The notes beneath the pieces are model-generated. The model saw only the letters and a list, made by a program, of their open reading frames with translations. It searched no databases and had not been told where the DNA came from. 64,000 nt of DNA from Escherichia phage ECO4, in sequence record NC_054911.1. The stretch is one strand, 5' to 3'. The translations under genes and the position numbers were made by a program. The number at the start of each line of letters is the position of its first letter. Positions within the stretch are counted from its first letter, which is position 1. This document shows positions 1-64,000 of this stretch, one piece after another.

Positions 1-1
1 A

Positions 2-1450
2 CAAGGAAAAGCTGTTTGGTCTTTAGGTACTGAAATTAATTCCGGGACTTTTGTTTTGCATCATTACAAAGAAGACGGGACCCAAGGTCATACATCAAGA
101 TTTAATGCTGATGGTACAGTCAATTTCCCGGATAACGTACAGGTCGGTGGTGGTGAAGCTACTATTGCCCGAAATGGTAATATCTTCTCTGATATTTGGA
201 AAACATTTACTTCGGCAGGCGATATAACTAACATTCGTGATGCGATAGCTACCCGTGTTTCTAAAGAAGGCGACACGATGACAGGCCGCTTAACTCTTAA
301 AACCAACTCGGATGCTGTTGTTATTGATTATCCAGCAGATGAAGCGGGCTATGTTAAGGGTAAAAAAGGTGGCGCTGATAACTGGTATGTCGGTAATGGT
401 GGTGCTGATAATGGACTTGCCTTCTGGAGTTTCCAATCCCAAGGCGGTATTAATATCAACCCGAACGGTGAAGTTATTCTATCTCCACAGGGCACTAGTA
501 TATTCAATATAAACCGTGACCGAATTCATATGAACGGTGCTCACTGGGTTGCGCGTAAATCTGGTGCGTGGGGCGACCAATGGGGCTTAGAAGCACCTTA
601 TTTCCTTGATTTTGGTAGCGTTGGCGAAGATAGTTATTATCCTATTATTAAAGGCCGTTCTGTAATTACTGGTCAAGGATATACTACTTCTGTTGACCTT
701 GGTATTAGACGTACACCACAAGCCTGGGGACAAGCGATAATTCGAGTAGGTAATGCCGAGCGTGGCGACGGGCCTGTGGGTGTTTTCGAATTCCACTCTA
801 GCGGTTTATTTTACGCCCCGTCTTTAGTCCAGACTCCTGCCATTGGTGTTGGTACTGTTAACGGATTAGGCTCTCCTAGTATTGCTATCGGTGATAATGA
901 CACAGGATTATCACACGGCGGTGATGGCCGAATCAATATGGTTGCCGATGGTATGCATATTGCATCTTGGTCTGGCTCTTACCATATCCATGAAGGTCTT
1001 TGGGATACCACTGGTGCCTTGTGGACTGAAACAGGAAGAGCTATTATTTCTTTTGGTCATTTAGTCCAACAACACGATGGCTATTCAACATTTGTTCGTG
1101 ACGTTTATGTTCGTTCTGATATTCGTGTTAAAAAAGACCTTGTTAAATTTGAAAATGCTTCACAAACACTTTCAAAAATTAACGGTTACACTTATATGCA
1201 GAAACGTGGCCTGGATGAAGAAGGTAATCAGAAATGGGAACCTAATGCTGGTTTAATTGCTCAAGAAGTTCAAGCTATTTTGCCTGAATTAGTTGAAGGT
1301 GACCCTGATGGCGAAGCTTTACTTCGTTTGAACTATAACGGTGTAATTGGTTTAAATACAGCTGCAATCAATGAGCATACTGCAGAAATTGCAGAACTTA
1401 AATCAGAAATCGAAGAACTTAAAGCATTAGTTAAATCATTGTTAAAATAA
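2..1450 (+). CDS. 37: Long tail fibre distal subunit gp37, 3' partial (reading frame open to window start; listed ORF begins at TTG 56)
   Basis: Frame is open from position 2; C-terminal sequence and position immediately upstream of gene 38 and holin t; ends ...[14 protein letters not shown]. Confidence 0.8.
1115..1447 (+). other. Intramolecular chaperone / auto-processing (peptidase S74-like) domain at gp37 C-terminus
   Basis: Motif [10 protein letters not shown] followed by about 110 aa ending in a coiled coil, as in auto-cleaving tail fibre and tailspike chaperone domains. Confidence 0.55.
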
Positions 1451-1452
1451 TA

Positions 1453-1476
1453 AGAGGGGCTTCGGCCCCTTGGAGG
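1453..1476 (+). other. GC hairpin (GAGGGGC-TTCG-GCCCCTT) between genes 37 and 38, directly abutting the gene 38 SD
   Basis: Perfect stem with UUCG loop; no T-run follows, so probably an RNA stability or processing element rather than a terminator. Confidence 0.4.
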
Positions 1477-1481
1477 TTTAT

Positions 1482-2258
1482 ATGGCAGTAGCAGGACCGT
1501 GGATAGGAATTTCTGCATTGGCACAGACTGGAGACCATTGGATGGCAGGAGCAGCCGCAAGATTAAGATTGGGTGTTCCTTGCTGGATGAGTCAATTTGC
1601 AGGTCGCTCACGAGAAATTATTCACACGCTTGGAGCAGACCATAACTTCAATGGTCAATGGTTCCGAGATAGATGTTTTGAGGCAGGTAGTGCACCTATA
1701 GTGTTTAATATTACAGGTGATTTAGTATCATATTCTAAAGATGTTCCTTTATTCTTCATGTACGGAGATACACCAAATGAATATGTTCAGTTAAATATAC
1801 ATGGCGTAACGATGTATGGACGTGGCGGTAATGGTGGTAGCAATAGTCCTGGCTCAGCTGGAGGTCATTGTATTCAAAACGATATTGGTGGGAGACTAAG
1901 AATTAATAATGGTGGAGCTATTGCTGGCGGTGGCGGTGGCGGTGGCGGCGGATATTATTCTCCTTTTTCACAAATGAGATTAACCTTTGGCGGTGGTGGT
2001 GGGCGTCCGTTTGGTGCACCTGGCGGATCTATTGATATGCAATCAGGCGCAACTGCTGGTACTATTTCTGCACCTGGCTCAGGATCCGTGAATGGTATCT
2101 ATAATGGTGGAAACGGTGGTGAAGTAGGTTCCGCGGGAGGTAGATGCAATATTCGCGGTCAAGGATCTGAATATAATGGCGGCGCTGCGGGTTATGCTGT
2201 CATAGGGTCTGCTCCAACGTGGCAAAATGTTGGAGCAATATATGGTCCAAGAGTATAA
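1482..2258 (+). CDS. 38: Tail fibre adhesin gp38 (T2-type, glycine-rich motifs)
   Basis: SD GGAGG 5 nt before ATG 1482; poly-Gly tracts (GGGGGGGGGG, GGGGG) between conserved segments; directly downstream of gene 37. Confidence 0.8.
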
Positions 2259-2288
2259 TGTGAATAAATACCCTTAAAAGGAGGGTCT

Positions 2289-2945
2289 ATGACAGCACCT
2301 AGAATATCATTTTCGCCCTCTGATATTCTGTTTGGTGTTCTAGATCGCTTGTTCAAAGATAACGCTACCGGGAAGGTTCTTGCTTCCCGAGTAGCTGTCG
2401 TAATTCTTTTATTTATGATGGCGATTGTTTGGTATAGGGGAGATAGTTTCTTTGAGTACTATAAGCAATCAAAGTATGAAACATACAGTGAAATTATTGA
2501 AAAGGAAAGAAATGCACGCTTTGAATCTGTCGCCCTGGAACAACTCCAGATAGTTCATATATCATCTGAGGCAGACTTTAGTGCGGTGTATTCTTTCCGC
2601 CCTAAAAACTTAAACTATTTTGTTGATATTATAGCATATGAAGGAAAATTACCTTCAACAATAAGTGAAAAATCACTTGGAGGATATCCTGTTGATAAAA
2701 CTATGGATGAATATACAGTTCATTTAAATGGACGTCATTATTATTCCGACTCAAAATTTGCTTTTTTACCAACTAAAAAGCCTACTCCCGAAATAAACTA
2801 CATGTACAGTTGTCCATATTTTAATTTGGATAATATCTATGCTGGAACGATAACCATGTACTGGTATAGAAATGATCATATAAGTAATGACCGCCTTGAA
2901 TCAATATGTGCTCAGGCGGCCAGAATATTAGGAAGGGCTAAATAA
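2289..2945 (+). CDS. t: Holin T
   Basis: 218 aa; sequence MTAPRISFSPSDILFGVLDRLFKDNATGKV... matches T4 holin; SD GGAGGG upstream. Confidence 0.95.
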   Translation: MTAPRISFSPSDILFGVLDRLFKDNATGKVLASRVAVVILLFMMAIVWYRGDSFFEYYKQSKYETYSEIIEKERNARFESVALEQLQIVHISSEADFSAVYSFRPKNLNYFVDIIAYEGKLPSTISEKSLGGYPVDKTMDEYTVHLNGRHYYSDSKFAFLPTKKPTPEINYMYSCPYFNLDNIYAGTITMYWYRNDHISNDRLESICAQAARILGRAK

Positions 2946-3218
2946 TTATTTGTTCGTATACATTTCTAGATATCGATATACACCCTCAAAACCCTCGTTG
3001 AATTCATCGATGAGGGTTTTCTTATCTTCTTGAGTTAATTCAGAAACAATTTTACGAAATGAATTCTGATTTAACTTTCTACCTTCATGCGTTACTCCAA
3101 TCTCATTAAGAAATGCAATAAAATTAGCACGATTCTCAACAATATCTTCTCTGGAAAATTTAATCAAAATAGATGCAACAGTAATAATTTCACGAACTGT
3201 ATCAATGTTTTTATTCAT
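2946..3218 (-). CDS. asiA: Anti-sigma-70 factor AsiA
   Basis: 90 aa, MNKNIDTVREIITVASILIKFSRED... matches T4 AsiA. Confidence 0.95.
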   Translation of the reverse strand: MNKNIDTVREIITVASILIKFSREDIVENRANFIAFLNEIGVTHEGRKLNQNSFRKIVSELTQEDKKTLIDEFNEGFEGVYRYLEMYTNK

Positions 3219-3230
3219 TAACTATACCAC

Positions 3231-3383
3231 TCAATTAGTTGACTTTGTTATAATATCATCAGACGCTTGATTTGTAAACTGGTCTGTGTTATTTTCTTCA
3301 AAAATTTTTTCTACGAATTCCTTGAACGACTCGCGTTCCTGAGCTACATTATGCTCGATTACCTTTTCAAGATTATGACTCAT
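3231..3383 (-). CDS. Small acidic ORF (50 aa), translationally coupled (ATGA) to arn stop
   Basis: ATG overlaps arn TGA; below the 60-aa cutoff of the ORF track; contains the asiA early promoter. Confidence 0.35.
   Translation of the reverse strand: MSHNLEKVIEHNVAQERESFKEFVEKIFEENNTDQFTNQASDDIITKSTN
3247..3279 (-). promoter_or_regulatory. Early promoter-like element upstream of asiA
   Basis: Minus strand GTTTACA, 15-nt spacer, GATATTATAAC. Confidence 0.45.
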
Positions 3384-3658
3384 TCGAAATAATCTTCAAT
3401 TTCGTAATCATGGACATAAATCATTATAGTTTTTAATACATCATCAATACTTTTTCCTGGAGCTGGAATTACGTAAAAATATCCTGCTTTTGAGAGGTCT
3501 TTATAAGTTCCAATCAAGAAATCATTATTCTCAAGATGTAACTCTTCAACTAATTCATTGACAATTGAATGGTATAGGTTTGGTAGAAACTTATATAGCT
3601 TTTCTAGAATATCAATTTTGATTGTGTATTGAACCACGGACTGAGAATCAATAATCAT
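3380..3658 (-). CDS. arn: Arn, anti-restriction (McrBC inhibitor, DNA mimic)
   Basis: 92 aa, acidic; position between asiA and motA as in T4. Confidence 0.75.
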   Translation of the reverse strand: MIIDSQSVVQYTIKIDILEKLYKFLPNLYHSIVNELVEELHLENNDFLIGTYKDLSKAGYFYVIPAPGKSIDDVLKTIMIYVHDYEIEDYFE

Positions 3659-3735
3659 AGACCTTCCCCTTATGTTTCTGTTTGCGATTAGATTCTTTAA
3701 ACGCTTTCTTCTTATCCTTATGGACAGAAGCTTTA

Positions 3736-3960
3736 TTAAAATTGTGTTTTGCGACTAAATTGTTCATAGTGCTGAATTACCTCTCTCAAACACTTGCATG
3801 TGAATGAAAACTTTTTAGCTACACCACATTCAAATATATGTTCTCTTAAATCACGTGTGTCAGTATATCCCATCTCAACAATAAAATGTCTTATTAGATT
3901 TTTATCTTTATCATTGAGAGAATTAAAATAATCGGATTTTGAATTAATTTCCCTGGCCAA
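3736..3960 (-). CDS. Hypothetical protein (74 aa), Cys-containing
   Basis: ORF in arn-motA early cluster. Confidence 0.55.
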   Translation of the reverse strand: MAREINSKSDYFNSLNDKDKNLIRHFIVEMGYTDTRDLREHIFECGVAKKFSFTCKCLREVIQHYEQFSRKTQF

Positions 3961-4240
3961 ATTGAATCACCTTCAGTTGACGTTTTAGTTCTTTTATCAT
4001 TTCTTCGTTCATCGCAATATAAAGATCGCGTAAAGCAGGTTTTAGCATTCCATTTACCGGAGAACTAAATGGGCATACATAATCTTTTCCTACAAGCTTT
4101 TTGGTAAATTCCATATCACAAAATTTAAATGCTGGCTCATTCGCATAAATTCCCCAATTAGTTGACATCATTTTATTGGCATATTCCAGTGCCTGAATTT
4201 GATTCATAATTCCATCGATTTGAAACTTTTTAATATTCAT
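3944..4240 (-). CDS. Hypothetical protein (98 aa)
   Basis: ORF in arn-motA early cluster; overlaps neighbours by a few nt. Confidence 0.6.
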   Translation of the reverse strand: MNIKKFQIDGIMNQIQALEYANKMMSTNWGIYANEPAFKFCDMEFTKKLVGKDYVCPFSSPVNGMLKPALRDLYIAMNEEMIKELKRQLKVIQFGQGN

Positions 4241-4701
4241 TAGTAAAGGTCCTCAGAGTAAAGTTCTTTTTCACTACCACCACGTTCAATACGTACTTGT
4301 CCAGCGTAAGTTGCAATAATCATTGCTTCTTCACGTGTCCAATAATTACTGTATTGGTCAATAAACCCTTGGTCATCATCACAAACTTGTTGAGTAACTA
4401 ATTGAGGTTTAACTACATCTAAAACTTCGGCCATATCTTTAGAATAATGACGAGCACCTGGAATAATAAGAGTTCGTCCATCTTTTAATTTAAAACGGTT
4501 GGCTGCACAGACAATTCGTCGTTGATACTTTTGATTTTCATCCCAATACGCAGTCTGCCAACAAATTTCAGGAACTTCTTTCAGAATATCTTCTTCTGTG
4601 CATTTATAACCATGCGCTTTAAATTTTTCAGCAAGACTTTCTGGAGTTTCACGAGATAAAGGAACATTCAGCATTTTTAAACGATTGATAAATGGGTTCA
4701 T
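4240..4701 (-). CDS. Hypothetical protein (153 aa)
   Basis: ORF, start/stop coupled with neighbours. Confidence 0.6.
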
Positions 4702-5027
4702 TTAAACCATCCTTTAATACGTTGCCACAAAGTTTTCTGTTGAGCTTTGTTAACACCAATTGAGCGAATAACTGGTTGAGATTCCTGGAATTCTTTATAA
4801 TCGGCAAGGTAAATTTCGTAAGCTGCATCTGTAAAGGAACTTATCGCTGCCATGAAATTATTGCGAATACCTACTGGAGCATCTTTACTTTCACGAATAA
4901 TCATGTATTTACCAGTCTTAATCTTTACAATAGTTCCAAGATAAGCTCCATGGTACCAAATATCCCAACCCTCTTGAGTAGGTTCTGCACAACGACGAAG
5001 TTCATTGATAATTTCTAACTTGTTCAT
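4698..5027 (-). CDS. Hypothetical protein (109 aa), motA-proximal
   Basis: ORF, ATGA-type overlap with upstream gene. Confidence 0.6.
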
Positions 5028-5037
5028 TATTTATTCC

Positions 5038-5673
5038 TCACAGTTCAGATGCTACAATGATTACTGCTTCAATGTTTTCTTCCGAGCGTTTAATGTCAAG
5101 ATACACATTACCGTTTTTAGCGATTTTACATGACATTCCGATATCAGTAAATTTCTGAATATGATGTTCCATCATTTTGTATCCAAAAATTCGCATATTT
5201 CCATTGTTGTTAATTTCAAAATTACGAATTCCGTGAGTGCGTTTTTCTAAAATAGCGAGATAGTTACTACGATAAGTTTCGACCTTTTTAAGAACAAATC
5301 CATTTTCATCTAAAAGTTTTAACATGAGGTCTTTATCTTCTTCCATATCAGAAGTAATCTCACGAGCTTTACGAGTTGCTCGTTTTTTCAGTAGTTCCGG
5401 AGCATTTTCCTGTGCGTATAAAGTTGCTGCATTTGAAATAATATCCTGAGCTTCACCAGTAATGATTAATCCATCACCTGATTTCTCCACCAGGCCTTTT
5501 TTAATCAACACCCCAATATTACTATTAACTACTGCGTTACCTAAATCTGGATGCACCTCACGAACTTCTACAGCTGTAATGAAATCTTTCTTAGCAATAG
5601 TAATTAAAATCGCAGCAGTTTTTTCATTCAGAACATCGTTAGAAGCTTTGATGATGTAAGTTACTTTAGACAT
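5038..5673 (-). CDS. motA: Middle transcription activator MotA
   Basis: 211 aa, MSKVTYIIKASNDVLNEKTAAILITIAKKDF... matches T4 MotA. Confidence 0.95.
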   Translation of the reverse strand: MSKVTYIIKASNDVLNEKTAAILITIAKKDFITAVEVREVHPDLGNAVVNSNIGVLIKKGLVEKSGDGLIITGEAQDIISNAATLYAQENAPELLKKRATRKAREITSDMEEDKDLMLKLLDENGFVLKKVETYRSNYLAILEKRTHGIRNFEINNNGNMRIFGYKMMEHHIQKFTDIGMSCKIAKNGNVYLDIKRSEENIEAVIIVASEL

Positions 5674-5712
5674 TTTCTAATCTCCGTAATTCTGTATCAG
5701 TAGTTGATAGTT

Positions 5713-5744
5713 GTATAGTACCACAGTATGCTTTGGTTGTAAAC
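5713..5744 (-). promoter_or_regulatory. T4-type early promoter upstream of motA
   Basis: Minus strand GTTTACA, 18 nt, TACTAT with TGG prefix (TGGTACTATAC); A/T-rich UP-like tract upstream. Confidence 0.55.
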
Positions 5745-5770
5745 CGTTTTGTGAAAAAATTTTTGAAATA

Positions 5771-5797
5771 AAAAAGGGAGAGCCTCGGCTCTCCCTA
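5771..5797 (-). terminator. Rho-independent terminator (GGGAGAGCC-GAGG-CTCTCCC then T-run on minus strand)
   Basis: Perfect stem followed by TTTTTT on the minus strand, downstream of gene 52 and the small ORF. Confidence 0.6.
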
Positions 5798-5800
5798 AAA

Positions 5801-5950
5801 TTACTGCATGACTGTGATAACTGTCATGATAACACGTTGAATTCCGAACGCAAGAAGACCTCCTGCTACGGCAGGAACAACACCTAAACCCGCCAGTAAA
5901 ATGCTACCAGATACTAATGCCGCGCTTGTAATACCAATGAATGGACTCAT
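5801..5950 (-). CDS. Small hydrophobic membrane protein (49 aa), coupled to gene 52 stop
   Basis: ATG overlaps gp52 TGA; MSPFIGITSAALVSGSILLAGLGVVPAVAGG... single TM segment. Confidence 0.45.
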   Translation of the reverse strand: MSPFIGITSAALVSGSILLAGLGVVPAVAGGLLAFGIQRVIMTVITVMQ

Positions 5951-7275
5951 TTGATTTCCTCTAAATCTTTGGTGTATTCTGTAACTACATCAGTAGTTTT
6001 CCAATATTCGTTTTCTTCTTTTTTGGCTTTAGCTTCTTCAGCAAGTTTCTTTGCTTCGTCGGAAGTCATATGAAAAATGTTCATTCCAACTAGTTTATCA
6101 ACATAAGAAGAATACATATCAATTTTAGAAAGTTCTTCGGTCAGTTCTTTGCGAGTTTTACCTTGTACAACAATTTCACCTGAAATTACTTTCTTAATGA
6201 AATGTGCCTTGGCAAAAGCTAAACGAAATGCTGATTCAGTTTCTTTGATTTTGTTATCAATTCGTTTTTGGACATAAGTTTTACGAACTTCAACGAAGTC
6301 TTTGATTAAATCAACTACATTATCGTAAACTTGCAGCTTTCCTTTCTCATTAATGACGGTAATATTCTGGGAACGACGCTCAATCAACCCGAAGTCTTTC
6401 ATAATTTTTGCATGGCGTTCTTCTTCATTATCGCTCAAAGAGTATTCTTTTCGGAATTTAACTTTGAAGCCAAAGCCATGCTCACCACAAGCATCATCCC
6501 ATGTAATGAAGCCTTTATCTTCAAGCGGGTCTAAGATTTTACTCACATAAGTTTCACGATCATACTTATATGGAATCTCAGTGATATGCATTTGAGTTCG
6601 TGAAGTAAACTTATATGTTCCACGAATTTCATATTGCCCATCAATTTCAACGACTTCACCACGAAATTCTGGGAATTCTACCTTCGGTTTAGTTACTTTC
6701 TTTCCTTGAAGAGCTTGCAGTACAGCTTTCTTGACAGAAGAAACACTATGAGGAAGAATGTAAGTTGCATAACCAGTTGCAATACCGGAAACGCCATTAA
6801 GAAGAACAGTAGGAATAATAGGCAAATAGAAAGCAGGCGGAATGTGTTCTTTATCTTGATGTACTGGAGCATATTCAGTATCTTTATATACGTTATAGAA
6901 ATTTTTACTTACACGAGCAAAAATATAACGACTTGCTGCTGCCTTTTGGACAGTACGAGAACCAAAGTTTCCTTGACCGTCTAACAGAGGAAAGTTATTA
7001 TTCCAAGTGTTAGCCATCAAAGCACCTGTGTCTTGCGCAGAGTTTTCACCATGATGATATCCAAGGTCCGCTACACCGCCTGCGATAGAAGCGAGTTTGT
7101 GAAACTTATCTTTATTTCCTCGTGCCAAATCAAGAGCTCGAGCAATAACAAATCGTTGAACTGGCTTAAATCCGTCAATCATATTTGGAATGGCACGATT
7201 TTCAACCGTGTACATAGCATAAGCCAATGCTTCATTATCAATGATACTTTTTAAATCACGATTATTCAGTTGCAT
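5947..7275 (-). CDS. 52: DNA topoisomerase II medium subunit gp52
   Basis: 442 aa, matches T4 gp52 in length and sequence. Confidence 0.95.
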   Translation of the reverse strand: MQLNNRDLKSIIDNEALAYAMYTVENRAIPNMIDGFKPVQRFVIARALDLARGNKDKFHKLASIAGGVADLGYHHGENSAQDTGALMANTWNNNFPLLDGQGNFGSRTVQKAAASRYIFARVSKNFYNVYKDTEYAPVHQDKEHIPPAFYLPIIPTVLLNGVSGIATGYATYILPHSVSSVKKAVLQALQGKKVTKPKVEFPEFRGEVVEIDGQYEIRGTYKFTSRTQMHITEIPYKYDRETYVSKILDPLEDKGFITWDDACGEHGFGFKVKFRKEYSLSDNEEERHAKIMKDFGLIERRSQNITVINEKGKLQVYDNVVDLIKDFVEVRKTYVQKRIDNKIKETESAFRLAFAKAHFIKKVISGEIVVQGKTRKELTEELSKIDMYSSYVDKLVGMNIFHMTSDEAKKLAEEAKAKKEENEYWKTTDVVTEYTKDLEEIK

Positions 7276-7279
7276 AAAT

Positions 7280-7420
7280 TTACCATACTAGTGAATGTAG
7301 TGCCATAATAACATCAGAAATGAAAAGCACGACTTGAATTAATCCGAACATTATTCCGTAATATAATGCTATCAATAAAATAGCAAGGGCTAATGAATAG
7401 CCCAAGATTTTCTTAATCAT
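7280..7420 (-). CDS. Small hydrophobic ORF (46 aa)
   Basis: ATG overlaps the stop of the upstream small ORF; TM-like sequence; position of T4 ac/stp small genes. Confidence 0.3.
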   Translation of the reverse strand: MIKKILGYSLALAILLIALYYGIMFGLIQVVLFISDVIMALHSLVW

Positions 7421-7571
7421 TAGTAGATAACAACACAAATGTTAAATATGCACACATACCCTGAGCTAAAGCTTGCGAAAACACACTGCTGGCATCAATA
7501 CAGATAGTTAAAACACATGCTACTATCCAACAAATAAATGAAATAACTCCTAATAATTTTGCGATATTCAT
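7413..7571 (-). CDS. Small hydrophobic ORF (52 aa)
   Basis: SD GAGGAAAAT before ATG 7571; MNIAKLLGVISFICWIVACVLTICID... membrane peptide. Confidence 0.4.
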   Translation of the reverse strand: MNIAKLLGVISFICWIVACVLTICIDASSVFSQALAQGMCAYLTFVLLSTND

Positions 7572-7581
7572 ATTTTCCTCA

Positions 7582-7599
7582 CTGGCGTCCGAAGACGCC
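7582..7599 (-). other. Hairpin GGCGTC-TTCG-GACGCC immediately upstream of an SD
   Basis: Perfect 6-bp stem with tetraloop; no U-run. Confidence 0.35.
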
Positions 7600-7658
7600 T
7601 TTAGTTTTAAGATTATTACGATAGAACTGCATCACGTGTTCGTTGTGGAAATTACTCA

Positions 7659-8117
7659 TTAATACGCCTGCAAAACGAATTTAAAATTATCAGCCAACAT
7701 ACGGTTCATTTCTTCAAGTGTTTGATACTCAGAATGATGATTACGAGTAAACGCTAAAGCTAACTGTCCTTTTCCAAATCCCGTCGTCAGAGGTTTCATC
7801 TTAGAAGCAGGCAGATAAAATATTGTGTATACCATATTGTTATTTGCAATAGTACGTGCAAGCTGAGACCGACGTTGACGAATATGACTTAGAACTGCAC
7901 TGAATCCTTGCTTAGAACGCTGATTACCTACATAAAATCGTGCAGACACACATGGATTACTAAATGGACGACCATCTAATTTACTTACTAAAAAATAAAA
8001 TCCAGGTTTAGATAAAATATCTTTATGCGGAGTTCCCAAAAACCACTCACCACCCTTGATTGTACCAATAACAGTAGCGCCTGCATTATTCAGATCAGTA
8101 ACAGTCATGTATTTCAT
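7659..8117 (-). CDS. ndd: Nucleoid disruption protein Ndd
   Basis: 151 aa from ATG 8117 ([19 protein letters not shown]...), SD GAGGAAA; the longer ORF-track form is an upstream extension. Confidence 0.9.
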
Positions 8118-8177
8118 ATTAATTTCCTCTAAATTATTTTCTACTCCAAGGCCGCATGAATACACGCGGCCATTAAA

Positions 8178-8393
8178 TTAATCGTCGCAGTCGACGCTCA
8201 ATTCCCAAAACTCTTCTACGGTATAAGTTTCAGTATCATTTTCAATACAGAAACGTTCATTACTGTTATTTGCTAAAGTAGCATTAACTGTCATTTTTTC
8301 GCTAGTGCTCTTAAGAGGTGAAATACGAATTAACTGATCACCGTTATCTAAACAAAAAATTTCACCAACTTTTACATCTTTAAAACTTTTCAT
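8178..8393 (-). CDS. Hypothetical protein (71 aa)
   Basis: ORF with SD (GAGGTGAA). Confidence 0.55.
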   Translation of the reverse strand: MKSFKDVKVGEIFCLDNGDQLIRISPLKSTSEKMTVNATLANNSNERFCIENDTETYTVEEFWELSVDCDD

Positions 8394-8517
8394 AATTCAC
8401 CTCAAGGAGTATAAAATCCAAACGCAGTTGTTGACCATCCCATCCAATATGGAAAATTTGCACCAATGCAATGTAAAACATAAGAATATAAAACCAACCG
8501 CTCAGCAAATTCATCAT
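8380..8517 (-). CDS. Small hydrophobic ORF (45 aa)
   Basis: ATG overlaps upstream stop (ATGATGA). Confidence 0.25.
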   Translation of the reverse strand: MMNLLSGWFYILMFYIALVQIFHIGWDGQQLRLDFILLEVNYEKF

Positions 8518-8732
8518 TTTACACCATTCCAAATTGTTTCAACCACAGATTTTAAGCCATTTTGATGAATGTCCATTCCGACTACCGCCATCAAATAGAT
8601 TCCAACTACAACTGAACCTAAGGCAAAAATCAGCATGAAAATGAATAAAGCCGGAAAAATATTATCGAAAAACCATTCAATAAATGTAAAAGCACTGCGT
8701 TTACGCTTCATATTTTCCTCACATAAATCCAA
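8514..8732 (-). CDS. Membrane protein (72 aa)
   Basis: ORF; hydrophobic segment LFIFMLIFALGSVVVGIYLMAVVG. Confidence 0.55.
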   Translation of the reverse strand: MDLCEENMKRKRSAFTFIEWFFDNIFPALFIFMLIFALGSVVVGIYLMAVVGMDIHQNGLKSVVETIWNGVK

Positions 8733-8832
8733 AGTAAGCGTTTAATACATCAATCATTAAAACGATTAGGAATATACTCAAAACTACTAGTATTATAACT
8801 ACATTCCATATAGCTTTAACAATCTTTTTCAT
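8719..8832 (-). CDS. Small membrane protein (37 aa)
   Basis: SD GGAGGAACAG before ATG 8832; the listed 82-aa ORF would run through the promoter. Confidence 0.4.
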   Translation of the reverse strand: MKKIVKAIWNVVIILVVLSIFLIVLMIDVLNAYFGFM

Positions 8833-8857
8833 TTTCTGTTCCTCCGTAGTTGATAGG

Positions 8858-8890
8858 GTAATAGTACCACAGAGGAACAGTCTTGTAAAC
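8858..8890 (-). promoter_or_regulatory. T4-type early promoter
   Basis: GTTTACA, about 18 nt, TACTAT; near-identical to the 62294-62325 element. Confidence 0.5.
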
Positions 8891-9075
8891 AACTTTTTTA
8901 AAAATATTCGTAATAAATGTGAATACCAACTACTACCGCTGAAACCTGTGCAACCCACCACGCACAAGCAATAAGTACAGAATTCAAAATTTTCATAATA
9001 ACCTCATCACAAAAGTAAATGTTAAACAAATTACTGGAATACTAATTAACCAAACAAAACACCACCATAATGAAC

Positions 9076-9339
9076 TCATAGTTCAATCTCAGCGATTTCC
9101 AAGTGTTTTTGTTTTATTGCCTTTTTAACACAATCATGGACTAAATATGACCATGAATCATTATATTCTCCATTAACTAATCGTTGGAGATCTTCGCGTG
9201 ATGATAAGTAAGGTTGATCTGATTCCCATTTTGATAAAAATACTGCAGTAAAAATATCTCCTTCACCTGTAGTTGAAGTCGTAAATGCAATAAATTCACC
9301 GGTAATTTTATGTTTAGCGTAATAAAATTTAAATTTCAT
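9076..9339 (-). CDS. Hypothetical protein (87 aa)
   Basis: SD GGAGGAGTAAAA before ATG 9339. Confidence 0.55.
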   Translation of the reverse strand: MKFKFYYAKHKITGEFIAFTTSTTGEGDIFTAVFLSKWESDQPYLSSREDLQRLVNGEYNDSWSYLVHDCVKKAIKQKHLEIAEIEL

Positions 9340-9364
9340 TTTTACTCCTCCGTAGCTGATAGTT

Positions 9365-9396
9365 GTATAGTACCACGGTCCTTGTGGCATGTAAAC
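9365..9396 (-). promoter_or_regulatory. T4-type early promoter
   Basis: GTTTAC ... TGGTACTATAC on minus strand. Confidence 0.5.
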
Positions 9397-9412
9397 CATT
9401 TTGTGAAATTTT

Positions 9413-9970
9413 TTAAATGGAAAGATACCATCCGTTGTAGTTGCTTTTTCTTACAACCTTACGAAGGTCTTCTCTGTCACCGATGAACTTCGGAGTGTAC
9501 TGGATGACACCTGGATGAATTTCTTTAGTGTTGAATATAATTATACAGTCAGCGACTTGATGATTTAGAATGGGCCCTAGATTTATTCCAGAACCGTATG
9601 GATACTCTCCGCGGCATCCTGTTGTTACAGAAATCCAACGTGAGTCAGTTTGGTGTGTCTTAACTTCTACACGAAGCCCACAGTATTTTGGATGTGCTAA
9701 AACATCCCATGCATATGTGTACGGATCATCGACATCTTCTTGGCCTTTATTGACATATCCGCTTAGCCAATCTGCTACAAAAAACTCTGCGTACACAGCG
9801 ATACGGCATCTTTCGATAACTTCTGCCTTATCCTGATTTGGATTTTGTTTTAAAGAGTATCTTGCTGTATCAGCAATTTTGACCTTCATTTCACTAGTCA
9901 AGTCACTGTTCGATAGGGTAAATGTCGGAATCTGAAATAGTCTCTGTAAACCCGGATTCGTTTTCTGCAT
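9413..9970 (-). CDS. denB: Endonuclease IV DenB
   Basis: 185 aa, matches T4 DenB in length and sequence. Confidence 0.9.
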   Translation of the reverse strand: MQKTNPGLQRLFQIPTFTLSNSDLTSEMKVKIADTARYSLKQNPNQDKAEVIERCRIAVYAEFFVADWLSGYVNKGQEDVDDPYTYAWDVLAHPKYCGLRVEVKTHQTDSRWISVTTGCRGEYPYGSGINLGPILNHQVADCIIIFNTKEIHPGVIQYTPKFIGDREDLRKVVRKSNYNGWYLSI

Positions 9971-10036
9971 TAAACTTTCCTTTTACGTCGGAATCACTGA
10001 TGTTAATATAATAAATCATAGTTTCCCTTAAAACAA

Positions 10037-10052
10037 AAGGGCCGAAGCCCTT
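10037..10052 (-). terminator. Hairpin AAGGGCCGAAGCCCTT flanked by A-run and T-run (bidirectional terminator-like)
   Basis: GNRA-tetraloop stem between the 64-aa ORF and denB. Confidence 0.5.
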
Positions 10053-10056
10053 TACT

Positions 10057-10251
10057 TTATTTGAATTGTGCAATTCTTTTCTCTAAACAATCTGCGTAAG
10101 ATTTCATTGAGATGAACTGTGAAAGCAGCAGTTCTTGCTCAACTGCACTAACCGTTAGAAACTTTGTGCTTTCTAAAAATTTGCTCAGTGCATTAATTTT
10201 GAGCATTAATTGATCGTATTCTTCTTTTACTCGTGCTTGATAACCTAACAT
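10057..10251 (-). CDS. Hypothetical protein (64 aa)
   Basis: ORF between rIIB and denB. Confidence 0.55.
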   Translation of the reverse strand: MLGYQARVKEEYDQLMLKINALSKFLESTKFLTVSAVEQELLLSQFISMKSYADCLEKRIAQFK

Positions 10252-10263
10252 AATTTTCCTTAG

Positions 10264-10280
10264 TTAAGGGCCGAAGCCCT
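10264..10280 (-). other. Hairpin AAGGGCCGAAGCCCTTA at rIIB stop
   Basis: Same GGGCCGAAGCCC core as four other sites. Confidence 0.4.
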
Positions 10281-11218
10281 TATTTAAATTGTTCAGTAAC
10301 GTCTTCAACTACTTCGTATTGGCAGGTACGCATTTTAGCATCGTTGTAATCAATCGGAATTGATACTACATCACGTGGATGTACTTTAACTTTTACAACT
10401 CGGCTGGTTGAACTGCCAAAGTGACGAATATAAGATTTAGAACACACATGTAGACCACGAGAACAAGTTTGTGTATCATCGTCATTCACACGAGTACGCG
10501 ACATTTTAACTACTTTACCAGGACTGTTATCAAAAGTATTTGAATGGCAGTCAAAGTAATTACTGCGAACTACTTTCCAAGCATAGAAGTAACCATCTTC
10601 TGTAATTTCAATATCGTTTGCTACCAAGAAATCAAAGAGTCGAGATACCGCTTTCTGGCTTGGGTTTTCCAGCAGATTTTCCAAGAACGGAAAATAAAAT
10701 TCAAAGTTTTCACCTTTTTCCATCGAATCGAGAATACGATCAACTAAACCAGACCGTAATTCGATATTTTGATAGAACAAGCTTCCGCCTTCAATTCGAA
10801 CATCGCCGGAAATATATTTTTCAACAGCGCGACGAACATTAATTTTTTGTGCCGCTTCTTCCAACTTATCTGCTACAAGCAGATTAAGAATTTCCTGGAA
10901 GTTTGAATGAGTATTAGGAGTTGCGTTATAAGTTACACCGTCAACAGTAATTGAAATGAATTTTTTAGATGCATTCCAAATAATGTCAGATTTAGCAACT
11001 GGAGCAATAACTGCATCGCTATTAACTTTAATTGTAATATCACCGCTAATAGTAACTTTAGAGCGTTTAGCTTCTTCAGCATTTTTCAAAACACGACGAA
11101 TTGTGTCAACCGATACACCTTGCCAATCAGCCAATTCCTGTTGGGTGTAATTACCGCTTGAATACAATTTAACAATTTCAGCTTGTTCGTTTTTGGTCAG
11201 GCATTTAATATTGTACAT
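10280..11218 (-). CDS. rIIB: rIIB protein
   Basis: 312 aa, position and length match. Confidence 0.95.
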   Translation of the reverse strand: MYNIKCLTKNEQAEIVKLYSSGNYTQQELADWQGVSVDTIRRVLKNAEEAKRSKVTISGDITIKVNSDAVIAPVAKSDIIWNASKKFISITVDGVTYNATPNTHSNFQEILNLLVADKLEEAAQKINVRRAVEKYISGDVRIEGGSLFYQNIELRSGLVDRILDSMEKGENFEFYFPFLENLLENPSQKAVSRLFDFLVANDIEITEDGYFYAWKVVRSNYFDCHSNTFDNSPGKVVKMSRTRVNDDDTQTCSRGLHVCSKSYIRHFGSSTSRVVKVKVHPRDVVSIPIDYNDAKMRTCQYEVVEDVTEQFK

Positions 11219-11229
11219 AATTTTCCTTA

Positions 11230-13407
11230 TTAGGCCGCAAGGGCCTTCATAGTTTTAGCGATTTGGGAAACTTCATCATCACTCAAAGAGTTACGATAAC
11301 CGATGAAGTCGGAAACAATACGGAATTTCTTGGTAAACTCAGCAACCATTTTATCACTATTTTTTGAAGCATTACGTGATAATTCATCAAAGAGATTAGT
11401 TACTGTCCAGATATCATGACCGATGGTATCTTTTCCACCATTGAAATATACACCGCGTAATGAACTAACCATATTAGCGAGTCGTGTATATTCTTCAGAA
11501 ACTTCATCTGTACTGAAGTACTTCATCATAAAATCAAGTTCAGGATACTTGATAATTTTATCAATATATCGCTGAGCTGAACTTGAATAACCTACATACT
11601 TATCATAATCTACATCATCAAAAGCATCTACATATAAATCACGCAAAGCTTCAAAAATACATTGGCACTGACCGAGTTCTTTTACCTTTTTCTGCAAAAG
11701 CGGACGAATAACATAAAACTCATTAATGCCAATAAGATTAGCCATACGAATCAAAATATTCATAGATGGATGACAAAGAGATGTAGTACCATCCATAGAG
11801 AAAATATCAGAACGATGCATATACGCTACATACCCAGTAATTTCATCTGCTTCTGATGTGAGCGTAAATAATTCCTCTTTTTCCCAGCGCCCGTCTTTAA
11901 TTTCAAACTTAAATGCTGTAGCAGCTTTAGGACGAGGAGCTTTACTTTTAACTACCTTTGGAATATAGCTTTTAACTAAAGCTTCAATTTCTGACAAATA
12001 ATGAATGTTAACTTCATCACTTTCAAACATTGCCATAATATCAGGTAGTAAATCAATCTGCGATTCTACTTCCGGATTAATAAACAGAAGACGCTCATTG
12101 TGATGAATATTTAAAGTGTTATTAAATTCACTATCATCTAGCGCATGTGCTAATCCACGGACAATATTAACACGATTTTTAATATTATCAATAACGATAT
12201 TAATTTTTGTTGTATTAATACCAAACAGACGATAACTTGATGCAACGGCTGAAGTTTCATGACTTTGCTTAATGCGTTTCAGTCGAGGGTCAAGATTTAC
12301 TTCATACACCACGCCTGCATTACATAACTTACTGTCAGGTTCAAACATGCTCTGCATCTTTTTATATGACAGATTTTTAGTCGTGAATTTGACTGAATTA
12401 CTAATCATATAATCTCGAGCAGAATACCCCATCTTCATCAATTCACGATATGTGTGACGGGGAGATGTAGATTCTTTAAATCGTTTTACATCTTCATTAA
12501 ATGCTTTCTCACTAAGCTCTTTAACTCGTTCAATAATATTTTTACGAGTACGATCATCCAATGAAAGAGCTTCACGTGATGGAGCAATATCAAGTGAACC
12601 CATTGGAAACTTAATGTAATTTACTTCATTGCGAATGCTTAGCCAGTTACGGTCTCTAATAACACCATCGATAGGATAAACAATACCGCCATAGATAGCA
12701 TATAATCCACCACGATCAGGCCAGTATCTTTCTGGATTTACACCGTAATAATCATCAAAATCCGGAAAATAATCAATTTCGCGGTCAAGACCATTAATAA
12801 TAGCCAAATCTTTGAACGGTCGCATGATATAAGAAACTTCATAAGCAAAGTTTCTAAAGTCTTTTTCTTCAACTGGAACTACGATTTCAATACCAGTTTT
12901 ATCATCTGGACCCATTTCTTTTACGAATGTAGGTTTAATCTGTGGGCCATCACCATCCATGTAAGCTACATAACCACGAATTTCACCTTTATGATACGAA
13001 GTAATACTAAACGTATCAGTATAACTAAACGGAGATTTAGAACCTAAACCAAATCCGCCAATGAAATCGTTAGATTCAGCCTTAGATGAACTGAAGTATG
13101 AATTATACAAACCAGGAGAATTATCATCACCCTGAATATCAAAATCACTCATACCCGGACCAAAATCTCGGCAAACAAATCGTGGATCTAAACGTCCAGG
13201 AACTTGAATGATAAATTTTTCAGGATTTCCATTGAGAGCATGGGCATCAATCATGTTGGTAATCAATTCACGAACAACTGCGCGAATTTTGTTTGTATAC
13301 AAATCAGATGACAGAATTTTAAATACTTTAGGAGATGCTGTGATGCTAAATGCTTTTGATTTAGAACCATTACCAAGAATTGTTTCTTTTTCAGTGGTGA
13401 TAATCAT
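11230..13407 (-). CDS. rIIA: rIIA protein
   Basis: 725 aa, GHKL ATPase-like N-terminus. Confidence 0.95.
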
Positions 13408-13417
13408 AATTTCCTCA

Positions 13418-13621
13418 TTAATTCATATTACGCTTAATAACTTCAGCAACTTCTAGTAGTTCATCTTTAGTTGCGGTGTCGGATTGAATTTTATCTCTAA
13501 TATCTTTAAAGCGGTTTTTAAATTCTTCGGCTTCTCCCATATCGAAAAAGCGTTGAATGATTCTATATTCTCGATGAACTGCTTTATCAAAAAGTTCTAA
13601 ATTTACTTTATATGATTTCAT
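13418..13621 (-). CDS. Hypothetical protein rIIA.1-like (67 aa)
   Basis: ORF directly upstream of rIIA. Confidence 0.65.
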
Positions 13622-13646
13622 TCCAATATCCTCATTTGCCCAATTA

Positions 13647-13676
13647 ATTATACCACATCCTTGTGGTAAAGTAAAC
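13647..13676 (-). promoter_or_regulatory. T4-type early promoter (GTTTAC, 18 nt, TATAAT with TGG prefix)
   Basis: Minus strand GTTTACTTTACCACAAGGATGTGGTATAAT. Confidence 0.6.
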
Positions 13677-15496
13677 TACTGGCTCATCCATTCTTTACGA
13701 AGGTCAGCATTATCTCCCATGAGCATTTCAAAAAGCTCTTTCCAGTTCTCAGGAAGTTTAACAACATCATATACTGGGTTTTGAATCATCTCACGATATT
13801 CAGATTTTTCCAAAGAGCCAAGTCCCTTAATATAACGGATGCTATGTTTAGGTAGAGCATCTTTGGCACTCTCATATTCAGCGACTGTATAAAACCATTC
13901 TTGTTTTTTACCGACCTGAGCGATGATTACAGGAGTTTTGACAAAGCGAATTCTTCCTTGTTCAAACAGTTCTGGCCAATTACTAAAAAATCCGAGCAGA
14001 GAAGGATAAATGCTTCCTAAACCATCATGGTCAGCATCGGTCATAATAGCAATATTATGATAATTCAAGTTTTCAGCTTTTTCACCAAGAACTAATCCAG
14101 TGATTGCGCAAATATCAAATAGTTCTTTGTTTTTAAGCATATCAGCATATGACATACCCCAACTGTTGAGAACTTTACCACGCAATGGATAACCACCATG
14201 AAGTTCTTTATCACGAACATCAATAAGATATCCGATAGCAGAATCACCCTCAGTCAAGAAAAGAGTAGTGTCAGCATCTTTACCGCAAAGATTCGCTTTG
14301 ATATGTTTATGAACTTTAGCTTTAGAAGCCTTTTTAGCTGCTTTAGTTTCTGCTGCTTTTTCTGCTGCTAATTTACGTGCTAAAGCAGCTTCAATAATCG
14401 GCATTAAAGTTGCTTCATTATTTAGAATAGCGCGTGAAATCTTTTTAGCATCAAGCTGAATATGACTACGAATTTCGCCAAATGGAGAAGTCAAACGCTC
14501 TTTAGTTTGAGAATCAAATCGCATGTTTTTCATATCACGGACAAACATAACGATAGTCAAACATTCTTTGACACGTGCTTTAGTGACATCAATTTTGAAC
14601 TTACGTTTGATTTGTGGAATAAGGTCTTCACAAATATCATCCATAACGCAGTCAATGTGATGGCCACCATTCTTAGTATGAATGTTATTGACGTATGTTA
14701 ATTGACGAAAACCATCCGGTGAACGACCAACCGCAATAGAACAATTTTCTTGTTCTTGAACAATAGCATGCTCATCATATTGGCGTGCATATTTCTTAAA
14801 ATTGCCCTGAACCTTTTTACCATTAAAGGTAAATTGAATATCAGGATAAACGACAGCAAGTGTCTGGAGACGATCCAGTGTAATGTCAAGATAAACCTGA
14901 GACAGCTCATTAGTTTCAAATGACATAAAATCAGGAATGAAAGTAACACGAGTTCCTTTCCATTTTCCAGGAATAGTTTCCCAGGATTTATTTTCCATAC
15001 CATTTGAACAACGAACTACAATATTATTTTGACCATCGCCAGTTTCACCGACAAACATCACAGAAAAAATGTTTGTCAAACTAGAACCAACACCATTCAT
15101 ACCACCGGTGACGCGTTCTTTATCATCACCGAAGTTACCACCTGCTTTTGGAATAGTCCAGGCAGCAACAGGACCAGGAATTTCTTCACCGGTAGGTGTT
15201 TTAACCATCGCTTGTGGAATACCGCGACCGTTATCTTCAACTGTTACCTGATTATTTTTAATGGTAACATTAATTTTATTCGCGAATTTAAACTTAGTAC
15301 GAATACCTTCATCTACTGAGTTATCGATAATTTCATCAATAAGCTTAACAAGACCAGGTACATACTGAACACTTTCCCATTTACCAAACAGAAAGCGCTC
15401 ATGCATTTCATTAGCAGAAGAGCCAATATACATGCCGCTACGCTTTTTGATATGTTCAATATCGCTCAGAATTTTAATTTCATTCTTAATCATCAC
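13676..15496 (-). CDS. 39: DNA topoisomerase II large subunit gp39, uninterrupted
   Basis: 606 aa GyrB-like ATPase plus toprim; one continuous ORF, no separate gene 60 or homing endonuclease. Confidence 0.95.
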   Translation of the reverse strand: MMIKNEIKILSDIEHIKKRSGMYIGSSANEMHERFLFGKWESVQYVPGLVKLIDEIIDNSVDEGIRTKFKFANKINVTIKNNQVTVEDNGRGIPQAMVKTPTGEEIPGPVAAWTIPKAGGNFGDDKERVTGGMNGVGSSLTNIFSVMFVGETGDGQNNIVVRCSNGMENKSWETIPGKWKGTRVTFIPDFMSFETNELSQVYLDITLDRLQTLAVVYPDIQFTFNGKKVQGNFKKYARQYDEHAIVQEQENCSIAVGRSPDGFRQLTYVNNIHTKNGGHHIDCVMDDICEDLIPQIKRKFKIDVTKARVKECLTIVMFVRDMKNMRFDSQTKERLTSPFGEIRSHIQLDAKKISRAILNNEATLMPIIEAALARKLAAEKAAETKAAKKASKAKVHKHIKANLCGKDADTTLFLTEGDSAIGYLIDVRDKELHGGYPLRGKVLNSWGMSYADMLKNKELFDICAITGLVLGEKAENLNYHNIAIMTDADHDGLGSIYPSLLGFFSNWPELFEQGRIRFVKTPVIIAQVGKKQEWFYTVAEYESAKDALPKHSIRYIKGLGSLEKSEYREMIQNPVYDVVKLPENWKELFEMLMGDNADLRKEWMSQ

Positions 15497-15547
15497 TTAT
15501 CCTCGTTTGGTTTCGGGAATATTATACTCCGGCAATCATAAAGCTAA

Positions 15548-15565
15548 AGGCCCGAAGGCCTTTTA
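15548..15565 (-). terminator. Hairpin AGGCC-CGAA-GGCCT flanked by A/T runs
   Basis: Stem-loop overlapping the stop of the 89-aa ORF. Confidence 0.4.
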
Positions 15566-15832
15566 TTTAAAACGAATAGTTGAATCCTTAAAGAACAGCC
15601 CAGAACATACTGTTCCTTCTACTTTCTGCCCAGTAGGTCCAATAGCACGAAATCCAGTATGTTGGAAATCATTTTCAGAGCAACCGAACCAGTTATATCC
15701 AGTGATTTCAATATTCGTAAAACCACTCGATGATAAAATTTTAGTTGCATTATCAGCATCAGTACATCCTACTAAAGATACTGCTAATACTAATGCTGCA
15801 ATAGAACGATTAATATATTTCATAGTTTTCAC
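15563..15832 (-). CDS. Putative lipoprotein (89 aa)
   Basis: Signal peptide with lipobox LVGC. Confidence 0.6.
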   Translation of the reverse strand: MKTMKYINRSIAALVLAVSLVGCTDADNATKILSSSGFTNIEITGYNWFGCSENDFQHTGFRAIGPTGQKVEGTVCSGLFFKDSTIRFK

Positions 15833-15856
15833 TTAAATTTAATGGCTTGAAGGAGA

Positions 15857-16204
15857 CTAATAATTCTCAAACGGCTTTCTTTCATCTTTAACTGTAAAAG
15901 AAAGAGGGTCGCCAGATTTCATAGTGATAGTGCATTCAAAATCAAAATCTTCAGGAACTTCTTCGAAGAAGTCAAATTCTTCATCATAAATTAGAACTTC
16001 ACTCCGCAGACTGTGAAGAATTTTTCCAGCATTTCTGCTAGTTGCTGTACTAATCATTGTAACATTATGACCTTTCATATCTTCAACGATAAATTCGCTT
16101 GTAGATATTACGGCATTAATAGAACCATTCCTATTACTAGCAGAAAGTAGATATTTCTTTTCTTCACCTTCGCGAACACGATATTTCTTACCGATTTTAA
16201 ACAT
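15857..16204 (-). CDS. Hypothetical protein (115 aa)
   Basis: ATG 16204; listed ORF start 16210 is GTG overlapping the upstream stop. Confidence 0.55.
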   Translation of the reverse strand: MFKIGKKYRVREGEEKKYLLSASNRNGSINAVISTSEFIVEDMKGHNVTMISTATSRNAGKILHSLRSEVLIYDEEFDFFEEVPEDFDFECTITMKSGDPLSFTVKDERKPFENY

Positions 16205-16206
16205 AA

Positions 16207-16383
16207 TCACCCTTTAAGTAAATCGTAAAAACCGCCATTCACATGCTTAGGAGCAGAAGGCCGACGAGTAGACAAACGATGACATTTAGGGCAAACATCA
16301 TTTTCTCGTTCAGAAATCTTTTTAATTTTTTCATATTCATGCCCGCAATCTTCGGATTGGCATTTATAATCATACATTGGCAT
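16207..16383 (-). CDS. Small zinc-ribbon protein (58 aa, CxxC...CxxC)
   Basis: MPMYDYKCQSEDCGHEYEKIKKISERENDVCPKCH...; stop overlaps next start. Confidence 0.45.
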   Translation of the reverse strand: MPMYDYKCQSEDCGHEYEKIKKISERENDVCPKCHRLSTRRPSAPKHVNGGFYDLLKG

Positions 16384-16385
16384 AA

Positions 16386-16799
16386 TTATTCCTTAAAGTG
16401 TGCTTTCAACATCTGATACAAAGACCATGCCTGTTCATTATTTTCAATAGTAACTTTCATGACGGGAAATTCTGTGAAATCTTCTATCTGTTCTTGCTCT
16501 TCCTGCTCTTCAGCAGCCTGATATGGATTTTCCACTTCATTGAAGAACTCGGCTTCGTTGGTAGAAAGCCAGATAAAGTTTTCGTCAATGACTGTACCTT
16601 GTGTTGAATATCCAACTATGCCAGTAGATGTCACAATTTTAGTAGGACGCCCGTAATAGTCAACATCTAAAATTTTAAAAGGTTCCATACCTAAACGCCG
16701 CGCATAGATTCCGTTATCAGTATGGTCTTTAATAAAAGATTCTTGAGCTTGTTTATTTTTAAATTGATACCATTTATTAACTTCAAATTTAATAGCCAT
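16386..16799 (-). CDS. Hypothetical protein (137 aa), goF-position
   Basis: ORF; acidic C-terminus. Confidence 0.6.
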
Positions 16800-17014
16800 T
16801 AATAAATTTCCTTCCAGTAAGTTGTACCGTCTTCAGTGATTTCACGGAATACACCATAAATCGGTTGTTTATCACCGACTTTCTCATACACATAAACCGA
16901 AGTCAAGTGAGTAAACTTAACGGTATGTTCCTTTTGAACCACTACCAAATCTGGATCAAATAATACATCTTCAAATTCGTCATTAGTGCAATTCTGAACA
17001 ATTTTACGTTTCAT
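16799..17014 (-). CDS. Hypothetical protein (71 aa), cef-position
   Basis: ORF; size matches T4 cef from memory, not verified. Confidence 0.55.
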
Positions 17015-17027
17015 TACAATTTCCTCA

Positions 17028-17297
17028 TTAATTAAACAGTGGAGCGATACGTTTCAGAAGAGTAGCAGCACCTTTGGCGAATTTTACATCATGAAAAACA
17101 GTTTCTTCTTCCGTTACAACACGAACTTTAATGTTTTCACAATCCCAATTTTTACGAACAATCTTCAAAAGCTGCAGTAAATCTTTACATTCAGCAATAT
17201 CGATAACACATCCACGAGAATCTTCCATTATAGCACGATAACCGTAAGCCATACCATAATCGTTGAAAGATTGCTCGATGATAATTAAGTTTTCCAT
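17028..17297 (-). CDS. Hypothetical protein (89 aa)
   Basis: SD GGAGAATAAA before ATG 17297. Confidence 0.55.
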   Translation of the reverse strand: MENLIIIEQSFNDYGMAYGYRAIMEDSRGCVIDIAECKDLLQLLKIVRKNWDCENIKVRVVTEEETVFHDVKFAKGAATLLKRIAPLFN

Positions 17298-17321
17298 TTT
17301 ATTCTCCAAGTTGTTTTCTGT

Positions 17322-17364
17322 ATCAGTAGTTGATATTGATATAGTACCATAATCAACTACTGAT
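17322..17364 (-). repeat. Perfect 13-bp inverted repeat (ATCAGTAGTTGAT / ATCAACTACTGAT) flanking a -10-like TGGTACTAT core
   Basis: Seen directly; 17-nt spacer; no GTTTAC -35 in this copy. Confidence 0.7.
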
Positions 17365-17374
17365 GTATATAGTT

Positions 17375-17872
17375 TTATGAAAAAATTTTAAACTTTATGC
17401 ATAGAGAGTGTTTAATCCAACTTTCAGGAATGACTTTGTATGTTCCTAAAAATACCACGTTGTACAACTTAACGCCATCTTCTACCCATTGATCGGTAAT
17501 GTATCCACACATAGCGCGAGTATAAACAGCCTTTCCATCATCTTTGATAAATTTAAATTCGCAAGGAGCAATGAACTTAATAGCTTGACCGAGTTTCCAC
17601 TTAAAGTCTACACCTACATGCGAAGTATCAATCGTTTCAATTCCTTTAGCGGGAACAGCTTTCAAAAACGCAGATTCAAGAAATTTCGCACGAACATAGC
17701 CAAACTGAGGTTTAGACTTTCCATCTTTAGGAATGATACGCACTTTTACTTCAGAATCTTCATCTTTAACACCATGCTTAAGCTGAATGCTTACAATTTC
17801 GACCAATTTTCCTGCTGCTTTAGAACGGGATTTATTAGATACACGAGCAATTTCACCAATATTAATAATCAT
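17375..17872 (-). CDS. Hypothetical protein (165 aa), motB-region paralog A
   Basis: Shares C-terminal motif TDQWVEDGVKLYNVVF with the next ORF. Confidence 0.65.
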   Translation of the reverse strand: MIINIGEIARVSNKSRSKAAGKLVEIVSIQLKHGVKDEDSEVKVRIIPKDGKSKPQFGYVRAKFLESAFLKAVPAKGIETIDTSHVGVDFKWKLGQAIKFIAPCEFKFIKDDGKAVYTRAMCGYITDQWVEDGVKLYNVVFLGTYKVIPESWIKHSLCIKFKIFS

Positions 17873-17914
17873 AGTTATCTCTCACTTGTTAAAAAGATTT
17901 TATACTCCACAGGA

Positions 17915-17946
17915 CCATTATACTCTGGTCCCAAGAGTTTGTAAAC
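17915..17946 (-). promoter_or_regulatory. T4-type early promoter (GTTTAC, 18 nt, TATAAT with GAG prefix)
   Basis: Minus strand GTTTACAAACTCTTGGGACCAGAGTATAATGG. Confidence 0.55.
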
Positions 17947-17948
17947 TA

Positions 17949-18488
17949 TTAATTCAAAATAGCTACCACTGCACTACGAGGTACTACACTAAAATCACCT
18001 GCATGAACAACGTTCAGAAGTTCAACACCATCTTCAATCCATTGGTCTGTTACCCATCCACAGACCGAAATAAATGGAGTCTTGATAGCTACCGCACGAG
18101 TTAGAAGGTCAGTAGGATCGCATTCTTGAAAGAGGATGAACTCTGCTTCAAAAACTATAGTTTTAATTACTTCATCATTATCTAAACGGCGTACTCGAAT
18201 CACGTAAGCTTTATTCTTATCATACCAGTTACTTTTTGAAAAGCTTTTAACCACAAACTCGCCTTCACCAAAAACATTAGTCAATGCTTTATAACCCAAA
18301 TTTAGTTCAGTAGTTTTAATTTCAGTTTCAACCAGTTTGTAGGTTTTGCCGATTTCAATAGCGGTAGTCATAGTAGGTTCCTTAATTTCCAGTGGTTTAA
18401 CAGGGCATACATAAGTGCTTACAACATCAAAATCAATCAGTTTAGCTACCGGATTTGGTATGTATTCAGGATCATAATTAAATTTCAT
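17949..18488 (-). CDS. Hypothetical protein (179 aa), motB-region paralog B
   Basis: C-terminal motif VTDQWIEDGVELLNVVHAG shared with 17375..17872. Confidence 0.65.
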   Translation of the reverse strand: MKFNYDPEYIPNPVAKLIDFDVVSTYVCPVKPLEIKEPTMTTAIEIGKTYKLVETEIKTTELNLGYKALTNVFGEGEFVVKSFSKSNWYDKNKAYVIRVRRLDNDEVIKTIVFEAEFILFQECDPTDLLTRAVAIKTPFISVCGWVTDQWIEDGVELLNVVHAGDFSVVPRSAVVAILN

Positions 18489-18490
18489 AA

Positions 18491-18991
18491 TTATCTCATT
18501 TCAATAAAATCTACGAGTTCAGCATGCGATTTGCGGAACATTACTTGATGCCCACCAATGATAACTTCATCTTCAGGAACTTCGTATACAGCGAGATAAA
18601 ATCCTTTAGAAGATAATTCTTCCCGCTCTTCTCGTGTGAACCATCTCATCATATCATATTCGCTAGCGAAAGCAAAATGATAAAGAGCTATAAACCATCC
18701 TGGAATATGATATTCTACTCCAACATAATCTTTCTTGAACTTAGTATTAATTACTATATTAGCGTTTTTAACTAATAGTTTATCTTCGTGTGGTAAAGGA
18801 ATTCTTTTATTATTATCGCTATGATGCATAAAATTAGGTCTGTCATAACCTACGTGTAATAGCCACTCTTCGCTACATGAATCTATTATACTCCTGTACG
18901 GCGTTATTTGAACACAAAGATTTCGACGTATTGTTATAGCATCTTCATAATCAAGAATACTAAACGATGATTCAACACGATAAATTTTCAT
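18491..18991 (-). CDS. Hypothetical protein (166 aa)
   Basis: ATG 18991 with SD GAGGATAATAAA; the longer listed form would overlap the promoter. Confidence 0.6.
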   Translation of the reverse strand: MKIYRVESSFSILDYEDAITIRRNLCVQITPYRSIIDSCSEEWLLHVGYDRPNFMHHSDNNKRIPLPHEDKLLVKNANIVINTKFKKDYVGVEYHIPGWFIALYHFAFASEYDMMRWFTREEREELSSKGFYLAVYEVPEDEVIIGGHQVMFRKSHAELVDFIEMR

Positions 18992-19014
18992 TTTATTATC
19001 CTCAGTAGCTATGG

Positions 19015-19048
19015 TGTTATAATACCACAACTAACCGAGGAAGTAAAC
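19015..19048 (-). promoter_or_regulatory. T4-type early promoter-like element
   Basis: GTTTAC ... GTGGTATTATAAC on minus strand. Confidence 0.45.
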
Positions 19049-19054
19049 AACTTT

Positions 19055-19738
19055 TTATCGTTTTGTTGGAAGAGACAGAGGATCGCAATCTTCCTCTGAC
19101 GGAGCATCTTCAAGACCCATAGCGTATCGCAAAGCATACTTCATCATCAGGATGTCTTTCGCACAGTCATGAATAGAATCATGTGCAACGAATCCATCTA
19201 AAGTTCCCTTTGGAAGAGGACACGCGGTCATATCACGAACAAGGAGAAGTGCTTCAATTCTGGTACGAATATCACGCTGATTCCAGAATTTACATGGTTC
19301 TAACTTAAATGTATCAAGCTCATTTTCGGAAACGCCGTTAAGACGTTGAATATCACGAATGAGATCGACTAAAATTGGAAAATCAAACGACATTCCACGG
19401 CACCAGCCTTGAGATTTCCAAGGATCGATATTATGTGCATTGATGTAATCATTAAATTTTGCAATACCATCGATGGTGCTTACATCTTCATCTGATGGTG
19501 CAATATTTTTTCGAGCTTCAGGGGATTGATTCTTCCACCATTCGATAGTACTTTTAGTAAAAAGACGATGTCCTTTTTGGCTTTTTAAATCAAATTTGAT
19601 TTTAATGCCACGTGAAACTAATTCATCAAATGTTTCAACGACTTCTGGATTAGGGTCAAAAGCAATTACAGCTAAATCAATAACAGCTGCCTTTTCGCCG
19701 CTTCCCATTGTTTCAAAATCTATAATAAAATCAAACAT
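19055..19738 (-). CDS. dexA: Exonuclease A (DnaQ-like 3'-5' exonuclease)
   Basis: 227 aa, matches T4 DexA. Confidence 0.9.
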   Translation of the reverse strand: MFDFIIDFETMGSGEKAAVIDLAVIAFDPNPEVVETFDELVSRGIKIKFDLKSQKGHRLFTKSTIEWWKNQSPEARKNIAPSDEDVSTIDGIAKFNDYINAHNIDPWKSQGWCRGMSFDFPILVDLIRDIQRLNGVSENELDTFKLEPCKFWNQRDIRTRIEALLLVRDMTACPLPKGTLDGFVAHDSIHDCAKDILMMKYALRYAMGLEDAPSEEDCDPLSLPTKR

Positions 19739-19980
19739 TAAATTTTCCTTGCTAAATCGCGAATTTGACCTACAGTATAGTCTTGAATATAAACTTTATT
19801 AATAGGCTCATCAATAAATTTTGCCATAGATTCAATGTCTTTTTGTATCTCTTCAAGACTGTATACTATCTTTGAAGCTTTTTCGCGAATAGTAATATTT
19901 TCAGGACCCGGATTTTCTTCAATGACAGCTTTAACATTTGTCATAAGAGATTTAAACTGGTACCAACTCAATTCAATCAT
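19738..19980 (-). CDS. Hypothetical protein (80 aa)
   Basis: ORF between dexA and dda. Confidence 0.55.
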   Translation of the reverse strand: MIELSWYQFKSLMTNVKAVIEENPGPENITIREKASKIVYSLEEIQKDIESMAKFIDEPINKVYIQDYTVGQIRDLARKI

Positions 19981-20233
19981 TAATAATCGCCTTATAAAGA
20001 TAGCTAATTTCGCCTAAAACATAATCACTGATTGTAACAGTTTTCACTTCACCACAAAAGAATTCTAACGCAATTAAATCTCGTTCAATTTCTTCTAATT
20101 GAAGCATTAACTTGCCTGATTCAGTTTTCACATTTTTGCGATTTTTGCTATAAGCTATTTCATAAATTTCGCTTACTTTATCTTGAAGAAGATAAAACTG
20201 ATCTTTAGTTATTTCCACGAATAGCTTCCTCAA
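19973..20233 (-). CDS. Hypothetical protein (86 aa)
   Basis: ORF between dexA and dda. Confidence 0.55.
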   Translation of the reverse strand: MRKLFVEITKDQFYLLQDKVSEIYEIAYSKNRKNVKTESGKLMLQLEEIERDLIALEFFCGEVKTVTISDYVLGEISYLYKAIIND

Positions 20234-20465
20234 ATTTAATTAATAATTTACAGACACTTTCATCTAGTGTAATTACCGTATCTGTATTACTGTGATATGA
20301 TTGTTTTTCAATTCGTTTAATTGCTAATATAGTATCACTTATAAGATAAAGCTTATGAAGGAGCTCAGCTCCTGTTACCATAACATCGAGATTATCTTGC
20401 TTATTAGTATGCTTCCTTATACCATCTATTAGACGATTTAAATATTTTGAATTGATGTTAATCAT
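20205..20465 (-). CDS. Hypothetical protein (86 aa)
   Basis: ORF; overlaps neighbour by 29 nt. Confidence 0.5.
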   Translation of the reverse strand: MININSKYLNRLIDGIRKHTNKQDNLDVMVTGAELLHKLYLISDTILAIKRIEKQSYHSNTDTVITLDESVCKLLIKFEEAIRGNN

Positions 20466-20471
20466 ATAGCC

Positions 20472-21791
20472 TCACACATAAAACACATCATAACGACCAC
20501 GTGTTACACCAACATAAAGAAGCTGCTGAGCTAGTTCAGCATCTGCATAATGAATACAAGGCGTATAAATGAAAGCACGGTCTACAGACATACCCTGAGC
20601 TTTATGGAATGTTGATGCAGGAAGTGCTTTCACTTTACTAAACTGTGATTTAGCATCCCAAAAATCACTCCACGGAGCTTTTCCGCCTTTATTCCAATTT
20701 TTATAAGTTTCTGCCGTTTTACCTAAAAACAGGTTAAACTTATATAGCTCTTCATCAGATGAAATTATTTTAATCTTTTCACGATAATATTCATCATCGC
20801 CGTAAGTTTCTACTGTTAAATCCCAATGACGAATTAAGTATTCTCCAGGAACACCACGAGCTTTAACAAACGTCGATGTATACTCTGCTTCTATAATACG
20901 AACTAATTGTCCGTTATTAAAAATAATTTCTGACACAGGCTTTCCATCAATTTTATATGTTTTAATTAATGGTTCCTGCATTACAATAATTTCACCGACA
21001 ATAAAATCTTTATCAGTTTCAAAAATCTTTTTACGAATAATGCTATTTAACTTGTCAACAGATTTATTCGTAAATGCCATTACGCGATTTTCAAACAAAT
21101 CATCTAGAGATTTGACAATTGAAAAATAATTCACCATAAAATCGCGTAAAGCGGTATCACCAGTAAATCCACGTACTCCATGCCCGTCAACAATTTTATC
21201 ATAAATCCACTTACCGTTACGAACGTCAGTAGCTACATCAATAATAGGAGCATTACTGCGTTTAACTTCAGTAAGTTCACACTGATAAAAATCTTTGTGT
21301 GTAAAGAATGGACTGATATAAGCAGTATTTTCTCCTGGATCAACAGGTCTAATTTGCTTATTATCCCCTATTCCAATTATAGTACACCAAGGTGGAATAG
21401 TTGAAAGCAGAATTTTAAATAGCTTTCTATCATACATTGACACTTCATCGCAGATTAATACCCTGCATTTAGCTAAATCTGGTACTTCCTTCTGTTCAAA
21501 AAGAACATTTTCTTCATATGTTACCGGGTTAATTTTAAGAATGCTGTGAATAGTACTCGCTTCTTTCCCCGACAGTTTTGAAAGAATCTTTTTAGCTGCA
21601 TGTGTAGGAGCTGCCAAAATGATACCAGTTTCACCCGTAGATATTAAAGCTTCAATGATGAACTTAGTAAGAGTAGTCTTACCAGTACCAGCAGGTCCAT
21701 TAATAGTTACATGATGTTTCTTTTCTTTAATAGCCCTCATAACGATGTTAAAGGCATTTTTCTGGCCTTCTGTCAAATCATCAAATGTCAT
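20472..21791 (-). CDS. dda: DNA helicase Dda (SF1B)
   Basis: 439 aa, Walker A GPAGTGKT, matches T4 Dda. Confidence 0.95.
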   Translation of the reverse strand: MTFDDLTEGQKNAFNIVMRAIKEKKHHVTINGPAGTGKTTLTKFIIEALISTGETGIILAAPTHAAKKILSKLSGKEASTIHSILKINPVTYEENVLFEQKEVPDLAKCRVLICDEVSMYDRKLFKILLSTIPPWCTIIGIGDNKQIRPVDPGENTAYISPFFTHKDFYQCELTEVKRSNAPIIDVATDVRNGKWIYDKIVDGHGVRGFTGDTALRDFMVNYFSIVKSLDDLFENRVMAFTNKSVDKLNSIIRKKIFETDKDFIVGEIIVMQEPLIKTYKIDGKPVSEIIFNNGQLVRIIEAEYTSTFVKARGVPGEYLIRHWDLTVETYGDDEYYREKIKIISSDEELYKFNLFLGKTAETYKNWNKGGKAPWSDFWDAKSQFSKVKALPASTFHKAQGMSVDRAFIYTPCIHYADAELAQQLLYVGVTRGRYDVFYV

Positions 21792-22099
21792 CGGAAAGTC
21801 CCTGCAATTGGAATACTAACAATACGCCCAGTATCTAGAATTCGTTGATATAATCTTTGTGTATCTACATCAGGCTTAACATGTTTAACTTCTATTTTAT
21901 TAAACCAAAACTTGCGTGGAGTCTCAACTAGTCTTGGAATTCCCATACCTAAAGCTAGTTTATATTGGTCTTTGAGAGTAGTAAAAACTCTATCAGCAAT
22001 CTCTCTTTCAAAAAACACAGCAGGACGATGTTCATCAAGTGGAACTGGCGCCGTAAATCCGTCTTTGTCTCGGTAAACTATCGCATATACATAAACCAT
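21788..22099 (-). CDS. Hypothetical protein (103 aa)
   Basis: ORF, ATGA coupling to dda. Confidence 0.6.
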   Translation of the reverse strand: MVYVYAIVYRDKDGFTAPVPLDEHRPAVFFEREIADRVFTTLKDQYKLALGMGIPRLVETPRKFWFNKIEVKHVKPDVDTQRLYQRILDTGRIVSIPIAGTFR

Positions 22100-22100
22100 A

Positions 22101-22856
22101 TTATCCTCGGATAAGTTTAAAAATTGAACAATTTAGCGGGTATCCTCTTTTCAGTTTAAGTTTATCAATAAAAGACAAGTTTTGATACCGCTCTACACCT
22201 TGAATAATTTTATCACACATATCATATTGCATTTCTGCTTCTGACAACTTTTTCACAATTTTCCAATCCGAGCCTTTAAGAAGAACGTTCAGTTTAACAA
22301 CTTCAGCGCCTTCTGCTATGCGAGAACCATCAATACGAGCTTTAAGTGCTATAATCCTTAGCTTAATGTCAGAGGTCTGTTTTGATTTAGAAAGCTGAGA
22401 AATGTGTTCAATTCGGTTTTCACGTTTTTTCTGTATAGCTTTAATTTGATTATAAGTCTTTTTGATTTTAGCCCATTTCTTTTCATCTAAATTTAGTTTA
22501 TGAACTTTTTTCGCAGATGAACGACCAATTCGCAAAGCAAATAAATCACGCTTTTCAATCAACTCTTCTAAAGTATAATCAGAACGAAATGTATTATACT
22601 TTTTCTTTACTGCAATAACATTCCCTTTAATGTATCCAATGTTATTATCAAAACGTTCTAATGATAATTTCTCTCCTTCAATACGATTATCAAAAGGTTC
22701 TCCCGAGTAAGCACAAACTTTTTGATCTAAAATGTTCTTAATGTAATTGAAGTCTAAGTTAAAATCTTTAGAACGTCTTTTTGCAGATGCCTGAGTATGC
22801 TCTAAACGACGTTTAATTTTACGAATTTGATTATTAGACATATTATGCAGTTTCAT
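22101..22856 (-). CDS. Hypothetical basic protein (251 aa), srd-position
   Basis: ORF upstream of dda; lysine/arginine-rich; name not verified. Confidence 0.55.
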   Translation of the reverse strand: MKLHNMSNNQIRKIKRRLEHTQASAKRRSKDFNLDFNYIKNILDQKVCAYSGEPFDNRIEGEKLSLERFDNNIGYIKGNVIAVKKKYNTFRSDYTLEELIEKRDLFALRIGRSSAKKVHKLNLDEKKWAKIKKTYNQIKAIQKKRENRIEHISQLSKSKQTSDIKLRIIALKARIDGSRIAEGAEVVKLNVLLKGSDWKIVKKLSEAEMQYDMCDKIIQGVERYQNLSFIDKLKLKRGYPLNCSIFKLIRG

Positions 22857-22887
22857 ATTTTTCTCACATCTTACGGACGATTGACTA

Positions 22888-22921
22888 CTATACTATAACA
22901 TTTTTACTTCAGATTGTAAAC
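22888..22921 (-). promoter_or_regulatory. Early promoter-like element
   Basis: GTTTACA, 17 nt, TTATAGTAT on minus strand. Confidence 0.4.
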
Positions 22922-22978
22922 AACTTTATGCAAAAATGCTTTAAAAATTTCATGGTATAATGAATCTAAGTCCTTCCA

Positions 22979-23581
22979 TTATAGATTAAATCCTTCAAAA
23001 TCAAGAGTATAGATAGTGTATGTTGAATACTTTTTGTACTCATATCTATCTGCAATTCTAAATACACTTCCAGCTGGTATCATTACTTCTTGTTCATCTG
23101 AAACTAATTCCATATTACGATAACGATGGCTATCCGGAAACTTAAAGTTTGGATTGTATTCTTTACAGCGTAGAGCTTTTATAGCATACTCCTGGAAATT
23201 GAATACCATAGGAGCTTTGAATTCAAAAATAACCTGTGTGTTATACTCTAAACCGGAAGCAAAATGTAGAGCTATATTTTTATCATATGAAGCTGATACG
23301 ACTTTATCAAATGTAATAATATCAATTCCTTGATTTAACGCTTGCTTAGTCTCAGCTGGAACACCTCTCCAAAGAGGTTTATCGTTTGGAACCAAACGAG
23401 ATTTGATTATTTCATTTAACCAAGTATGGTCATCTGGTTTGTTGGTAATACAATGAATTAAAAGTTCAATTTCAGATAAATTAAACCCTTCAGAAAGTAA
23501 TTCTTCACGAATAGAAGCACGCACCGATGCATCCATTGATTTTATTTTAAAATCTTTTAGTTGCATTACTGAGTATTTCAT
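22979..23581 (-). CDS. modA: ADP-ribosyltransferase ModA
   Basis: 200 aa; adjacent paralog of 207 aa; sizes match T4 ModA and ModB. Confidence 0.8.
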   Translation of the reverse strand: MKYSVMQLKDFKIKSMDASVRASIREELLSEGFNLSEIELLIHCITNKPDDHTWLNEIIKSRLVPNDKPLWRGVPAETKQALNQGIDIITFDKVVSASYDKNIALHFASGLEYNTQVIFEFKAPMVFNFQEYAIKALRCKEYNPNFKFPDSHRYRNMELVSDEQEVMIPAGSVFRIADRYEYKKYSTYTIYTLDFEGFNL

Positions 23582-24201
23582 TCAACTACCTCAATATCAT
23601 AAACTTTAAATGTTCCAAATGAATCGTGTAATTTTTCTTTTGAAATAGAAGTTATTTTATACTTTCCAATTGGAATCATCCATTCTTGTTCACGCACAAT
23701 CATCATTAAGTTATCAGTACGCTCTGAATCTAATCCATCAGTATCTTCATACGTGTACTTAAACTCAGTATTAGGAGAAGAAAGTATAATATCGCTGATA
23801 TGGTCAGAATAATTAAAAGCTTTATCAGTTTTTAAGCGAAATATTATTTCAGTGAAATACTCAACATAAGAAAAAGAACACGCTGTATGCAAACTAGTAG
23901 TAAATGAATCTACCCTGTTCGTTGAAAACACTTCTCCAACTTGTAAATCTTTAATGAGTTCTTTTGTCGATTTTGATATACCACGATATAATTGATAAGG
24001 CGATTTAGTTAAATGCTTTTTAATGATTTTATTCAACTGTCTGTGAAGAGCTTCATTCTTTTTGGCTTCCATACATTGCCAAAGAACAGACTGCTCAAAG
24101 TCAGTAAATTTTTCACAGACTTTTTTATACATATCATATTGAAAATCAACGCTTTCAGCTTTTATAGATAACTGTTCAACATCTGCAAGATTAATAATCA
24201 T
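23578..24201 (-). CDS. modB: ADP-ribosyltransferase ModB
   Basis: 207 aa, SD GGAGGCTATC. Confidence 0.8.
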   Translation of the reverse strand: MIINLADVEQLSIKAESVDFQYDMYKKVCEKFTDFEQSVLWQCMEAKKNEALHRQLNKIIKKHLTKSPYQLYRGISKSTKELIKDLQVGEVFSTNRVDSFTTSLHTACSFSYVEYFTEIIFRLKTDKAFNYSDHISDIILSSPNTEFKYTYEDTDGLDSERTDNLMMIVREQEWMIPIGKYKITSISKEKLHDSFGTFKVYDIEVVE

Positions 24202-24225
24202 GATAGCCTCCGTATACTTCAGAAG

Positions 24226-24257
24226 CTATCATATCATTGTTAGAAAGGAAAGTAAAC
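24226..24257 (-). promoter_or_regulatory. Early promoter-like element upstream of modB
   Basis: GTTTAC, 15 nt, TGATATGAT. Confidence 0.4.
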
Positions 24258-24268
24258 AACTTTTTGAA

Positions 24269-24451
24269 TTATTTTGCCCAGGGAGCCCAAGGCGGAGGGT
24301 CAAGATGGTATGAAGCTAGTTCTTCTAGAAGAGCATCTGGGGCTTCAATTCCATAATTCTGTAATACTATACGGTATTCTTTCTTATAATCACTAGAATC
24401 ATTCCGGATATTCGTAGAATGATTATCTTCTAACATCTCAAATAAATCCAT
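24269..24451 (-). CDS. Hypothetical protein (60 aa)
   Basis: ORF. Confidence 0.45.
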   Translation of the reverse strand: MDLFEMLEDNHSTNIRNDSSDYKKEYRIVLQNYGIEAPDALLEELASYHLDPPPWAPWAK

Positions 24452-24459
24452 ACTAATTC

Positions 24460-24930
24460 CTAGCGATAAAAACCAAATTGACGATTAGCTTCAATAATTT
24501 TTCTTTCTTCTTCGGACATTCTCCAGCGTAGTCCAACATCAAAATGAGCCCAGACCATCTTAACAAATGCATTTATATCTTTAATATCTTCAATAATGAA
24601 TGTTTTACTTTTAGAAGGTTGACTCGCTAATTTAACTTTATCGTCTTCAAACAGGTCAAAAAGACCATATTCACGAGCTCTTTTATAGCCTTTAATAGTT
24701 AAAGCTTCAGAAGAAGAAAATGGTGAATCAGTATTCTGCAAAATATCTTCAGTATGTTTTATAATTAGAATAACATTTTCTGGATATTTTCTTTCTTTTA
24801 TATCTTTAATTAAAATATCCGGATTTTCTGCTAAAGGAATAATTAATGAGCACTCTTTATCAAGTGTATTTACTGATTTACCTTCTTTAGACATAAATTC
24901 TATTGAATAATGTTTTGCTACTTCAATCAT
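24460..24930 (-). CDS. Hypothetical protein (156 aa)
   Basis: ORF. Confidence 0.6.
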
Positions 24931-25087
24931 TCGATTTCCTCTTGCCTACTAATGGACCGTCAAGAATTTTGTTTTCCTGGATATATTTCTCATTTTCTTC
25001 CATCATTTTACTGCCAATTTTAAGAAGCAAATCCAATGCTTCATTTGCTTTAGCCTTGGCCTCTTCTAACGTCATATCTCTGTTCAT
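24923..25087 (-). CDS. Small ORF (54 aa)
   Basis: Overlaps downstream start by 8 nt; weak SD. Confidence 0.3.
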
Positions 25088-25250
25088 GATTTATCCCCAT
25101 AGATGTCTCTCATCAATTTAAGCGCTGAGCGTTCTAATTTCTTTTCTTTCTCGGCACTAATCATTGATTTCATCCATTCTTCTGATTCGTTCTGCATTTC
25201 TTTATTTGCCTGTTCAACCCAACCATCATCAATATACTCTACTGAACCAT

Positions 25251-25736
25251 TCAAACATTTTCTTCAGAACTTTCATCTGTTTTACCTAAAACAACAGTAG
25301 GAGCATCATCAAATTCATGAATTTTTAGCAAATTTGGATGTAAACTATTCCATACAGAAGAAATAAAGTATGATAAAGCATCTTCACTCGCAATTATAAA
25401 TTTGTTTCCTTTATCTATTTTCCAGTTATATACTGAATCGTACGAATAAAAAGATAAGGGTTTATCATTATATTGTTCTGCGCTAACATTAATGTATTCG
25501 GATTTAGTAAATGCTTCAATTGCTCTAAACGGAATATTTGGTACAGTTTTAATAATACCAATCTTTTTAAGTTTTATTTCAGCATCTTCTGGAACTGGCA
25601 TTGAAACGAAATTTTCTACGAGATACATTGGGTCACAATAACCCTTATCAATCATTACTGCTACTGTAATTGGAACATCTTTAGCAAACGACATACTATT
25701 ACTGCTAATATACATTTCAAACAAAATCGCTTCCAT
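25251..25736 (-). CDS. Hypothetical protein (161 aa), possibly Mrh-like
   Basis: ATG 25736 with SD GAGGAAAATT; size matches my recollection of T4 mrh, not verified. Confidence 0.5.
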
Positions 25737-25744
25737 AATTTTCC

Positions 25745-26086
25745 TCAATCGCAAGATGTAGATGAACAACTAGAATCACAAGAACTTCCACACGAATCGC
25801 CCGTCCATACATGAACAGGAACATTAGTGTCATATGAATCAGAACTAGACTGTGTATTCTGTGCATTAGATGATGTAGTAGGTGTTGACCAGCGCCAAGG
25901 ATTTTTATAATATTCCTGGGCTTCTTCATAAGTCATAGTAACTGCTTCTACTGTTCCATCTCCCATATAAACATATTCAACTACAGTTAAAGGAAGGTAG
26001 TCGTTTGAAATAGGAACTACACCTTCTCCAGGAGCTGTAGAGAAAAAATCCGTAAAGAAATTTTTAAACCAGTTAAAGATAAACAT
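25745..26086 (-). CDS. Hypothetical protein (113 aa) with Cys/Ser-rich C-terminal tail
   Basis: Ends ...[18 protein letters not shown]. Confidence 0.5.
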
Positions 26087-26292
26087 TACAAAAAGCCTCT
26101 CTTGAATTCAACTTGCTTCTCACCATAATCATATCGAATCTCTGCATTAAATTCGACAGAACCATCTGCGTACATCATAAATGAATGCACAACAACTTCT
26201 GTAGACCATGGCTGTAGTTCATATTTCTTCATTACATGCCGTGAAATGATAATATCTAAATCTTCATTTGGTTTAATCCAACGATTTAACAT
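26086..26292 (-). CDS. Hypothetical protein (68 aa)
   Basis: ORF downstream of a canonical early promoter. Confidence 0.55.
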   Translation of the reverse strand: MLNRWIKPNEDLDIIISRHVMKKYELQPWSTEVVVHSFMMYADGSVEFNAEIRYDYGEKQVEFKRGFL

Positions 26293-26316
26293 AGTGCTCT
26301 CCTCTATAAGATAATT

Positions 26317-26348
26317 TTATTATACCATACTCATTTTGGAAAGTAAAC
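26317..26348 (-). promoter_or_regulatory. T4-type early promoter (GTTTAC, 18 nt, TATAAT with TGG prefix)
   Basis: GTTTACTTTCCAAAATGAGTATGGTATAAT. Confidence 0.6.
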
Positions 26349-26363
26349 CGGTAAAATGAAAAA

Positions 26364-26383
26364 GGACTCCCGAAGGAGTCCTT
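26364..26383 (-). terminator. Rho-independent terminator after soc (GGACTCC-TTCG-GGAGTCC then T5)
   Basis: Stem-loop followed by TTTTT on minus strand. Confidence 0.65.
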
Positions 26384-26387
26384 GAAA

Positions 26388-26633
26388 TTATTCACCAGTT
26401 ACTTTCCACAAATCTTCGTTTGCAGCAATCCACGCAGCACGTTGATTTTCTTCATATACAGTAGTATATGCTGCTTTTTCTGAAGGGAATGTCTGGTAAT
26501 GAGCACCAGAAATTTTGTGAACGTCAGAATAAAGAGGGAAAGCTACAGAAATTTCCTTTCCTTCAATTTTCTTATTTCCATCTAATTTCTGCTCAAATGT
26601 TTTGATATTAACATAACCGCGAGTACTAGCCAT
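26388..26633 (-). CDS. soc: Small outer capsid protein Soc
   Basis: 81 aa, MASTRGYVNIKTFEQKLDGNKKIEGKEISVAFPLY... matches T4 Soc. Confidence 0.9.
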   Translation of the reverse strand: MASTRGYVNIKTFEQKLDGNKKIEGKEISVAFPLYSDVHKISGAHYQTFPSEKAAYTTVYEENQRAAWIAANEDLWKVTGE

Positions 26634-26715
26634 GTAATTCTCCTTTTATTTAAATTACATGATTATTTATAATAATTCTCGCGGCTTTTAAGTCGTCGTT
26701 TAAATAAACGAGCTA

Positions 26716-27234
26716 TTAATAACCTCGGTCTTGACGAGCGAAGTTTTCAGCATTCTTCAGATAATAAAGTTTAAAGATTTCTTCAGCAGTAAGGCCGAGA
26801 CCTTGGAACATGTTCAGAACGAAATGAAGAATATCAATCATTTCGAATTTAATTTCCAACTGGTCTTGTGGAGACAAATCAGTAATCAGAGTTTCACGAC
26901 GTTCACCATGCTGCGACTTCCAAGGCTTCCATACAGCAGATGCATCTTTTTCGCCATTGCTCATACCACCAAGAGATGTCAGAAGTTCACGGAATTCATC
27001 GTCAATATAATCTTTCTGATTACGCAGCCAATCGACAACTTCACCTGCAGTAGCCAAATCATCAGGATGACGGTTATATTCAGGTTTATCTTTAGCTAAA
27101 CGAACCTGCAAAGATTTCTGCATATCAAGCATAACTTGCAGTGGGTCTTTTTCGTCACCGAGAATATCCCAATATTCATTTTGAGCTTTATCAGCGCCTT
27201 CGATCAGTTGCGAACATTCATTAAAGTAAGCCAT
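26716..27234 (-). CDS. 56: dCTP pyrophosphatase gp56
   Basis: 172 aa from ATG 27234 (MAYFNECSQLIEG...), SD AAAGGAAAAATA; the listed 203-aa form is an upstream extension. Confidence 0.9.
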   Translation of the reverse strand: MAYFNECSQLIEGADKAQNEYWDILGDEKDPLQVMLDMQKSLQVRLAKDKPEYNRHPDDLATAGEVVDWLRNQKDYIDDEFRELLTSLGGMSNGEKDASAVWKPWKSQHGERRETLITDLSPQDQLEIKFEMIDILHFVLNMFQGLGLTAEEIFKLYYLKNAENFARQDRGY

Positions 27235-27305
27235 TATTTTTCCTTTCAATTCATGGGTTAGTAGATTAATTATACAATAAATATATAAAGCAATAAGGAG
27301 GACAT

Positions 27306-27506
27306 ATGGTACAAAAATTAATGGCACTTGTTAATGCCATAAAAGGTAATAAAAAACGTATAGCTTTTACTATTTCTGCTATGATAGGAATTTTACTCTG
27401 GAATTTTGTTTTATCACCAATTGCTATTGCTCATGGCGTTAATATTCCAGTAATTACTCTCGATACATTCGTAGATTTAGCATTTGCTTTGGTTGGGTTA
27501 ATTTAA
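27306..27506 (+). CDS. Plus-strand small membrane protein (66 aa, two predicted TM helices)
   Basis: Strong SD AAGGAGG 5 nt before ATG; hydrophobic; lies in the gap between 56 and 61 on the opposite strand to all neighbours. Confidence 0.5.
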   Translation: MVQKLMALVNAIKGNKKRIAFTISAMIGILLWNFVLSPIAIAHGVNIPVITLDTFVDLAFALVGLI

Positions 27507-28531
27507 ATCTTAGCATATTTAGATAGCCGCATTTTAGCCATCAACCCTTGGGCAATATTATTTTTCATATATTCCATAATTTGTTCAGGGGTTGCACCTT
27601 CCTTTCTAATCATATCATTAACATCTTTTGATTTCCAGGGAGATTTGTCCCAAAACATAACCCTTTCTCCTGCATCAACCAATTTAGTCATTCGTTTAAT
27701 AGTGTCAGGATGACGAGGTTCATTATCTAAAACCCATACACGTCTATCTTTAAATGGAACAATTTCTAGGTCTAATTGACCACCCGTAATAGCTATACCG
27801 TTTTCAATAAAAAGTGAATCTATAGGTCCTTCTAGAACATATACATCACCATCTTTAACCCGTTCAACTCCATAGATTTTTGTTGCCTCAGGATAAGCTT
27901 TGATGGTGATATATTTTTGAGGAGCATCTTTCTTTAATGCACGTCCTTGAAAAGACTCAGCTTTTCCATTAGCATTATAAATTGGAATAACAAGACGAGG
28001 CTCAGATATTTCCTTTTTATATGTTCCCGGTGCTATACTATTAACTAATTTAGGCCATTCGGTTGTAAACCAAAGATATTTCCATTTATCCTTTGGAATA
28101 CAGCGAGCTTTTACGTATTTTATAATTGGATGGTCTTCCGCCAGTTTATCTAATCTAATACATGACGGAAGAGATTTAATTATTTTCTTCTCAGGTTGTT
28201 TAGAAAGTTCTTTAGGTTTTTCTACTGGACGACTTTTACCTTTTTCTTTTCTTATTTCAAAGATATACTCACGATATAAATCAGGTTCAAACTCCTTTAA
28301 ATATATTCCGATTGGTGCATGATAGTTACAGTTATAACAATGAATATTTCCTTCATTATTATCACCATAATACCATCCACGGGCTTTATTTTGGTCGGTT
28401 TTTGAATCTCCACAAACAGGGCATCTAAACCGCAATTTAAAAGTTGAACTATTATTTACTTGTGTGAATTTAGGTAAATGAGCTAATGCACGATATGCAA
28501 ACTCATTATCAATCCAAGGTATTGATGACAT
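27503..28531 (-). CDS. 61: DNA primase gp61
   Basis: 342 aa; zinc finger CPVCGDS...CYNC; matches T4 gp61. Confidence 0.95.
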   Translation of the reverse strand: MSSIPWIDNEFAYRALAHLPKFTQVNNSSTFKLRFRCPVCGDSKTDQNKARGWYYGDNNEGNIHCYNCNYHAPIGIYLKEFEPDLYREYIFEIRKEKGKSRPVEKPKELSKQPEKKIIKSLPSCIRLDKLAEDHPIIKYVKARCIPKDKWKYLWFTTEWPKLVNSIAPGTYKKEISEPRLVIPIYNANGKAESFQGRALKKDAPQKYITIKAYPEATKIYGVERVKDGDVYVLEGPIDSLFIENGIAITGGQLDLEIVPFKDRRVWVLDNEPRHPDTIKRMTKLVDAGERVMFWDKSPWKSKDVNDMIRKEGATPEQIMEYMKNNIAQGLMAKMRLSKYAKI

Positions 28532-28533
28532 TT

Positions 28534-28698
28534 TTACTCTTCTTTTTCTTTAGATTCCTCTTTTTTCTTTTTAGGAATCTGTTCAGGACCTTTATTTACT
28601 ACAGCGCCTGACGTTGTTCCAGTAGAGATATTTTCAGGATTACCACCTGAATCTCCAGCGACCATATCTTCTTTAATAAATTCTTTATATGTTTTCAT
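28534..28698 (-). CDS. Small hydrophilic ORF (54 aa)
   Basis: SD AGAGG before ATG 28698; stop 2 nt before gp61 ATG. Confidence 0.4.
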   Translation of the reverse strand: MKTYKEFIKEDMVAGDSGGNPENISTGTTSGAVVNKGPEQIPKKKKEESKEKEE

Positions 28699-28710
28699 AT
28701 TAACCTCTAT

Positions 28711-29325
28711 TCATAAAAGCATTAAAATTTGGTCATCAATAGAAACATTTACTTTAGACTGTTTTTCGGATGGTAATTCATATCCACATATTACAATTTT
28801 GTGATCAATATCAAAATACACAGAAGCAATATGATTAATGCTGTTTTCAGTAAAGTCTAAATCAACATCAATATCTTTTTGACCAAAGCCCAAAGGATAA
28901 ATAATGCGAGTAATTCGATTATCTTTAACAAAGATTCCACCGACATACTCTGTACTGCGTTTAAAGTCTACACGCCGACGAAATGAAAAATATTCAGGCT
29001 CTTTATGAGCTCGGCTCATAGGACACAACGAGTAACTAGAATAAGAGATGTCAAATCCTACACCTTCGATATGAGCCATAGCGTCATGATTAAACCAATT
29101 ATAATCGTACGCCAAATCCATTAGATTATAATATGTAAAAGGCACCGGATTAACATCATTAGTCACAAGCATGTAATTAGCAACTGCTATAATTTCATTG
29201 TTTTTAACGAATACAAACCGTGATTGATGCGAATGGCCTGGACCTGCGTTTTCACGATTAATGATATAACACTGGGCACCTTTATATTTGTATGTATCTT
29301 TGCACTTGTGCATTTGATAGAGCAT
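28711..29325 (-). CDS. Hypothetical protein (204 aa), 61.x position
   Basis: ORF between primase and sp; candidate accessory or anti-defence gene by position. Confidence 0.6.
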   Translation of the reverse strand: MLYQMHKCKDTYKYKGAQCYIINRENAGPGHSHQSRFVFVKNNEIIAVANYMLVTNDVNPVPFTYYNLMDLAYDYNWFNHDAMAHIEGVGFDISYSSYSLCPMSRAHKEPEYFSFRRRVDFKRSTEYVGGIFVKDNRITRIIYPLGFGQKDIDVDLDFTENSINHIASVYFDIDHKIVICGYELPSEKQSKVNVSIDDQILMLL

Positions 29326-29618
29326 TATTCACCTACCACTTCAGCGATGATATTTTTGTTATTAAAGTTTTTATCGCAATACAGAACATAATTATACTGC
29401 ATTACACCACCAGACTTAAGCTGTTTTTGTACTTCAGCTTTCATTTCAGGACGATCGCGCTCAACGATATTCATAATATCCGCTTCAATTTGAGTTTCAA
29501 CCTCAGTCTGATCAGCAGTCATAGACCATTCACACAAATCTTTATCATAACCTGCCATAGCAGGCTGAGCAGCACAAGAAGCCAAAGCAAAAATTGTAGC
29601 AAAAATAAATTTTTTCAT
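29325..29618 (-). CDS. sp: Spackle periplasmic protein (superinfection exclusion)
   Basis: 97 aa with cleavable signal peptide MKKFIFATIFALASCAAQPAMA; position between 61 and 41. Confidence 0.75.
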   Translation of the reverse strand: MKKFIFATIFALASCAAQPAMAGYDKDLCEWSMTADQTEVETQIEADIMNIVERDRPEMKAEVQKQLKSGGVMQYNYVLYCDKNFNNKNIIAEVVGE

Positions 29619-29644
29619 GATAATCTCCTCAGTAGTTTATGTTT

Positions 29645-29676
29645 ATATAGTATCTCAATTTCCAACAAAAGTAAAC
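29645..29676 (-). promoter_or_regulatory. Early promoter-like element upstream of sp
   Basis: GTTTAC, 18 nt, TACTATAT. Confidence 0.4.
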
Positions 29677-29678
29677 AG

Positions 29679-29978
29679 TTATTTTAAAACTTCTGTGTAA
29701 TCACATGTTACAAACTGTTTCTCTAGCTTGACGATTTTACGAAAGTATCTTTTACATTGACGAATCTGTCGCTTAGTAGGGCGCACAGCAAACTTAATAA
29801 ATTCCACTCGACCAAATGGAGGGCTTTCTTCTGATGGAATATCTAACACCAATTCCCACGTATCTGCAATAAGTGCTTTGAATTGAGTATTTTTCCTAAC
29901 GTTATACGGAGTAGGTTTAAATAAAACAATATGCATATTATCCTCGGCAATCCACTTCACATACTTTCTTGTCATCAA
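29679..29978 (-). CDS. Hypothetical basic protein (99 aa), 61.4-like position
   Basis: ORF adjacent to dmd. Confidence 0.55.
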   Translation of the reverse strand: MMTRKYVKWIAEDNMHIVLFKPTPYNVRKNTQFKALIADTWELVLDIPSEESPPFGRVEFIKFAVRPTKRQIRQCKRYFRKIVKLEKQFVTCDYTEVLK

Positions 29979-30120
29979 TGAAAGCTTTAACTAATGCTTT
30001 ATTAACTTCAGCATACTGAGTAGTAGCCCATTGAACGTCATCTTTCATCATTGTGGTTTCTTTAGTAAACATGCTTTCATTCTTAAACCACCCCATAAAA
30101 ACTACCTTTACCAATTCCAT
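29938..30120 (-). CDS. dmd: Dmd antitoxin-like protein (inhibitor of RnlA/LsoA)
   Basis: 60 aa, immediately next to gene 41 as T4 61.5. Confidence 0.7.
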   Translation of the reverse strand: MELVKVVFMGWFKNESMFTKETTMMKDDVQWATTQYAEVNKALVKAFIDDKKVCEVDCRG

Positions 30121-30147
30121 AACAATCTCCTCATTTAACCAACAAGA

Positions 30148-30179
30148 CTACTATACCATAGTCTTGTCAGCTTGTAAAC
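30148..30179 (-). promoter_or_regulatory. T4-type early promoter upstream of dmd
   Basis: GTTTACAAGCTGACAAGACTATGGTATAGTAG. Confidence 0.5.
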
Positions 30180-31606
30180 TAAAATTTTAATTCATTTGCC
30201 AAAGCATCTAACTGAGCTCGAGTCGATTCGTTTCTTTGATAGCGATTCTGCTCAGCTTGTATCTGTTGTGAACCTGCTACCTCACTCACTTCAGTTGGAG
30301 TAGAATCTTGTTCAATTTCTACCCATTTCTGATTTCCTTTTTGAACACCCATCAAAAACTTATTCCACTTGTTCTTATCACCATATCGTGATTTGATTTG
30401 CTTAATGAGTTGTTGTTCAGCAGCTGCTAACTCCTCGGTTTCAATGACTGCAAGCATAAAATCAGCTGTTGCTGGAAGACCGGCAGATTCTGCAATATCG
30501 CTCATGTTAACATCAGAAGAATCCCAAGCTTGTTTACCAACCTGTGCTGCAGTCCAAAGAACAGTTTCGGTTTCAACAGCCAGAGCACGCAATTCCTCTG
30601 CAATAGCTTTAACAGTTGTGTAACTATTTTCTGAATAAACTCGGATGCGACAAGATTTACAAATACCCAGATAGTCGACAATAATGATTGTTGGAACAAA
30701 ATTCTTCTTGAGCTTCAATTCGTTTAAAAGTGATCGAAATGTATTAGCATCTGCTCCACCGGTAGGATACTGTTTAACGATTAAACGACCGAGAGTAGAT
30801 TTCTCACACCATTTTTCCATTTTTCCTTTATACTCAGCGTAAGAAATATGCCCATCATCAATGTCATCAAGAGAAACATCAAGCATATTAGCATCAATAC
30901 GCTTAGCACAGACTTCTTCTGCCATTTCCATGGAGATGTAAAGAACATTATGTCCGAGCTGTAAATAATCTGCTGCCAATGAACACAGACCTAATGACTT
31001 ACCAACGTTAACGCCAGCCATTAAAACGTTCAGTGTTCCAGTCTCAGCTCCGCCTTTAGTAATTTTGTTTAGAATTCTGAGTTTAAATGGAACCTTACGA
31101 GCTTTATTCATATAAGATAGCCAACGTGCTTCGTAGTCATCCATCCAATCATGACCAACGTAACTATCAAATGAAATTGATAATGCTTGGCGCATGATGT
31201 CAGGAATAGCACCAACATCCGGCATTTTCTTATTTCGTTTTTCCGGAGGAAGCTCAGCATTAGTTTGAATTTCGATTATTTTAGACGTAGCATTAAACAT
31301 CGCCCTTTGCTGAACATATTTTTCTGTTTCTTTTACTAACCAACTGTGGTCTTCTGGAGAATCGGCTAGTTTTGAAATAAGTGTTTTTACACCAGAATAT
31401 TCTGTTTCAGTAAATGAACTATTTTCTAATGCAACATTTAACGCATTAATAGATGGAACGCTATGGTACTCATTAACATGAGATTTAATTAATTTGAATG
31501 TATTTTTAGCTGGACCACTTTCAAAATATTCTGAATCCATATACGGCCAAACTTTTGAAAAATAAGCTTGATCAAATATGAGATGAGAAAGAATAATTTC
31601 TACCAC
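30179..31606 (-). CDS. 41: Replicative DNA helicase gp41 (DnaB family)
   Basis: 475 aa, Walker A GVNVGKS, matches T4 gp41. Confidence 0.95.
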   Translation of the reverse strand: MVEIILSHLIFDQAYFSKVWPYMDSEYFESGPAKNTFKLIKSHVNEYHSVPSINALNVALENSSFTETEYSGVKTLISKLADSPEDHSWLVKETEKYVQQRAMFNATSKIIEIQTNAELPPEKRNKKMPDVGAIPDIMRQALSISFDSYVGHDWMDDYEARWLSYMNKARKVPFKLRILNKITKGGAETGTLNVLMAGVNVGKSLGLCSLAADYLQLGHNVLYISMEMAEEVCAKRIDANMLDVSLDDIDDGHISYAEYKGKMEKWCEKSTLGRLIVKQYPTGGADANTFRSLLNELKLKKNFVPTIIIVDYLGICKSCRIRVYSENSYTTVKAIAEELRALAVETETVLWTAAQVGKQAWDSSDVNMSDIAESAGLPATADFMLAVIETEELAAAEQQLIKQIKSRYGDKNKWNKFLMGVQKGNQKWVEIEQDSTPTEVSEVAGSQQIQAEQNRYQRNESTRAQLDALANELKF

Positions 31607-31615
31607 ACTTACTCC

Positions 31616-31978
31616 TTAAAAGAATTTAAATTTTTTCTTTGACCTTTTATTAAATGCATCTTGTAGTTGCATTGTAATACATTTTTCTACATGAGGAGCT
31701 AACTCAGCTTTTCTTTCTTGGTCAAGAACAGCAAAGTCCATTACGACTTTTCCATCAACCCAATCTAATTTTGTCACATACACAATGTGTGTAGAACCAT
31801 CTTCTAGTTTAATGACAATCTCCTGGATAACATTTTCCATAGCGGATTTAATTATCTTAAGAGACTCATTAAAAAGACGTTCTTTTCTTTCTTCTTCCCC
31901 CTCCGAAGAGGGGGATTCATCGATAATTTCTAGATCTAAGTCTAAATCATCTTTATTCATTAAATTCTTCCATATCAC
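31616..31978 (-). CDS. 40: Head vertex assembly chaperone gp40
   Basis: 120 aa ORF between uvsX and 41. Confidence 0.7.
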   Translation of the reverse strand: MIWKNLMNKDDLDLDLEIIDESPSSEGEEERKERLFNESLKIIKSAMENVIQEIVIKLEDGSTHIVYVTKLDWVDGKVVMDFAVLDQERKAELAPHVEKCITMQLQDAFNKRSKKKFKFF

Positions 31979-33134
31979 TTAACTGTTCGAGGTCAGTTTC
32001 TAAATCAGCAGCTGATTTACTTTTACTTTCTGGAGATTTAAATTTTTCAACCTTTGAGTTAATCAATTCATCAACTTCAGCTTCAACAATTTCATTACTA
32101 TCAATAGCACCTAACTGATAAGCACGTTTAATAGCATCACGGAATGGTTGATGCTTAAATAAAGGACCCCAGAATGTAGTGCAGTTGGTATCTTTTGCGC
32201 GCCAAGATTTTTCTTCGCGAATCATCTCACCAGTTTCTTCATCAAGAAATTCACGAGCATACCAACCATTTTTAGGTTTTACCACGAATCCTAATTCTAG
32301 AGCCATATCTAACAATCCAGAATAAGGATCGATACCGCCGTCAAATTTAACATCAATAAAGAATTTACTTTTTTCTTTAACGGTACGAGATTTTTCTACA
32401 TTTAGAACAAATTGATACCCTTGAAGATCAGAACCATCTTTAATCTGACGTTTACCGATAATAAATACGGTATCAGCCGAATACATTACGCCTGTACCAC
32501 CTGTCATCACGGTTTTACTAAACATTTCAATTGTTTCAATTGTATGGTTAACCGCAACACATGGAATATTTTTAATGCTAAAGTAAGGAGTAACAATACG
32601 GAATAATGACTTCAGTGATTTAGCACGAGTCATATCTGCCACAGATTTTTCATTCAAGGCATCTTCAGTTTCTTTCTTAGAAGCCATATTACCGATTGAG
32701 TCGATGAATACAATAACTTTTTCACCGCGCTCAATAGCTTCAAGCTGATTCACCATATCAATTTTTAGCTGTTCAACTGACTGAATCGGCGTATGAATTA
32801 CTCGTTCTGGGTCAACCCCCATGGATCGCAAATAAGCTGGAGTAATACCAAATTCGCTATCATAGAATAGACAAACCGCGTCAGGATATTTGTTCAAATA
32901 TGCCGCAACCATAGTCAAAGACATATTTGATTTAAAGTGTTTAGAAGGCCCTGCGAAAATAGTTAAACCAGACTGCATACCGCCATCAATCGCACCAGAA
33001 ATAGCAATATTAAGCATTGGAATTTTTGTACGGATTACATCCTTTTCATTAAAGAATTTAGATGTAGTCAGTTCAGCAGTCATTTTAGAAGTGGAAGCTT
33101 TAATCAAACGGGATTTTAAATCTGCAATAGACAT
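31953..33134 (-). CDS. uvsX: Recombinase UvsX (RecA-like)
   Basis: 393 aa, matches T4 UvsX; acidic C-terminal tail. Confidence 0.95.
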   Translation of the reverse strand: MSIADLKSRLIKASTSKMTAELTTSKFFNEKDVIRTKIPMLNIAISGAIDGGMQSGLTIFAGPSKHFKSNMSLTMVAAYLNKYPDAVCLFYDSEFGITPAYLRSMGVDPERVIHTPIQSVEQLKIDMVNQLEAIERGEKVIVFIDSIGNMASKKETEDALNEKSVADMTRAKSLKSLFRIVTPYFSIKNIPCVAVNHTIETIEMFSKTVMTGGTGVMYSADTVFIIGKRQIKDGSDLQGYQFVLNVEKSRTVKEKSKFFIDVKFDGGIDPYSGLLDMALELGFVVKPKNGWYAREFLDEETGEMIREEKSWRAKDTNCTTFWGPLFKHQPFRDAIKRAYQLGAIDSNEIVEAEVDELINSKVEKFKSPESKSKSAADLETDLEQLSDMEEFNE

Positions 33135-33211
33135 TCATTTTTTCCATAGGCATCATTATATTTTCCTCACTGGTTAAAGATAGGGTAATTATAACACAAT
33201 AAATTTAGGCA

Positions 33212-34060
33212 TTAATCAACTGCTATTGGATGAATAGCATTAAACTTATGAAATGCTTCTGATTTTTCTTTACGCGAAACACACATGCGAAGAACCTTTA
33301 ATGGTTCATCTTCTTCACCCAACGATTTTCGTTTTTCAATATTAGAAGTTTTCCAACGAGCTTGCTCTGGAAACTCTCTATTGATTTGCTCAAGCGCTCT
33401 ATTATGTTTAGAATTACTACGAATTGAACTGCACCCGCCAGGAGCTTGTGCTTTTCCGGATACAACCAGATATTTGAACAAGGCCAAATGTGGATAACCT
33501 TGATTAATTAAATTGAGAAATGCATACATATCTTCGCATAAATCAATTTTTCCATACCCAATTTGTTCTGTCGTAAGTTTTCCGAGGTCATACCATGTAT
33601 TCGTGAATCCATATGAATTTTCACGATAATTACCCCAAGATGAAGTAATTTTAAAAATAGGTAGACGAGCATGGCCATGATAATACCCACAATCCATGGC
33701 ATCCTCAACATATTGAATCAATTCATAGAACTGTTCACGAGTTAATTGATTGACTTTATCTACGCAGCGTCGATCATCTCTTTTTCGCATTGAACTCATA
33801 CGAATAGTAGTATCATCGTCAATCATCCAGATTCGTTGACCTGCATACATATCAGTAATTGCTTTACGAGTACCGGCAATTCCGTTTACATCATCAGGAA
33901 TAGTTATAATTTTAGCTTTAGACCCATAGGCATCATAATAAGCTTTTTCTTCATGTTCACGCACTACAATATGGGGTTCATAATCAGTCGGAAACATATC
34001 AAGGGCAGAAACTGCCCCGACACGCTGATAACTTGGAATTACGAATTGAATCATTTCCAC
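33212..34060 (-). CDS. Putative glucosyltransferase (282 aa, not T4 beta-gt type); candidate beta-1,6-glucosyl-alpha-glucose transferase
   Basis: Occupies the beta-gt locus between uvsX and 42; DDD motif (WMIDDDTT) typical of GT-A enzymes; T4 beta-gt is 351 aa. Confidence 0.55.
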   Translation of the reverse strand: MEMIQFVIPSYQRVGAVSALDMFPTDYEPHIVVREHEEKAYYDAYGSKAKIITIPDDVNGIAGTRKAITDMYAGQRIWMIDDDTTIRMSSMRKRDDRRCVDKVNQLTREQFYELIQYVEDAMDCGYYHGHARLPIFKITSSWGNYRENSYGFTNTWYDLGKLTTEQIGYGKIDLCEDMYAFLNLINQGYPHLALFKYLVVSGKAQAPGGCSSIRSNSKHNRALEQINREFPEQARWKTSNIEKRKSLGEEDEPLKVLRMCVSRKEKSEAFHKFNAIHPIAVD

Positions 34061-34791
34061 TCACCTTTATAGTCTTTTTTCACAATATGAGTTTCGCCAG
34101 TATTCCACCAATGATCAACCAAGTAAAAATGACGAGAATATACATGAAGACTTCCAACATTCCATATAATAGAACCTGCTTTATACTGACGAGTTGAATC
34201 GCCTGCATTCAAATCAGATACTAATTTATCTAATACGTATTTTTGCCATGCATAATCATTACGGAATCCGAAGACCACGTCATTTGAGCGCATGCTTACT
34301 ACTGCATTGACTTTCTTATCACGAATCAGGTACTGTACTGTATTAGTACACATGAAATCTGACATACCATCTTTATTGTAGTCAAATTGCATAGATGGAC
34401 GAGTATAAATCATGATACCACGTCGAGAATCAGGATTTTGACCAAGTTCAGCTAAACACATATCATACTGAGCATAGTTATCTTCTGACCAGATAGCCCA
34501 ACCATAATTCGAGTTAATTTCACCTTTAGAAGATGCTACTTGTTGCCAAATCTTCGGTGTTTCACCTGGAATATCTTTAACAAACAAGCTTTTAGATTTA
34601 TACCATTCAAGTTCACGCTGAATGTATTCATCATTAAGAGCGCCAAAAATAAACGGTTCATCTGCTACAAATGATGCGCCAATAATTTCAATAGTTTTAA
34701 CACCAGTTTTATCAACTACGAAATCTTTTTCTTTTAATGCAAGCCCCAAATGAAGACGGATTTCTTCAACTGTCATAGAGTCACTAATCAT
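34051..34791 (-). CDS. 42: dCMP hydroxymethylase gp42
   Basis: 246 aa, thymidylate-synthase fold, matches T4 gp42. Confidence 0.95.
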   Translation of the reverse strand: MISDSMTVEEIRLHLGLALKEKDFVVDKTGVKTIEIIGASFVADEPFIFGALNDEYIQRELEWYKSKSLFVKDIPGETPKIWQQVASSKGEINSNYGWAIWSEDNYAQYDMCLAELGQNPDSRRGIMIYTRPSMQFDYNKDGMSDFMCTNTVQYLIRDKKVNAVVSMRSNDVVFGFRNDYAWQKYVLDKLVSDLNAGDSTRQYKAGSIIWNVGSLHVYSRHFYLVDHWWNTGETHIVKKDYKGEWK

Positions 34792-34898
34792 TTAAACCTC
34801 AATTGATACATTCATATTTAACTTGTAACAGTAATAAACTCCAACCTAAAATAATAGTTGGAATCATAAGAGGAACCGTTACACTATAGTATATACTT

Positions 34899-34924
34899 AT
34901 TATAATCATCAAGATTAAAAGCAA
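34899..34924 (-). promoter_or_regulatory. MotA-dependent middle promoter for gene 42 (MotA box TTGCTTTTA, then TATAAT)
   Basis: Minus strand CATTGCTTTTAATCTTGATGATTATAAT. Confidence 0.5.
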
Positions 34925-34944
34925 TGCTGCTATAATTTTGCTTT

Positions 34945-35196
34945 TCATTCCTTCTCTCTGATGATAATTACCTGATTTGGCTGCGCAGACTTTTTAGTTT
35001 CACCAGCAATTGACCAAATAAATGTAATAAACCAACCAATAATTGACCAGTTAAACAGTAAAGATGTGAAAAAGATTCCTACTGTCGATTTTGACCCACG
35101 CATCAAGGCGATAAACCATGGAAGCATGTATATAATAATAGCCAACACGCCTGAAACTAAAACCATAAAAATTGAACCTGCTACTAAAGTTTCCAT
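34945..35196 (-). CDS. imm: Immunity to superinfection membrane protein Imm
   Basis: 83 aa, two TM helices; position between 43 and 42. Confidence 0.85.
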   Translation of the reverse strand: METLVAGSIFMVLVSGVLAIIIYMLPWFIALMRGSKSTVGIFFTSLLFNWSIIGWFITFIWSIAGETKKSAQPNQVIIIREKE

Positions 35197-35203
35197 GTTT
35201 TCC

Positions 35204-35584
35204 TCACTTAGTCAAATTTTTTACACATGAATTATAAGAATTCACTACATACTCCATCGGAGCATTTTTACCAGTACGCCATTGGTAATTATTAGCCCAA
35301 TTTGCCCAAAGCATGGCGCAGTAGTTTTCAATTTTTTCTTCGCGTGTAATTACATCTGAATTACGATATGCTTGAGCAGATTCATCTGGACGAATAGCTT
35401 CGTCAAAATTCGCCTGCATTTGTTCTACTGTTTGCTTTGGAGCTTCTTTATAACACTTGATATTAGGATTATAAAATTTGCTTGAACAGTTTACAATTTT
35501 TCCTGCATCAGACTGATTTACTACCGGTCCTTGAGCTACACAACCAGTAAGACCTAATGCAATAACCAAAATAGCGATTTTCAT
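35204..35584 (-). CDS. Putative lipoprotein (126 aa)
   Basis: Signal peptide with lipobox LTGC. Confidence 0.6.
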   Translation of the reverse strand: MKIAILVIALGLTGCVAQGPVVNQSDAGKIVNCSSKFYNPNIKCYKEAPKQTVEQMQANFDEAIRPDESAQAYRNSDVITREEKIENYCAMLWANWANNYQWRTGKNAPMEYVVNSYNSCVKNLTK

Positions 35585-35594
35585 AATAATTTCC

Positions 35595-35831
35595 TCAAAT
35601 GCAAGTAGTAATTACTCCAGTAGTGCTTATGCAGGTATTACCCATTTGCACACCTAAAGATCCATTTGTATTCACATGAAGATTATCGTCAATTTTAACT
35701 GATATTTTACCATTAGTGTGAATAACGGTGCTAGATTCAATCACAGGTTGAGTATCATTTTCAACACTAACAAATGGAACTGCTGCTAATGCAACTAAAC
35801 AAACTGCTAAGCATCCCATAACAATTTTCAT
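35595..35831 (-). CDS. Secreted small protein (78 aa)
   Basis: ATG 35831 with SD GGAG; signal peptide. Confidence 0.55.
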   Translation of the reverse strand: MKIVMGCLAVCLVALAAVPFVSVENDTQPVIESSTVIHTNGKISVKIDDNLHVNTNGSLGVQMGNTCISTTGVITTCI

Positions 35832-35865
35832 TTCATTCTCCAAATCCGTATCAGTAGTTGATAGT

Positions 35866-35898
35866 TGTATAGTACCATAGAAGAACAGGGATGTAAAC
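35866..35898 (-). promoter_or_regulatory. T4-type early promoter (one of three near-identical cassettes)
   Basis: GTTTACA ... TGGTACTATAC. Confidence 0.55.
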
Positions 35899-35977
35899 AG
35901 TTTTGTGAAAAAATTTTTAGGGAATCCAAAGGGTCCAGAATCATCTCTTTTTCATAAGTATAGATTTATATTACTTG

Positions 35978-36000
35978 TATGAAAAAGGGACCCGGAGGTC
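35978..36000 (-). terminator. Rho-independent terminator after gene 43 (GGGACC-TCCG-GGTCCC then T5)
   Basis: Stem-loop plus U-run on minus strand. Confidence 0.6.
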
Positions 36001-36015
36001 CCTAGATTTATTCTA

Positions 36016-38712
36016 TCAGCCAAACAGGAAGTCTAACGAAGCTTTTTCTTCATAGTCCATGCCAGCCGATTCACACATACCCGCAAGCGGTTTAACAAAC
36101 GATTTTTGGAACAAAGTTGAGTAGTCAATCCAAGACAGTACGTCAGAACGAATTTCTTTTGGAAGTTCTGTACCCGACGGCCAAGCAATGCATTTGTCAC
36201 CAAATGGATTTCCTTCACGCAATGGAAGAACCATTACTTTATTTCCATCCAAAATTGGAGCTACACCTAAACCGCTAACAGCTCGACGATAAGTTAGCAC
36301 ACCGCGAATATGGAACGGGCATTTAAATCCTGGCCAACCTTTATCATCATATTTCGCTATATCGTTCGCAGTTTTTACTTCAGCAATAACTTTATAGTCA
36401 AGTTGACGATATTCTTTCTCGAAGTTCTTGTAGTATTCTTGGACAGACTCTTCACCTTCTTGAAGAATACGACGAATACTTTCTTCGAGAGCTTCTTGCA
36501 CTGCTTTTGGTGTTGAACTCTGCTGAGTTTCCATACCCATGATTTTTAGATGCGGTTCAGCAAATCGTTTATCTTCCATATCATAAACGTTCAGAGCATA
36601 ACGCTTTTTCGCTTTCCAAAATCCACCAACACCCTTTGAACCAAGTGGAGGGCAAGAAATAGCTTCACGGTCCATATGCATCAGATGCTCGCGGTTATTC
36701 ATATAATCACATAACTCACGATATGCAACATCAATCATAGGTTCCATCTTTTTCTTACCGAACTGATTCATGAATTCAACTAAATCGTTCTGCTCTTTGA
36801 ATCGGTCAAGACCAACTTTTTCAATAACTTTATCTACACAAACATATACCGAATCAGTATCACCTGCTGCGATGAAATCTTCACCATTAGTTCCGCATAC
36901 TTTATTCAGATATTCATTAATTTTACGAGCAATCCACTGAATACCAACTTGGCCGAAAATTGTGATAGCAGTAGCATTTCGCAAATCATAGTAACGAAAA
37001 TGAATATTACCAAGAGCACCGTAAAGACTGTTAATAAGAATTTTACGGTTCAGCTGATTTGTGTTAGCAAGTGTAGCTGCTTTTTCACATTCTTCAATCA
37101 AACTATTGAGAACAGATTCGGTGTAATTCGATAGTTCATTTAAGAAATCATCACTGAACTTAACATATCGTTCAACTTCAGGTTTAGTTGAACAAGACCC
37201 TGCGCCTTTCATAATAATCTTTTTAATAGCTTCGGCATTCATTTCTTCAGCGAACATTTTCTTTTTCCAATCTTTACGCTGGAAAAATACTTTAGCGATT
37301 TCCTTTGGAATGATACCTTCTTGATGCTTATCATACATCCATCCATTCGGAGAACAAGAATATTCATCACTCGGTTTAGGAGCTGTTCCTGCAATATATT
37401 CATGAATTGGATGAACTTTAAACTGCCCACGAATAGTCTCAGGACTAATGTTAACCTGACGAATAATGCTCGGATACAGAGACGTCAAGTCAAAACTCAT
37501 AATATATCGACGAGCAATTGGTTTAGGTTCAAACACAAATGCACCCGGAAAACTCTGTTTAACGTGCGAACCCTGTTGAGGAATAACCTTATGTTCACCT
37601 TTCAATGAGTTAAAAATAATGGCATCCCAGGTTTTAATAGGACTCATTACACCAGAAAAAGGCATTTTAGCGTAATAAGACATACTTAAAACTAGATCGA
37701 TAAACCCGCGAATTTTATCAATTGCTTGAACTGATTCTACGTCAATGATGTTATAACTAATGTATCGTTGATGATTAGTCTCACGAAGTTTATTAATAGG
37801 ACCGTCGTATGGTAATTTACCTTTTTTGGTTTCATGCTGAGCAACTGATTCCAAAGAGAATGACGGCAAATTAGTAAATGCGAATTTCTTATACAAATCT
37901 AAATAATCAAGAATAGATACGCCATCAATAGAATAAATTTCTTTGCTACCGTACATATTTTGGATAAGTTTAGATTTTACTCGACCGATTGGAGAGAAGC
38001 GTTTCATACTACGTTCACCGAGAACCATTTTAACGCGATTCATGATATACGGAACGTCAAATCCCTCAATATTCCAACCAGTAAAAATAGCAGGTCGTTT
38101 CTGTTCCCAAAGATTAATATATTCCATGAGCATATCACGCTCATTATCGAATGGCATATAAATTACTCGGTCAAGAATTTCTTGAGGAACTTCATCACCA
38201 CCTTCACAGTCAAGCTTAGCAGCTAACTTTGCATCCCATTTTGATACTGAACCATACATTGAATTCAAAAGGTCGAAAACATAAAAACGATCGTCAATTG
38301 AATCATAATGAGTGATAGCATCAATTTCATATTCTGCTTTCATTGGGTCAGGAAATTTATCACCAGTAACCTCAATGTCACAGTTAGCTACACGAACAAA
38401 TTTTCGGTCATAAACAATTTCTGAACCATATGTATCACTGATATAAGCGAGTTTAAAATCGTTCATACCGAGAGCTTCGAGACCGATGTCTTCCATTCTC
38501 TTCATCCAATCTCGAGCATCTTTCATTGATGGAAATTTTTGAGGAGCGCAGTTTTTACCATAGATGTCTTTGTACTTTGACTCTTCCTTACAATGCCTAA
38601 ACATAGTTGGAAGATATTCTACTTCACGAGTACGTTCCTTTCCGTTTTCATCAATATAACGTTCAACAATGTTATTTCCGACTGTTTCGATAGAGATATA
38701 AAATTCTTTCAT
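36016..38712 (-). CDS. 43: DNA polymerase gp43 (family B)
   Basis: 898 aa, exonuclease and polymerase motifs (YGDTDS), matches T4 gp43. Confidence 0.95.
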   Translation of the reverse strand: MKEFYISIETVGNNIVERYIDENGKERTREVEYLPTMFRHCKEESKYKDIYGKNCAPQKFPSMKDARDWMKRMEDIGLEALGMNDFKLAYISDTYGSEIVYDRKFVRVANCDIEVTGDKFPDPMKAEYEIDAITHYDSIDDRFYVFDLLNSMYGSVSKWDAKLAAKLDCEGGDEVPQEILDRVIYMPFDNERDMLMEYINLWEQKRPAIFTGWNIEGFDVPYIMNRVKMVLGERSMKRFSPIGRVKSKLIQNMYGSKEIYSIDGVSILDYLDLYKKFAFTNLPSFSLESVAQHETKKGKLPYDGPINKLRETNHQRYISYNIIDVESVQAIDKIRGFIDLVLSMSYYAKMPFSGVMSPIKTWDAIIFNSLKGEHKVIPQQGSHVKQSFPGAFVFEPKPIARRYIMSFDLTSLYPSIIRQVNISPETIRGQFKVHPIHEYIAGTAPKPSDEYSCSPNGWMYDKHQEGIIPKEIAKVFFQRKDWKKKMFAEEMNAEAIKKIIMKGAGSCSTKPEVERYVKFSDDFLNELSNYTESVLNSLIEECEKAATLANTNQLNRKILINSLYGALGNIHFRYYDLRNATAITIFGQVGIQWIARKINEYLNKVCGTNGEDFIAAGDTDSVYVCVDKVIEKVGLDRFKEQNDLVEFMNQFGKKKMEPMIDVAYRELCDYMNNREHLMHMDREAISCPPLGSKGVGGFWKAKKRYALNVYDMEDKRFAEPHLKIMGMETQQSSTPKAVQEALEESIRRILQEGEESVQEYYKNFEKEYRQLDYKVIAEVKTANDIAKYDDKGWPGFKCPFHIRGVLTYRRAVSGLGVAPILDGNKVMVLPLREGNPFGDKCIAWPSGTELPKEIRSDVLSWIDYSTLFQKSFVKPLAGMCESAGMDYEEKASLDFLFG

Positions 38713-38771
38713 AGATATTCCTTAGTTTATAGCCCGAGTTATTAGGCTCTTGATATATTATACTCCAAATA

Positions 38772-38790
38772 AGGGGCCGAAGCCCCTTGC
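38772..38790 (-). terminator. Hairpin GGGGC-CGAAG-CCCC after regA
   Basis: GNRA-like loop hairpin immediately after regA stop. Confidence 0.45.
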
Positions 38791-39159
38791 TTAATTACCA
38801 ATCGTATATTTAGGAACGAGTTTCCATTCATGTTTTTGTTTAAAAGAAATAACTCGGAAGTTATTAGTTAAATCTTTCATAAAAGTTCTTTGACCAGGGA
38901 CGATTTCAATCAGTCCCCAATCTTCTAACAGCCATGCAATCGAATCACGACGAACTTCATCTTCTTCTGTCATTTCAACTTGACGGCCATCCATACGAAG
39001 CATTTCTTTAAAATGAACGATATAGTATAGTCCTTTTTTCTGAAGAATATGACAGGACTGATACAGAACTTTATCTTTATTATTAGCAATTCCCATACGA
39101 GTCAAAGTTTCTTTTACTTTCAGAAAATCTTCAGGTTTTTTAAGAGTAATTTCAATCAT
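38791..39159 (-). CDS. regA: Translational repressor RegA
   Basis: 122 aa, matches T4 RegA. Confidence 0.9.
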   Translation of the reverse strand: MIEITLKKPEDFLKVKETLTRMGIANNKDKVLYQSCHILQKKGLYYIVHFKEMLRMDGRQVEMTEEDEVRRDSIAWLLEDWGLIEIVPGQRTFMKDLTNNFRVISFKQKHEWKLVPKYTIGN

Positions 39160-39160
39160 T

Positions 39161-39724
39161 TTACCATTCCAATGCTAGTTTTTTGAGTTGTTTCTGTTCT
39201 TTTACGTTCTTAGTCACTTCTTTCAAAAAATCATCCGTGACTAATCCTTTAAGTTCTTTTAATACTAAAGGTAGTTTTCCATTTTTAGTAAGAATTGATT
39301 TATAGTTAATTGCATCATTTGTATTAACTTGATAACGCTTAGCAAGTAACTTAATAATCAATACTTCGGTGGAATCTTCAACTAGTTTTGCCCATTTACC
39401 ATATCTTTTACCACGAGGAACTGCAGCCATTAGATAATTAAAATGGGCTTCATCACTTAAGCCTGATCCAATTAAATTCATAGCATATACAGCCGGCATG
39501 CACTCTGGAAATTGTGATAATGCATTTTCAACCATGAATTTTGAATAATCTTTTTGAGCAATAGAGCATTTAGTTTTATTATTAATAGCTCCAATTATTT
39601 CAAAAAACTCATTTTCAGCTTTTTCTTTAAAAGAATCAGCAGCGGATTGGACAGCTGTCCAATCTTTTGAATACCAAGCAACTTGATGCTCGTTTAATTG
39701 AATATCATCTTCAAATAAGCTCAT
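39161..39724 (-). CDS. 62: Clamp loader small subunit gp62
   Basis: 187 aa from ATG 39724 ([22 protein letters not shown]...), ATGA-coupled to gene 44. Confidence 0.9.
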
Positions 39725-39725
39725 A

Positions 39726-40685
39726 TCACTTCCACTGCATTTCACATGCTAACTGAATGAAAAGATAAGCTAAATGCAATTCAGTATTAGCTGCAATACC
39801 ATGATACTGATTATTTTCACCAACAATTTCATACATACGAATAATACTTTGCGGAGTTACGCGTGTATAGATTTCTTCGGCAAGTTTACCTACGAACCAC
39901 GAATAATCAGCTGCATATTTTGGTGCTAAAGCTCTGAGCTGTTTAACATCTTTATTTTTGAGAGACTCAAGAACATCATCAATAGCACCACGATCGTTAG
40001 TAACCAGTGATAAAATACCAGCATCCAAAACACCTTTAGATGAATAACTATCGAGCTCGCCAATAGTTTTACGAAAATCAGGAAAATTCTTTTTAACCAA
40101 AGCTGCTACAACTTTCATATCAGCTATAGCAATTCCTTCATGCTTGCAGATTTCAGTCAATCGACGAATCATCTGCTTCATCATTTCAATTTTATCTTCA
40201 TCGGTCGGTTGACCGAATGTAATAACTCGGCAGCGTGACTGAAGTGGTTTAATAATACCATCAATATTGTTAGCAGTAATAATAATACTACAGTTTGAAC
40301 TATAAGCTTCCATAAAGGAACGAAGATGTCGCTGAGACTCTGCTAACCCTGAGCGGTCAAATTCATCAATAACGATTACTTTTTGACGACCATCAAATGA
40401 AGCGGCGCTGGCAAAATTAGTCAAAGGACCGCGAACGAAATCAATTTTACAATCTGATCCATTCACAAACATCATATCAGCATTTACATCATGACACAAT
40501 GCTTTTGCTACAGTTGTTTTACCTGTTCCTGGAGAAGGAGAATGAAGAATAATATGTGGAATCTTACCTTTACTTGTAATAGATTTAAAGGTTTCTTTAT
40601 CAAAGGCGGGAAGAATACATTCATCGATAGTAGATGGACGATATTTCTGTTCAAGAATGTGTTCTTTTTCATTTACGGTAATCAT
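39726..40685 (-). CDS. 44: Clamp loader large subunit gp44 (AAA+)
   Basis: 319 aa from ATG 40685, SD GAGGAAATT, Walker A GTGKTT. Confidence 0.9.
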
Positions 40686-40721
40686 AATTTCCTCATTCAA
40701 GTTTTAGTGTAAATTATAAAG

Positions 40722-40735
40722 GGCCGAAGCCCTCT
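40722..40735 (-). terminator. Hairpin AGGGCCGAAGCCCT between genes 45 and 44
   Basis: Exact GGGCCGAAGCCC core. Confidence 0.45.
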
Positions 40736-40736
40736 A

Positions 40737-41423
40737 TTAAAAATCGTGGGTAGAATCAGCTTCAAGAGCTACTACATAATTCGCGTGTTCACCTTCAAAT
40801 TTAGCAGCACCTTGTTTACCTTTTGCCCAGAGCAGAAGTTTATAATTTCCTGGTTGCATTTTCATATTTGCCATATTGATAATAAAATTAAATGTATTTT
40901 CACCATCATAATCACCAAGAGTCAAAGAATATTTAACACGGGTCAGAGCAGAATCTTCTACTTTATTAAAACCGTTAATTACGATTTTACCTTCTTTTAC
41001 CGTGATAGCAATTGTATCAATTTGCAGACCACGAGATACACGCAACAGTTGTTGAAGGTCTTCAGCTTTAATTTCAGTAACAACAGATGCTACCGGGAAT
41101 GGAATTGGTTTATTAGGAGCAACTACTGTACTCGGATCGGCTGCTGGCCAAAAAATTGTTGAACGAGCATCAGCAATTTTAATATTACCATCTTCTGACT
41201 GGGAAATTTCTGCATCATCATTAACTAGAGACAGAATACCGAGAAAACCGTTCAAATCGTAAATTGCTACATCAAAATCAATAACGTCAGAAATATTCGC
41301 TTCTGCATAAGTTGTACCATTAACCGCACGAGTCATAATAAATTGACCGGATTTAAGCATAATACCAGAGTTAATAGTAGCGAAATTTTTCAGCAGAGCA
41401 GTAGTATCTTTAGACAGTTTCAT
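40737..41423 (-). CDS. 45: Sliding clamp gp45
   Basis: 228 aa, matches T4 gp45. Confidence 0.95.
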   Translation of the reverse strand: MKLSKDTTALLKNFATINSGIMLKSGQFIMTRAVNGTTYAEANISDVIDFDVAIYDLNGFLGILSLVNDDAEISQSEDGNIKIADARSTIFWPAADPSTVVAPNKPIPFPVASVVTEIKAEDLQQLLRVSRGLQIDTIAITVKEGKIVINGFNKVEDSALTRVKYSLTLGDYDGENTFNFIINMANMKMQPGNYKLLLWAKGKQGAAKFEGEHANYVVALEADSTHDF

Positions 41424-41454
41424 GTAATTTCCTTCAATTCAAATGAGATTTAAT

Positions 41455-41478
41455 TTTATAACTAATTTAATAAAGCAA
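41455..41478 (-). promoter_or_regulatory. MotA-dependent middle promoter for gene 45 (MotA box TTGCTTTA, then TATAAA)
   Basis: Minus strand AATTGCTTTATTAAATTAGTTATAAAATT. Confidence 0.55.
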
Positions 41479-41868
41479 TTAACGATTAAAATCAGCCGCA
41501 ATTGTTTCCGCAACAATTTGTGCAGCAACAATTAGACGTTCATCTGCATTACCACAATAATCGTCTTCAAGGCGTTCACCACATGAAGTCATAATAAATT
41601 TAGCACCGGCGTTTAGGGATTCTGCAGTATGTTTGCGCATTAGTTCAATCCATTTATCACTCACTTCGCGATCGATGGCTTCATAATACGCATGGCGAGC
41701 AGGTGCAGATTTAATTTTGCTCTGAATAACTTCCATTGCGTTATCAGAAAGAGACAAAACCCATGCTCGACGAATTTTATTTTGGTTTTGTGGATTTGAT
41801 TCAGAACGCACGTGTTTTGGCTGAATATCTTTTACATCAACAGTATAATTCACAGTAATTTTAGTCAT
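41479..41868 (-). CDS. rpbA: RNA polymerase binding protein RpbA
   Basis: 129 aa, position upstream of 45. Confidence 0.8.
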
Positions 41869-41877
41869 AATACACCT

Positions 41878-42066
41878 TTAGTCATAATAATCAGTAACAG
41901 TCCAAGCTTCATTTCTATTGGACATTATTTTTGTATATTCTGCTTTAAATGCATTCCTAAGCATAGATTCAGTAACTATATGCTCTTCATTAGAAAAATT
42001 ATTTCTCAGAATATATCGTTTTATTTCAGGAAAAGTTAATAAATGCTGTCCAGTTGAATATTCCAT
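41878..42066 (-). CDS. Hypothetical protein (62 aa)
   Basis: ORF between 46 and rpbA. Confidence 0.5.
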   Translation of the reverse strand: MEYSTGQHLLTFPEIKRYILRNNFSNEEHIVTESMLRNAFKAEYTKIMSNRNEAWTVTDYYD

Positions 42067-42121
42067 GTTTTTCCTCCATAGAGATTATACTCTAATAAAT
42101 TAAAGCATAATCTCTTATAAA

Positions 42122-43804
42122 TTAAACCATTACAGTAAATCGACCAACTTTCTTCATTTGAAGATGCTGACCATATTCTTGCGGGTCATGGTCTTTATGC
42201 GAAATTATAAAAACATTAGTGTTTTTCATTGAATTTATAATATTAGCTACACCTTTAATACCTTCGGCATCAAATGACCCATCAAACACTTCATCAAGAA
42301 TTAATGTATTAATACTAACACCAGATACGATAGAAGCAATATCACGCCAAGTAAATAAAAGAGCAATATCAATTCGTGCCTTTTCACCTTCACTAAATGA
42401 AGCATAACTAAAATCTTCACGACCACGGGATTTAATTGTCTCATTAAATTCTTCATCTAATGTAAACACATAATCCGCTTCCATTATTTTAAGATAATGG
42501 TTAATCTGCTTATTAAATAATGGAATGTACTTTTTAATAATAGCACCTTTAATACCAGAATCTTTGAGCATATCAGTCAAAATTCCTCGGTGGTATTTTT
42601 CCATTACTAAATTAGTTTTTGTCTTAACAATTTTATCAAGTTCTTCTTGAAGCAATGCTATTTCATCAGCATGGTCAATAAACTCGGATGATGCTTTTTC
42701 TATAGCTGCTTTAACTTTTTTAGCTTTATCTACTGTCGTGATTAGAGATTGCTTTTTATTGCGAATATCATTTGCCAACGACTGCTGGGTTTTAATATTA
42801 TCTCGGTATTCATCAACAAGAACTTTTAAATTATCACGGTGCGTTGAAAGCTGTTCAAACGAATGCGTACATTCAGAAACTTTATCTTTAATTTTAGAAA
42901 CAACTTTATCACCGGAACTTAATTGTGACAAACAGGTTGGACATAATCCACCTTCGTGATACATATTAATGACTTTATTATACGAGTCAATTTTTGATTT
43001 AATTAAAAATGCTTCTTGACCGATTTTATTAAATGCATCAGTCGGGTCTTCATCCAAAACAATATTAACTAATCTTTCATTAGCTTCTTCTATTTCCGAT
43101 TTTAACGTTCTAGCTTCTTTTGCCAAATCATCATACATATTTTGCAGACGAGTAAGGTTGTCACCCGTTAATTTTTTCTGGCGTTCAACGTTATCATTAT
43201 ATATTTTAATTTGTTGGATAATACTATCTTTTTTAACATCAAGCACTTGGTTTTGTGAATTTAATTCACGTATTAGTGCTTTATTAAGCTTATCCATTTC
43301 AGCTAATGTTCCTACCTCAAGCAGGTCTTCCACAAGCTTTCTTCGCGCAGGGGTCGACAAACCCATGAAAGGGGTATACCCTGCTGTACCAAGGACAACA
43401 ATCTGCTTGAAACTGGCATATGACATTCCGATAAGCTGTTCAAATTCTGCTTGGAAATCTTTACTGCTGGCAGATTCATTAAGACGTGTACCGTTAACGG
43501 TGATTTCGAAAACGTTTGGTTTTTGTCCTCTTTTGATATAGTACTTTTTCTCATCATATTCCATCCACAGTTCAACTAAAAGTTCTTTCTTATTTGTGCT
43601 GTTTATTAATTGACCTTTCTTTACATCACGGAATGGCTTGCCAAAAAGCCCAAATGTGATGGCTTCTAACATAGTAGACTTACCACCGCCATTTCGGCCA
43701 GTAATAAGAGTTTTTTGAACCTTATCTAATTGAATGTCAATAGGATTTCCACCTACTGACATTATATTTTGATACCTAACTCGGTTTAGTTTAAAATTCT
43801 TCAC
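42122..43804 (-). CDS. 46: Recombination endonuclease subunit gp46 (Rad50/SbcC-like)
   Basis: 560 aa, Walker A GRNGGGKST, coiled coil, CPTC zinc hook. Confidence 0.95.
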   Translation of the reverse strand: MKNFKLNRVRYQNIMSVGGNPIDIQLDKVQKTLITGRNGGGKSTMLEAITFGLFGKPFRDVKKGQLINSTNKKELLVELWMEYDEKKYYIKRGQKPNVFEITVNGTRLNESASSKDFQAEFEQLIGMSYASFKQIVVLGTAGYTPFMGLSTPARRKLVEDLLEVGTLAEMDKLNKALIRELNSQNQVLDVKKDSIIQQIKIYNDNVERQKKLTGDNLTRLQNMYDDLAKEARTLKSEIEEANERLVNIVLDEDPTDAFNKIGQEAFLIKSKIDSYNKVINMYHEGGLCPTCLSQLSSGDKVVSKIKDKVSECTHSFEQLSTHRDNLKVLVDEYRDNIKTQQSLANDIRNKKQSLITTVDKAKKVKAAIEKASSEFIDHADEIALLQEELDKIVKTKTNLVMEKYHRGILTDMLKDSGIKGAIIKKYIPLFNKQINHYLKIMEADYVFTLDEEFNETIKSRGREDFSYASFSEGEKARIDIALLFTWRDIASIVSGVSINTLILDEVFDGSFDAEGIKGVANIINSMKNTNVFIISHKDHDPQEYGQHLQMKKVGRFTVMV

Positions 43805-44064
43805 AAAAGATTCCTTTTAATGTATCTTTTAGACCATTCTATCATATCATCATAATCTAAAAAGTATTCATCAAATTCAGCCATGCAAACAACGCCTTGT
43901 GCTGTTTTTGATGTAATATAAATTATTCCAACATATCTAGAATCTTCTTCGGTATAATCAATGTTTGCTATGAATTCATCATTAATGTCAAATGTCGAAA
44001 ACTTCACAGTATGCATCCTTAATACAAGATACGGCCATATCTCGCAATGATTTAGGTGTGTCAT
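43801..44064 (-). CDS. Hypothetical protein (87 aa)
   Basis: ORF between 47 and 46. Confidence 0.55.
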   Translation of the reverse strand: MTHLNHCEIWPYLVLRMHTVKFSTFDINDEFIANIDYTEEDSRYVGIIYITSKTAQGVVCMAEFDEYFLDYDDMIEWSKRYIKRNLL

Positions 44065-44251
44065 TATCTAAAATGTTGAAGTTAAAAGATACAGCCCAGT
44101 CAGTGCAGACCGTGACCTTTTTAATACAATTATCTTCAACCTCTAGCGGTTCAAACCAATATTCAATAATTTCTTTATGCCCAATATCATCTTTTACTTC
44201 GCATTCAAAATGCTGACTCATCATAACATTTTTAAATTCATCAAAAGTCAT
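43988..44251 (-). CDS. Hypothetical protein (87 aa)
   Basis: ORF; overlaps neighbour by 77 nt in another frame. Confidence 0.55.
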   Translation of the reverse strand: MTFDEFKNVMMSQHFECEVKDDIGHKEIIEYWFEPLEVEDNCIKKVTVCTDWAVSFNFNILDNDTPKSLRDMAVSCIKDAYCEVFDI

Positions 44252-45267
44252 TGTGTTGCCTCTACATATAACTGATTTGCATATTGAATAAGTGCTTCAC
44301 GGTCAGAATCAGTGATGTCTGGAATTGCATTAATGTATTCTTCCATCAACGTCTGAAGAGATTGAACTTCAACTTCTTCACTGTCATCTGACTCGACAGA
44401 GTTATCAATCTTTGACACAACTCGTAATGAATGCACAACTTTTTCTAGTTCAGATTCGAACTTCGTTAGATTTTTGTCTACTTCAGTTACTATAACACGT
44501 ACTGATAGATTTGTAAAATCTTTATAGTCAATTTTTCCTTTAAATGGATAATGAATTCTACGATGCCAGGTAGTGTTGTTTGGAATAAATTCCATTCGTT
44601 CTGTTTCTGTATCAAACATCCAGAACCCACGAGGGTCATTCTCGTCACCTGCAGTTAGTGTCCATGGTGTCCCAATATATCTGACGTTAGCAGCCTCAGA
44701 GATAGTATGGAAGTGACCAGACCACACCTCTTTATAAGTCTTAAGGAAATCAGGTTCAAGACCGTGAGATTTCATTCCTTTATAAAAATAAAATCCATTC
44801 AGTTCCCAGTGACCAACACAAAAAGAAGCAGATGAAGTTTTGATGTGCTCAAGAATTTCACCAGTATTTTCTTCGCACATCCAAGGAATTAAATCAATCA
44901 AACATCCGTCAAAATCTACTGTAGTAGGCTTATCATATACTTTAACATTAGGATATTTAGCCAAAAGCTCAGTAGAGGCATTTGGATGCATTACATTTTT
45001 GTAGTGGAGATCGTGATTTCCTACAATAGTATGTAATGTGATTCCAGCGTCATCAAGCATTTGAACTATTTCACGGGCAAACTCCATAGTTTTATGTGTG
45101 ATTGCTTTTCGCACATCAAAAATATCACCATATTGAATCCATACAGTAATTCCATTTTTCTTAGAATATTCTATCGCTTGCTTAATTCCATCAATTTGAA
45201 TACCGCGAATCCACTCATCATCAGCTTTAACGCCTAAATGCCAATCACCCAAGTTTAGTATTTTCAT
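44248..45267 (-). CDS. 47: Recombination endonuclease subunit gp47 (Mre11/SbcD-like)
   Basis: 339 aa, metallophosphatase motifs (GDWH, GNHD). Confidence 0.95.
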   Translation of the reverse strand: MKILNLGDWHLGVKADDEWIRGIQIDGIKQAIEYSKKNGITVWIQYGDIFDVRKAITHKTMEFAREIVQMLDDAGITLHTIVGNHDLHYKNVMHPNASTELLAKYPNVKVYDKPTTVDFDGCLIDLIPWMCEENTGEILEHIKTSSASFCVGHWELNGFYFYKGMKSHGLEPDFLKTYKEVWSGHFHTISEAANVRYIGTPWTLTAGDENDPRGFWMFDTETERMEFIPNNTTWHRRIHYPFKGKIDYKDFTNLSVRVIVTEVDKNLTKFESELEKVVHSLRVVSKIDNSVESDDSEEVEVQSLQTLMEEYINAIPDITDSDREALIQYANQLYVEATQ

Positions 45268-45868
45268 GGTGTCTTTTCCATCCTAATTTAGCTGCTTTTG
45301 AAACCAGTTCTTTAATTTTTCCTTTTGTCCATTCAGGACCAGGAGGTTCATGACATAACATTTGCTTAACTCCGTTATTATACCATTTTTTACCTTTATT
45401 ATGTGATGAAGCTTTAAATTTATTTGACCTTCCTTTTACATAACCTTCTGGAATATAAGGCAAAAAGGCAGATTTTCCTGTTAATGGATCATGTGAATGT
45501 ATATTTCCTTTACAATTATGAGAACCATATAATGGATGATTTTGTCCTTTATTATCTCTTCCAAATGAACCTTTTGGAGCAGCATATGACATATTAAAGA
45601 ATAATGGATTTTTAACTGCATCATGCAATCGTTGATAATATAACTCGCATTTAATAGCTTCTTCACGCGTATCAAATTCAGCTAAAATGCATGAATCAAA
45701 TAAGTGAGGATTATCTGAAAGCTCTTTATTATAAATTTTCTTATACTTTTTAGATAAAACTGAACCATGATATCCAGCTAAATGCCTATCTAAAGACGTA
45801 GATCCAATATAAAAAGGAGGAAGTTTATCTCCACTATATATTGTTAAATAAGTTATATATTTTTTCAT
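45245..45868 (-). CDS. GIY-YIG-like (Seg-type) homing endonuclease candidate, 207 aa
   Basis: N-terminal YITYLTIYSG...PFYIGST resembles GIY-YIG; basic NUMOD-like repeats (NPLYGSHN, GKKWYNNG); overlaps gene 47 start by 23 nt. Confidence 0.5.
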   Translation of the reverse strand: MKKYITYLTIYSGDKLPPFYIGSTSLDRHLAGYHGSVLSKKYKKIYNKELSDNPHLFDSCILAEFDTREEAIKCELYYQRLHDAVKNPLFFNMSYAAPKGSFGRDNKGQNHPLYGSHNCKGNIHSHDPLTGKSAFLPYIPEGYVKGRSNKFKASSHNKGKKWYNNGVKQMLCHEPPGPEWTKGKIKELVSKAAKLGWKRHHENTKLG

Positions 45869-46030
45869 ATATCAAGAACCGTCATTGAAATGCAAAATAA
45901 AATTATTGAAATAAACCCATCTGGTGTGCTAAAGAAACCAATCCAGCATGCTCTAGTGAATAGATAAAATGCAAGAAAAAGTATCACATATCCAAGAAAT
46001 ATCATTATATCAAACTCCGTATAAAGCTAA

Positions 46031-46050
46031 AGGGCCGAAGCCCTTTATTT
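46031..46050 (-). other. Hairpin AAAGGGCCGAAGCCCTTT overlapping the alpha-gt stop codon
   Basis: Exact GGGCCGAAGCCC core. Confidence 0.4.
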
Positions 46051-47247
46051 TGTAATAATGTCAAACTGTTCTTTAAAGCAGAAGCTTGAATCTTGATGCT
46101 GATACAAAAATTCATATGCTTTTTCTCGCTCACGGTCATAAAGAGCTCGGTCAGATGACAGTTCTTTAATACGTTCAAACGTTGATTCCATATCATTTTC
46201 ATCAAACCAAATGATACCGCTATCATGCGAGGTCAAAGGAGTATTATCAACACGGAATTTTAAATTTTCGCCAGTAGATTTCCAAAATACCGGAATTGTT
46301 CCACATGCACCAAGCTCGAGATGAGTATATTCTAAAGAACGTTGTAGATATTTTTTATCCAACTTACTCAGCTGATAACCAAATCCGGATTTACTCATGC
46401 GTTCAAGCATTTCGCTATTTACATAACGGTCAAGAATTTGCGTTGGCAAATTAGGAGCAATTTTAATTTGGTCTACTTGATGAAGACGATAATACTCGTA
46501 TGGAATTCCTTTTTCTTTAATAGGAATGAACGCTGGAGAACGTTCCAGACCTTCCATAATAGTACTTAGTCCTGCAGGTTTAAGATGTTTTTCATGAAAA
46601 TCAAACATCTGATAAAAACCTTTCCATGTAGTCGTACGACCAATCCAACGGTTGATATTCATGTTAATTTCAGAAACATCTTTCCAGTAGGTTGATCTAA
46701 CCTTCGCAATATCCATAGGAGGCTGAAAGTTATATACTGTCGGTGCTTCTTCAATATCATCAAACAGAGAAACTGTTTCAGGATACCATTCTTTCATCAG
46801 AACTTTATTAAAATCACCATTATCAGAATGGCTAAAAATAACATCAGCTCGACGAACAGTTTCTTCTAATCCCAAATTTCGACGCAAAGAAAGAGAAGAA
46901 TGGTCATGTTGATAAACTACAACACGAACAGAAGGTTTAATGTTATCAATAATTTTTTTATAGTTATTAATAGTGTCTTCTTCAACCGAAGTAGCAGGAA
47001 CTGAATTAATAATTAGAATATCACAATCATTTACCAGCTTAAGTGTTTTATCATATTCTTTTGCCAATAAAACCGGAATTGAAAATGATTTATAATCATG
47101 CGCGCAATTACGAGTAAATGATTTATCTTTAGCATAAACCAAAGTTACTTCATGACCATTTTTAATAAACCAATCACGCTGCTCAAGAGAAAATTTAGTT
47201 ACACCGCAACCTTCAAGACCCCGAGCCAGAAAAATGCATACTTTCAT
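46045..47247 (-). CDS. a-gt: Alpha-glucosyltransferase
   Basis: 400 aa, matches T4 alpha-gt. Confidence 0.9.
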   Translation of the reverse strand: MKVCIFLARGLEGCGVTKFSLEQRDWFIKNGHEVTLVYAKDKSFTRNCAHDYKSFSIPVLLAKEYDKTLKLVNDCDILIINSVPATSVEEDTINNYKKIIDNIKPSVRVVVYQHDHSSLSLRRNLGLEETVRRADVIFSHSDNGDFNKVLMKEWYPETVSLFDDIEEAPTVYNFQPPMDIAKVRSTYWKDVSEINMNINRWIGRTTTWKGFYQMFDFHEKHLKPAGLSTIMEGLERSPAFIPIKEKGIPYEYYRLHQVDQIKIAPNLPTQILDRYVNSEMLERMSKSGFGYQLSKLDKKYLQRSLEYTHLELGACGTIPVFWKSTGENLKFRVDNTPLTSHDSGIIWFDENDMESTFERIKELSSDRALYDREREKAYEFLYQHQDSSFCFKEQFDIITK

Positions 47248-47490
47248 TTAATATCCTCATTGTTTTGGTTTATTTTACCAAAAATTTATAAAGCAATATA
47301 GGAGCCGAAGCTCCTATCCACATAATACGCCATACAAAGGCTCATTAGAGCTTCTAAATTTTCTGCGCCTATATGTTATAGTTCCTTCTGCTTTAGCTTT
47401 ATCGTAAGACTCTTTAAAGCGTCTCATCATTTCTACTTTAGAGGAACGAATTTTATTATAATCTATTTCAGAAGTCTGGGTGTTCATCTT

Positions 47491-47697
47491 TCATAACTGC
47501 CACCATTTTTTGACTTGATAAGAATCAACCCACACTTTCATATTAGGGTCTGCTCTTACAATAGGAGGATTAACTTCTTTAATTGAACTATCATGGTATT
47601 CTTTTTCAGAAATTTTCACACAAAGATGACCATTCAAAGATTCAGTAAATCCTGCATTAATTTTAAGACGCTTGAATTTTACGTGTGTAAGCATCAA
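47491..47697 (-). CDS. Hypothetical protein (68 aa)
   Basis: ORF. Confidence 0.45.
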   Translation of the reverse strand: MMLTHVKFKRLKINAGFTESLNGHLCVKISEKEYHDSSIKEVNPPIVRADPNMKVWVDSYQVKKWWQL

Positions 47698-47980
47698 TCA
47701 TATCCTCAATCTGCGATCTAGTAGTCTTCCAAAGAATACTGATGAGTTCATCGTTATATGGCTGTTTCAGAATATCCCGACTTTTCTTGATAGCATATTC
47801 GTATTGAGCAAAATTATTGTTTTCAGCTGCGATCTGAGCGTGCTTATAAAGACGATTCAGTTCGCGTTTGTTTTTAGACAATAACTTATTTGCTTTTCTT
47901 TCTGCTTCAAGACGGTTCTTTTCTTCAATAGAAGAAATAAGCTTTTCCACTTCATCATTAATTTCGGGTTTATCAGTCAT
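47663..47980 (-). CDS. Hypothetical protein (105 aa)
   Basis: ORF, coiled-coil-like. Confidence 0.55.
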   Translation of the reverse strand: MTDKPEINDEVEKLISSIEEKNRLEAERKANKLLSKNKRELNRLYKHAQIAAENNNFAQYEYAIKKSRDILKQPYNDELISILWKTTRSQIEDMIDAYTRKIQAS

Positions 47981-47981
47981 A

Positions 47982-48200
47982 TTATTTCTCTAATATAAAA
48001 TAAAAATCATCATCTGTTAAATGATACCTGTAATTTAATTCTACACCATTAGATTTAAAAGCGGTATCATACGGATTTTCTGGATCAATATCAATGTCAA
48101 GAGCTAAAACTTCCCTGAGATACATTTTAAGTAAATAGGGAATAGCTTCAACTTCAGGTATTTCTTCCAAGAATCCGGAGAGGTTAATCGTTAGCCTCAT
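47982..48200 (-). CDS. Hypothetical protein (72 aa)
   Basis: ORF. Confidence 0.5.
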
Positions 48201-48741
48201 ATAAAAAATCCAAACTAGGAGAATCGTCTACAACACTTTTCTTTTCAGCCCCCGGTGTTCTATAGGTTGATTCTTCGTAATGCGTCATTTTATCGTAGAT
48301 GTCTTGAATAAAAGTTTCATCTACTAACGCAACCATATCGTCGTCACGACTGTCATAGACATTGTGAACGAAGTAACTGTATTTCTTTGCAACTTCCTTA
48401 CGTTCTTTTTTAATACGTTGGACGAATGCATTAAAACAAGCTTGAGTTATATATGCATGTGGGTTTTTATATTTCGTTTCATCAAAATTATGAAGCCCCT
48501 TAATAGAAGCTTCTATACCATCTGCAATCATTTCTTGTTTCCAGGACTGGGTGTATCCTGAAAAGTTGAAACGCTTAGATAAGCCTTCTGCAATAAGCAT
48601 AATGGCTAATCCGATAGTATCATTCTGACGAACTACTTTATTTGGGTCTTTATTATTTGCTAATTCTGTTTTCCAATCAATAATAGCTTGTAAAAGCTCT
48701 TTATTGTTTACGTAATTATATTTAGGCTTAGTTTCTGACAT
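48184..48741 (-). CDS. 55: Late sigma factor gp55
   Basis: 185 aa from ATG 48741 ([24 protein letters not shown]...), SD AAGAGG. Confidence 0.9.
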
Positions 48742-48819
48742 TTTCACCTCTTAGCTCAATTCATAGATCTATTATATCATAATATTTGAAGATCTATCTT
48801 AAAGCATAGAGGATATCAG

Positions 48820-49089
48820 TTATCTAAGTAAGCAGTATGCTTGGAATACTTTCTCCATCATCTTTTTAAATTCATGAATATCTATATAATGACTAGTTAG
48901 ATCAGCATGATATAAAAAGTCTAAAAACTTTTCATGTGTGCTAACATATTCGCTTTCATTTAATTCAGAAACATGGCTTTCCCAATATCCAACACCAGTC
49001 TTATTTGGGAAAAATGAAATTTTCATGTATTGGTCAACATAGAAAATGCCATAATTTTCAATAGTAATAGAAATATTAATAAATTTCAT
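48820..49089 (-). CDS. Hypothetical protein (89 aa)
   Basis: ORF in the 55-nrdH cluster. Confidence 0.5.
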   Translation of the reverse strand: MKFINISITIENYGIFYVDQYMKISFFPNKTGVGYWESHVSELNESEYVSTHEKFLDFLYHADLTSHYIDIHEFKKMMEKVFQAYCLLR

Positions 49090-49301
49090 ACATTCATCAA
49101 CTTAGCCGCTTCAAGAGCTGCATCTAGTGAATCAAATTGGTCAACATATTCAATCAATTCGCCGTAATTGGCATATAACCACCATTGGCTAAATTCATAC
49201 TCAAGGATGAATCCGTTTCCTTCAATTTGAGTTAAACCAATGCCATTTATATTTACTTCATATCCAGCAAGACGCAAATCGTTAATAAGAGCTTCGTTCA
49301 T
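49086..49301 (-). CDS. Hypothetical protein (71 aa)
   Basis: ORF, ATGA coupling. Confidence 0.5.
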   Translation of the reverse strand: MNEALINDLRLAGYEVNINGIGLTQIEGNGFILEYEFSQWWLYANYGELIEYVDQFDSLDAALEAAKLMNV

Positions 49302-49303
49302 AA

Positions 49304-49630
49304 TTATACCTTAGTAATTTTCAGGTCTGCAAATTTTTTCTTGCGTTGATTTTTCATACGACGAATAGTTTTATCGGAAATTTCATGCTTTTGATAAGCT
49401 TTAGATTCTACACCAAAAGCTTTAACATCAAATTCTGACAAGATATATTGAACCAGCAATTCACGGACAGTATTGCGTCCAATCTTCTGATCATTCTGTT
49501 TCATCATCTGATGAAGCTCTTTTTCCCATTTATCCAAAATTTGAGGAGTTACAATATCGCCTTTTTCTAGCAAAGAAACTACTTTATCATATGCGTAAGA
49601 ATTAATGACGTTTTTAATTTGAATAGTCAT
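49304..49630 (-). CDS. Hypothetical protein (108 aa)
   Basis: ORF. Confidence 0.55.
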   Translation of the reverse strand: MTIQIKNVINSYAYDKVVSLLEKGDIVTPQILDKWEKELHQMMKQNDQKIGRNTVRELLVQYILSEFDVKAFGVESKAYQKHEISDKTIRRMKNQRKKKFADLKITKV

Positions 49631-49660
49631 ACATTATCCTCAATTACGTTAAAATTTTAT

Positions 49661-49682
49661 TATCCAAAAAGGGCCGAAGCCC
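49661..49682 (-). terminator. Rho-independent terminator (AAGGGCCGAAGCCCTT with A/T run)
   Basis: Hairpin followed by U-run on minus strand. Confidence 0.55.
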
Positions 49683-49883
49683 TTAGCTAAACTTTTTGGC
49701 ACCCTTCCAGCCTTCGTACATCATTGCGACTGACAATGACAAAGCTCCTTCACATGCTGCATACTTATTATTCCAGAACCAATTTAGAAAAACTTCATCC
49801 TCAATACCATTGTGTTTCATGTTCTGGAAAAAATTGGCGCGTTCTTCACGAAGCTTTTGCGATAATTTAGATTCAGGATTCAT
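49683..49883 (-). CDS. Hypothetical protein (66 aa)
   Basis: ORF. Confidence 0.5.
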   Translation of the reverse strand: MNPESKLSQKLREERANFFQNMKHNGIEDEVFLNWFWNNKYAACEGALSLSVAMMYEGWKGAKKFS

Positions 49884-50099
49884 TTAAATTTCCCAATTAC
49901 CATTTTCATCAATAAATTTAATCCAGTCATTTACTGACCACTTGGTCGTATCGCCTTTTGGAGCAACATTTAAAGTGTATAATCCTTGTTTAAAAAGCAT
50001 TCGTTTGATATTCATATTTTCCTCAGCTGTAACGATAGCACTCGTTTGATTTGCGCTTAGCAACTCGTTGAGAAGTATTGTAATCAAAATCATCGTCAA
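49884..50099 (-). CDS. Hypothetical protein (71 aa)
   Basis: ORF. Confidence 0.5.
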   Translation of the reverse strand: MTMILITILLNELLSANQTSAIVTAEENMNIKRMLFKQGLYTLNVAPKGDTTKWSVNDWIKFIDENGNWEI

Positions 50100-50128
50100 T
50101 GTAAACTGATTTTTTCAACTTTCTTACT

Positions 50129-50356
50129 TCACCACGTAATTGGCGGATTTAGCTCATCTTTAACTTCTGAATCAATACCTTTCATTCTACGCCATTTATC
50201 AGAGCGAAAAATGTTTTCAACCATATCTTTATGACTTACACCATCAGGAGCTTTACGCTTTCCGAAATAGTCATAATCACGCACTTTTAAGTCTTTACGA
50301 CGATACGTTTTACCCATGGAGTTTAATTTCCTTAGCAACTGAACTAAATACAGCAC
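50129..50356 (-). CDS. Hypothetical basic protein (75 aa)
   Basis: ORF. Confidence 0.5.
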   Translation of the reverse strand: MLYLVQLLRKLNSMGKTYRRKDLKVRDYDYFGKRKAPDGVSHKDMVENIFRSDKWRRMKGIDSEVKDELNPPITW

Positions 50357-50492
50357 GATCGCAAATCATGCGTTTATGTAACTTGAGTATAATATAGCAA
50401 ACTTCAAAACTATTTACATGAGTAACACGAACAGCATTACCATTAATGAGATAATACTGTCCCTTTTTAATTTCTTTATCAACCATAACCAT
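50310..50492 (-). CDS. Hypothetical protein (60 aa)
   Basis: ORF downstream of an early promoter. Confidence 0.45.
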   Translation of the reverse strand: MVMVDKEIKKGQYYLINGNAVRVTHVNSFEVCYIILKLHKRMICDRAVFSSVAKEIKLHG

Positions 50493-50519
50493 ATCAATTC
50501 CTCAAAGGCAATTCATATG

Positions 50520-50552
50520 TTAATAATACCACAGTTTGAGCTTGTTGTAAAC
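50520..50552 (-). promoter_or_regulatory. T4-type early promoter-like element
   Basis: GTTTACA ... TGGTATTATTA. Confidence 0.45.
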
Positions 50553-50625
50553 AACTTTGTGAAAATTATTTTAGGGAATGATAAGAAGGGAACGATAGCT
50601 TAGAATGGTAATATACAGAATGTGA

Positions 50626-50650
50626 GAAAGAAAGGCCCAGAGGGCCCGTC
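50626..50650 (-). terminator. Rho-independent terminator (GGGCCC-TCTG-GGCC with flanking T-rich run)
   Basis: Hairpin immediately after the nrdH-like stop. Confidence 0.5.
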
Positions 50651-50974
50651 TTAGTCTTCTATGATATCTCTATCATATCCAAGTGAAATGAGAGTTTCTT
50701 TGAAGTGTTTAATGTTCTTTTGTCTAGAATCATTAATGAAAATGACTGGATAACGAATGTTAAGAGATGTGAATCCAGCGCGTTTAGCAAGAGATACAAT
50801 CAGCGGACGATCATACTCAATCTTACCGTTATTTGTAAGAACTTTATAGAAAGTAAAAGGAGCATTAAGCTCCTTTAGAAGTTTTGTAACTGATTGACAT
50901 CCAGGACAACGACCTACTTCTTCGGGGATGCCATAGATTTCAATCTTATTCTTTAAATTCGAGTTTTGTTCCAC
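50651..50974 (-). CDS. nrdH: Glutaredoxin-like protein NrdH-type (CPGC active site)
   Basis: Redox motif CPGC; probable GTG start 50974 with SD AAGGA; the listed 150-aa form overlaps the upstream ORF. Confidence 0.6.
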   Translation of the reverse strand: MEQNSNLKNKIEIYGIPEEVGRCPGCQSVTKLLKELNAPFTFYKVLTNNGKIEYDRPLIVSLAKRAGFTSLNIRYPVIFINDSRQKNIKHFKETLISLGYDRDIIED

Positions 50975-51257
50975 GAGAAATAATTCCTTGATAAGCCCAG
51001 TATGGCGGGTTAACAGAATCCTCACCAGAGTTTTCTTCAGGAAAATAAACCTGGATAACGAAGCCGGATTCATCAAAGGTGAAATAAGTAGTAGGCAGTT
51101 CACCTAACAAATCGGCACGAGCGTTGATTTCTTCGAGGTCTTGTTCACGTCCAGCCCAGAAGCTTGGGTTCAGACTACATTCATAGAAATAATAGTCATT
51201 ACCGAACATATCAAAACCATTCCAACTCTCTACTACATACCGCTCAAAACTAATCAT
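50946..51257 (-). CDS. Hypothetical acidic protein (103 aa)
   Basis: ORF. Confidence 0.5.
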   Translation of the reverse strand: MISFERYVVESWNGFDMFGNDYYFYECSLNPSFWAGREQDLEEINARADLLGELPTTYFTFDESGFVIQVYFPEENSGEDSVNPPYWAYQGIISRGTKLEFKE

Positions 51258-51259
51258 AA

Positions 51260-51475
51260 TTAAGCCTTTTTATCAAGAACAGCATTCAGCTTGTTAGTAA
51301 TTTTATCCAGACGCTCATTGAACTCGCTAGAAGATAAGCCTTTTTCTGGAGAAATTAAGCTAATCACGAAAAATATAGCAATAAAAGGAATAAGAAAAAT
51401 AGCACCAACTGCCATAAACAGAAAGAATGTTACAGTTGTAAGAAAATCAGCTAAACCTTTACGAAATTTATACAT
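51260..51475 (-). CDS. Membrane protein (71 aa)
   Basis: TM helix FFLFMAVGAIFLIPFIAIFFVISLI. Confidence 0.55.
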   Translation of the reverse strand: MYKFRKGLADFLTTVTFFLFMAVGAIFLIPFIAIFFVISLISPEKGLSSSEFNERLDKITNKLNAVLDKKA

Positions 51476-51590
51476 ATTTTACCCTTAATTGATTAACCAA
51501 GCATTGATAAGCACTAAACTATATTGGGAATAAAATTCTGGACCAAAATGAAAAATCATATCATTTATAGTATCCATAATGTAATTCAAT

Positions 51591-52061
51591 TTAATCATGT
51601 TTCCACACCCCATCGGTATTTGACCAAAGTCGCTGATTATCTGATCCTCGCCACAGCTTTTTGGTCGGAAGATTTTTCTCATACTTCCCATCAATAATAA
51701 CATCAACATATTTAAGCATTTCTAGTTGTTTAATATCTTCAAACTTATATCCTGTCCACAACCAAATGCTTTTATTGGGATAAAGATTTTTAACTGTTTG
51801 AACGATGCAATGAATCACGTCTCTGTTATCAGGATAAAGAGGGTCACCTCCGGTTATAGTTAATCCTTCTATATAATCATTATTCAAACATTCAATTAAT
51901 TGTTCTAGTGTTTCACCAGTGAATGGAATACCATTTCTAGCATTCCATGTTGATTTATTATAACACCCTTCGCATTTATGCAAACAACCTGTAACGAAAA
52001 GAACGACCCTGCATCCAGGGCCATTAACAAAGCAGCACGGGTATATTCTGTCATAATTCAT
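51591..52061 (-). CDS. nrdG: Anaerobic ribonucleotide reductase activating protein NrdG (radical SAM)
   Basis: 156 aa from ATG 52061; CLHKCEGC iron-sulfur motif; ATG overlaps stop of upstream endonuclease ORF. Confidence 0.9.
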   Translation of the reverse strand: MNYDRIYPCCFVNGPGCRVVLFVTGCLHKCEGCYNKSTWNARNGIPFTGETLEQLIECLNNDYIEGLTITGGDPLYPDNRDVIHCIVQTVKNLYPNKSIWLWTGYKFEDIKQLEMLKYVDVIIDGKYEKNLPTKKLWRGSDNQRLWSNTDGVWKHD

Positions 52062-52888
52062 AATAATATCCAATTTTTCCAAGCTTCATCAGTAGAATTA
52101 CAGCGTTTTAGTATAAGATGTCTAGAAACTTTTATGGCATTTGAGCACTTTTTAATTGAATCATATTTAATACCGTCAACTGAAACGGTTTTGCTAATTG
52201 GAGAAATTTTTCCATACATTGGATTTTTTGAACCAACTTGAAGTCCTTTTAAAGCTTTTGAAAGCTTTTGTCTAGATTCCAATGACATGGGAGAATTCTT
52301 TTTACCTTCAATAATTCGCTTGCGATGAAGTTCGCGTTCTTCTTCACTCAAAGAATTGTAATATTTTTTAACACCGTTTGATATAGATAATTTATCTTTC
52401 TCAGACCGCTCTCCAGCTAATTTACTTCTAACATCTTTTCGCTTCATAGCTATGCTTACGGCTTTATTTAAATTTGCTTGATGCTCTGGCGTACGTTTAT
52501 ATTTCTTTAAAGCACGTGAAATAGCTATTTTAGTTTCTTCTGTTCTCTTTTTACCTTTATTTGCTAAACTATTTTTGCGGCGATGTTCAAGTGTCTGTTC
52601 ATAGGCAGTTCCACCTTTTCCACCAGGTTTAATATTATATGTATTTTCTTTTAGACAATACTCTTCGGTTACAAGTTCAGCTTCTTTATCATACATCTGT
52701 TTTTCATTATCAAAAACATGTAAAATTTCTTTATTAAAATTTTTTCTACCATATTTTAATAAAGCGGCACGAATCAATGTTCCTGACCCCATATAACCGT
52801 CATTTATGTTATCGGTGCTATGCGCACCGATATATTCCTTTGAATTAATTATATTTGTTATTTTATAAATTATATAATACCTATGCAT
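52058..52888 (-). mobile_element. Free-standing GIY-YIG homing endonuclease (276 aa) between nrdD and nrdG
   Basis: N-terminus YIIYKITNIINSKEYIGAH (GIY-YIG), NUMOD3-like repeats, C-terminal HTH-like VDGIKYDSIKKCSNAIKVSRHLILKRCNS resembling I-TevI architecture. Confidence 0.75.
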
Positions 52889-54698
52889 GTTTTACTCGTT
52901 TTACCATTTCTTTCATTTTACCTAAATTCCATGGAACAACGCTAGGAGTTCCAAGATATCCGCATGTTCTTCTTATTGTATTCATCTTTTTAGGATCAGT
53001 TTCTCCACAAATAGAACAAATAAATCCGCTTTCAGTAGGAGTCATTTCATGGGTGCTTCCGCATGTAAAACATTTATCTACTGGCATATTAACACCAAAA
53101 TAATCTAAATGTTGTGCAGCATAATCCCATACGGCCTCAAGACCCTTTAAGTTATTTTTCATATCAGGAAGTTCAACATAAGAAATGTGACCACCTGTCG
53201 CAATGAAATGATATGGTGCTTCTCGAGAAATCTTTTCAAACGGAGTAATATTTTCTTCTACTGAAACATGGAAACTGTTAGTGTACCAGCCTTTATCAGT
53301 AACATCCTTTACACTTCCATATTTTTCTGTATCAAGTTTACAGAAGCGATAACAAAGGTTTTCAGCAGGAGTCGAATATAAACTAAAAGCAAATCCAGTT
53401 CTTTCAGTCCACTGTTTAAGATGAGCATTCATTTTAGTTAAAATTTCTTGCCCGATATCACGTCCAACAAGAATATTCAATTCATGAATACCAATGTATC
53501 CTAGGGACACTGAACTTCTACCGTTTTTAAATAACTCAATTATGTCGTCATCAGGTTTAAGACGAACCCCGAATGCACCTTCTTGGTAAAGAATAGGAGC
53601 AACAGTCGCTTTAACTCCTTTTAAGGAACTAATTCTACACATCAAAGCTTCAAAACACAAATCCATACGTTCATTGAATAATTCAACAAATTTCTGTTCG
53701 TTAAATTGTGTTCCAATATAAGAATCTAATGCAATGCGAGGAAGATTCAGTGTTACAACACCAAGATTATTACGTCCATCAAGAATTTCATTACCAGTCG
53801 AATCTTTCCATACGCTCAAGAAACTACGGCAACCCATTGGAGAAACAGGAATAGATGAACCGGTGATAGCTTTATTATTCTTAACTGAAATAATATCAGG
53901 ATACATCCTTTTGCTTGCACACTCTAGAGCAAGCTGCTTAATATCATAGTTCGGATCGTCTTTATAAAGATTAACGCCTTCTTCAACGAACATAACAAGT
54001 TTAGGAAAAATAGGAGTTATCCCATCACGACCAAGACCTTTAATACGATTTTTCAGAATTGCTTTCTGAATCATTCGTTCAGTCCAGTCAGTTCCCGTAC
54101 CAAATGTAATTGTTACAAAGGGAGTCTGTCCGTTTGAACTAAAGAGAGTATTTACTTCATATTCATAAGCTTGGAATGCATCGTATACGTCTTTTTCTGT
54201 TTTAGATTGGGCATAATTCAGTGCATCGGCGATTTGCCATTTTTCTGCGTCCTCGATATGTTTTGCATAGGTGCGTTTAACATAAGGAGAAAGTACTTTA
54301 TCTACATTAGCAAAAGTCGTTCCGCCATATTGATGGGAAGCAACTTGCGCAGTAATTTGTGCCATAATTGCAGTAGCAACGCCAATTGATTTAGGAGTTT
54401 CAATCTGTGCATTACCAAGCTTAAATCCGTTTTCAAGCATTCCTTTTAAATCTACTAAACAACAATTAGTAAATGGAAGAGCAGGGGAATAATCAATATC
54501 ATGGAAATGAATAATTCCGCTTTCATGCGCTTTCATAATAAAAGACGGGACCATATTTTTGGCAATGTGTTTAGACACAATACCAGCCATAAGGTCCCGT
54601 TGAGTTGGAAAAACACGAGAATCTTTATTAGCATTCTCGTTTAAAAGGTCTTTATTAGTTTTATGAATCAATCCTTCAATTTCTTTTTCAATTGTCAT
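52881..54698 (-). CDS. nrdD: Anaerobic ribonucleoside-triphosphate reductase NrdD (class III), intronless
   Basis: 605 aa continuous ORF; C-terminal glycyl-radical motif RRTCGYLG. Confidence 0.95.
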   Translation of the reverse strand: MTIEKEIEGLIHKTNKDLLNENANKDSRVFPTQRDLMAGIVSKHIAKNMVPSFIMKAHESGIIHFHDIDYSPALPFTNCCLVDLKGMLENGFKLGNAQIETPKSIGVATAIMAQITAQVASHQYGGTTFANVDKVLSPYVKRTYAKHIEDAEKWQIADALNYAQSKTEKDVYDAFQAYEYEVNTLFSSNGQTPFVTITFGTGTDWTERMIQKAILKNRIKGLGRDGITPIFPKLVMFVEEGVNLYKDDPNYDIKQLALECASKRMYPDIISVKNNKAITGSSIPVSPMGCRSFLSVWKDSTGNEILDGRNNLGVVTLNLPRIALDSYIGTQFNEQKFVELFNERMDLCFEALMCRISSLKGVKATVAPILYQEGAFGVRLKPDDDIIELFKNGRSSVSLGYIGIHELNILVGRDIGQEILTKMNAHLKQWTERTGFAFSLYSTPAENLCYRFCKLDTEKYGSVKDVTDKGWYTNSFHVSVEENITPFEKISREAPYHFIATGGHISYVELPDMKNNLKGLEAVWDYAAQHLDYFGVNMPVDKCFTCGSTHEMTPTESGFICSICGETDPKKMNTIRRTCGYLGTPSVVPWNLGKMKEMVKRVKHA

Positions 54699-55168
54699 TT
54701 TAAACTCTTTCTAAGCTGCTTCTTAAATGAAGCTATTAATTGTGTTTTGGTGTCAAATTCATTATATTCAAATCCTCTTTGAAGCATCTCAGCCATCATT
54801 TCCTCTTTTCCTAAACGAGAAAATTCCTTTGATTTATCTCCAACGAAGTTAGGGTGAATATTATTTTGGGTGTAATCGGATTTTAAATAAGTAAGTAAAT
54901 TTTCTAACCATTCAAGATAATCAACACCCTGTCCCTTTAATCCAGAACGATTAAATTTATGCTTCATTTGACCTTCTGCAGCATTGCAGAGATTACAGAG
55001 CAATCCACGTACCTTTCCTGCTTTTGGTCCATTTAATTCATGGTCATGGTCAAGGTGATTAGCTTGAACATCAGGATTTAATTCTCGTTGGCAAATTAAG
55101 CATTTACCGTTTTGTGCATTATAAAATTTCTGTTTTTCTTCTTTATATAATTTGCCAGTCAATAACAT
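54695..55168 (-). CDS. 49: Endonuclease VII (Holliday junction resolvase) gp49
   Basis: 157 aa, zinc-binding CLICQ...CNLC, matches T4 endo VII. Confidence 0.9.
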   Translation of the reverse strand: MLLTGKLYKEEKQKFYNAQNGKCLICQRELNPDVQANHLDHDHELNGPKAGKVRGLLCNLCNAAEGQMKHKFNRSGLKGQGVDYLEWLENLLTYLKSDYTQNNIHPNFVGDKSKEFSRLGKEEMMAEMLQRGFEYNEFDTKTQLIASFKKQLRKSLK

Positions 55169-55175
55169 AATAAAA

Positions 55176-55198
55176 CCCTTACCTTAAATAGATAAGGG
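55176..55198 (-). promoter_or_regulatory. Hairpin (CCCTTA / TAAGGG) immediately upstream of the gene 49 start, embedding the SD
   Basis: Seen directly; T4 gene 49 translation is known to be modulated by an upstream hairpin. Confidence 0.4.
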
Positions 55199-55208
55199 TA
55201 TTTATTAT

Positions 55209-55256
55209 TTTCAAGTATTGTAAAACATTCGATGCAATCGCTTATATTGTCGAATC
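55209..55256 (-). repeat. Direct repeat copy A (48 bp)
   Basis: 45/48 identical to 55422..55469; covers the 3' end of the 58-aa ORF. Confidence 0.85.
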
Positions 55257-55387
55257 ATCTTTTTAGTAGGACGAGAATAGGTTCCTACGCAAGTGGTCAT
55301 ATGAGGGTCCGTAGAATGTCCTTTAATAAAAAGTTTCCAAACCTTACCGCCATTTAACTTTTCAGTATAAACCAATTCGGTTTTCAT
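55211..55387 (-). CDS. Small ORF (58 aa) whose last 13 aa duplicate the C-terminus of the downstream 161-aa protein
   Basis: Ends ...QYKRLHRMFYNT versus ...QYKRLNQMFYNT in the neighbour. Confidence 0.4.
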   Translation of the reverse strand: MKTELVYTEKLNGGKVWKLFIKGHSTDPHMTTCVGTYSRPTKKMIRQYKRLHRMFYNT

Positions 55388-55421
55388 TAAAATGTCCTGT
55401 CAGAAAAAGAATTTTGAGTTT

Positions 55422-55469
55422 TTTCAAGTATTGTAAAACATTTGATTCAATCGCTTATATTGCCGAATC
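55422..55469 (-). repeat. Direct repeat copy B (48 bp)
   Basis: Covers the 3' end of ORF 55424..55909. Confidence 0.85.
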
Positions 55470-55909
55470 TTTTGGTCAGAAAAAGAAATTTGAGTTTCAA
55501 GCCATTCAATGTACTCTGCGGCAGCTTGCATTAAATTTCCTTCATAACCATCGTTATTTTCTTGTGCAGCTAATTTAGCTAATGCGTATGAAATACGTTC
55601 ACCTTGAAAATCGGCTTTAGGCTTCTGAACAACTTGATTAGTTCGCTCTACAACTTCTTCAATTTCGCCATTTTCGACTGATTCAGTATTCCACAAGCAC
55701 CAATACGTAATTGGCTTATCATAGATGTTAATAATCTTTCCGTCGGAAAGTTCAATTTCAATAATTCCAGTATCAGGCTCTATATCATCTTCACATTCTT
55801 TTGCAAGTTCACGAACTTTAAAGACAGTACCTGCACTAAGTTCCGGCCAGTAATTACATAGCCCTGTATCAACACGATTAATTCTAAACCACTTATCTAC
55901 TGTAATCAT
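55424..55909 (-). CDS. Hypothetical protein (161 aa), possibly Pin (protease inhibitor)-like by position and size
   Basis: ATG 55909 with SD GGAG; located between 49 and nrdC; identity not verified. Confidence 0.5.
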   Translation of the reverse strand: MITVDKWFRINRVDTGLCNYWPELSAGTVFKVRELAKECEDDIEPDTGIIEIELSDGKIINIYDKPITYWCLWNTESVENGEIEEVVERTNQVVQKPKADFQGERISYALAKLAAQENNDGYEGNLMQAAAEYIEWLETQISFSDQKIRQYKRLNQMFYNT

Positions 55910-56031
55910 GTCCCATCTCCATATCAATTAAGTCATTTATTGTAGGTTCATTATATACTGTTTCTTCATCAGTGTAAACCGGTTCTTCCGGCTCTGGCTC
56001 TACAGTTTCCCATCTAACCGCCCACCAAGGT

Positions 56032-56241
56032 TTAACCCCGAAGCTTATTAAGTTCTTCATAATCAATCCAGGATTCTAATCCTGATGGCAAATCAGATTC
56101 AATTTCCCAAAGAAGCTCTTCAATTTTCTGAAGACGATCTAGTTCTTCGGCTGGAATAGTAACCATTGACGGAGTTCTTGATACACTAATATCGTAAATC
56201 ATATTTACCCCAGTTTGACCATGCAATCGCCGTATTTCCAC
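56032..56241 (-). CDS. Hypothetical protein (69 aa)
   Basis: ORF. Confidence 0.45.
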   Translation of the reverse strand: MEIRRLHGQTGVNMIYDISVSRTPSMVTIPAEELDRLQKIEELLWEIESDLPSGLESWIDYEELNKLRG

Positions 56242-56420
56242 TTAGAAATAGACTTTTCGCCATTAGAATAATAAACTTCGAGTTTAGCACGATTATTTTT
56301 AATTTGAATAACCTTGGCTGTCATCAAAGTTCCATACCCATAATAAACTGCAACCTCATCACCTACATATACCGCGCTTCCGCGGTAGTCATGGATATAA
56401 TCAGTTCCTTCGAGCATCAT
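56205..56420 (-). CDS. Hypothetical protein (71 aa)
   Basis: ORF. Confidence 0.45.
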   Translation of the reverse strand: MMLEGTDYIHDYRGSAVYVGDEVAVYYGYGTLMTAKVIQIKNNRAKLEVYYSNGEKSISKWKYGDCMVKLG

Positions 56421-56680
56421 TTAAAGTATTCCCGCAATTGGTCAAATCCACCAATATGACTTCCATCAGGAGCAAATACCTGGGGCATTGTCAATCCAAT
56501 TTGAGTATCACGACCTAGTTTAGTCAGAAGCTCAGCGATTTTCTCATCATCAAAAACACCTTTTTCCGGCATAATGTTAATAAATTCAAACGGCTGTTTC
56601 TTCACGGTCAAAAGACGTTTTGCATTATCGCAATACACACATTTATGAATGTTGCTATCATAACCATATACTTTAAACAT
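56417..56680 (-). CDS. nrdC: Thioredoxin/glutaredoxin NrdC
   Basis: 87 aa, CVYC active site, matches T4 NrdC. Confidence 0.85.
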   Translation of the reverse strand: MFKVYGYDSNIHKCVYCDNAKRLLTVKKQPFEFINIMPEKGVFDDEKIAELLTKLGRDTQIGLTMPQVFAPDGSHIGGFDQLREYFK

Positions 56681-56681
56681 A

Positions 56682-56924
56682 TTATTCCTTAATTCCTAGT
56701 ACTTGTTTAAAAGTCTCGTCGTAATCAAGACTTTGGCCTGTTTGTTCTTTATGTTTGTATATAATATCACTTACTTCTGATAGCATATTTTTATATGAAC
56801 GAGTTAAAGCAGATTTAAGTACGCTGTACCTATCAGGAAATTTACCATGTTCATTATAATAAGCTATTGCTAATTCACGGACTGCCTTTTCAGCAGCCTC
56901 CATATATTCTTTACGCTTGGTCAT
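56682..56924 (-). CDS. Hypothetical protein (80 aa)
   Basis: ORF. Confidence 0.5.
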
Positions 56925-56926
56925 TT

Positions 56927-57316
56927 TTAATCCAAAATATTATTAGGCATTGGTTGAACACTCACAAGTTCTTTAAAGAACTCAGTAGAGTCAGGCAATT
57001 TAACCATTTCCGGAGCATGCTTACTGAATTTATGTTTACATTGACGGCATTTATATTCAAGCTCTGGTTTACGCCAGTTAATCAACTGAACTTGTTCAGT
57101 ACCGCATTCAGGGCAATTAGGAACGTTTTTAGAAGCTCTTTCACGTCGTTCAACCATAGCCATAATAGCATCCCATGCTGGAGGTTTAAAATCTAAATCA
57201 TCGCAGCCGTGAATCTTTCCACGCATTTCCATATCATCTTCCTCACCAGCCATAATAATTTTAATTAGACTAGAATTACTTGAAGCTGCAATGTCTTCTA
57301 ATAAACGCTTTTTCAT
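56927..57316 (-). CDS. Zinc-ribbon protein (129 aa; CPECG...CRQCKH)
   Basis: Two CxxC pairs; ATGA coupling to upstream gene. Confidence 0.55.
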
Positions 57317-58242
57317 TTCAATACCTCAATAGCATTACGTAAACCATTTGCTTTGGCGGTTAAAGCCTTAAGAACTTTAGTATGCTCTTCAATTTGTTTT
57401 TCAACTTCAGTCAAACGGGCATTGAGATATTCACGTTCTTCACCCAGATTATCAACCTTTTCTACTTTAGGCTCTTTTACAACTGTCTTATATGTATTAG
57501 GGTTCTTCAGTTTAATTAGAATGCGTGAACTGTATAACATTGAACCATTATCTTCGGTTTCGTCATACATTTCCACTACGTCCATAATTTTTAACATCAT
57601 GCGGAGTTTATAAGACAACGAACGAATAGTTTTGTTGTGCTTATTAATTTCTTTAGCTGTCATGGTGCCGAGATTACGTGAGTAATAATAAGGAACCTGG
57701 ATATTAATTAATACTGATGAACCACCTGGCTTGTGTGTTACTTCATCAGCAATAACCCAATCCTTAACATGAACTGTATTTGTACGGTCATCGCCCGCGG
57801 TAAATAGTTTGCGAGCATGCTTAAAAAGCATATTCACTTGGTCATTGAATTGACAAGCAAATTTATCAGCAAATTTAGTTTCAGGAATGGTAGATAACCA
57901 ATCAGCCAAATGGGTCTTTTTAACATCGTTAACAATAGTAAATTCAACCAAATCGGTTATAGATGTCGCAGATTTAATGAAGCTCGGCTTCATAAAGTTT
58001 TTAATGTTATCGCGAGCTACGGTAGAAGATAACATACGAGAACGTTTAAACCATTCAAGCAAATTGCCTAACGAATGAGAATAAGCGTTTTGAGTATCTT
58101 TACAGATATGATTTTCCTGGCCAACATATTGAAGGAAATCACGAAGAATATTATTGATTACTGCTCTGTGCCCGATCTGATAATTACGGTGTTTAGTAAT
58201 AAGACTGTCAAAATAATCAATATAATGTTTACGAGTTTTCAT
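57313..58242 (-). CDS. Paralog family member 1 (309 aa) with C-terminal coiled coil
   Basis: N-terminus MKTRKHYIDYF..., C-terminal heptad-rich ...[31 protein letters not shown]. Confidence 0.65.
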   Translation of the reverse strand: MKTRKHYIDYFDSLITKHRNYQIGHRAVINNILRDFLQYVGQENHICKDTQNAYSHSLGNLLEWFKRSRMLSSTVARDNIKNFMKPSFIKSATSITDLVEFTIVNDVKKTHLADWLSTIPETKFADKFACQFNDQVNMLFKHARKLFTAGDDRTNTVHVKDWVIADEVTHKPGGSSVLINIQVPYYYSRNLGTMTAKEINKHNKTIRSLSYKLRMMLKIMDVVEMYDETEDNGSMLYSSRILIKLKNPNTYKTVVKEPKVEKVDNLGEEREYLNARLTEVEKQIEEHTKVLKALTAKANGLRNAIEVLK

Positions 58243-58294
58243 GTTCTTCTCACTTGGTTAATGATTTATACTCCGAGCCATCCTTGGCTTTAAA

Positions 58295-59296
58295 TTACTT
58301 AATTAACTGTAAAGCTTGTTCAAGACGATCCAAGCGATTAACAGATTCTTCCCAAATCTTTTTAGCCTTCTCATATTCTTTCTGCGCTTTATTAGAAATT
58401 TCTAGAACTTCTTTATAAGCTTTTTCTAGTGCAACAACTTCTGGACGAATTTCTACCGGTTCAGGTGAATCATCAAGATTATCCATTAGTTCCTCAAGGG
58501 TAGTTTCTTCTTTAGGAGTATTCACAATTTCATCACATTTTTGTTGATAAATTTCTTTATCAGTAGGTGAGTACGCGCACTTTACTTCACGAAGACTAAT
58601 TACAATTTTATATCCTTCCCAACCGCATATATTCTTAAAAGGATATGTATGAATATTTTCTACTGTTTCCATACAAAGTAATGCGGTCTCTAATTGACGA
58701 GTTATAGTGCTAGCAATTGAGAAAAATTTATTAATATTCTTTTGGTTAGTTTCTGGTGTAAAAAATCCATAATTCACAAAAATAGATACTTTATTTTTAT
58801 CAAGTTCATATTCTTTTATGATAATCATATCAGAAGCCAAAGGATGAATTTGACGATAATCGCCATAACATAATTTAGAAGCTGATTTTAGAATCTGTCC
58901 TTTGAAAAGTCTGAAATTACTAATCCAACGACGAGTAAAAATATTCTCAGGGTCTTCTTTATTATTAAGATGATAAGAATTAACATCACCGAACCAATTA
59001 TATCCTACTACATCTTTGGTTCGTTTAATTTCTTTCCCAAAATTACCAAGAATATCCCGATTAACCAAATATGAAAGAAGACGAGACTCTTTAAAGGTTT
59101 TCTTGATAACATCTTTATCTACACGGCTAGAAATTTTACGAATTTCATGAATAAATTTAGTAGAAGAAACAATACTTGCATCAACACTATTGAGCCATTG
59201 ATTGATAATAGAAAGAACGCTATTCTGACTAGACACAGGTTTAACTTTATCATCAATAACGCTATTGAATGATTTGATATATTCGTTACGAGTCAT
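58295..59296 (-). CDS. Paralog family member 2 (333 aa) with C-terminal coiled coil
   Basis: ATG 59296 (MTRNEYIKSF...) with SD GGAG; shared internal motif W..F.LF.GQILKSASKL. Confidence 0.65.
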   Translation of the reverse strand: MTRNEYIKSFNSVIDDKVKPVSSQNSVLSIINQWLNSVDASIVSSTKFIHEIRKISSRVDKDVIKKTFKESRLLSYLVNRDILGNFGKEIKRTKDVVGYNWFGDVNSYHLNNKEDPENIFTRRWISNFRLFKGQILKSASKLCYGDYRQIHPLASDMIIIKEYELDKNKVSIFVNYGFFTPETNQKNINKFFSIASTITRQLETALLCMETVENIHTYPFKNICGWEGYKIVISLREVKCAYSPTDKEIYQQKCDEIVNTPKEETTLEELMDNLDDSPEPVEIRPEVVALEKAYKEVLEISNKAQKEYEKAKKIWEESVNRLDRLEQALQLIK

Positions 59297-59324
59297 AATA
59301 ATCTCCTCAGTAGAAAGTAAGAAC

Positions 59325-59354
59325 ATTATACCACATCCTTGTGGCAAAGTAAAC
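59325..59354 (-). promoter_or_regulatory. T4-type early promoter (GTTTAC, 18 nt, TATAAT with TGG prefix)
   Basis: Near-identical to the 13647..13676 element. Confidence 0.6.
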
Positions 59355-60376
59355 TAGTTCAGTGCATTTAGTGCATTGTTCAGTTTAGAACGTTGCTTCG
59401 TAAGATTTTTGACTTTTTCTTGAGCTTTTTCTAGCATCTTTTCAGCTTCTAGCACTTCATTGGTCACTTTAACGAGTTCATCATCTACTGCCTTAAGAGA
59501 CTTCTCAATCGCATCGGCGTGCCATTTTTCTACAGGTTTAAAATTTGAATTTTCAGTAGGAAGAAAACTCACTTTATTAAGTTTACATGCATCTATATTG
59601 CTTGAGCTATACATCCAAAATTTAGGATCGTTTGATGAGTAATTGGATAAATTTAAGATATCTTGCACTTCCTGCTTTTTCTCTTGCGGGACTTCGTCCT
59701 TTCTCAAAAAATCGTATTTAAATGAAACGATCATATCAAGTTCATATGTTGTTGTGTCTAATTTAAATCGCTCAAAACGAGGTAAAATCTTAGACTGAAC
59801 AGCGGCAACAACATCCATATACTTAAATGCTTCTGTCAACTGCGATTTAAGGCATTCGCAAATTGAAAGAGAATTTTTTGTATTAGGTTTAAAGCTAATT
59901 CGCGCAGTTCTGTTATTTTCTTTTAATGGTCTTACTTCCATCTGAAGAGTATAACCATCAAATTTCAGGTTCTTTAAGTTAATGTCAGAACCTTTTAATC
60001 GACTAGCAGTCGACAAAATTTGCTTTAATTGTCTACGGAACAGAGCAATAAATCTCCATTCAATACGATAATGATTTGGATTGAAAAATCCAGATGATAA
60101 ATCGACCTTACTTTGACCAACGCCTTGAACAAATAGAGGATTTTTATAATCAATAGTTTTACAGAAATCTGTGAGCTGCTCACGAGCAGTCATTTGTGTA
60201 ATATACCCCGCTTTACTAAAATTACTCACCCATTCACTGCTATTTAGATATTTAAAGTGATGAATAGCATGATTAACTTTATCAGGGTCTAAATTATTTT
60301 CACACAAAAATGTCATAACATTACGAGTATCGCTGGCAGTACGAACCATATCTTCAATTTGAGAACGAGTTTTCAT
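59354..60376 (-). CDS. Paralog family member 3 (340 aa) with C-terminal coiled coil
   Basis: N-terminus MKTRSQIEDMV...; motif WRFIALFRRQLKQILSTASRL; SD AAGGA. Confidence 0.65.
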   Translation of the reverse strand: MKTRSQIEDMVRTASDTRNVMTFLCENNLDPDKVNHAIHHFKYLNSSEWVSNFSKAGYITQMTAREQLTDFCKTIDYKNPLFVQGVGQSKVDLSSGFFNPNHYRIEWRFIALFRRQLKQILSTASRLKGSDINLKNLKFDGYTLQMEVRPLKENNRTARISFKPNTKNSLSICECLKSQLTEAFKYMDVVAAVQSKILPRFERFKLDTTTYELDMIVSFKYDFLRKDEVPQEKKQEVQDILNLSNYSSNDPKFWMYSSSNIDACKLNKVSFLPTENSNFKPVEKWHADAIEKSLKAVDDELVKVTNEVLEAEKMLEKAQEKVKNLTKQRSKLNNALNALN

Positions 60377-60384
60377 GGTATTCC

Positions 60385-61275
60385 TTAAGATTTAAGTAAA
60401 TCGACAATTTTAATTAACTTTTCACGCTCAGATTTAGCTTTACTACTCAATCCAGATAGTCTGAAAATTTCATCATCATATTGTTGAATAGAAACATTCA
60501 GCTCTTCAATCTGTTTATTAAAATAATCAATTTGTTCAAAATGTTTTTCGTTACTATGAACTGGTACAGGTTTTGTAGGCAATGTAGTTGAACTGGATTC
60601 ATCCGGGCGATAAATTAAAATACAACTTGAACCAATAGGGCATTTTGCACCAGATGAATATTCTAATGTTCCAGATTCTTTTAAAACTTCAAAAGCTAAA
60701 CAGAGATGATGCCCCATATTAACATAATCTGTAGAGTGAGCTCTGATGTAATAATCATCGCCACGAGTACTAAATTTAAAGCATTTAAGGTCTTCTGTAT
60801 TATTAGTCTTAAAAATCATTTGTTTATCTAGACCTTTAGCTAATCGAGCGCCTAATGCTAATAATCGTCTTTGATTTTCCCACAAATCCGCAATCATTTG
60901 ATCGAATGATAATTTTGGCATTAGTCGACCATAAAGGTCATATCCTTTATTATAATTACGAAGGATTTCACTCGCGTTAATACGAGACAATGCTCCAATT
61001 TTATTAAGGGCTTTCATAATGCGATTAGATAAACTCATTCCAGACCCATTTGTTCGCTGCAAATGTTTTTCTAATCCAAATCCAATATCAACTTTAAACT
61101 TATCTAAAATTTCTGCATGAACATCTCTGTCAATAACATTCAAATCCAAAGTTGGGTTAAATCTATGAAAAAATTTATCCGGCTCTCCACGGCGAAATAC
61201 AGTCCATTCATTCATCATTTTTTTATTAACTAAAGATTTAATTACTGCATTGACATTATTAATTACTACTGACAT
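60385..61275 (-). CDS. Paralog family member 4 (296 aa) with C-terminal coiled coil
   Basis: ATG 61275 with SD GAGGAAAAT; motif LWENQRRLLALGARLAKGL. Confidence 0.6.
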   Translation of the reverse strand: MSVVINNVNAVIKSLVNKKMMNEWTVFRRGEPDKFFHRFNPTLDLNVIDRDVHAEILDKFKVDIGFGLEKHLQRTNGSGMSLSNRIMKALNKIGALSRINASEILRNYNKGYDLYGRLMPKLSFDQMIADLWENQRRLLALGARLAKGLDKQMIFKTNNTEDLKCFKFSTRGDDYYIRAHSTDYVNMGHHLCLAFEVLKESGTLEYSSGAKCPIGSSCILIYRPDESSSTTLPTKPVPVHSNEKHFEQIDYFNKQIEELNVSIQQYDDEIFRLSGLSSKAKSEREKLIKIVDLLKS

Positions 61276-61282
61276 ATTTTCC

Positions 61283-61684
61283 TCACTCAATTTTACTAAT
61301 TACGCGAAATAAGATTGAACAGACTATATAAGTACCGCATATAGACTGAACTAATGCCATTCCAAAGAACCAAATAATATTATCAAACCATGTCTGTTTT
61401 ACGTCGAAAGGACGTAAACTTACAGTAATATTATCACCTTTTTCTATTGAAGAATACATCTCTGGGGAAATATATTCACTAAATCTATAACCGTCTTTGA
61501 GTTCATATACGGCAATAAACGATAAACTAGACCCTTTTCCTTGTGTTCCTGTAATGGTATTAACTACAGTAACATCATAATCTTTATAATGCATATAATC
61601 ATTAATTGCGTAATAACCATATGCAATTACTACACATAAACAACATATCAATAAATTCAATCTTTTAATTATCAACTGTTTCAT
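61283..61684 (-). CDS. Membrane protein (133 aa, N- and C-terminal TM segments)
   Basis: Hydrophobic LNLLICCLCVVIAYGYY and IIWFFGMALVQSICGTYIVCSILF. Confidence 0.6.
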   Translation of the reverse strand: MKQLIIKRLNLLICCLCVVIAYGYYAINDYMHYKDYDVTVVNTITGTQGKGSSLSFIAVYELKDGYRFSEYISPEMYSSIEKGDNITVSLRPFDVKQTWFDNIIWFFGMALVQSICGTYIVCSILFRVISKIE

Positions 61685-61739
61685 AATAATCTCAATTAAA
61701 AGGGCTTAGAACCATTATACCATCCTTGGTATAAAGCGG

Positions 61740-62267
61740 TTATGCGAGTACCGTCTTTAACCGTTCTTCAAACTTCCGAAGAGTATTTTGGCGTTCAGCT
61801 CTTTGCTTTTTGTAAGTTTCAATACGCTCTGAAATGAGAGTGTATCGTTCATTTACTGATTCTTTCATAAAATCAGGAATTTGACGAGAAGCTTTAATCT
61901 CGTCAAATTTATCAATAACAGCTTGCTCTTCAGCAATTAAGTTATCATACATTAAAATATCTTTCTTGATGAACTCAATATCTTCTTGAGTTACACGAGA
62001 TAATTTAGATGCTTTATCCTTTTTGTACTGTTCGTTAGTATCACGAGACCAGTGTAATGTACGATTTTTATTCGTATTCTTATAAATTTCTACAATACCA
62101 ATCTCATCAATAATAACGATCCAATTCCAACGGGATTTGTAAATTTGTCCTCCATCAACAGTGATTTCACCTCCGATTGAGATGTCATTAAAGAACTTGC
62201 TTTGTGCTTCAGATTTAAATTTACCATCGTTGTAATTTACCAAGTTGAAAATATCTTTAGCGTTCAT
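61740..62267 (-). CDS. Hypothetical protein (175 aa), coiled-coil C-terminus
   Basis: SD GGAGGAACAG before ATG; downstream of an early promoter. Confidence 0.6.
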   Translation of the reverse strand: MNAKDIFNLVNYNDGKFKSEAQSKFFNDISIGGEITVDGGQIYKSRWNWIVIIDEIGIVEIYKNTNKNRTLHWSRDTNEQYKKDKASKLSRVTQEDIEFIKKDILMYDNLIAEEQAVIDKFDEIKASRQIPDFMKESVNERYTLISERIETYKKQRAERQNTLRKFEERLKTVLA

Positions 62268-62293
62268 TTTCTGTTCCTCCGTAGTTGATAGTT

Positions 62294-62325
62294 GTATAGT
62301 ACCACAGAGGAACAGTCTTGTAAAC
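62294..62325 (-). promoter_or_regulatory. T4-type early promoter
   Basis: GTTTACA ... TGGTACTATAC; near-identical to 8858..8890. Confidence 0.55.
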
Positions 62326-62327
62326 CA

Positions 62328-62642
62328 CTAAAAGAAACTTCTTTCACAATTTTTTCCACTGAACCAGGCGCTCACTGCTTTCTTGGTCTCAGGAGCAGTG
62401 TTATCCATAAACCATTCAAAGGCAGCCTTTTTATGATTCTGGAGGGCTTCTCGGGCTTTAATCTGCTCACGGTCTATTAACACTAACATATGAGCCTTTC
62501 TTGTCACCATGGGCTTCTTATGATTTTTTGAATACTCCCAGTCATTTGTCCATCGCATTGTTGTTGCGAACTGAAATACTGCTTCTTTAATTTTAGTTTC
62601 GTAAATTTCACGAGCCTTTGAGTATAACATCACTACCTCCAT
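62328..62642 (-). CDS. Hypothetical protein (104 aa)
   Basis: ORF. Confidence 0.55.
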   Translation of the reverse strand: MEVVMLYSKAREIYETKIKEAVFQFATTMRWTNDWEYSKNHKKPMVTRKAHMLVLIDREQIKAREALQNHKKAAFEWFMDNTAPETKKAVSAWFSGKNCERSFF

Positions 62643-62731
62643 TCATCAGTTTAATTCTAGTCATCTTTTTAATGGCAGTCCATATAATCTATTTCTGAAC
62701 TGCCTTTTTGTCATAGAAGTCCTCTTATGAA

Positions 62732-63700
62732 TTATTTCAAAAGAGTAACCTCAGCAATTTCTTCCCAACCGTTTTTGTCGGTCATAATAAAGTCAGCAAG
62801 ATAAAGAGCAGTACGCAGTGAAACATTGCGTAAACGATTAACATTAACTTTCATCCATGATAATGCTTTATAAGTTTCTTCATCAGAAAGACCGCGCTTT
62901 TGCATCATGTCAGTTGAAAGAATAACATCTTCAACCCTGACCATAATTTCTTCATTAGTGTGAACACCCAAATCTAAATAAACCGAGCGGGACACTAATG
63001 CTTGTAAATGTGGAGCAAGTTTAGTACCACGGTCTAATTCGCGGTCAATGTCAACGTTTGTGATAAAAACAATCGTTCCTTTAAATTCAAACTCACGCTC
63101 AATGCCTTTTTCTTCTAAGTAAGAAGACGCAGTGCTCCAGCAGACTTTACGGGTCTCTCCAGTGTCCAGAGCGGCTTTTAGAAGATTAAGAATGTCCATA
63201 TCAGAGAAAACATCTACATCATCAATCAAAAGGACAGAATTCTCTTCACGATTATTCCAAAGCTGCTCATAAAGACCAATACCAGAGATTTTACCATTAA
63301 TGCTTTTATATTCAATGTATCCAATATCATTTGCTTTATTTAAAGCTTTATCTAAAGAATACGTTTTACCAATACCTGCTGCGCCAGAGATAATTAATGA
63401 ACGAATATTTCCGTTAATAATACCATTCGTCATCATTCCCATAACATTAAATCTTTTATTAATGCGGGTTTTCATATCTTCATATGATTCTTTAACTTCT
63501 TCAACTTTTACACCATCATATGAAATATCTGATTTGTAAACCCAAACACCGCGACGTTTACCGTCAATTTCAACAAAAACTTTACCATCTCCTTGTGCAT
63601 CTACCGGAGCATTATCTGGGAACCATTCGCCTAAGAGCTCAAAAGTTCCAGAGATTTCTTTACCGAAGTAGATACCCTTATTGATAGTTACAGTTTTCAT
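62732..63700 (-). CDS. P-loop NTPase (322 aa)
   Basis: Walker A GAAGIGKT and Walker B-like LLIDDVD; ATG 63700 with SD GGAG. Confidence 0.65.
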   Translation of the reverse strand: MKTVTINKGIYFGKEISGTFELLGEWFPDNAPVDAQGDGKVFVEIDGKRRGVWVYKSDISYDGVKVEEVKESYEDMKTRINKRFNVMGMMTNGIINGNIRSLIISGAAGIGKTYSLDKALNKANDIGYIEYKSINGKISGIGLYEQLWNNREENSVLLIDDVDVFSDMDILNLLKAALDTGETRKVCWSTASSYLEEKGIEREFEFKGTIVFITNVDIDRELDRGTKLAPHLQALVSRSVYLDLGVHTNEEIMVRVEDVILSTDMMQKRGLSDEETYKALSWMKVNVNRLRNVSLRTALYLADFIMTDKNGWEEIAEVTLLK

Positions 63701-63732
63701 TTTATTCTCCAAATCCGTATCAGTTGATAGTT

Positions 63733-63764
63733 GTATAGTACCATAAAGCTTTATGCTTGTAAAC
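63733..63764 (-). promoter_or_regulatory. T4-type early promoter (third copy of the cassette)
   Basis: GTTTACA ... TGGTACTATAC with UP-like A/T tract. Confidence 0.55.
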
Positions 63765-63794
63765 CGTTTTGTGAAAAAATTTTGAAATAAAAAA

Positions 63795-63813
63795 GGGAGC
63801 CCGAAGGCTCCCT
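63795..63813 (-). terminator. Rho-independent terminator (GGGAGCC-TTCG-GGCTCCC then T6)
   Basis: Stem-loop plus U-run on minus strand. Confidence 0.6.
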
Positions 63814-63814
63814 A

Positions 63815-63997
63815 TCATTTATAATAACTTCGATGGTTTTCAAGATAAACCCTCTCAAGGAAGTCATCCCAGAAACCCATGTCTACTTTTTGCTGCATAC
63901 CGTTCTTAGAAGCTTCAATGGATGCTGCTTCTACTTGATCGACCACATCTTCCAAAAACTCTTGAACAGTTTTAAATGGATGTTTACCCAACTTCAC
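63815..63997 (-). CDS. Hypothetical acidic protein (60 aa)
   Basis: ORF at right edge of window. Confidence 0.45.
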   Translation of the reverse strand: MKLGKHPFKTVQEFLEDVVDQVEAASIEASKNGMQQKVDMGFWDDFLERVYLENHRSYYK

Positions 63998-64000
63998 GTC

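Follow-up and report, generated by a model that had tools for sequence, protein, structure and literature searches.

The interval between genes 41 and 61 of Escherichia phage ECO4: a counterpart of the T4 anti-TA island bordered by the conserved gene 61.1

The analysis of the region lying between the primase and the helicase genes of Escherichia phage ECO4 (NC_054911.1; the window, i.e., the whole stretch of DNA analysed, is 64,000 nucleotides long) indicates, with a probability that we place at roughly 0.9, that it represents the 41-61 interval of Tequatrovirus, with the functions and the layout proposed here. According to this proposal, four accessory genes would have been inserted between helicase gene 41 and the conserved pair 61.1-61, and transcription would proceed from an early promoter located just after gene 41, in the order dmd, tifA, sp, adfA, 61.1, 61. 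Three of the accessory products, as extrapolated from T4 or RB69, would be small anti-toxins, with Dmd binding and neutralising RnlA/LsoA, TifA doing the same with ToxN, and AdfA with DarT1. The fourth, Spackle, would be exported to the periplasm, where it would inhibit the tail lysozyme, gp5, of T-even phages arriving later. Gene 61.1 would remain outside the insert, as a backbone gene whose product is probably a mini-paralogue of the gp23 segment spanning the prohead-protease cleavage site. The functions of the four accessory products have been shown in T4 or RB69, and they are transferred to ECO4 on the basis of 94-99% identity.

The earlier note on this DNA had regarded the interval as a counter-defence hotspot harbouring Spackle, a Dmd-like antitoxin and three uncharacterised ORFs of 54, 204 and 99 aa. 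The idea of a hotspot is right, yet it is not new, since the region had already been described as an 'anti-TA island' (PMC9391042); in that work, Srikant et al. (2022) reported that 61.2 (adfA) counters DarTG and considered the remaining genes 'attractive anti-toxin candidates'. As regards the single genes, a counter-defence role is upheld for Dmd, TifA and AdfA and is to be discarded for Spackle, while 61.1 is a poor candidate. In the main text of the HIDEN-SEQ preprint, the genes of the interval are not mentioned.

The window belongs to a T4-like phage (Tequatrovirus), which in the 41-61 region shares 98.2% DNA identity with Shigella phage Sf24. The lower boundary of the interval is gene 61 (27503..28531, minus strand), encoding a DNA primase with 337/342 residues identical to T4 gp61, and the upper one is gene 41 (30179..31606, minus strand), encoding the replicative helicase (473/475 identical to T4 gp41). 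The interval is colinear with the T4 arrangement 41 / dmd / 61.4 / sp / 61.2 / 61.1 / 61, and its five ORFs are all real, lie on the minus strand and encode proteins 94-99% identical to their T4 counterparts. The genes are tightly packed, with gaps of just one nucleotide between dmd and tifA and of two nucleotides between 61.1 and 61, and with a one-nucleotide overlap between sp and adfA. In Pfam, the products of the four accessory genes all had full-length matches scoring above the threshold. No match was found when the five proteins were searched against NCBIfam and with PADLOC. Likewise, no family was matched by the four plus-strand ORFs located in or beside the region when they were scanned against PHROG.

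The first gene after the early promoter is dmd (61.5; 29938..30120, minus strand), whose 60-aa product is an antitoxin-like inhibitor of the RnlA/LsoA toxins. It matches Pfam PF17587 over its full length (1-60 of 60, E 1.8e-45) and the PDB entry 5hy3_B, 'Antitoxin Dmd' (E 9.6e-37), which confirms its previous assignment to Dmd. With 59/60 residues identical (98%) to T4 Dmd, the ECO4 protein can be inferred to neutralise RnlA/LsoA. In a T4 knock-down screen carried out on a RnlAB+ host, dmd was the only gene of the interval exhibiting a fitness cost.

Directly downstream of dmd, in the same operon, lies tifA (61.4; 29679..29936, minus strand), encoding a ToxN inhibitor of 85 aa, 82 of which are identical to T4 gp61.4. 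This gene corresponds to the basic ORF previously called as 99 aa long, from a TTG, at 29679-29978. That ORF was over-extended, since the TTG at 29978 falls inside dmd and lacks a ribosome-binding site, whereas the ATG at 29936 is preceded by GAGGA and the phrog_2375 match begins at residue 15 of the longer call. The attributed size must therefore be corrected to that of the 85-aa gene 61.4 starting at ATG 29936. Nor is the ORF uncharacterised, since 61.4 is known to encode a ToxN inhibitor in T4 (Srikant et al. 2022, PMC9391042). The protein matches Pfam DUF7279 (E 1.9e-20), has no sequence relative in the PDB, and carries a central basic cluster, RPTKRQIRQCKRYFRK, showing no difference from that of T4. 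The identity to T4 TifA suggests that the ECO4 protein binds and inhibits ToxN. In T4, tifA at wild-type dosage is insufficient against plasmid-borne toxIN (PMC9391042).

The gene sp (61.3; 29325..29618, minus strand) encodes Spackle, a periplasmic superinfection-exclusion protein of 97 aa with the signal peptide MKKFIFATIFALASCAAQPAMA↓G. Its assignment, signal peptide included, is well founded: the protein aligns with the whole of Pfam PF25676 T4_Spackle (1-96 of 96, E 1.3e-44), it retrieves the PDB entry 6x6o, 'Protein spackle' (E 8e-62), and the alignment of the mature crystallised chain 7cn6 begins at residue 23, the first one after AMA, as expected for a cleaved signal peptide. The identity to the T4 protein (96/97) leads us to infer that ECO4 Spackle inhibits the gp5 lysozyme domain stoichiometrically. 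Spackle excludes superinfecting phages by inhibiting their gp5 tail lysozyme (PMC7677548) and does not act against host defence.

The fourth accessory gene, adfA (61.2; 28711..29325, minus strand), encodes the anti-DarT factor A, 204 aa long in ECO4 and 208 in T4. Here too, the description of the 204-aa ORF as uncharacterised does not hold, since its product is the DarT1 inhibitor AdfA, as recognised by Pfam PF23813 (E 8.5e-132; 437 bits against a gathering cut-off of 27; residues 1-201 on positions 1-204 of the 211 of the profile); no sequence relative was found in the PDB. It is known that the His164 allele of AdfA allows the binding and neutralisation of DarT1, whereas RB69 AdfA, carrying Arg164, does not neutralise it (PMC11257639). 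In an alignment with T4, RB69, Sf24 and RB18, the ECO4 protein has His165 (codon 28831-28833) at the position of RB69 R164, and this His allele would allow DarT1 binding. The C-terminus of the protein is unusual. T4, RB69 and Sf24 share the ending SIDDQIFNAFMNRG, as does the RB18 paralogue (in RB18, AdfA itself ends in D), and this ending is lacking in the ECO4 protein, which terminates in SIDDQILMLL, with LMLL replacing the conserved terminal FNAFMNRG. The DNA comparison with T4, Sf24 and RB18 disclosed a run of four T at 28724..28727 (minus strand) where the relatives have five, that is, an apparent 1-nt deletion, whether genuine or due to a homopolymer error, that frameshifts the last eight adfA codons. 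This four-T form had 0 exact matches in IMG/VR, and of the full-length matches listed among 468 phage records none was identical, the best of them carrying one gap. Since the frameshift removes a C-terminal motif conserved from T4 to RB69, the ECO4 copy of AdfA may be impaired. T4 itself shows no phenotype on DarTG1 hosts when its adfA is deleted (PMC11257639).

As for the expression of the island, an early-promoter-like site (TTTACA, 17 nt, TG-TATAGT) is located at 30150..30178 on the minus strand, between gene 41 and dmd. Among the sigma-70 matches of the region it scores highest (10/12, extended -10), and it agrees with the early promoter said to drive dmd-tifA in T4 (PMC9391042). Promoter-like matches show no excess in the region over shuffled sequence (8 vs 7.6), so that the assignment of the promoter rests on its position and on the literature. 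No terminator was found by scanning the region, and no Rfam family matched positions 27000-31800. In T4 omics, 61.2, sp, 61.4 and dmd are classed as early at both the RNA and the protein level. The repeat search also retrieved a 19-nt direct repeat whose two copies, 84% identical and 502 nt apart, bracket the dmd-tifA unit; the former (29613..29631) covers the ribosome-binding site and the start of sp, and the latter (30115-30133) those of dmd. In T4, dmd-tifA amplifications arise via recombination between short flanking homologies, and the two copies at 29613 and 30115 may be a candidate for such a flanking homology in ECO4.

The comparison with the relatives revealed that the T4 anti-TA island together with sp shares with ECO4 the gene content, the order, the strand and the position of the early promoter upstream of dmd. 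The differences are limited to a few substitutions in each protein and to the 1-nt deletion private to ECO4 adfA; moreover, T4 harbours dam between 56 and 61, just outside the interval, whereas ECO4 does not have it there. RB69 (Mosigvirus) and the RB18/RB32-type phages resemble ECO4 in having dmd-tifA beside gene 41, sp next to adfA, and 61.1 directly upstream of 61. However, RB69 possesses six extra genes in the interval, i.e., imm, imm.1 and four ORFs without an assigned function; its TifA is shorter and more potent, its AdfA has Arg164, and its 61.1 is a 92-aa long-leader form. The RB18-type phages differ from ECO4 in carrying an extra 118-aa half-paralogue of AdfA. The number of inserted genes thus ranges from 0 in Aeromonas and Pseudomonas relatives to 4 in T4 and ECO4, 5 in RB18 and 10 in RB69 (imm and imm.1 included), in an island that has gene 41 and 61.1 as its sharp boundaries. 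The distribution of the accessory genes among phage records is patchy: adfA is present in 485, tifA in 681, dmd in 799 and sp in 902, against 2438 for the primase. In a T4 CRISPRi-ART screen on a laboratory host, the knock-down of 61.1, 61.2, sp and 61.4 had in each case no fitness cost; since it is costless there, the benefit of these genes must be host-conditional.

It might still be argued that the three ORFs of 54, 204 and 99 aa are uncharacterised and hence fresh counter-defence candidates, as the earlier note had them. Most phage records do in fact still give them as 'hypothetical protein', and a functional-genomics annotation table of 2025 lists all three as 'Unknown'. However, this reading is highly improbable: two of the ORFs are AdfA and the 85-aa TifA, whose functions have been published, on experimental grounds, since 2022, and the only one to which the term uncharacterised can still be applied, 61.1, is a backbone gene. 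The label 'hypothetical protein' borne by adfA and tifA in the databases lags behind the literature, and the finding as submitted rediscovers the published T4 island, so that little changes in this respect. Those genes of the larger islands that still lack an assigned function are better places than the T4 set to look for new inhibitors; among them are the half-paralogue of AdfA in the RB18-type phages and, in RB69, the ORFs 032c, 033c, 040c and 041c.

Gene 61.1 (28534..28698, minus strand) is the sole unexplained gene among the five. It is preceded by a GAGG located 7 nt upstream of its ATG and encodes 54 aa, 52 of which are identical to T4 gp61.1 (phrog_1823, E 7e-34); a leader (residues 1-10, MKTYKEFIKE) is followed by a gp23 N-arm-like core (residues 11-38) and by a Lys/Glu-rich tail. 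Searches with gp61.1 in Pfam, NCBIfam and PADLOC retrieved nothing, and no relevant paper was found in the literature under 'gp61.1' or under 61.1 together with capsid targeting sequence. It occurs in 1395 phage records, more than any other gene of the interval (485-902 for the remaining four), and it is the only gene lying between 41 and 61 in Aeromonas phages 31.2 and 65.2, in Pseudomonas phage PspYZU05 and in one metagenomic relative, within the conserved backbone uvsX-40-41-61.1-61. An accessory island gene is marked by a patchy presence inside a variable insert, and 61.1 does not behave in this way; being a member of the conserved backbone rather than of the variable insert, it is a poor candidate on the basis of guilt by association. 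The core of the family has 13 invariant columns among 15 sequences of phages ranging from Escherichia to Acinetobacter and Aeromonas. The invariance of this core across genera led us to reject the idea that gp61.1 might be a leftover of gene 23 devoid of meaning.

When the profile of the 61.1 family was compared with the whole PDB, it matched T4 gp23 alone (E 1.6e-7), and so did an independent profile built on the long forms (E 1.7e-10), the next unrelated match having an E of 0.03. The matched stretch (residues ~49-100) extends across the maturation cleavage site of gp23 and comprises the end of the propeptide, the LTE65↓A site and the start of the N-arm. ECO4 gp61.1 is identical to it at 16/37 positions, with LTE65↓A aligned to IKE10↓D; unlike gp23, it has no HK97-fold body, and its Lys/Glu-rich tail stands where gp23 runs into the Gol region and the N-fist. 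A second likeness concerns the T4 internal proteins IPI-III, head proteins that gp21 cleaves and that are injected along with the DNA. The leader of gp61.1 shares 8/10 residues with the MKTYQEFIAE of IPII/IPIII (IPI has MKTFKEF), and its Y4, F7, I8 and E10 are identical to those of IPIII at all four of the positions mapped by mutagenesis, 4 and 7 being involved in targeting and 8 and 10 in processing; the 10-residue sequence of the internal proteins suffices to package foreign proteins (PMC9026906). In the window, the pattern is unique, occurring in 1 of 945 Met-started reading stretches. The internal proteins are also like gp61.1 in their dispensability in the laboratory and in their early-class RNA. 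However, what follows their leader is unrelated to gp61.1, whose mature peptide would be short (44 residues) and acidic, and they vary greatly among T4-like phages (PMC9026906), whereas 61.1 is near-universal.

On the whole, we tentatively prefer the reading, to which we grant somewhat less than an even chance, that the peptide gp61.1 is directed to the head core and is a substrate of the prohead protease. The leader might act as a capsid targeting sequence similar to that of IPI-III, leading to the entry of the protein into the scaffolding core; gp21 would then cut after Glu10, releasing a gp23 N-arm-like peptide of 44 residues (4.6 kDa) that would stay in the head, possibly to be injected with the DNA, or that might occupy the contact sites of the gp23 N-arm during assembly. 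Besides the leader and the exclusive match to gp23, with the two cleavage sites aligned, this reading is favoured by the prohead-protease motif hydrophobic-x-Glu (reference sites: LTE65 of gp23, LRE10 of gp24 and IAE10 of IPIII), which in ECO4 gp61.1 is matched by IKE10, where cleavage is predicted. In the family, the Glu is present in 72/72 sequences and L/I/V/M/F is found two positions before it in 67/72, against a background of 3%. The linker preceding the core of the long forms contains two to four [LI]-x-E motifs, 13-fold enriched over the N-domain, and in some homologues there follow a further leader-like stretch, FKQFVE(G/S)LE↓A, and another domain. Furthermore, residues 66-105 of gp23 occupy the inside of the prohead, where they are disordered and probably rest on the scaffolding core, and the 61.1 core is predicted to be disordered too; finally, the internal proteins and gp40 have early-class RNA, as gp61.1 does in T4, and the head-assembly gene 40 belongs to the same module. 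Several observations point the other way. The literature search gave no report of gp61.1 in T4 heads, the protein is without a class in the time-resolved T4 proteome, and the long-leader homologues have no IP-type leader at their N-terminus. The mature peptide is acidic (pI 5.0), whereas the internal proteins are basic; the invariant Glu could simply be part of the conserved core; and the costless knock-down in the laboratory implies that any structural role is dispensable.

The same gp23 likeness, together with the vicinity to the anti-TA island and the dispensability on a laboratory host, might alternatively suggest a counter-defence decoy, that is, an early-made mimic of the gp23 N-arm that would bind and blunt an immune sensor or a protease by which the host recognises the major capsid protein. 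Capsid proteins do trigger abortive-infection systems; as an example, the Lit protease is activated by the Gol peptide of gp23 (residues ~93-122), a region that directly follows the part of gp23 resembled by 61.1. However, the similarity stops at residue ~95-100, short of most of the Gol region, and the more specific idea of a Lit-activating mimic of the Gol peptide was rejected on this basis. Moreover, proteins involved in arms races usually diversify, while 61.1 exhibits a near-core rather than patchy distribution and synteny and a core strongly conserved across genera; PADLOC and Pfam give no link to defence either, and we regard a decoy as quite unlikely. A role in the service of the primase, either as an upstream ORF coupling the translation of gene 61 or as a small accessory subunit of the primosome, is also unlikely, in spite of the fact that 61.1 invariably precedes the primase gene as its direct neighbour, in T4 as well as in phages of Aeromonas, Acinetobacter and Pseudomonas, that in ECO4 just two nucleotides separate its stop from the start of 61, and that its tail is Lys-rich. 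The 61.1-61 spacing is 39-128 nt in RB69, Lazarus, Aeromonas 31.2 and three further loci (L010-L012), and since it varies in this way, translational coupling is not a feature of the family; a coupling ORF, in addition, would need no invariant peptide core, and the sole detectable homology of gp61.1 is with a capsid protein.

A broader version of the head-core reading, which in our opinion is possible but clearly short of probable, would see in 61.1 an unrecognised family, near-universal in proteobacterial T4-like phages, with short (phrog_1823) and long (phrog_2086) forms derived from the gp23 N-arm, whose members would be packaged in the prohead core, cleaved by the prohead protease at a conserved hydrophobic-x-Glu site, and used as an assembly cofactor where the gp23 N-arm makes its contacts or, being injected, as a fourth type of head-internal peptide, this one conserved. 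A bona fide capsid targeting sequence is, in that family reading, proposed for T-even phages. Whatever its role, gp61.1 is a small protein, conserved and as yet without explanation, of a virus that ranks among the best studied. If it were loaded into the head and cut by gp21, it would represent an extra component of the T4 head assembly pathway, and its packaging and cleavage would explain why homologues are mislabelled as 'major capsid protein' in the databases. As for its structure, the prediction for gp61.1 has low confidence (mean pLDDT 60), with just a short helix at residues 4-11, while the N-domain of a long-form homologue, for which a Foldseek search against the PDB retrieved nothing (best E 1.2), is predicted as a confident helical domain.

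Five ORFs, all on the minus strand, fill the interval 28534-30120 between the primase gene 61 (27503-28531) and the helicase gene 41 (30179-31606), as the earlier note had described, and their order is the same as that of T4 (61 / 61.1 / 61.2 / sp / 61.4 / dmd / 41). The DNA shares 98.2% identity with that of Shigella phage Sf24, and at least 80% of a 1.9-kb query around the interval is covered in 328 phage records, mostly Tequatrovirus. At the protein level, with the stop column removed from the count, the residues identical to those of T4 are 52/54 for gp61.1, 193/204 for gp61.2, 96/97 for Sp, 82/85 for gp61.4, and 59/60 for Dmd. The region differs little from a T4 locus that has been studied thoroughly, which makes the finding itself ordinary. 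A single nucleotide separates dmd from 61.4, sp and 61.2 overlap by 1 nt, and 61.1 and 61 lie 2 nt apart; the only two sizeable gaps precede dmd (58 nt) and sp (60 nt). The best promoter-like site of the region (TTTACA, 17 nt, TG-TATAGT) is located upstream of dmd, where an early T4 promoter has also been placed (PMC9391042). The Rfam scan of the region matched no family, and the comparison of plus-strand ORFs in or beside it with PHROG families gave no match.

The assignments of Spackle (97 aa, with a signal peptide) and of a 60-aa Dmd-like antitoxin, originally proposed from the sequence, are each borne out by a full-length Pfam match and by near-identity to the crystallised T4 protein; the mature Spackle chain, which lacks the signal peptide, starts at residue 23. 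The ORF reported as 99 aa long corresponds to a real gene, but its length was over-called: the TTG start sits inside dmd and has no ribosome-binding site, whereas the true start, the ATG at 29936 with GAGGA just before it, gives a protein of 85 aa, which is T4 gp61.4, renamed TifA. Among the three ORFs regarded as being of unknown function, this description holds for the 54-aa 61.1, but not for TifA or for the 204-aa ORF, which matches Pfam AdfA ('Anti-DarT factor A', E 8.5e-132), both being characterised. It is known that T4 overcomes toxIN through dmd-tifA amplification, that TifA is a protein inhibitor interacting with ToxN, that the TifA homologues of T2, T4, T6, and RB69 all inhibit ToxN, and that DarTG is countered by 61.2 (adfA); the region has been termed a possible 'anti-TA island' and its other genes 'attractive anti-toxin candidates' (Srikant et al. 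2022, PMC9391042). The observation is largely confirmed, and the interpretation is supported in part: the idea of a counter-defence hotspot is right and already published, but Spackle, a superinfection-exclusion protein directed against the gp5 tail lysozyme (PMC7677548), is not an inhibitor of host defence.

On the basis of their identity to proteins studied in T4 or RB69, Dmd, TifA, Spackle, and AdfA would be produced from an early transcript soon after infection; in T4 omics data, all four belong to the early class, both as RNA and as protein. The host toxin bound would be RnlA/LsoA for Dmd, ToxN for TifA, and DarT1 for AdfA, each of the three phage proteins taking the place of the labile host antitoxin, which disappears once host expression is shut off by the phage, while secreted Spackle would stop the digestion of the cell wall by later-arriving phages. 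The benefit of these accessory genes is host-dependent; in a genome-wide T4 knock-down screen, dmd was the only gene of the interval with a fitness effect, on an RnlAB+ strain, and 61.1, 61.2, sp, and 61.4 scored 'Not Fit'.

The genes of the interval differ in their distribution, with tblastn matches in the phage collection to 2438 records for primase gp61, 1395 for gp61.1, 902 for Sp, 799 for Dmd, 681 for TifA, and 485 for AdfA. In Aeromonas phages 31.2 and 65.2, in Pseudomonas phage PspYZU05, and in one metagenomic relative, the genes run uvsX-40-41-(61.1 homologue)-61, the 61.1 homologue being alone between helicase and primase. Since elsewhere a variable insert is found, the island consists of the genes inserted between 41 and 61.1, and gene 61.1 itself belongs to the backbone. 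The inserted genes are four in T4 and in the window, five in RB18-type phages, and ten in RB69, where they include imm and imm.1. Besides these two, the RB69 interval (RB69 locus L009, 2093-2501 and 4653-5399) contains four more ORFs, 032c, 033c, 040c, and 041c; the extra RB69 ORFs are better anti-defence candidates than any remaining in the T4-type interval.

RB18/RB32-type relatives have one gene more than the window, encoding 118 aa and placed between adfA and 61.1, at a site corresponding to about 28695-28745. In RB18, this gene is paralogous to the C-terminal half of AdfA (Pfam AdfA, E 2.3e-8) and is flanked by a 49-nt direct repeat (597-645 and 955-1003 of the RB18 locus L002). The two copies are exactly 358 nt apart, and this explains why the window and RB18-type relatives differ in length by 358 bp. 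Being bracketed in this way, the gene resembles a cassette that has been acquired or lost through recombination. The window itself has a 19-nt imperfect direct repeat (29613-29631 and 30115-30133; 84% identity, 502 nt apart), which covers the ribosome-binding site and start of sp in one copy and those of dmd in the other, thus flanking the dmd-tifA unit; it is at short homologies of this kind that T4 amplifies dmd-tifA under toxIN selection.

Concerning adfA, it has been reported that DarT1 is bound when residue 164 (RB69 numbering) is His but not when it is Arg, and that T4 lacking adfA shows no phenotype, owing to the existence of a second factor, AdfN (PMC11257639). According to the alignment, the window AdfA, with His165, is of the DarT1-neutralising allele. 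At the 3' end of the gene (28724-28727, minus strand), a 1-nt deletion, leaving a run of four Ts versus five in relatives, turns the C-terminus from FNAFMNRG-stop into LMLL-stop, so that a motif identical in T4, RB69, and Sf24 is lost. A search of IMG/VR for the four-T form gave zero exact matches, and among the matches listed from 468 phage records there was no identical full-length one for this adfA end. The frameshift is apparently unique and for this reason retains some interest; it reflects either a mutation private to this phage or a sequencing error in the homopolymer. The final adfA codons are TAATGCTTTTA, followed after 12 nt by TAATAT (28700-28735, minus strand), an arrangement that we take to resemble a T4 MotA-dependent middle promoter, with its MotA box (TGCTTtA) and its -10 element TAnnnT. 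A transcript from this MotA-like site would begin just inside 61.1, so serving gene 61, and the site could be the reason for the conservation of the stretch and for its repeat in RB18.

The sole real unknown of the interval is gp61.1, for which Pfam, NCBIfam, and PADLOC searches gave no match. When a profile of 15 homologues was searched against all PDB sequences, the only match was T4 gp23, the major capsid protein (residues 58-100, E 1.6e-7); a second, independent profile, built on 23 long-form homologues with no short T4-type protein included, matched gp23 residues 49-98 (E 1.7e-10), the next unrelated PDB match having an E of 0.03. The window gp61.1 is identical to gp23 residues 57-93 at 16/37 positions. 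It is known that the first 65 residues of gp23 are cut off by the prohead protease gp21, and the cleavage site (LTE65↓A) is aligned with IKE10↓D of gp61.1. Residues 1-10 of gp61.1 (MKTYKEFIKE) agree at 8/10 positions with MKTYQEFIAE, the capsid targeting sequence of the internal head proteins IPII and IPIII, among them those needed for targeting (4 and 7) and for processing (8 and 10); these four positions were mapped by mutagenesis, and the 10-residue sequence suffices for the packaging of foreign proteins in T4 heads (PMC9026906). None of the other Met-started reading stretches of the window fit the targeting-sequence pattern.

Searching 1.84 billion representative proteins gave 51 clusters of the 61.1 family. 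About half are long forms of 110-250 aa, which have a conserved domain at the N-terminus and carry the 61.1 core close to the C-terminus. Among 72 family members, the Glu that precedes the core never varies, and 67/72 have L/I/V/M/F two positions ahead of it (background 3%); in the long forms, [LI]-x-E motifs are 13-fold denser in the linker before the core than in the N-domain. In the family proteins P0040, P0054, and P0058 and in that of a relative's locus (L010:4001-4720), all of 239-251 aa, a basic tail is followed by a second targeting-like stretch, FKQFVE(G/S)LE↓A, and then by a domain of ~90 aa; judging from their sequences, they look like small polyproteins with several putative prohead-protease sites. 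In public databases, family members of 50-165 aa, both short and long, are labelled 'major capsid protein', 'major capsid domain-containing protein', and, once, 'methyltransferase'; the capsid labels stem from the ~35-residue gp23-like motif and are misleading product names.

From the similarity to gp23, the aligned cleavage site, the leader, the conserved motif, and the structural context, we infer that gp61.1 may enter the prohead core and be cut by gp21. Within the prohead, residues 66-105 of gp23 face the interior, where they probably lie on the scaffolding core, and they are disordered until head expansion; the 61.1 core is likewise predicted to be disordered. The early-class RNA of 61.1 is no objection, since IPI-III and gp40 are encoded by early-RNA genes too, and the head-assembly gene 40 belongs to the same module. 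However, no report of gp61.1 in heads was found in the literature searched, the T4 proteome time course left it among the unclassified proteins, the long-leader forms have no N-terminal targeting sequence, the mature peptide would be acidic, and the 61.1 knock-down is harmless in the laboratory. The possibility that gp61.1 acts as a decoy for a capsid-sensing defence is disfavoured by its near-core distribution and invariant sequence. The strict adjacency of 61.1 to gene 61 favours a primase-linked role; against it speak the spacing between the two, which varies from 2 to 128 nt, and the capsid homology. The likeness of gp61.1 to the capsid arm and to the targeting sequence, which makes for a specific, testable hypothesis, retains some interest.

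Beyond the primase gene, T4 harbors a dam methyltransferase gene between 56 and 61, which is missing from this position in the window (27232-27502). Between gene 56 (dCTPase) and 61, the window has a plus-strand ORF of 66 aa (27306-27506), predicted to be membrane-associated and matching phrog_2024 over its full length (E 8e-31); in RB69, the place between these two genes is taken by a small plus-strand ORF, RB69ORF029w.

Follow-up and report, generated by a model that had tools for sequence, protein, structure and literature searches.

A T2/T6-type beta-glucosyl-HMC-alpha-glucosyltransferase gene is predicted between uvsX and gene 42 of Escherichia phage ECO4

The gene that lies between uvsX and gene 42 in Escherichia phage ECO4 very probably encodes a T2/T6-type beta-glucosyl-HMC-alpha-glucosyltransferase (ggt, also known as ba-gt or TAGT), a predicted GT-A-fold enzyme that would make gentiobiosyl-hmC. 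The analysis covered a window of 64,000 nt of record NC_054911.1, meaning the whole stretch of DNA under study, and the assignment is based on how closely the protein matches its T2 and T6 counterparts, on the family to which it belongs, on its predicted fold and conserved motifs, and on the finding of gene 42 and a-gt in the same window. The chemistry of ggt and its effect on host defence are taken from the T2/T6 literature, and we infer the roles of individual residues. The finding is already known, every element of it having been published; that the T6 enzyme has a GT-A fold and is syntenic with T4 beta-gt was published in 2026, and T6 mutants with ba-gt deleted have also been characterised. 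Classing ECO4 as a T2/T6-type Tequatrovirus, with a-gt plus TAGT and no b-gt in the window, adds nothing new on the enzyme family. Its practical value lies in correct annotation, as many records say 'hypothetical' or, wrongly, 'beta-glucosyltransferase', and in a predicted DNA modification type for phage-host work. The genes and the initiation region that bear on the assignment are the following.

31953..33134, minus strand: uvsX, the downstream neighbour of ggt (open reading frame; synteny with RB18, T6 and T2; 77-nt spacer to ggt)
33212..34054, minus strand: ggt (ba-gt, TAGT) coding sequence, probable beta-glucosyl-HMC-alpha-glucosyltransferase, 280 aa plus stop at 33212-33214 (open reading frame; PHROG 842; PF20691; T2/T6 identity)
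34055..34067, minus strand: ggt translation initiation region (AAGGTGAG plus ATGA overlap, sequence read directly)
34051..34791, minus strand: gene 42, dCMP hydroxymethylase (246-aa open reading frame near-identical to T4 gp42; Pfam Thymidylat_synt)
46045..47247, minus strand: a-gt, DNA alpha-glucosyltransferase, 400 aa (365/400 residues, 91%, identical to T4 a-gt; Pfam AGT, E 1.8e-237)
26716..27327: gp56-like NTP pyrophosphatase

The closest relatives of the ggt protein are the enzymes of T2 and T6. It is identical to T2 ggt (MH751506) at 277 of 280 residues (99%), the differences on the T2 side being R11H, K46R and P251S, and to the annotated part of T6 ggt (MH550421) at 257 of 261 (98%), where four substitutions over residues 20-280 (Y40N, K46R, D55G, R106H on the T6 side) separate the two. 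The 280-aa length, the position between gene 42 and uvsX, the 4-nt overlap with gene 42 and the companion genes 42 and a-gt are likewise shared with the T2 and T6 genes. In PHROGs, a single family, phrog_842 ('beta-glucosyl-HMC-alpha-glucosyltransferase'), is matched over almost the full length (E 1.9e-89). The sole Pfam family is PF20691, TAGT, or TET-associated glycosyltransferase, with 38.8 bits against a gathering cutoff of 27.5 and coverage of profile positions 2-205 of 205; Glycos_transf_2 of the same database is not matched, and NCBIfam holds no family matching the protein. TAGT has been placed as a sister group to GT2 (PMC13216743). The identities and family matches uphold the sequence-only reading of the gene, which had proposed an enzyme of T2/T6 type adding a second glucose.

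Membership of the TAGT family could also be reconciled with another donor or acceptor, that is, with transfer of a different sugar or with action on beta-glucosyl-hmC or bare hmC. Specificity in the family varies, and TAGT homologs occur with alpha-GT, with beta-GT, or alone in 288/753 phage genomes (PMC13216743). However, the 98-99% identity to the T2/T6 enzymes, together with the presence of a-gt and the absence of b-gt in the window, makes altered specificity very unlikely, and assignment to the T2/T6 activity is preferred.

In T4, the interval between uvsX and gene 42 holds segA plus the 351-aa b-gt, whereas in T6, T2 and RB18 it holds ggt alone, as in the window, which lacks segA at this locus. 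T4 b-gt (PDB 1JG7) has a GT-B fold. The two enzymes thus occupy the same slot, and both transfer glucose from UDP-glucose to form a beta-glucoside on modified phage DNA (PMC13216743, PMC13390438); they differ in fold, which is GT-B in T4 and predicted GT-A here, and in acceptor, which is bare hmC for the T4 enzyme and alpha-glucosyl-hmC for ggt. High identity to T4 beta-gt had been named beforehand as grounds for rejecting the T2/T6 assignment. BLASTP against the 351-aa T4 protein gave a best E of 2.2 over 8 residues, which amounts to no similarity, and tblastn with T4 b-gt found no match at E<=1 in the whole 64-kb window, where no b-gt homolog was detected. That the gene is a diverged or shortened GT-B beta-glucosyltransferase of the T4 type, attaching a first, beta-linked glucose to hmC, would agree with its position in the T4 b-gt slot; given the BLASTP and tblastn outcomes, fold matches that are GT-A rather than GT-B, and the TAGT match in Pfam, this explanation deserves virtually no credence.

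The occupant of the slot is not unusual. A 1301-bp segment comprising the end of uvsX, ggt and the start of gene 42 is covered to at least 80% in 473 phage records, mostly at 95-99% identity, and the uvsX–ggt–42 arrangement is the common, published one; among Tequatrovirus phages the T2/T6 type, with a-gt plus TAGT, is in the majority. The description of the beta-gt locus as filled by a different, shorter glycosyltransferase is therefore apt when T4, with segA and its 351-aa b-gt, is the reference, and loses its force as a peculiarity of this phage in view of the 473 records. As a separate observation, the segA slot beside uvsX is empty and a segA-like match occurs in the window only at 52544-52882. 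It falls within a 276-aa open reading frame (52058-52888, minus strand) that carries a NUMOD3 motif and an I-TevI-type DNA-binding domain and whose N-terminal part is 49% identical to T4 SegA, pointing to a seg-like GIY-YIG homing endonuclease.

The fold of ggt was approached by structure prediction and profile comparison. The homologous-protein search returned 11 clusters only, which left AlphaFold2 with a shallow alignment and gave a model that is weak in its C-terminal half. The model is moderately confident overall (pLDDT 70.5, pTM 0.72), with values of 85-95 over residues 1-80 and weak regions at 126-151, 194-211 and 261-280, the first two of which fall below 50. Its fold matches are GT-A enzymes, GalNAc-T1, GnT-I, RmlT, TarP and TarS among them, the Foldseek result is concordant, and no GT-B enzyme appears. 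A PDB search with the single ggt sequence gave no match; the ggt family profile, run against PDB sequences, gave one marginal match, AvpGT 9jma_A, whose E of 0.23 restricted its use to the placing of motifs. Bacterial GT2-like inverting GT-A enzymes (such as AvpGT 9jma, TarS/TarP, K4CP and BcsA) and the WrtF fucosyltransferase 9omh are also among the closest known systems. The HMM and fold comparisons proposed with the sequence-only reading hence converge on TAGT and PHROG 842 and on a GT-A fold, predicted from the model, in which the DDD motif would occupy the DXD position.

Conservation was assessed in an alignment of the ggt protein with nine relatives (98-32% identity). Invariant residues are M1, I6 P7 S8 Y9, R11, G58 I59, T62 R63, D79 D80 D81, D175, G206 G207, S209 and R212. 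Three motifs were placed on the gene.

34022..34039, minus strand: IPSYQR motif, residues 6-11, at the end of beta-strand 1 (invariant I6 P7 S8 Y9 R11; model strand E3-7, pLDDT 85-95)
33812..33820, minus strand: DDD, D79 D80 D81, predicted DXD metal / UDP-sugar binding motif (invariant in the alignment; aligns with LDDDD of 9jma_A)
33530..33535, minus strand: E174-D175 ('CEDMY'), candidate catalytic base (D175 invariant, E174 near-invariant)

In the marginal alignment to 9jma_A (E 0.23), FVIPSYQR falls on VIIPTYNR and WMLDDD on AFLDDDD. The IPSYQR motif, aligned in this way with viiPtYnR of AvpGT 9jma, appears equivalent to the GT2 'IPTYNR' nucleotide-binding motif. The aspartate triplet, which has the sequence context WMIDDDTTI, directly follows strand 74-77 in the model, and the GT-A-like DDD motif noticed from the letters alone can be read as the invariant DXD of a GT2-like fold. 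In GT2 enzymes, an acidic base lies about 90-100 residues past the DXD, and by analogy E174-D175 might act as the base of an inverting GT-A enzyme. Because a beta-glucoside would be produced from UDP-alpha-glucose, the mechanism should be inverting. In the proposed active site, the nucleotide would be bound by IPSYQR together with the NGIAGTR segment, metal and diphosphate would be bound by DDD79-81 as the DXD site, and the base for inverting conversion of UDP-alpha-Glc to a beta-glucoside would come from an acidic side chain, probably that of D175.

The limits of the gene were examined at its junction with gene 42. The open reading frame list gives a minus-strand frame at 33212..34060, 282 aa from a GTG, flanked by uvsX and gene 42. 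The coding-strand sequence at the junction, read directly, is ...AAAGGTGAGTGGAAATGATT, or, in a longer reading, ...AAAGGTGAGTGGAAATGATTCAATTC. The ggt ATG (34054-34052) shares the letters ATGA with the TGA stop of gene 42 (34053-34051), a 4-nt overlap that is likewise annotated in RB18, T2 and T6 AP018814; a Shine-Dalgarno-like AAGGTGAG stands at 34060-34067, 6 nt upstream of this ATG; and an 843-nt ggt coding sequence (280 aa) is annotated in RB18 and T2. Given the overlap, the AAGGTGAG element and the RB18/T2 annotation, the product is most likely 280 aa long (33212..34054), and the true start is almost certainly the ATG at 34052-34054. The GTG at 34058-34060 was rejected as a start, since it lies within the ribosome-binding region, and the ATG at 34054 was preferred, as in RB18 and T2. 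The earlier account of a 282-aa protein between uvsX and gene 42 is accordingly retained as to frame and position, and its length is amended to a likely 280 aa.

Other features of the interval are unremarkable. The base composition of ggt resembles that of its neighbours (GC 0.35-0.39), and a pseudogene reading was discarded, the frame being intact and all invariant residues kept. Between 33000 and 35300, promoter-like sites (14 vs 10.9±3.7 expected) and terminator-like sites (2 vs 1.0±1.0 expected) are not above chance. A hairpin at 34002-34018 lies inside the ggt open reading frame and was treated as a chance occurrence.

The companion genes bear on the substrate. Because gene 42 and a-gt are both present in the window, the acceptor alpha-glucosyl-hmC can be made by window genes. 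As predicted from their sequences, gene 42 makes the hmC precursor, and ggt appears to be translationally coupled to it through the ATGA overlap. In the proposed pathway, gp42 would make hmdCMP, hmC would then enter phage DNA, alpha-gt would glucosylate it in alpha linkage, and ggt would add a second glucose from UDP-glucose, beta-1,6 onto the alpha-glucose, to give gentiobiosyl-hmC. The pathway is established for T2/T6 (PMC13216743; PMC11078745; bioRxiv 10.64898/2026.02.25.707755) and is carried over here by near-identity; the modification itself has been recorded in T2, in T6 and in Tequatrovirus isolates that carry TAGT (PMC11078745, PMC13390438). An open reading frame at 25251-25769 was considered for gp56 and proved to be an MRH-like protein instead. 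Gene 42, 741 nt long in T4, T2, T6 and the window, is annotated at only 537 nt (7052-7588 of the compared stretch) in the RB18 record MH553563, where either the start was set late or the gene is disrupted.

The second sugar would hide alpha-glucosyl-hmC from defences that read the monoglucosylated base. In T6, loss of ba-gt raises sensitivity to the Brig1 glycosylase and turns the phage DNA into a Brig1 substrate (PMC11078745). BapA, which frees glucose from the DNA of T6 delta-g-gt and leaves that of wild-type T6 untouched, is unable to deglucosylate gentiobiosyl-5hmC (bioRxiv 10.64898/2026.02.25.707755). DNA with gentiobiosyl-hmC is still attacked by GmrSD (PMC13216743). The expectation that a second glucose alters recognition by host defences is thus documented for T6 with Brig1 and BapA: ggt decides between one and two glucoses on phage cytosines, and in T6 this choice shifts sensitivity to both.

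How far the cytosines of ECO4 would be converted is a separate question. Gentiobiosyl-hmC amounts to only ~5% in T2 despite a 99% identical gene (PMC13390438; bioRxiv 10.64898/2026.02.25.707755). Since the converted fraction of hmC ranges from ~5% (T2) to ~72% (T6) among near-identical enzymes, the extent of modification is not readable from sequence. The reference records themselves carry deviant alleles, a thread that is only mildly novel and that concerns the T2/T6 records, not the window. In T2 MH751506 (ggt at 3286-4128 of the compared stretch), R11H falls in an invariant column and P251S at a near-invariant site; both are possible hypomorphic changes. In T6 MH550421, codon 10 is TAG (4950-4952 of the compared stretch; window 34025-34027) in place of the CAG shared by T2, the second T6 record and the window. 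As a result of this TAG, the MH550421 gene is annotated from M20 as 261 aa, a product that would be without beta-strand 1 and the IPSYQR motif. The exact TAG-bearing 70-mer is present in no other of 441 matching phage records. In T6 AP018814/NC_054907, one GAT of the GAT-GAT-GAT present in MH550421 is lost (~1442-1447 of the compared stretch; window 33812-33820), changing DDD to DD, a deletion unique among 465 matching records that could be a slippage mutation in a laboratory stock or an assembly error. Any of these changes might contribute to the T2/T6 difference, or they may be stock mutations or sequencing errors.

Two views of the ECO4 allele follow from these data. The gene may be intact yet functionally weak or dispensable, as in T2, leaving the DNA essentially alpha-monoglucosylated with gentiobiosyl-hmC as a minor component. 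The ~5% found in T2 with a 99% identical gene is in keeping with this, and the private changes in laboratory records (T6 TAG, T6 DD, T2 R11H/P251S) suggest weak laboratory selection. However, the window allele agrees with the family consensus at residues 11 and 251, where T2 has R11H and P251S, and at both T6 lesion sites, and its reading frame and translational coupling are intact; a weak gene is regarded as possible and somewhat doubtful. Conversely, because the consensus residue is present at every deviant reference site, the window allele could be a fully active 'wild' form that makes mostly gentiobiosyl-hmC, the T2/T6 difference arising from hypomorphic substitutions such as T2 R11H as ggt drifts in laboratory stocks no longer exposed to defences of the glycosylase type. 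This sequence-based conjecture is speculative and, on balance, unlikely.

Three further open reading frames in the window, all on the minus strand, merit mention. At 34799-34948, the gap between gene 42 and imm is taken up by a strongly hydrophobic 49-aa frame that shares bases with the imm stop codon. T4 has a 100% identical copy, unannotated in NC_000866, and in T2 and T6 substitutions have not closed the frame. It falls in phrog_3610, a family of unknown function, and probably encodes a real small membrane protein. An 82-aa frame at 35595-35843, between imm.1 and gene 43, matches phrog_4189 (unknown function) and has a signal/TM-like N-terminus; the annotations of RB18 and T2 include it, those of T4 and T6 do not. 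Genes 47 and 47.1 are separated by an inserted 207-aa frame at 45245-45868 that resembles a homing endonuclease, matching phrog_10820 at E 1e-94 and, below the cutoff, Pfam GIY-YIG at E 3e-4; it is absent from this position in T4 and T6.

What the first reader, a model, noticed from the sequence alone, without database searches (positions are those of the whole stretch)
45245..45868. Second GIY-YIG-like ORF wedged between gene 47 and alpha-gt
A 207-aa basic protein with a GIY-YIG-like N-terminus and NUMOD-like repeats overlaps the 5' end of gene 47 by 23 nt. The overlap and the position between two conserved genes suggest a Seg-like insertion.
Basis: inference. Interest (0 to 1): 0.5.

Follow-up and report, generated by a model that had tools for sequence, protein, structure and literature searches.

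The report
Seg-like homing endonuclease beside gene 47
This is a selfish "homing" nuclease gene of the GIY-YIG type, inserted just in front of the recombination-nuclease gene 47 in about one in eight T4-like phages; it is a well-supported but ordinary, uncharacterised member of a known class.

Summary
The ORF is real: 45245-45868 on the minus strand, 207 aa, pI 9.6, overlapping gene 47 by 23 nt.

- **Setting.** The window is a Tequatrovirus. T4 itself lacks the ORF. There the stop of gene 47.1 overlaps the ATG of gene 47, and the window carries a net 601-nt insertion exactly at that junction.
- **NUMOD claim.** "NUMOD-like repeats" are not supported (10 bits). The tail has two predicted beta-hairpin repeats and a helix.
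- **Distribution.** The gene is in 67 of about 540 related phage records. Homologues lie directly upstream of gene 47 in five other genera.
- **Selection and linkage.** dN/dS is 0.04-0.07. The gene is linked to one allele class of the first ~300 nt of gene 47.

Verdict: an uncharacterised Seg-like free-standing homing endonuclease, probably targeting gene 47. RefSeq mislabels it "HNH endonuclease". It is a new member of a known kind, of modest interest.

The parts
45245..45868 (-). Free-standing GIY-YIG (Seg-like) homing endonuclease gene, 207 aa
   Evidence: ORF. Pfam GIY-YIG. PHROG 10820 at 1e-94 and phrog_314 'homing endonuclease' at 5e-18. Present in 67 phage records. dN/dS 0.04-0.07.
45578..45868 (-). 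N-terminal nuclease domain (aa 1-97): beta-beta-alpha-alpha-beta-alpha, with Y11, Y20-I21-G22, R28, E75 and N92
45524..45556 (-). Vestigial half NUMOD3 motif (NKGQNHPLYG) in the linker
   Evidence: Pfam NUMOD3 partial match, 10 bits, E=0.88. Relatives carry full NUMOD3 repeats starting at this position.
45428..45508 (-). C-terminal repeat 1: predicted beta-hairpin ending ..IPEGYVKGR
   Evidence: Strands at aa 123-126 and 133-136 in both models. The motif resembles the SegB C-terminus ..PIPEGWFKGRK.
45314..45394 (-). C-terminal repeat 2: predicted beta-hairpin KWYNNG..PGPEWTKGK
   Evidence: Strands at aa 161-164 and 169-172. K, W, G and W are nearly invariant in alignment A2.
45260..45313 (-). 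C-terminal alpha-helix (aa 186-203). Its end, ..WKRHHEN, is dual-coded with the gene 47 start
   Evidence: Helix 186-203. The (H/N)EN tail is C-ATG-AAA-AT and is conserved in homologues from other genera.
45245..45267 (-). 23-nt overlap of the endonuclease 3' end with gene 47 codons 1-8. The TGA stop lies in the Gly7-Asp8 codons of the gp47 GDWH motif
   Evidence: The same 23-nt overlap occurs in Salmonella phage SEA1 and Aeromonas phage avDM2.
45250..45259 (-). Four synonymous differences from T4 in gene 47 codons 3-6 (ATT TTA AAT TTA in T4, ATA CTA AAC TTG here), at 45250, 45253, 45258 and 45259
   Evidence: This variant is found in 75 records, of which about 66 carry the endonuclease gene.
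45862..45868 (-). ATGAAAA at the endonuclease start. It is a direct repeat of the ATGAAAA at the gene 47 start (45261-45267). The ATG overlaps the 47.1 stop (ATGA)
   Evidence: Empty sites in SHFML-26 and UGKSEcP2 read exactly as a deletion between these two repeats would.
44248..45267 (-). Gene 47 (Mre11/SbcD-like nuclease subunit), the predicted target gene and constant downstream neighbour
   Evidence: Pfam Metallophos. T4 annotation. Homologues of the endonuclease abut gene 47 in Gelderlandvirus, Jiaodavirus, Winklervirus, Dhakavirus and Biquartavirus.
44987..45206 (-). Stretch of gene 47 (nt 62-281) holding the 22 fixed differences between allele class A and class B. All sampled endonuclease carriers are class A. 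This is candidate target and co-conversion tract number 2
45865..46005 (-). Gene 47.1 (46-aa predicted membrane protein), the upstream neighbour
46004..46047 (-). Hairpin terminator after a-gt (46028-47) and a T4 middle-promoter-like GCTT-N14-TATAAT (46004-27). This is the probable source of the transcript carrying 47.1, the endonuclease gene and gene 47
   Evidence: Sequence. Terminator scan. Annotated as a middle promoter and terminator in the homologous SA20RB record.
46045..47247 (-). a-gt (DNA alpha-glucosyltransferase), the upstream conserved gene. It shows no linkage to the endonuclease gene
   Evidence: Pfam AGT at 1.8e-237. No association with endonuclease presence.

Best explanation
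The ORF encodes a free-standing, Seg-type GIY-YIG homing endonuclease. 'HEG' below means homing endonuclease gene.

**Shown**
- It is a 601-nt cassette inserted exactly at the 47.1/47 junction of a T4-like genome.
- It lies in the same orientation as its neighbours and has no evident promoter of its own.
- Its ATG overlaps the 47.1 stop codon, and its last 23 nt are dual-coded with the start of gene 47.
- The N-terminal ~95 aa form a GIY-YIG nuclease domain with the Tyr/Tyr/Glu/Asn set intact.
- The basic C-terminal half is an extended region of two predicted beta-hairpin repeats plus a helix.

**Inferred**
- The C-terminal half binds DNA.
- In a cell co-infected with a relative that lacks the gene, the enzyme cuts that relative's DNA in or next to the 5' part of gene 47.
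- The break is resected and repaired by the phage recombination machinery from the HEG-carrying genome.
- Repair copies the HEG and up to ~300 nt of the adjoining gene 47 into the recipient (intronless homing with localised marker exclusion).
- The carrier's own DNA is spared because the site is split by the insertion, altered, or both.

**Two candidate target sites**
- (a) The 47.1/47 junction plus gene 47 codons 3-6, which differ by four synonymous changes.
- (b) The variable blocks at gene 47 nt 62-75 and 225-281, around the GNHD motif.
For: **Insertion anatomy**
- T4 has 47.1 directly coupled to gene 47. The window has +601 nt flanked by ATGAAAA repeats.

**Nuclease domain**
- Pfam GIY-YIG scores 21.4 bits, E=3e-4. 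The T4 enzyme SegC scores 19.9 on the same model.
- 14 of 39 aligned sequences match GIY-YIG.
- The AlphaFold2 model has mean pLDDT 84.9 with the N-terminal domain above 93.
- The best Foldseek hit is the I-TevI catalytic domain (prob 0.99, TM 0.60).
- E75 and N92 are invariant. Y11 and Y20-I21-G22 are 38/38.
- E75 aligns to I-TevI E75 and N92 to N90.

**Patchy distribution**
- HEG DNA is in 67 records. 459 records have the intact T4-type junction.

**Constant partner**
- Homologues of 49-80% identity lie immediately upstream of gene 47 in five other genera, whatever lies upstream of them. The overlap is 23 nt in two of these and 14 nt in a third.

**Modularity**
- A paralogue with the same nuclease domain but a NUMOD3-containing tail that ends like SegA's C-terminus sits at a different gene, topoisomerase II.

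**Selection**
- dN/dS is 0.04-0.07 between the two Tequatrovirus HEG clades.

**Mobility footprints**
- The fPS-90 HEG differs from the window's by 0.34%, while its a-gt differs by 11.7%.
- All 9 sampled HEG carriers have allele class A in the first ~300 nt of gene 47. Non-carriers split 5 A to 7 B.
- At nt 150-300, diversity among carriers is 1.1-1.8%, against 10-11.6% between carriers and non-carriers. There is no such signal on the 47.1/a-gt side.
- Database-wide, the sampled HEG carriers are 96.9-100% identical in this tract, whereas 258 non-carrier records are 80-90%.
- The recoded codons 3-6 occur in 75 records, about 66 of them HEG carriers.

**Decay and loss stages**
- Frameshifted copy in ERS-1, fragmented copy in KPV15, internally deleted copies in KNP1/KNP5, and precise empty sites in SHFML-26 and UGKSEcP2.
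Against: - No cleavage, homing or marker-exclusion experiment exists for this protein. I found no paper that describes it.
- The Pfam score is below the gathering cut-off. A profile of the family finds nothing in the PDB by sequence.
- The canonical Arg (I-TevI R27) cannot be aligned. Position 28 is K 21 / R 10 / N 6 of 39.
- The predicted structure could not be inspected at atomic level.
- The target site is not determined, and the recoding is not strictly linked to the HEG. Empty sites with recoded codons exist (about 9 records). One frameshifted copy has T4-type codons. Salmonella phage SEA1 has the same gene 47 5' sequence as an HEG-less relative.
- The link with allele class A could be shared ancestry rather than co-conversion. 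Database records are not independent.
- The 96%-identity HEG clade is more diverged than its flanking gene 47.
Confidence: 0.8

Rival explanations
1. A former homing endonuclease that no longer homes. Its nuclease is inactive or irrelevant. The gene persists because its 3' end now supplies the translation-initiation region and first codons of the essential-for-recombination gene 47, so clean loss is rarely tolerated.
For: - The insertion took over gene 47's native start context, and gene 47 now starts inside the endonuclease ORF.
- The tail ..W(K/E)R..(H/N)EN is conserved across genera.
- The canonical Arg is not conserved.
- Several copies are degenerate.
Against: - Purifying selection acts on the whole protein, not just the tail (dN/dS 0.04-0.07).
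- The catalytic Glu, Asn and both Tyr are invariant over relatives down to 35% identity.
- Precise empty sites exist, so loss is possible.
- The patchy 12% distribution and the near-identical gene next to very different a-gt alleles point to recent movement.
Confidence: 0.1
2. A GIY-YIG nuclease used by the phage for something other than homing. Examples are degrading the DNA of competing phages with a different cytosine modification, countering a host defence, or repressing transcription as I-TevI can.
For: - The gene lies near a-gt in Tequatrovirus.
- A review describes I-TevI acting as a repressor, and SegB was recently tied to anti-defence gene amplification (abstract of PMC13096335).
Against: - In other genera the neighbour a-gt is absent. 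Only gene 47 is constant.
- PADLOC gives only a weak 'homing endonuclease' match.
- The population signal is local, limited to the gene 47 5' tract, as expected for homing.
Confidence: 0.07
3. An HNH endonuclease, as RefSeq and PHROG 10820 label it.
For: The product name 'HNH endonuclease' appears in many RefSeq records and in the PHROG description.
Against: - No Pfam HNH model matches even at E<=10.
- The fold and motifs are GIY-YIG.
- UniRef names the same protein 'GIY-YIG domain-containing protein'.
Confidence: 0.01

Closest known systems
T4 SegA, SegB and SegC (free-standing GIY-YIG homing endonucleases)
   Same: - Free-standing gene in an intergenic junction, in the same orientation as its neighbours.
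- N-terminal GIY-YIG domain with the same short spacer after YIG and a 'GY.GS' motif (YIGSTS....GYHGS here, YIGVHST..DDGYMGSG in SegB/C).
- Basic C-terminal half.
- The SegB C-terminus ..PIPEGWFKGRK resembles the ..PEGYVKGR and ..PEWTKGK repeats.
- Patchy distribution among relatives.
   Different: - Sequence similarity is marginal: 10-18 bits against a family profile, and no phmmer hit between them.
- A different insertion site (47.1/47).
- No scoring NUMOD3 and no helix-turn-helix tail.
- Activity is untested.
I-TevI catalytic domain (PDB 1MK0/1LN0)
   Same: - Y17, H40, E75 and N90 align to Y20, H34, E75 and N92.
- Two-domain 'beads on a string' layout.
   Different: - I-TevI is intron-encoded.
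- Helix 1, which carries the catalytic R27, is 9 aa longer in I-TevI.
- I-TevI's tail is a Zn finger, a NUMOD3 helix and a helix-turn-helix. None of these is detected here.
- Only 19-22% identity.
T4 SegF (gene 56) and SegG (gene 32): intronless homing with localised marker exclusion
   Same: - A promoter-less cassette abutting or overlapping a conserved replication or recombination gene (segF overlaps gene 56 by 11 nt in T4).
- The predicted effect is co-conversion of a few hundred nt of the neighbouring gene.
   Different: - Here the endonuclease gene lies upstream of its presumed target gene and is dual-coded with the target's start codon.
- The cleavage site and exclusion have been measured for SegF and SegG, not for this protein.
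Paralogues with the same nuclease domain and other tails (for example Yersinia phage TG1 gp009, P0040)
   Same: 45% identity overall with a near-identical N-terminal domain. Also free-standing, and it overlaps the downstream gene by 8 nt.
   Different: The C-terminal region has NUMOD3 repeats and ends like SegA's C-terminus. It is inserted upstream of the topoisomerase II large-subunit gene, not gene 47.

Membership tests
GIY-YIG nuclease superfamily (Pfam PF01541) | 'GIY' and 'YIG' strands with conserved Tyr residues | tested here: met
   The sequence reads T9-I10-Y11 .. Y20-I21-G22. Y11, Y20, I21 and G22 are present in 38/38 aligned relatives.
GIY-YIG nuclease superfamily (Pfam PF01541) | Catalytic Glu (I-TevI E75) and metal- or structure-supporting Asn (I-TevI N90) | tested here: met
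   E75 and N92 are invariant in 39/39. hhalign places E75 on I-TevI E75. MAFFT places N92 on N90.
GIY-YIG nuclease superfamily (Pfam PF01541) | Conserved Arg on helix 1 (I-TevI R27) | tested here: inconclusive
   This protein has R28, 8 residues after the YIG Tyr (10 in I-TevI). Relatives have K 21 / R 10 / N 6 / other 2 at that column. R27 of I-TevI falls in a 9-aa gap that T4 SegA/B/C share. R68 is basic in 39/39 and might substitute, but the model's coordinates could not be inspected.
GIY-YIG nuclease superfamily (Pfam PF01541) | beta-beta-alpha-alpha-beta-alpha fold | tested here: met
   [not shown]
GIY-YIG nuclease superfamily (Pfam PF01541) | Score at or above Pfam's gathering cut-off (22.6 bits) | tested here: not met
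   The score is 21.4 bits, E=3.1e-4. For calibration, SegC scores 19.9, SegB 28.3 and SegA 37.4.
Free-standing (Seg-type) homing endonuclease gene | Discrete insertion between genes that are adjacent in relatives, in the same orientation | tested here: met
   A net 601-nt insertion lies at the ATGA junction of 47.1 and 47 as seen in T4.
Free-standing (Seg-type) homing endonuclease gene | Sporadic presence among close relatives and at a conserved site across lineages | tested here: met
   67 records carry the gene and 459 have the intact junction. It occupies the same position next to gene 47 in five other genera.
Free-standing (Seg-type) homing endonuclease gene | Site-specific double-strand cleavage of the endonuclease-less allele | not testable with these tools
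   This needs purified protein and DNA substrates. Only candidate sites could be proposed.
Free-standing (Seg-type) homing endonuclease gene | Biased inheritance with co-conversion of flanking markers | tested here: inconclusive
   The population footprint is consistent. All 9 sampled carriers share allele class A of gene 47 nt 1-300, and there is no signal on the other flank. No cross was done, and shared ancestry is not excluded.
Free-standing (Seg-type) homing endonuclease gene | Carrier genome protected by a disrupted or altered target site | tested here: inconclusive
   Four synonymous changes lie in gene 47 codons 3-6 next to the insertion, and Dhakavirus QL01 shows a similar pattern. 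Linkage is imperfect, however, and absent in Gelderlandvirus SEA1.
Free-standing (Seg-type) homing endonuclease gene | C-terminal DNA-binding region built from NUMOD3 or helix-turn-helix modules | tested here: not met
   [not shown]
HNH endonuclease (RefSeq product name) | HNH / beta-beta-alpha-metal motif | tested here: not met
   No HNH family matches in Pfam at E<=10. The structure matches are all GIY-YIG.

The most novel reading that the evidence does not exclude
This is the founding Tequatrovirus example of a gene-47-specific Seg lineage that differs from the characterised T4 Seg enzymes in three ways.
- Its target coincides with its own insertion site, the 47.1/47 junction and the first codons of gene 47, as for intron-encoded enzymes. 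The review read says free-standing T4 endonucleases cut hundreds to thousands of bp from their own gene.
- Its 3' end is dual-coded with the start codon and translation-initiation region of its target gene. This arrangement has been kept across at least four genera, including one infecting Aeromonas, and would tie loss of the selfish gene to expression of a recombination nuclease that a review lists only as possibly contributing to homing.
- It reads DNA with a previously undescribed two-beta-hairpin module instead of NUMOD3 or helix-turn-helix.
Probability: 0.25. Interest if true: 0.45.

Novelty: new member of a known kind. Interest (0 to 1): 0.3.

Why it matters
**For annotation**
- A protein present in dozens of sequenced therapeutic or model coliphages is labelled 'HNH endonuclease' or 'hypothetical'. 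It should read 'GIY-YIG (Seg-like) homing endonuclease'.

**For phage biology**
- It adds a seg-type element at a site that is empty in T4, T2 and T6.
- It may explain why the first ~300 nt of gene 47 fall into two sharply different allele classes.
- It predicts localised marker exclusion around genes 47/46 in mixed infections. That matters when phage cocktails or engineered T4-like phages recombine.

**For enzymology**
- The nuclease domain is found with several different tails at different genes. That makes it a natural example of retargeting by domain swapping, and a possible source of new compact DNA-targeting modules.

None of this changes current understanding of homing endonucleases.

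Tried and rejected
- **Sequence search of the PDB.** The protein alone gave only chance ribosomal-protein hits. A 39-sequence profile gave no hits. The fold had to be tested by structure prediction instead.
- **NCBIfam.** Nothing relevant.
- **Paralogues in the window.** phmmer found none for this protein. The other Seg-like ORF at 52058-52888 is too distant to match.
- **hhalign of the family profile against I-TevI.** Only a weak 31-column alignment (E=0.27). It is useful for placing E75 and is not evidence of homology on its own.
- **Sigma-70 promoter scan.** No enrichment over shuffles (7 found, 7.0 expected). No own promoter is claimed.
- **IMG/VR scan with gp47.** Only 28 loci came back, 6 of them Tequatrovirus and all lacking the endonuclease gene. 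They were useful as endonuclease-less controls but too few for statistics.
- **Literature.** Four full-text searches or readings found no name or experiment for this gene.
- **Strict immunity marker.** I considered and rejected the idea that the four recoded codons mark immunity strictly. SHFML-26 and UGKSEcP2 (empty but recoded) and ERS-1 (frameshifted copy with T4-type codons) break the rule.
- **Defence-system membership.** Rejected on PADLOC.
Full report
**Observation**

'HEG' below means homing endonuclease gene. The window is a T4-like (Tequatrovirus) genome segment. A 3.4-kb query around the finding matches 596 phage records, with a best identity of 98.6%.

On the minus strand the gene order is:
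- a-gt (46045-47247)
- 47.1 (45865-46005)
- the ORF in question (45245-45868, 207 aa)
- gene 47 (44248-45267)
- 46.2, 46.1 and 46

The flanking identities are confirmed by Pfam: AGT at 1.8e-237 and Metallophos at 2.6e-8.

The ORF's ATG overlaps the 47.1 stop codon (ATGA). Its last 23 nt overlap the first 23 nt of gene 47. The protein is basic, with pI 9.6 overall and 10.0 for the C-terminal half.

The ORF lies between 47.1 and 47 rather than directly next to a-gt.

**It is an insertion**

T4 (NC_000866) has 47.1 and 47 joined by the same ATGA overlap, with nothing between them. Aligning the two shows a net 601-nt insertion in the window.

The sequence ATGAAAA occurs at both ends: at the start of the inserted ORF and at the start of gene 47.

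Gene 47 codons 3-6 differ from T4 at four synonymous positions. T4 reads ATT TTA AAT TTA and the window reads ATA CTA AAC TTG.

**What the protein is: nuclease domain**

- Pfam gives a single match, GIY-YIG, at 21.4 bits (E=3e-4). That is just below the 22.6-bit cut-off.
- On the same model the T4 enzymes SegC, SegB and SegA score 19.9, 28.3 and 37.4. The score is therefore within the range of T4 Seg enzymes that a review lists as active.
- PHROGs places the protein in phrog_10820 (1e-94, labelled 'HNH endonuclease') and phrog_314 ('homing endonuclease', 5e-18).
- An AlphaFold2 model built on 39 homologues is confident for residues 1-95 (pLDDT 93-98). Its topology is beta-beta-alpha-alpha-beta-alpha.
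- The best Foldseek PDB hit is the I-TevI catalytic domain (prob 0.99, TM 0.60).
- No HNH model matches, so the RefSeq product name is wrong. UniRef already calls the same sequence 'GIY-YIG domain-containing protein'.

**Catalytic residues**

Across the 39 aligned sequences, which go down to 35% identity:
- Y11, Y20, I21 and G22 are present in all 38 that cover the region.
- E75 and N92 are invariant.
- E75 aligns with I-TevI E75, and N92, Y20 and H34 align with N90, Y17 and H40. I checked my I-TevI sequence against PDB 1MK0.

The canonical Arg is the weak point. I-TevI R27 falls in a 9-residue gap. The nearest basic position, R28 in this protein, is K 21 / R 10 / N 6 across the family. T4 SegA, SegB and SegC have the same short helix and a matching '..GY.GS' motif. 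This is therefore a subfamily trait and not a sign of decay. I could not inspect the model coordinates to see which basic residue completes the site.

**What the protein is: C-terminal half**

The 'NUMOD-like repeats' are not supported. NUMOD3 gives a 10-residue partial match (10 bits, E=0.88) at NKGQNHPLYG. 17 of the 39 aligned sequences carry true NUMOD3 starting at that point.

**Distribution and synteny**

| Feature searched in the phage collection | Records |
|---|---|
| HEG-specific 597 nt | 67 (64 full length; KNP1/KNP5 have an internal deletion) |
| Uninterrupted T4-type 47.1/47 junction (includes T2, RB3 and RB51) | 459 |

T4 shows the same uninterrupted junction directly.

Homologues of 49-80% identity lie immediately upstream of gene 47 in five other genera:
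- Gelderlandvirus (SEA1)
- Jiaodavirus (KPV15, a fragmented copy)
- Winklervirus (LC53)
- Dhakavirus (QL01)
- Biquartavirus (Aeromonas phage avDM2)

The gene upstream of the homologue differs among them, and a-gt is often absent. SEA1 and avDM2 have the same 23-nt overlap with gene 47.

The conserved C-terminal '(H/N)EN' of the family is the reading, in another frame, of C-ATG-AAA-AT, the start of gene 47. Gene 47 is therefore the constant partner.

A paralogue with the same nuclease domain but a NUMOD3-containing tail that ends like SegA's C-terminus sits upstream of the topoisomerase II gene in Yersinia phage TG1. That fits retargeting by swapping the tail.

**Is it alive and mobile?**

Between the two Tequatrovirus HEG clades (about 96% nt identity), dN/dS is 0.04-0.07.

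The gene occurs next to very different flanks. The fPS-90 HEG differs from the window's by 2/597 nt, while its a-gt differs by 11.7%.

In 21 aligned loci, the first ~300 nt of gene 47 fall into two allele classes:
- All 9 HEG carriers are class A.
- The 12 non-carriers split 5 A to 7 B.
- At nt 150-300, diversity among carriers is 1.1-1.8%, against 10-11.6% between carriers and non-carriers.
- Beyond nt 300, and in 47.1 and a-gt, there is no association.

Database-wide, the sampled HEG-carrying records are 96.9-100% identical to the window over this tract. 258 HEG-less records, including T6, are only 80-90% identical.

This is the footprint expected of co-conversion on the gene 47 side. Shared ancestry of the carriers is not excluded, because database records are not independent.

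**Where might it cut?**

There are two candidates.

(a) The 47.1/47 junction with gene 47 codons 3-6:
- The recoded version is found in 75 records, about 66 of which carry the HEG (inferred from counts by organism name).
- It is the only fixed difference between HEG carriers and class A non-carriers such as T4.
- Dhakavirus QL01 also differs from its HEG-less relatives at four synonymous positions in the same codons.
- However, SHFML-26 and UGKSEcP2 have the recoded codons with a precise empty site. The frameshifted ERS-1 copy has T4-type codons. SEA1 shows no recoding.

(b) The 22 fixed class A versus class B differences:
- They cluster at gene 47 nt 62-75 (window 45193-45206) and nt 225-281 (window 44987-45043).
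- The second cluster surrounds the GNHD phosphoesterase motif.
- The distance from the insertion is typical of T4 free-standing endonucleases, which cut hundreds of bp from their own gene.

I cannot decide between the two in silico.

**Expression (inferred)**

The gene has the orientation of its neighbours, and promoter-like sites are not enriched. A hairpin terminator follows a-gt. A GCTT-N14-TATAAT middle-promoter-like element lies just upstream of 47.1, and it is annotated as a middle promoter in the homologous SA20RB record.

The insertion took over the original start context of gene 47. Gene 47 now starts inside the HEG's last codons. Promoter-less cassettes are common among T4 free-standing endonucleases.

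**Life-cycle stages seen**

- Intact copies, which are the majority.
- Frameshifted or truncated copies: ERS-1, KMB22, and ZCEC15/ESh36.
- Internally deleted copies: KNP1 and KNP5.
- A fragmented copy: KPV15.
- Empty sites that read exactly as a deletion between the two ATGAAAA repeats: SHFML-26 and UGKSEcP2.

Some of the frameshifts may be sequencing errors.

**Comparison with what is known, and novelty**

The gene works like, and by most tests belongs with, the Seg-type free-standing GIY-YIG homing endonucleases of T4.
- Defining features that could be tested in silico are met: motifs, Glu/Asn, fold, discrete insertion, and patchy distribution at a conserved site.
- The Arg and the immunity and co-conversion features are inconclusive.
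- The NUMOD3 tail is not met.
- Cleavage and biased inheritance cannot be tested here.

The exact protein is already in public databases under vague or wrong names. I found no paper that names or tests it. It is a new, uncharacterised member of a known kind.

A specialist would not be surprised. T4-like phages are known to differ mainly in such genes. The points of modest interest are the cross-genus fidelity to gene 47, the dual-coded overlap with the target gene's start, and the unassigned DNA-binding tail. Interest: 0.3.

Noticed in passing
window 52058-52888 (-): A canonical Seg-type ORF of 276 aa. It matches T4 SegC, SegB and SegA at 4e-32 to 2e-28 and carries NUMOD3 plus an I-TevI-type DNA-binding domain. 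It sits between an nrdG-like ORF (51591-52082) and an nrdD-like ORF (52881-54698), where T4 has the HNH gene mobC. From memory this resembles the published segH-for-mobC replacement; I did not verify that here.
   Followed up: partly
window 52881-54698 (-): The nrdD-like ORF is a single uninterrupted 605-aa frame. In T4, nrdD is split by the intron that carries I-TevII. This phage therefore seems to lack that intron.
   Followed up: no
window 47248-47313: There is no mobB between a-gt and the a-gt.2-like ORF. T4 has the 795-nt HNH gene mobB there. This is another presence/absence difference for a homing endonuclease gene within 2 kb of the finding.
   Followed up: partly
L038 3964-4818 (SHFML-26); L044 683-1537 (PhiZZ23); L046 4779-5631 (T2); L047 4783-5647 gap (RB51): A different insertion of about 855 nt, annotated 'homing endonuclease', lies between genes 46.1 and 46 in several relatives. 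It is split into two ORFs in T2 and left unannotated in RB51. It is absent from the window, where 46.1 overlaps 46 at 43801-43804.
   Followed up: no
L038 and L040, around position 2500 (SHFML-26, UGKSEcP2): Empty 47.1/47 junctions that nevertheless carry the four 'recoded' gene 47 codons. They read exactly as a deletion between the ATGAAAA repeats would. UGKSEcP2 combines this with the class B allele further downstream, which suggests a recombinant. About 9 such records are inferred from database counts.
   Followed up: partly
L037 about 1877-2500 (phage GiZh, NC_054903): An intact 207-aa copy of the endonuclease gene is present but not annotated in the RefSeq record. The record shows a 777-nt 'empty' gap between a-gt and gene 47.
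   Followed up: yes
window 44945-45267 and relatives: The first ~300 nt of gene 47 exist as two sharply different allele classes in Tequatrovirus. 258 records are only 80-90% identical to the window and about 226 are at least 95% identical. There are 11 amino-acid differences in codons 9-118, several of them around the GNHD motif.
   Followed up: partly
window 46333-47108 (a-gt): a-gt is also dimorphic. T4, fPS-90 and ERS-1 differ from the window by 8-12%, concentrated in the central part of the gene, while most other relatives differ by 1.4-3.4%. This is unrelated to presence of the endonuclease gene.
   Followed up: no
RefSeq and PHROG annotation of the finding's protein: PHROG 10820 and many RefSeq records name this GIY-YIG protein 'HNH endonuclease'. 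The same mislabel appears on the TG1 paralogue, whose own note says GIY-YIG.
   Followed up: yes
L050 1998-2681 (Yersinia phage TG1): A paralogue with the same nuclease domain but a NUMOD3-containing tail that ends like SegA's C-terminus lies upstream of the topoisomerase II large-subunit gene and overlaps it by 8 nt. This is near the site where T4 carries mobA.
   Followed up: partly

What the first reader, a model, noticed from the sequence alone, without database searches (positions are those of the whole stretch)
52058..52888. Free-standing GIY-YIG homing endonuclease between intronless nrdD and nrdG
nrdD is one continuous 605-aa ORF with no intron here. A 276-aa GIY-YIG/NUMOD/HTH protein with I-TevI-like architecture sits between nrdD and nrdG instead. 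It overlaps the nrdD start by 8 nt and its stop overlaps the nrdG ATG (ATGA), so it is embedded in the operon. This looks like a mobile endonuclease poised to home into related phages.
Basis: partly seen in the sequence, partly recalled or inferred. Interest (0 to 1): 0.55.

Follow-up and report, generated by a model that had tools for sequence, protein, structure and literature searches.

The report
SegH homing endonuclease, already described

Summary
The 276-aa ORF at 52058-52888 is real, but on the minus strand. It lies between an intronless nrdD (52881-54698) and nrdG (51591-52061). Its TGA overlaps the nrdG ATG (ATGA).

The protein differs by one residue (I231T) from SegH of phage RB3 (GenBank AY262138.2) and is 97.8% identical to T6 SegH. 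Both sit at the same junction with the same overlaps. SegH was named by Sandegren, Nord and Sjöberg (NAR 2005).

Domain evidence fits an I-TevI-like build: NUMOD3 above Pfam threshold, invariant GIY/YIG tyrosines, Glu69 and Asn85. For the predicted structure, the two best PDB matches are the I-TevI catalytic and DNA-binding domains.

The locus is polymorphic. T2 has an empty junction and T4 carries the unrelated HNH gene mobC. About 71 of about 730 related phage records carry segH.

Verdict: an ordinary, already known mobile endonuclease. One side observation stands out. segH comes with a diverged nrdD 3' tail and nrdG 5' patch, and four phage records combine these flanks with mobC.

The parts
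52058..52888 (-). segH: 276-aa free-standing GIY-YIG homing endonuclease gene
   Evidence: ORF. 99.6% aa identity (only I231T) to RB3 SegH ABI48949 and 97.8% to T6 SegH. PHROG 314 'homing endonuclease' E 2.5e-60. TIGR01453 group I intron endonuclease E 2e-13, below its cutoff.
52613..52888 (-). N-terminal GIY-YIG catalytic domain (about aa 1-92)
   Evidence: Invariant Y8, Y19, G21, E69, Y84, N85, G89, G90 in alignment A1. The A1 profile hits only the I-TevI catalytic domain 1mk0/1ln0 in the PDB, residues 4-92, E 0.07. AF2 pLDDT is 92-98 over aa 1-90. Best Foldseek PDB match is 1mk0, prob 1.00, TM(target) 0.63.
52205..52291 (-). NUMOD3 motif (aa 200-228) within a helical linker (about aa 100-230) that holds further NUMOD3-like repeats
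   Evidence: Pfam PF07460 E 5.3e-8, 33.1 bits against cutoff 20.4. The AF2 model shows serial helices over aa 100-213.
52070..52216 (-). C-terminal I-TevI-type DNA-binding (helix-turn-helix) domain, aa 225-273
   Evidence: Pfam PF20987 I-TevI_DNA-bd E 1.1e-4, 22.5 bits, below cutoff 27. Second-best Foldseek PDB match is 1i3j_A, the I-TevI DNA-binding domain on DNA, prob 1.00, TM(target) 0.41. pLDDT is 89-94 over aa 231-276.
52881..52888 (-). ATGCATAG: segH start codon nested in the last codons and stop of nrdD (8-nt overlap)
   Evidence: Sequence read. The arrangement is identical in T6 and RB3.
52058..52061 (-). ATGA: segH stop overlapping the nrdG start
   Evidence: Sequence read. T6 and RB3 annotations show the same overlap.
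52881..54698 (-). nrdD, intronless, 605 aa (anaerobic ribonucleotide reductase large subunit)
   Evidence: T4 nrdD is split by the I-TevII-containing intron. No Rfam intron hit in the window.
52881..52958 (-). segH-linked diverged 3' tail of nrdD, just after the glycyl-radical motif RRTCGYLG
   Evidence: 31 mismatches in the last 78 nt against T2, compared with about 2 per 60 nt elsewhere; 0 mismatches against T6. The protein tail is TPSVVPWNLGKMKEMVKRVKHA* here and NPNERGFNLGKNKEIMHRVKHQ* in T2/T4.
51591..52061 (-). nrdG (activase), 156 aa
   Evidence: Pfam Fer4_12 E 2.3e-48 and Radical_SAM.
52014..52050 (-). segH-linked polymorphic patch at nrdG nt 12-48
   Evidence: 10 mismatches against T2 in the first 60 nt of nrdG, all within nt 12-48. 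T6 differs from the window at only one position within nt 12-48 and lacks the T2-type differences.

Best explanation
The ORF is segH, a free-standing (not intron-encoded) GIY-YIG homing endonuclease gene of Tequatrovirus phages, inserted as a promoter-less cassette between nrdD and nrdG.

Inferred mechanism:
- Expression. segH is transcribed as part of the nrdD-nrdG message. It is translated at a low level by coupling or re-initiation, because its ATG lies inside the nrdD stop region. nrdG is in turn coupled to segH through ATGA.
- Protein. An N-terminal GIY-YIG nuclease domain is tethered by a helical NUMOD3 linker to a C-terminal I-TevI-like helix-turn-helix DNA-binding domain.
- Homing. In a mixed infection with a relative that lacks segH (a T2-type empty junction, or a T4-type mobC junction), SegH cuts near the nrdD/nrdG junction. 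Recombination-dependent repair then copies segH and its flanks from the segH+ genome.

Shown here: identity with SegH, domain composition, conserved catalytic residues, operon embedding, and presence/absence polymorphism among close relatives. Inferred, or taken from the literature and not tested here: cleavage, the position of the cut, and homing.
For: - Identity: one-residue difference (I231T, outside the catalytic domain) from RB3 SegH in AY262138.2, which is annotated 'SegH, homing endonuclease' between nrdD and nrdG. 97.8% identity to T6 segH with the same 8-nt and 4-nt overlaps.
- Literature: the SegH paper title is cited in held papers. [quoted passage not shown]
- Domains: NUMOD3 above threshold, I-TevI_DNA-bd and SegE_GIY-YIG below threshold. 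TIGR01453 E 2e-13.
- Relatives: of the 120 best of 603 homologues listed, many carry PF01541 or PF19835.
- Catalytic residues: invariant Y8, Y19, G21, E69, N85.
- Structure: the only PDB profile hits are the I-TevI catalytic domain. The AF2 model has pLDDT 84.8, and its top four Foldseek PDB hits are all I-TevI entries: the catalytic domain (three of the four) and the DNA-binding domain.
- Polymorphic locus: T2 is empty (nrdD TGA and nrdG ATG overlap) and T4 has mobC. SegH at 90% identity or more is in 71 records, MobC at 95% or more in 32, and nrdG at 80% coverage or more in 731.
- Flanks: substitution clusters tightly flank the insert.
- Expression: no sigma-70-like or T4 late promoter motif upstream of segH.
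Against: - No activity was or could be tested here.
- Pfam PF01541 (GIY-YIG) does not hit this protein at E <= 0.1, and the SegE_GIY-YIG and I-TevI_DNA-bd hits are below their gathering scores.
- Single-sequence phmmer against the PDB finds no I-TevI. The profile hit is weak, E 0.07.
- No clear equivalent of the catalytic Arg27 of I-TevI can be placed. That helix is replaced by a loop with invariant D30, Y32 and G34-S35-G36.
- The primary SegH paper is not in the held library, so its experimental claims rest on my recollection of the abstract.
Confidence: 0.93

Rival explanations
1. The gene is a decaying or inactive endonuclease relic. It would be retained only because it is wedged into the nrdD-nrdG operon: its loss would have to restore the nrdD stop and nrdG start precisely.
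For: Overlaps at both ends make clean deletion difficult. Pfam catalytic-domain hits are sub-threshold and no Arg27 equivalent can be placed.
Against: The ORF is intact and full length. Every residue that is invariant in a 40-member family alignment is kept. It differs by only 1 aa from RB3 SegH and 6 aa from T6 SegH across independent isolates, with 3 and 10 nt differences in 831 nt, so there is no sign of decay. The catalytic domain is predicted at pLDDT above 90.
Confidence: 0.04
2. The endonuclease has been co-opted mainly for competition between phages: marker exclusion or degradation of a co-infecting genome, or rivalry with MobC for the same site. This overlaps with the main explanation rather than excluding it.
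For: Two unrelated endonuclease genes (segH and mobC) alternate at one junction. Four records show mosaic phages that combine segH-type flanks with mobC. From memory of the 2005 abstract, SegH also cuts DNA of its own phage, which is atypical for homing enzymes.
Against: No data here separate exclusion from homing. The frequency (about 10% of related records) fits a selfish element as well as it fits a beneficial one.
Confidence: 0.1
3. It is a conserved non-nuclease gene resident at this locus in all T-even phages.
For: None found.
Against: T2 has no gene at the junction and T4 has an unrelated HNH gene there. Most nrdG-containing relatives list nrdD as the direct upstream neighbour.
Confidence: 0.005

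Closest known systems
SegH of phages RB3 and T6 (Sandegren, Nord, Sjöberg, Nucleic Acids Res 2005; GenBank AY262138.2, ABI48949; T6 AXN58115)
   Same: 276 aa, 99.6% and 97.8% identical. Same position between nrdD and nrdG, same ATGCATAG and ATGA overlaps, and the same diverged nrdD tail in T6.
   Different: One substitution (I231T) against RB3 and six against T6. The surrounding nrdD/nrdG DNA is about 97-98% identical to the best hits rather than identical.
I-TevI (T4 td intron endonuclease; PDB 1mk0, 1ln0, 1i3j)
   Same: Bipartite build: an N-terminal GIY-YIG catalytic domain, a linker, and a C-terminal helix-turn-helix DNA-binding domain. The four best PDB fold matches are all I-TevI entries covering both domains. 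The GIY and YIG tyrosines, Glu and the YN asparagine align.
   Different: Free-standing, not intron-encoded. About 25% identity only. No CxxC zinc finger in the linker: the protein has only C78, C248 and C260. The linker is longer and made of NUMOD3-like helices. The helix that carries Arg27 in I-TevI is replaced by a conserved loop.
T4 Seg proteins (SegA-G) and Pfam SegE_GIY-YIG (PF19835)
   Same: Free-standing GIY-YIG endonucleases in T-even intergenic or operon positions. Many homologues carry PF19835. T4 paralogues are about 30% identical over more than 90% of the length (H51).
   Different: Different insertion site and presumably a different target. The hit to PF19835 is below the gathering score for this protein. 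Several GenBank genomes mislabel this gene as segD.
MobC of T4 (HNH family)
   Same: Occupies the very same nrdD/nrdG junction as a promoter-less cassette overlapping nrdD.
   Different: Unrelated fold family (HNH), 210 aa. Its first seven codons duplicate the nrdG start, and it travels with a strongly diverged nrdG (81% identity to the window's nrdG).
SegH-like endonuclease of Slopekvirus Klebsiella phages (e.g. vB_KM5a1-KLB27 XNZ99814)
   Same: 47% identical over 94% of the length, and also directly downstream of nrdD.
   Different: Separated from nrdD by a 53-nt spacer. nrdG lies about 2 kb further downstream. Its NrdD tail is not of the segH type.

Membership tests
SegH (T-even free-standing endonuclease at nrdD/nrdG) | Near-identity to the deposited type sequence (RB3 SegH ABI48949) | tested here: met
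   275 of 276 residues identical, only I231T; 3 nt differences in 831.
SegH (T-even free-standing endonuclease at nrdD/nrdG) | Located between nrdD and nrdG on the same strand, in the place of T4 mobC | tested here: met
SegH (T-even free-standing endonuclease at nrdD/nrdG) | Site-specific DNA cleavage close to its own gene, and homing in mixed infections | not testable with these tools
   Reported in the 2005 paper according to my memory of its abstract. The paper is not held.
GIY-YIG nuclease superfamily | GIY and YIG motifs with their conserved tyrosines | tested here: met
   YIIY8 and Y19-I20-G21. Y8, Y19 and G21 are invariant in 40 sequences and align to I-TevI Y6 and Y17.
GIY-YIG nuclease superfamily | Catalytic Glu (I-TevI E75) and Asn (I-TevI N90) | tested here: met
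   E69 and N85 are invariant. The YN of SegH aligns with Y89-N90 of I-TevI. The Glu column is one position off in the HMM alignment.
GIY-YIG nuclease superfamily | Conserved catalytic Arg (I-TevI R27) | tested here: inconclusive
   The R27-bearing segment of I-TevI is an insertion relative to the SegH-family profile. There is no invariant Arg in A1, and R40 is K, R or another residue in relatives. The model has a loop at aa 26-36 where I-TevI has a helix.
GIY-YIG nuclease superfamily | GIY-YIG alpha/beta fold | tested here: met
   pLDDT is above 90 for aa 1-90. Best PDB match is 1mk0, prob 1.00, TM(target) 0.63, E 5e-3.
GIY-YIG nuclease superfamily | Match to Pfam PF01541 at gathering score | tested here: not met
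   No PF01541 hit at E <= 0.1. PF19835 scores 18.6 bits against cutoff 25. Many homologues do carry PF01541 or PF19835.
I-TevI-type modular architecture | NUMOD3 or linker DNA-binding modules | tested here: met
   PF07460 scores 33.1 bits against cutoff 20.4.
I-TevI-type modular architecture | C-terminal helix-turn-helix DNA-binding domain | tested here: inconclusive
   PF20987 scores 22.5 bits, below cutoff 27. Foldseek 1i3j_A has prob 1.00, but TM(target) is only 0.41 and rmsd 7.4.
I-TevI-type modular architecture | Zinc finger in the linker | tested here: not met
   There are only three cysteines (C78, C248, C260) and no CxxC pairs (translation).
I-TevI-type modular architecture | [quoted passage not shown] | tested here: not met
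   No Rfam family reaches threshold in the window. The ORF directly abuts two coding genes.
Free-standing homing endonuclease gene (as a class) | Presence/absence polymorphism at a fixed site among close relatives, with otherwise collinear flanks | tested here: met
   T2 empty, T4 mobC, T6 and RB3 segH. 71 of about 731 records carry segH.

The most novel reading that the evidence does not exclude
The segH cassette may be more than the ORF. It may travel with a replacement coding tail for NrdD (22 codons directly after the glycyl-radical motif) and a recoded nrdG start. These flanks could act as cleavage-resistant alleles in a contest between SegH and MobC for one junction. The mosaic phages (segH-type flanks around mobC, joined at the 9-mer ATGCATAGG that is both the segH start and codons of the T2/T4 nrdD tail) would then record the replacement of one endonuclease gene by another. 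I cannot tell whether the 2005 paper already covers this.
Probability: 0.12. Interest if true: 0.35.

Novelty: already known. Interest (0 to 1): 0.1.

Why it matters
It adds nothing new to biology. SegH, its position, and (from my memory of the 2005 abstract) its activity and homing were published in 2005. The gene is present in about 70 sequenced T-even-like phages, including T6 and RB3.

The practical value is in annotation. The gene should be called segH, not segD or 'hypothetical protein' as in several GenBank genomes. Its start should be placed at the ATG that overlaps the nrdD stop.

The flanking mosaicism is a small, possibly useful data point on how rival endonuclease genes replace each other at a shared site.

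Tried and rejected
- Primary paper: I tried to read the SegH paper by PMC id and by DOI. It is not held. Searches of citing papers found SegH only in reference lists. The position of the SegH cut site could therefore not be compared with the polymorphic patches.
- Single-sequence search against PDB sequences gave only noise. A family profile and a predicted structure were needed to reach I-TevI.
- Origin of the diverged nrdD tail: I tested whether it was imported together with segH from a Slopekvirus-like donor. It was not. The KLB27 tail is no closer to the segH-type tail (37/69 nt) than T2 is (40/69 nt).
- Promoters: I looked for a dedicated promoter. There is no T4 late TATAAATA motif in 51400-55300. 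The one TGCTTTA inside segH has a -10-like element too close to be a credible MotA-type promoter (my judgement). The sigma-70 scan found fewer sites than in shuffles.
- Paralogues: I looked for further Seg-family genes in the window with an HMM of alignment A1 and found none.
- I considered and rejected a chance ORF, a conserved resident gene, and an intron-encoded ORF.

Full report
**Observation.** The ORF list and the minus-strand sequence show four co-oriented minus-strand genes:
- gene 49 (endonuclease VII), 54695-55168
- nrdD, 52881-54698, 605 aa
- the ORF in question, 52058-52888, 276 aa, ATG start
- nrdG, 51591-52061, 156 aa

nrdD matches Pfam NRDD end to end (1-562/562, E 2.4e-171) and Gly_radical. 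nrdG matches Fer4_12 and Radical_SAM. No Rfam family, and hence no group I intron, reaches threshold anywhere in the 64-kb window. nrdD is therefore intronless here, unlike T4, where it is split around the I-TevII ORF.

The ORF's ATG lies in ...AAA CAT GCA TAG, so it overlaps the nrdD stop by 8 nt.

**Identity.** tblastn against 50,697 phage records finds the protein at 99.6% identity in GenBank AY262138.2. That record reads 'Bacteriophage RB3 NrdD gene, partial; SegH (segH) gene, complete; NrdG gene, partial', and the product is annotated 'SegH, homing endonuclease'. The only difference is I231T. T6 SegH differs at six positions. In T6 the gene lies between nrdD and nrdG with the same 8-nt and 4-nt overlaps.

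[quoted passage not shown] Held papers cite it. The paper itself is not in the library. From my memory of its abstract, SegH showed endonuclease activity with specificity close to its own gene, could also cut DNA of its own phage, and homed between phages in mixed infections. I could not verify this here.

The Edgell review lists mobC as the T4 occupant of the nrdG/nrdD site. [quoted passage not shown]

**Domains and catalytic residues.**
- Pfam: NUMOD3 is above threshold (aa 200-228). I-TevI_DNA-bd (aa 225-273) and SegE_GIY-YIG (aa 32-83) are below their gathering scores. PF01541 does not hit.
- Other libraries: TIGR01453 'group I intron endonuclease' covers aa 7-274 at E 2e-13, just under its cutoff. 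PHROG 314 'homing endonuclease' gives E 2.5e-60.
- Homologues: 603 were found, and of the 120 best that are listed many carry PF01541 and/or PF19835.
- A 40-sequence alignment has invariant Y8 (GIY), Y19 and G21 (YIG), E69, Y84-N85 and G89-G90.
- A profile of that alignment hits only the I-TevI catalytic domain in the PDB (1mk0, 1ln0; residues 4-92; E 0.07-0.2). A single-sequence search found nothing meaningful.
- An AlphaFold2 model (mean pLDDT 84.8; above 90 for aa 1-90 and aa 241-270) gives, as its four best PDB matches, the I-TevI catalytic domain (1mk0 and both chains of 1ln0; prob 0.99-1.00; TM on target 0.59-0.63) and the I-TevI DNA-binding domain on DNA (1i3j_A; prob 1.00; TM on target 0.41). 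Every later match has E >= 1.

Differences from I-TevI:
- There is no zinc finger; the protein has only three scattered cysteines.
- The linker is longer and made of NUMOD3-like helices.
- The helix that carries catalytic Arg27 in I-TevI is replaced by a loop with invariant D30, Y32 and G34-S35-G36, so the Arg equivalent is unresolved.

**Is it a mobile insert or a resident gene?** In T2, nrdD and nrdG abut directly (ATGA overlap) with nothing between them. In T4 the same junction holds mobC, an unrelated 210-aa HNH protein.

Across the phage collection:
- nrdG is found at 80% coverage or more in 731 records.
- SegH at 90% identity or more is in 71 records.
- MobC at 95% identity or more is in 32 records.
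- In a spread sample of nrdG hits, most list nrdD as the immediate neighbour.

This presence/absence pattern at a fixed site is what defines a free-standing homing endonuclease gene. It also refutes the 'conserved resident gene' alternative. segH can co-occur with the nrdD intron in some phages, where the match is split into two pieces with an extra 'homing endonuclease' annotated. The two elements are therefore independent.

**Likely mode of action.** No sigma-70-like promoter, T4 late TATAAATA motif or credible MotA-type site precedes segH, and there is no intergenic space. Like the promoter-less T4 cassettes described in the review, segH is most likely transcribed with nrdD. It would then be translated at a low level by re-initiation at the ATG nested in the nrdD stop region, and nrdG would be coupled to segH by ATGA.

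The protein would bind through its C-terminal domain and NUMOD3 linker and cut with the GIY-YIG domain near the nrdD/nrdG junction of a co-infecting segH-less phage. Repair from the segH+ genome would then copy segH and its flanks. These steps are inferred from family knowledge and from the literature, not shown here.

**Flanks (side observation).** Against T2, the window's nrdD has about 0-6 mismatches per 60 nt along the gene but 31 in the last 78 nt. nrdG has 10 mismatches within nt 12-48. T6 (segH+) matches the window over the nrdD tail (0 mismatches in the last 78 nt) and differs from it at only one position within nrdG nt 12-48. The NrdD tail directly after the glycyl-radical motif RRTCGYLG reads TPSVVPWNLGKMKEMVKRVKHA* in segH+ phages and NPNERGFNLGKNKEIMHRVKHQ* in T2 and T4.

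The tail is not strictly tied to segH. Four records (BCPShso_001, BCPEco_001, ELT1, BEU50) share one mosaic arrangement:
- the segH-type tail, ending ...AAAACATGCATAG
- a 12-nt relic of the T4-type nrdD end (GGTTAAACACCA)
- mobC, 99% identical to T4 MobC
- an nrdG whose first 60 nt or so are segH-type and whose remainder is T4-type

The join lies at the 9-mer ATGCATAGG, which is both the segH start (MHR) and codons MHR of the T2/T4 nrdD tail.

A 47%-identical SegH-like gene in Slopekvirus Klebsiella phages also sits directly downstream of nrdD. Its NrdD tail is not of the segH type, so the tail was not simply imported from that lineage.

**Verdict.** The element is the already described SegH, so interest is low. 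The only mildly new material is the mosaic of flanks with mobC, which may or may not be covered by the 2005 paper.

Noticed in passing
window 52881-52958 and 52014-52050 (minus strand): segH+ phages carry a recoded NrdD C-terminal tail (22 codons right after the glycyl-radical motif; 31 mismatches in 78 nt against T2) and a cluster of 10 substitutions in nrdG nt 12-48. The rest of both genes is about 95-97% identical to T2.
   Followed up: partly
L005:2500-3720, L006:2500-3720, L009:1300-2100, L010:1300-2520: Four phage records (BCPShso_001, ELT1, BEU50, BCPEco_001) are mosaics. They hold the segH-type nrdD tail, a 12-nt relic of the T4-type nrdD end, mobC, then an nrdG whose first 60 nt or so are segH-type and the rest T4-type. 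All share one junction at the 9-mer ATGCATAGG.
   Followed up: partly
L004:3879-3899 versus L004:4501-4521: The first seven codons of T4 mobC (MNYDRIY) duplicate the start of nrdG, as if the cassette had captured the nrdG translation start.
   Followed up: no
L007:2959-3810: Slopekvirus Klebsiella phages have a 47%-identical SegH-like gene directly downstream of nrdD, with nrdG about 2 kb further on. This suggests the lineage is associated with the nrdD 3' end rather than with nrdG.
   Followed up: partly
L008:22408-23609 (ACG-C40); RB3, RB5, RB6, RB7, RB9 and RB10 complete genomes: Several GenBank genomes label this gene 'segD' or 'SegD'. ACG-C40 also annotates shortened versions of it (735 nt) and of nrdG (393 nt), missing the overlapping starts.
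   Followed up: no
window 52810-52832: A perfect 9-bp inverted repeat (TATCGGTGC / GCACCGATA, 5-nt loop) lies inside segH codons 19-27, which encode the YIG motif. It is also present in T6. It could be chance.
   Followed up: no
window 52002-52025 (minus strand): A terminator-like hairpin followed by a T-rich run lies inside the 5' coding region of nrdG (NGPGCRVVLFV). The same stretch is nearly the same in T2 and less so in T4, so it may only reflect coding constraint.
   Followed up: no
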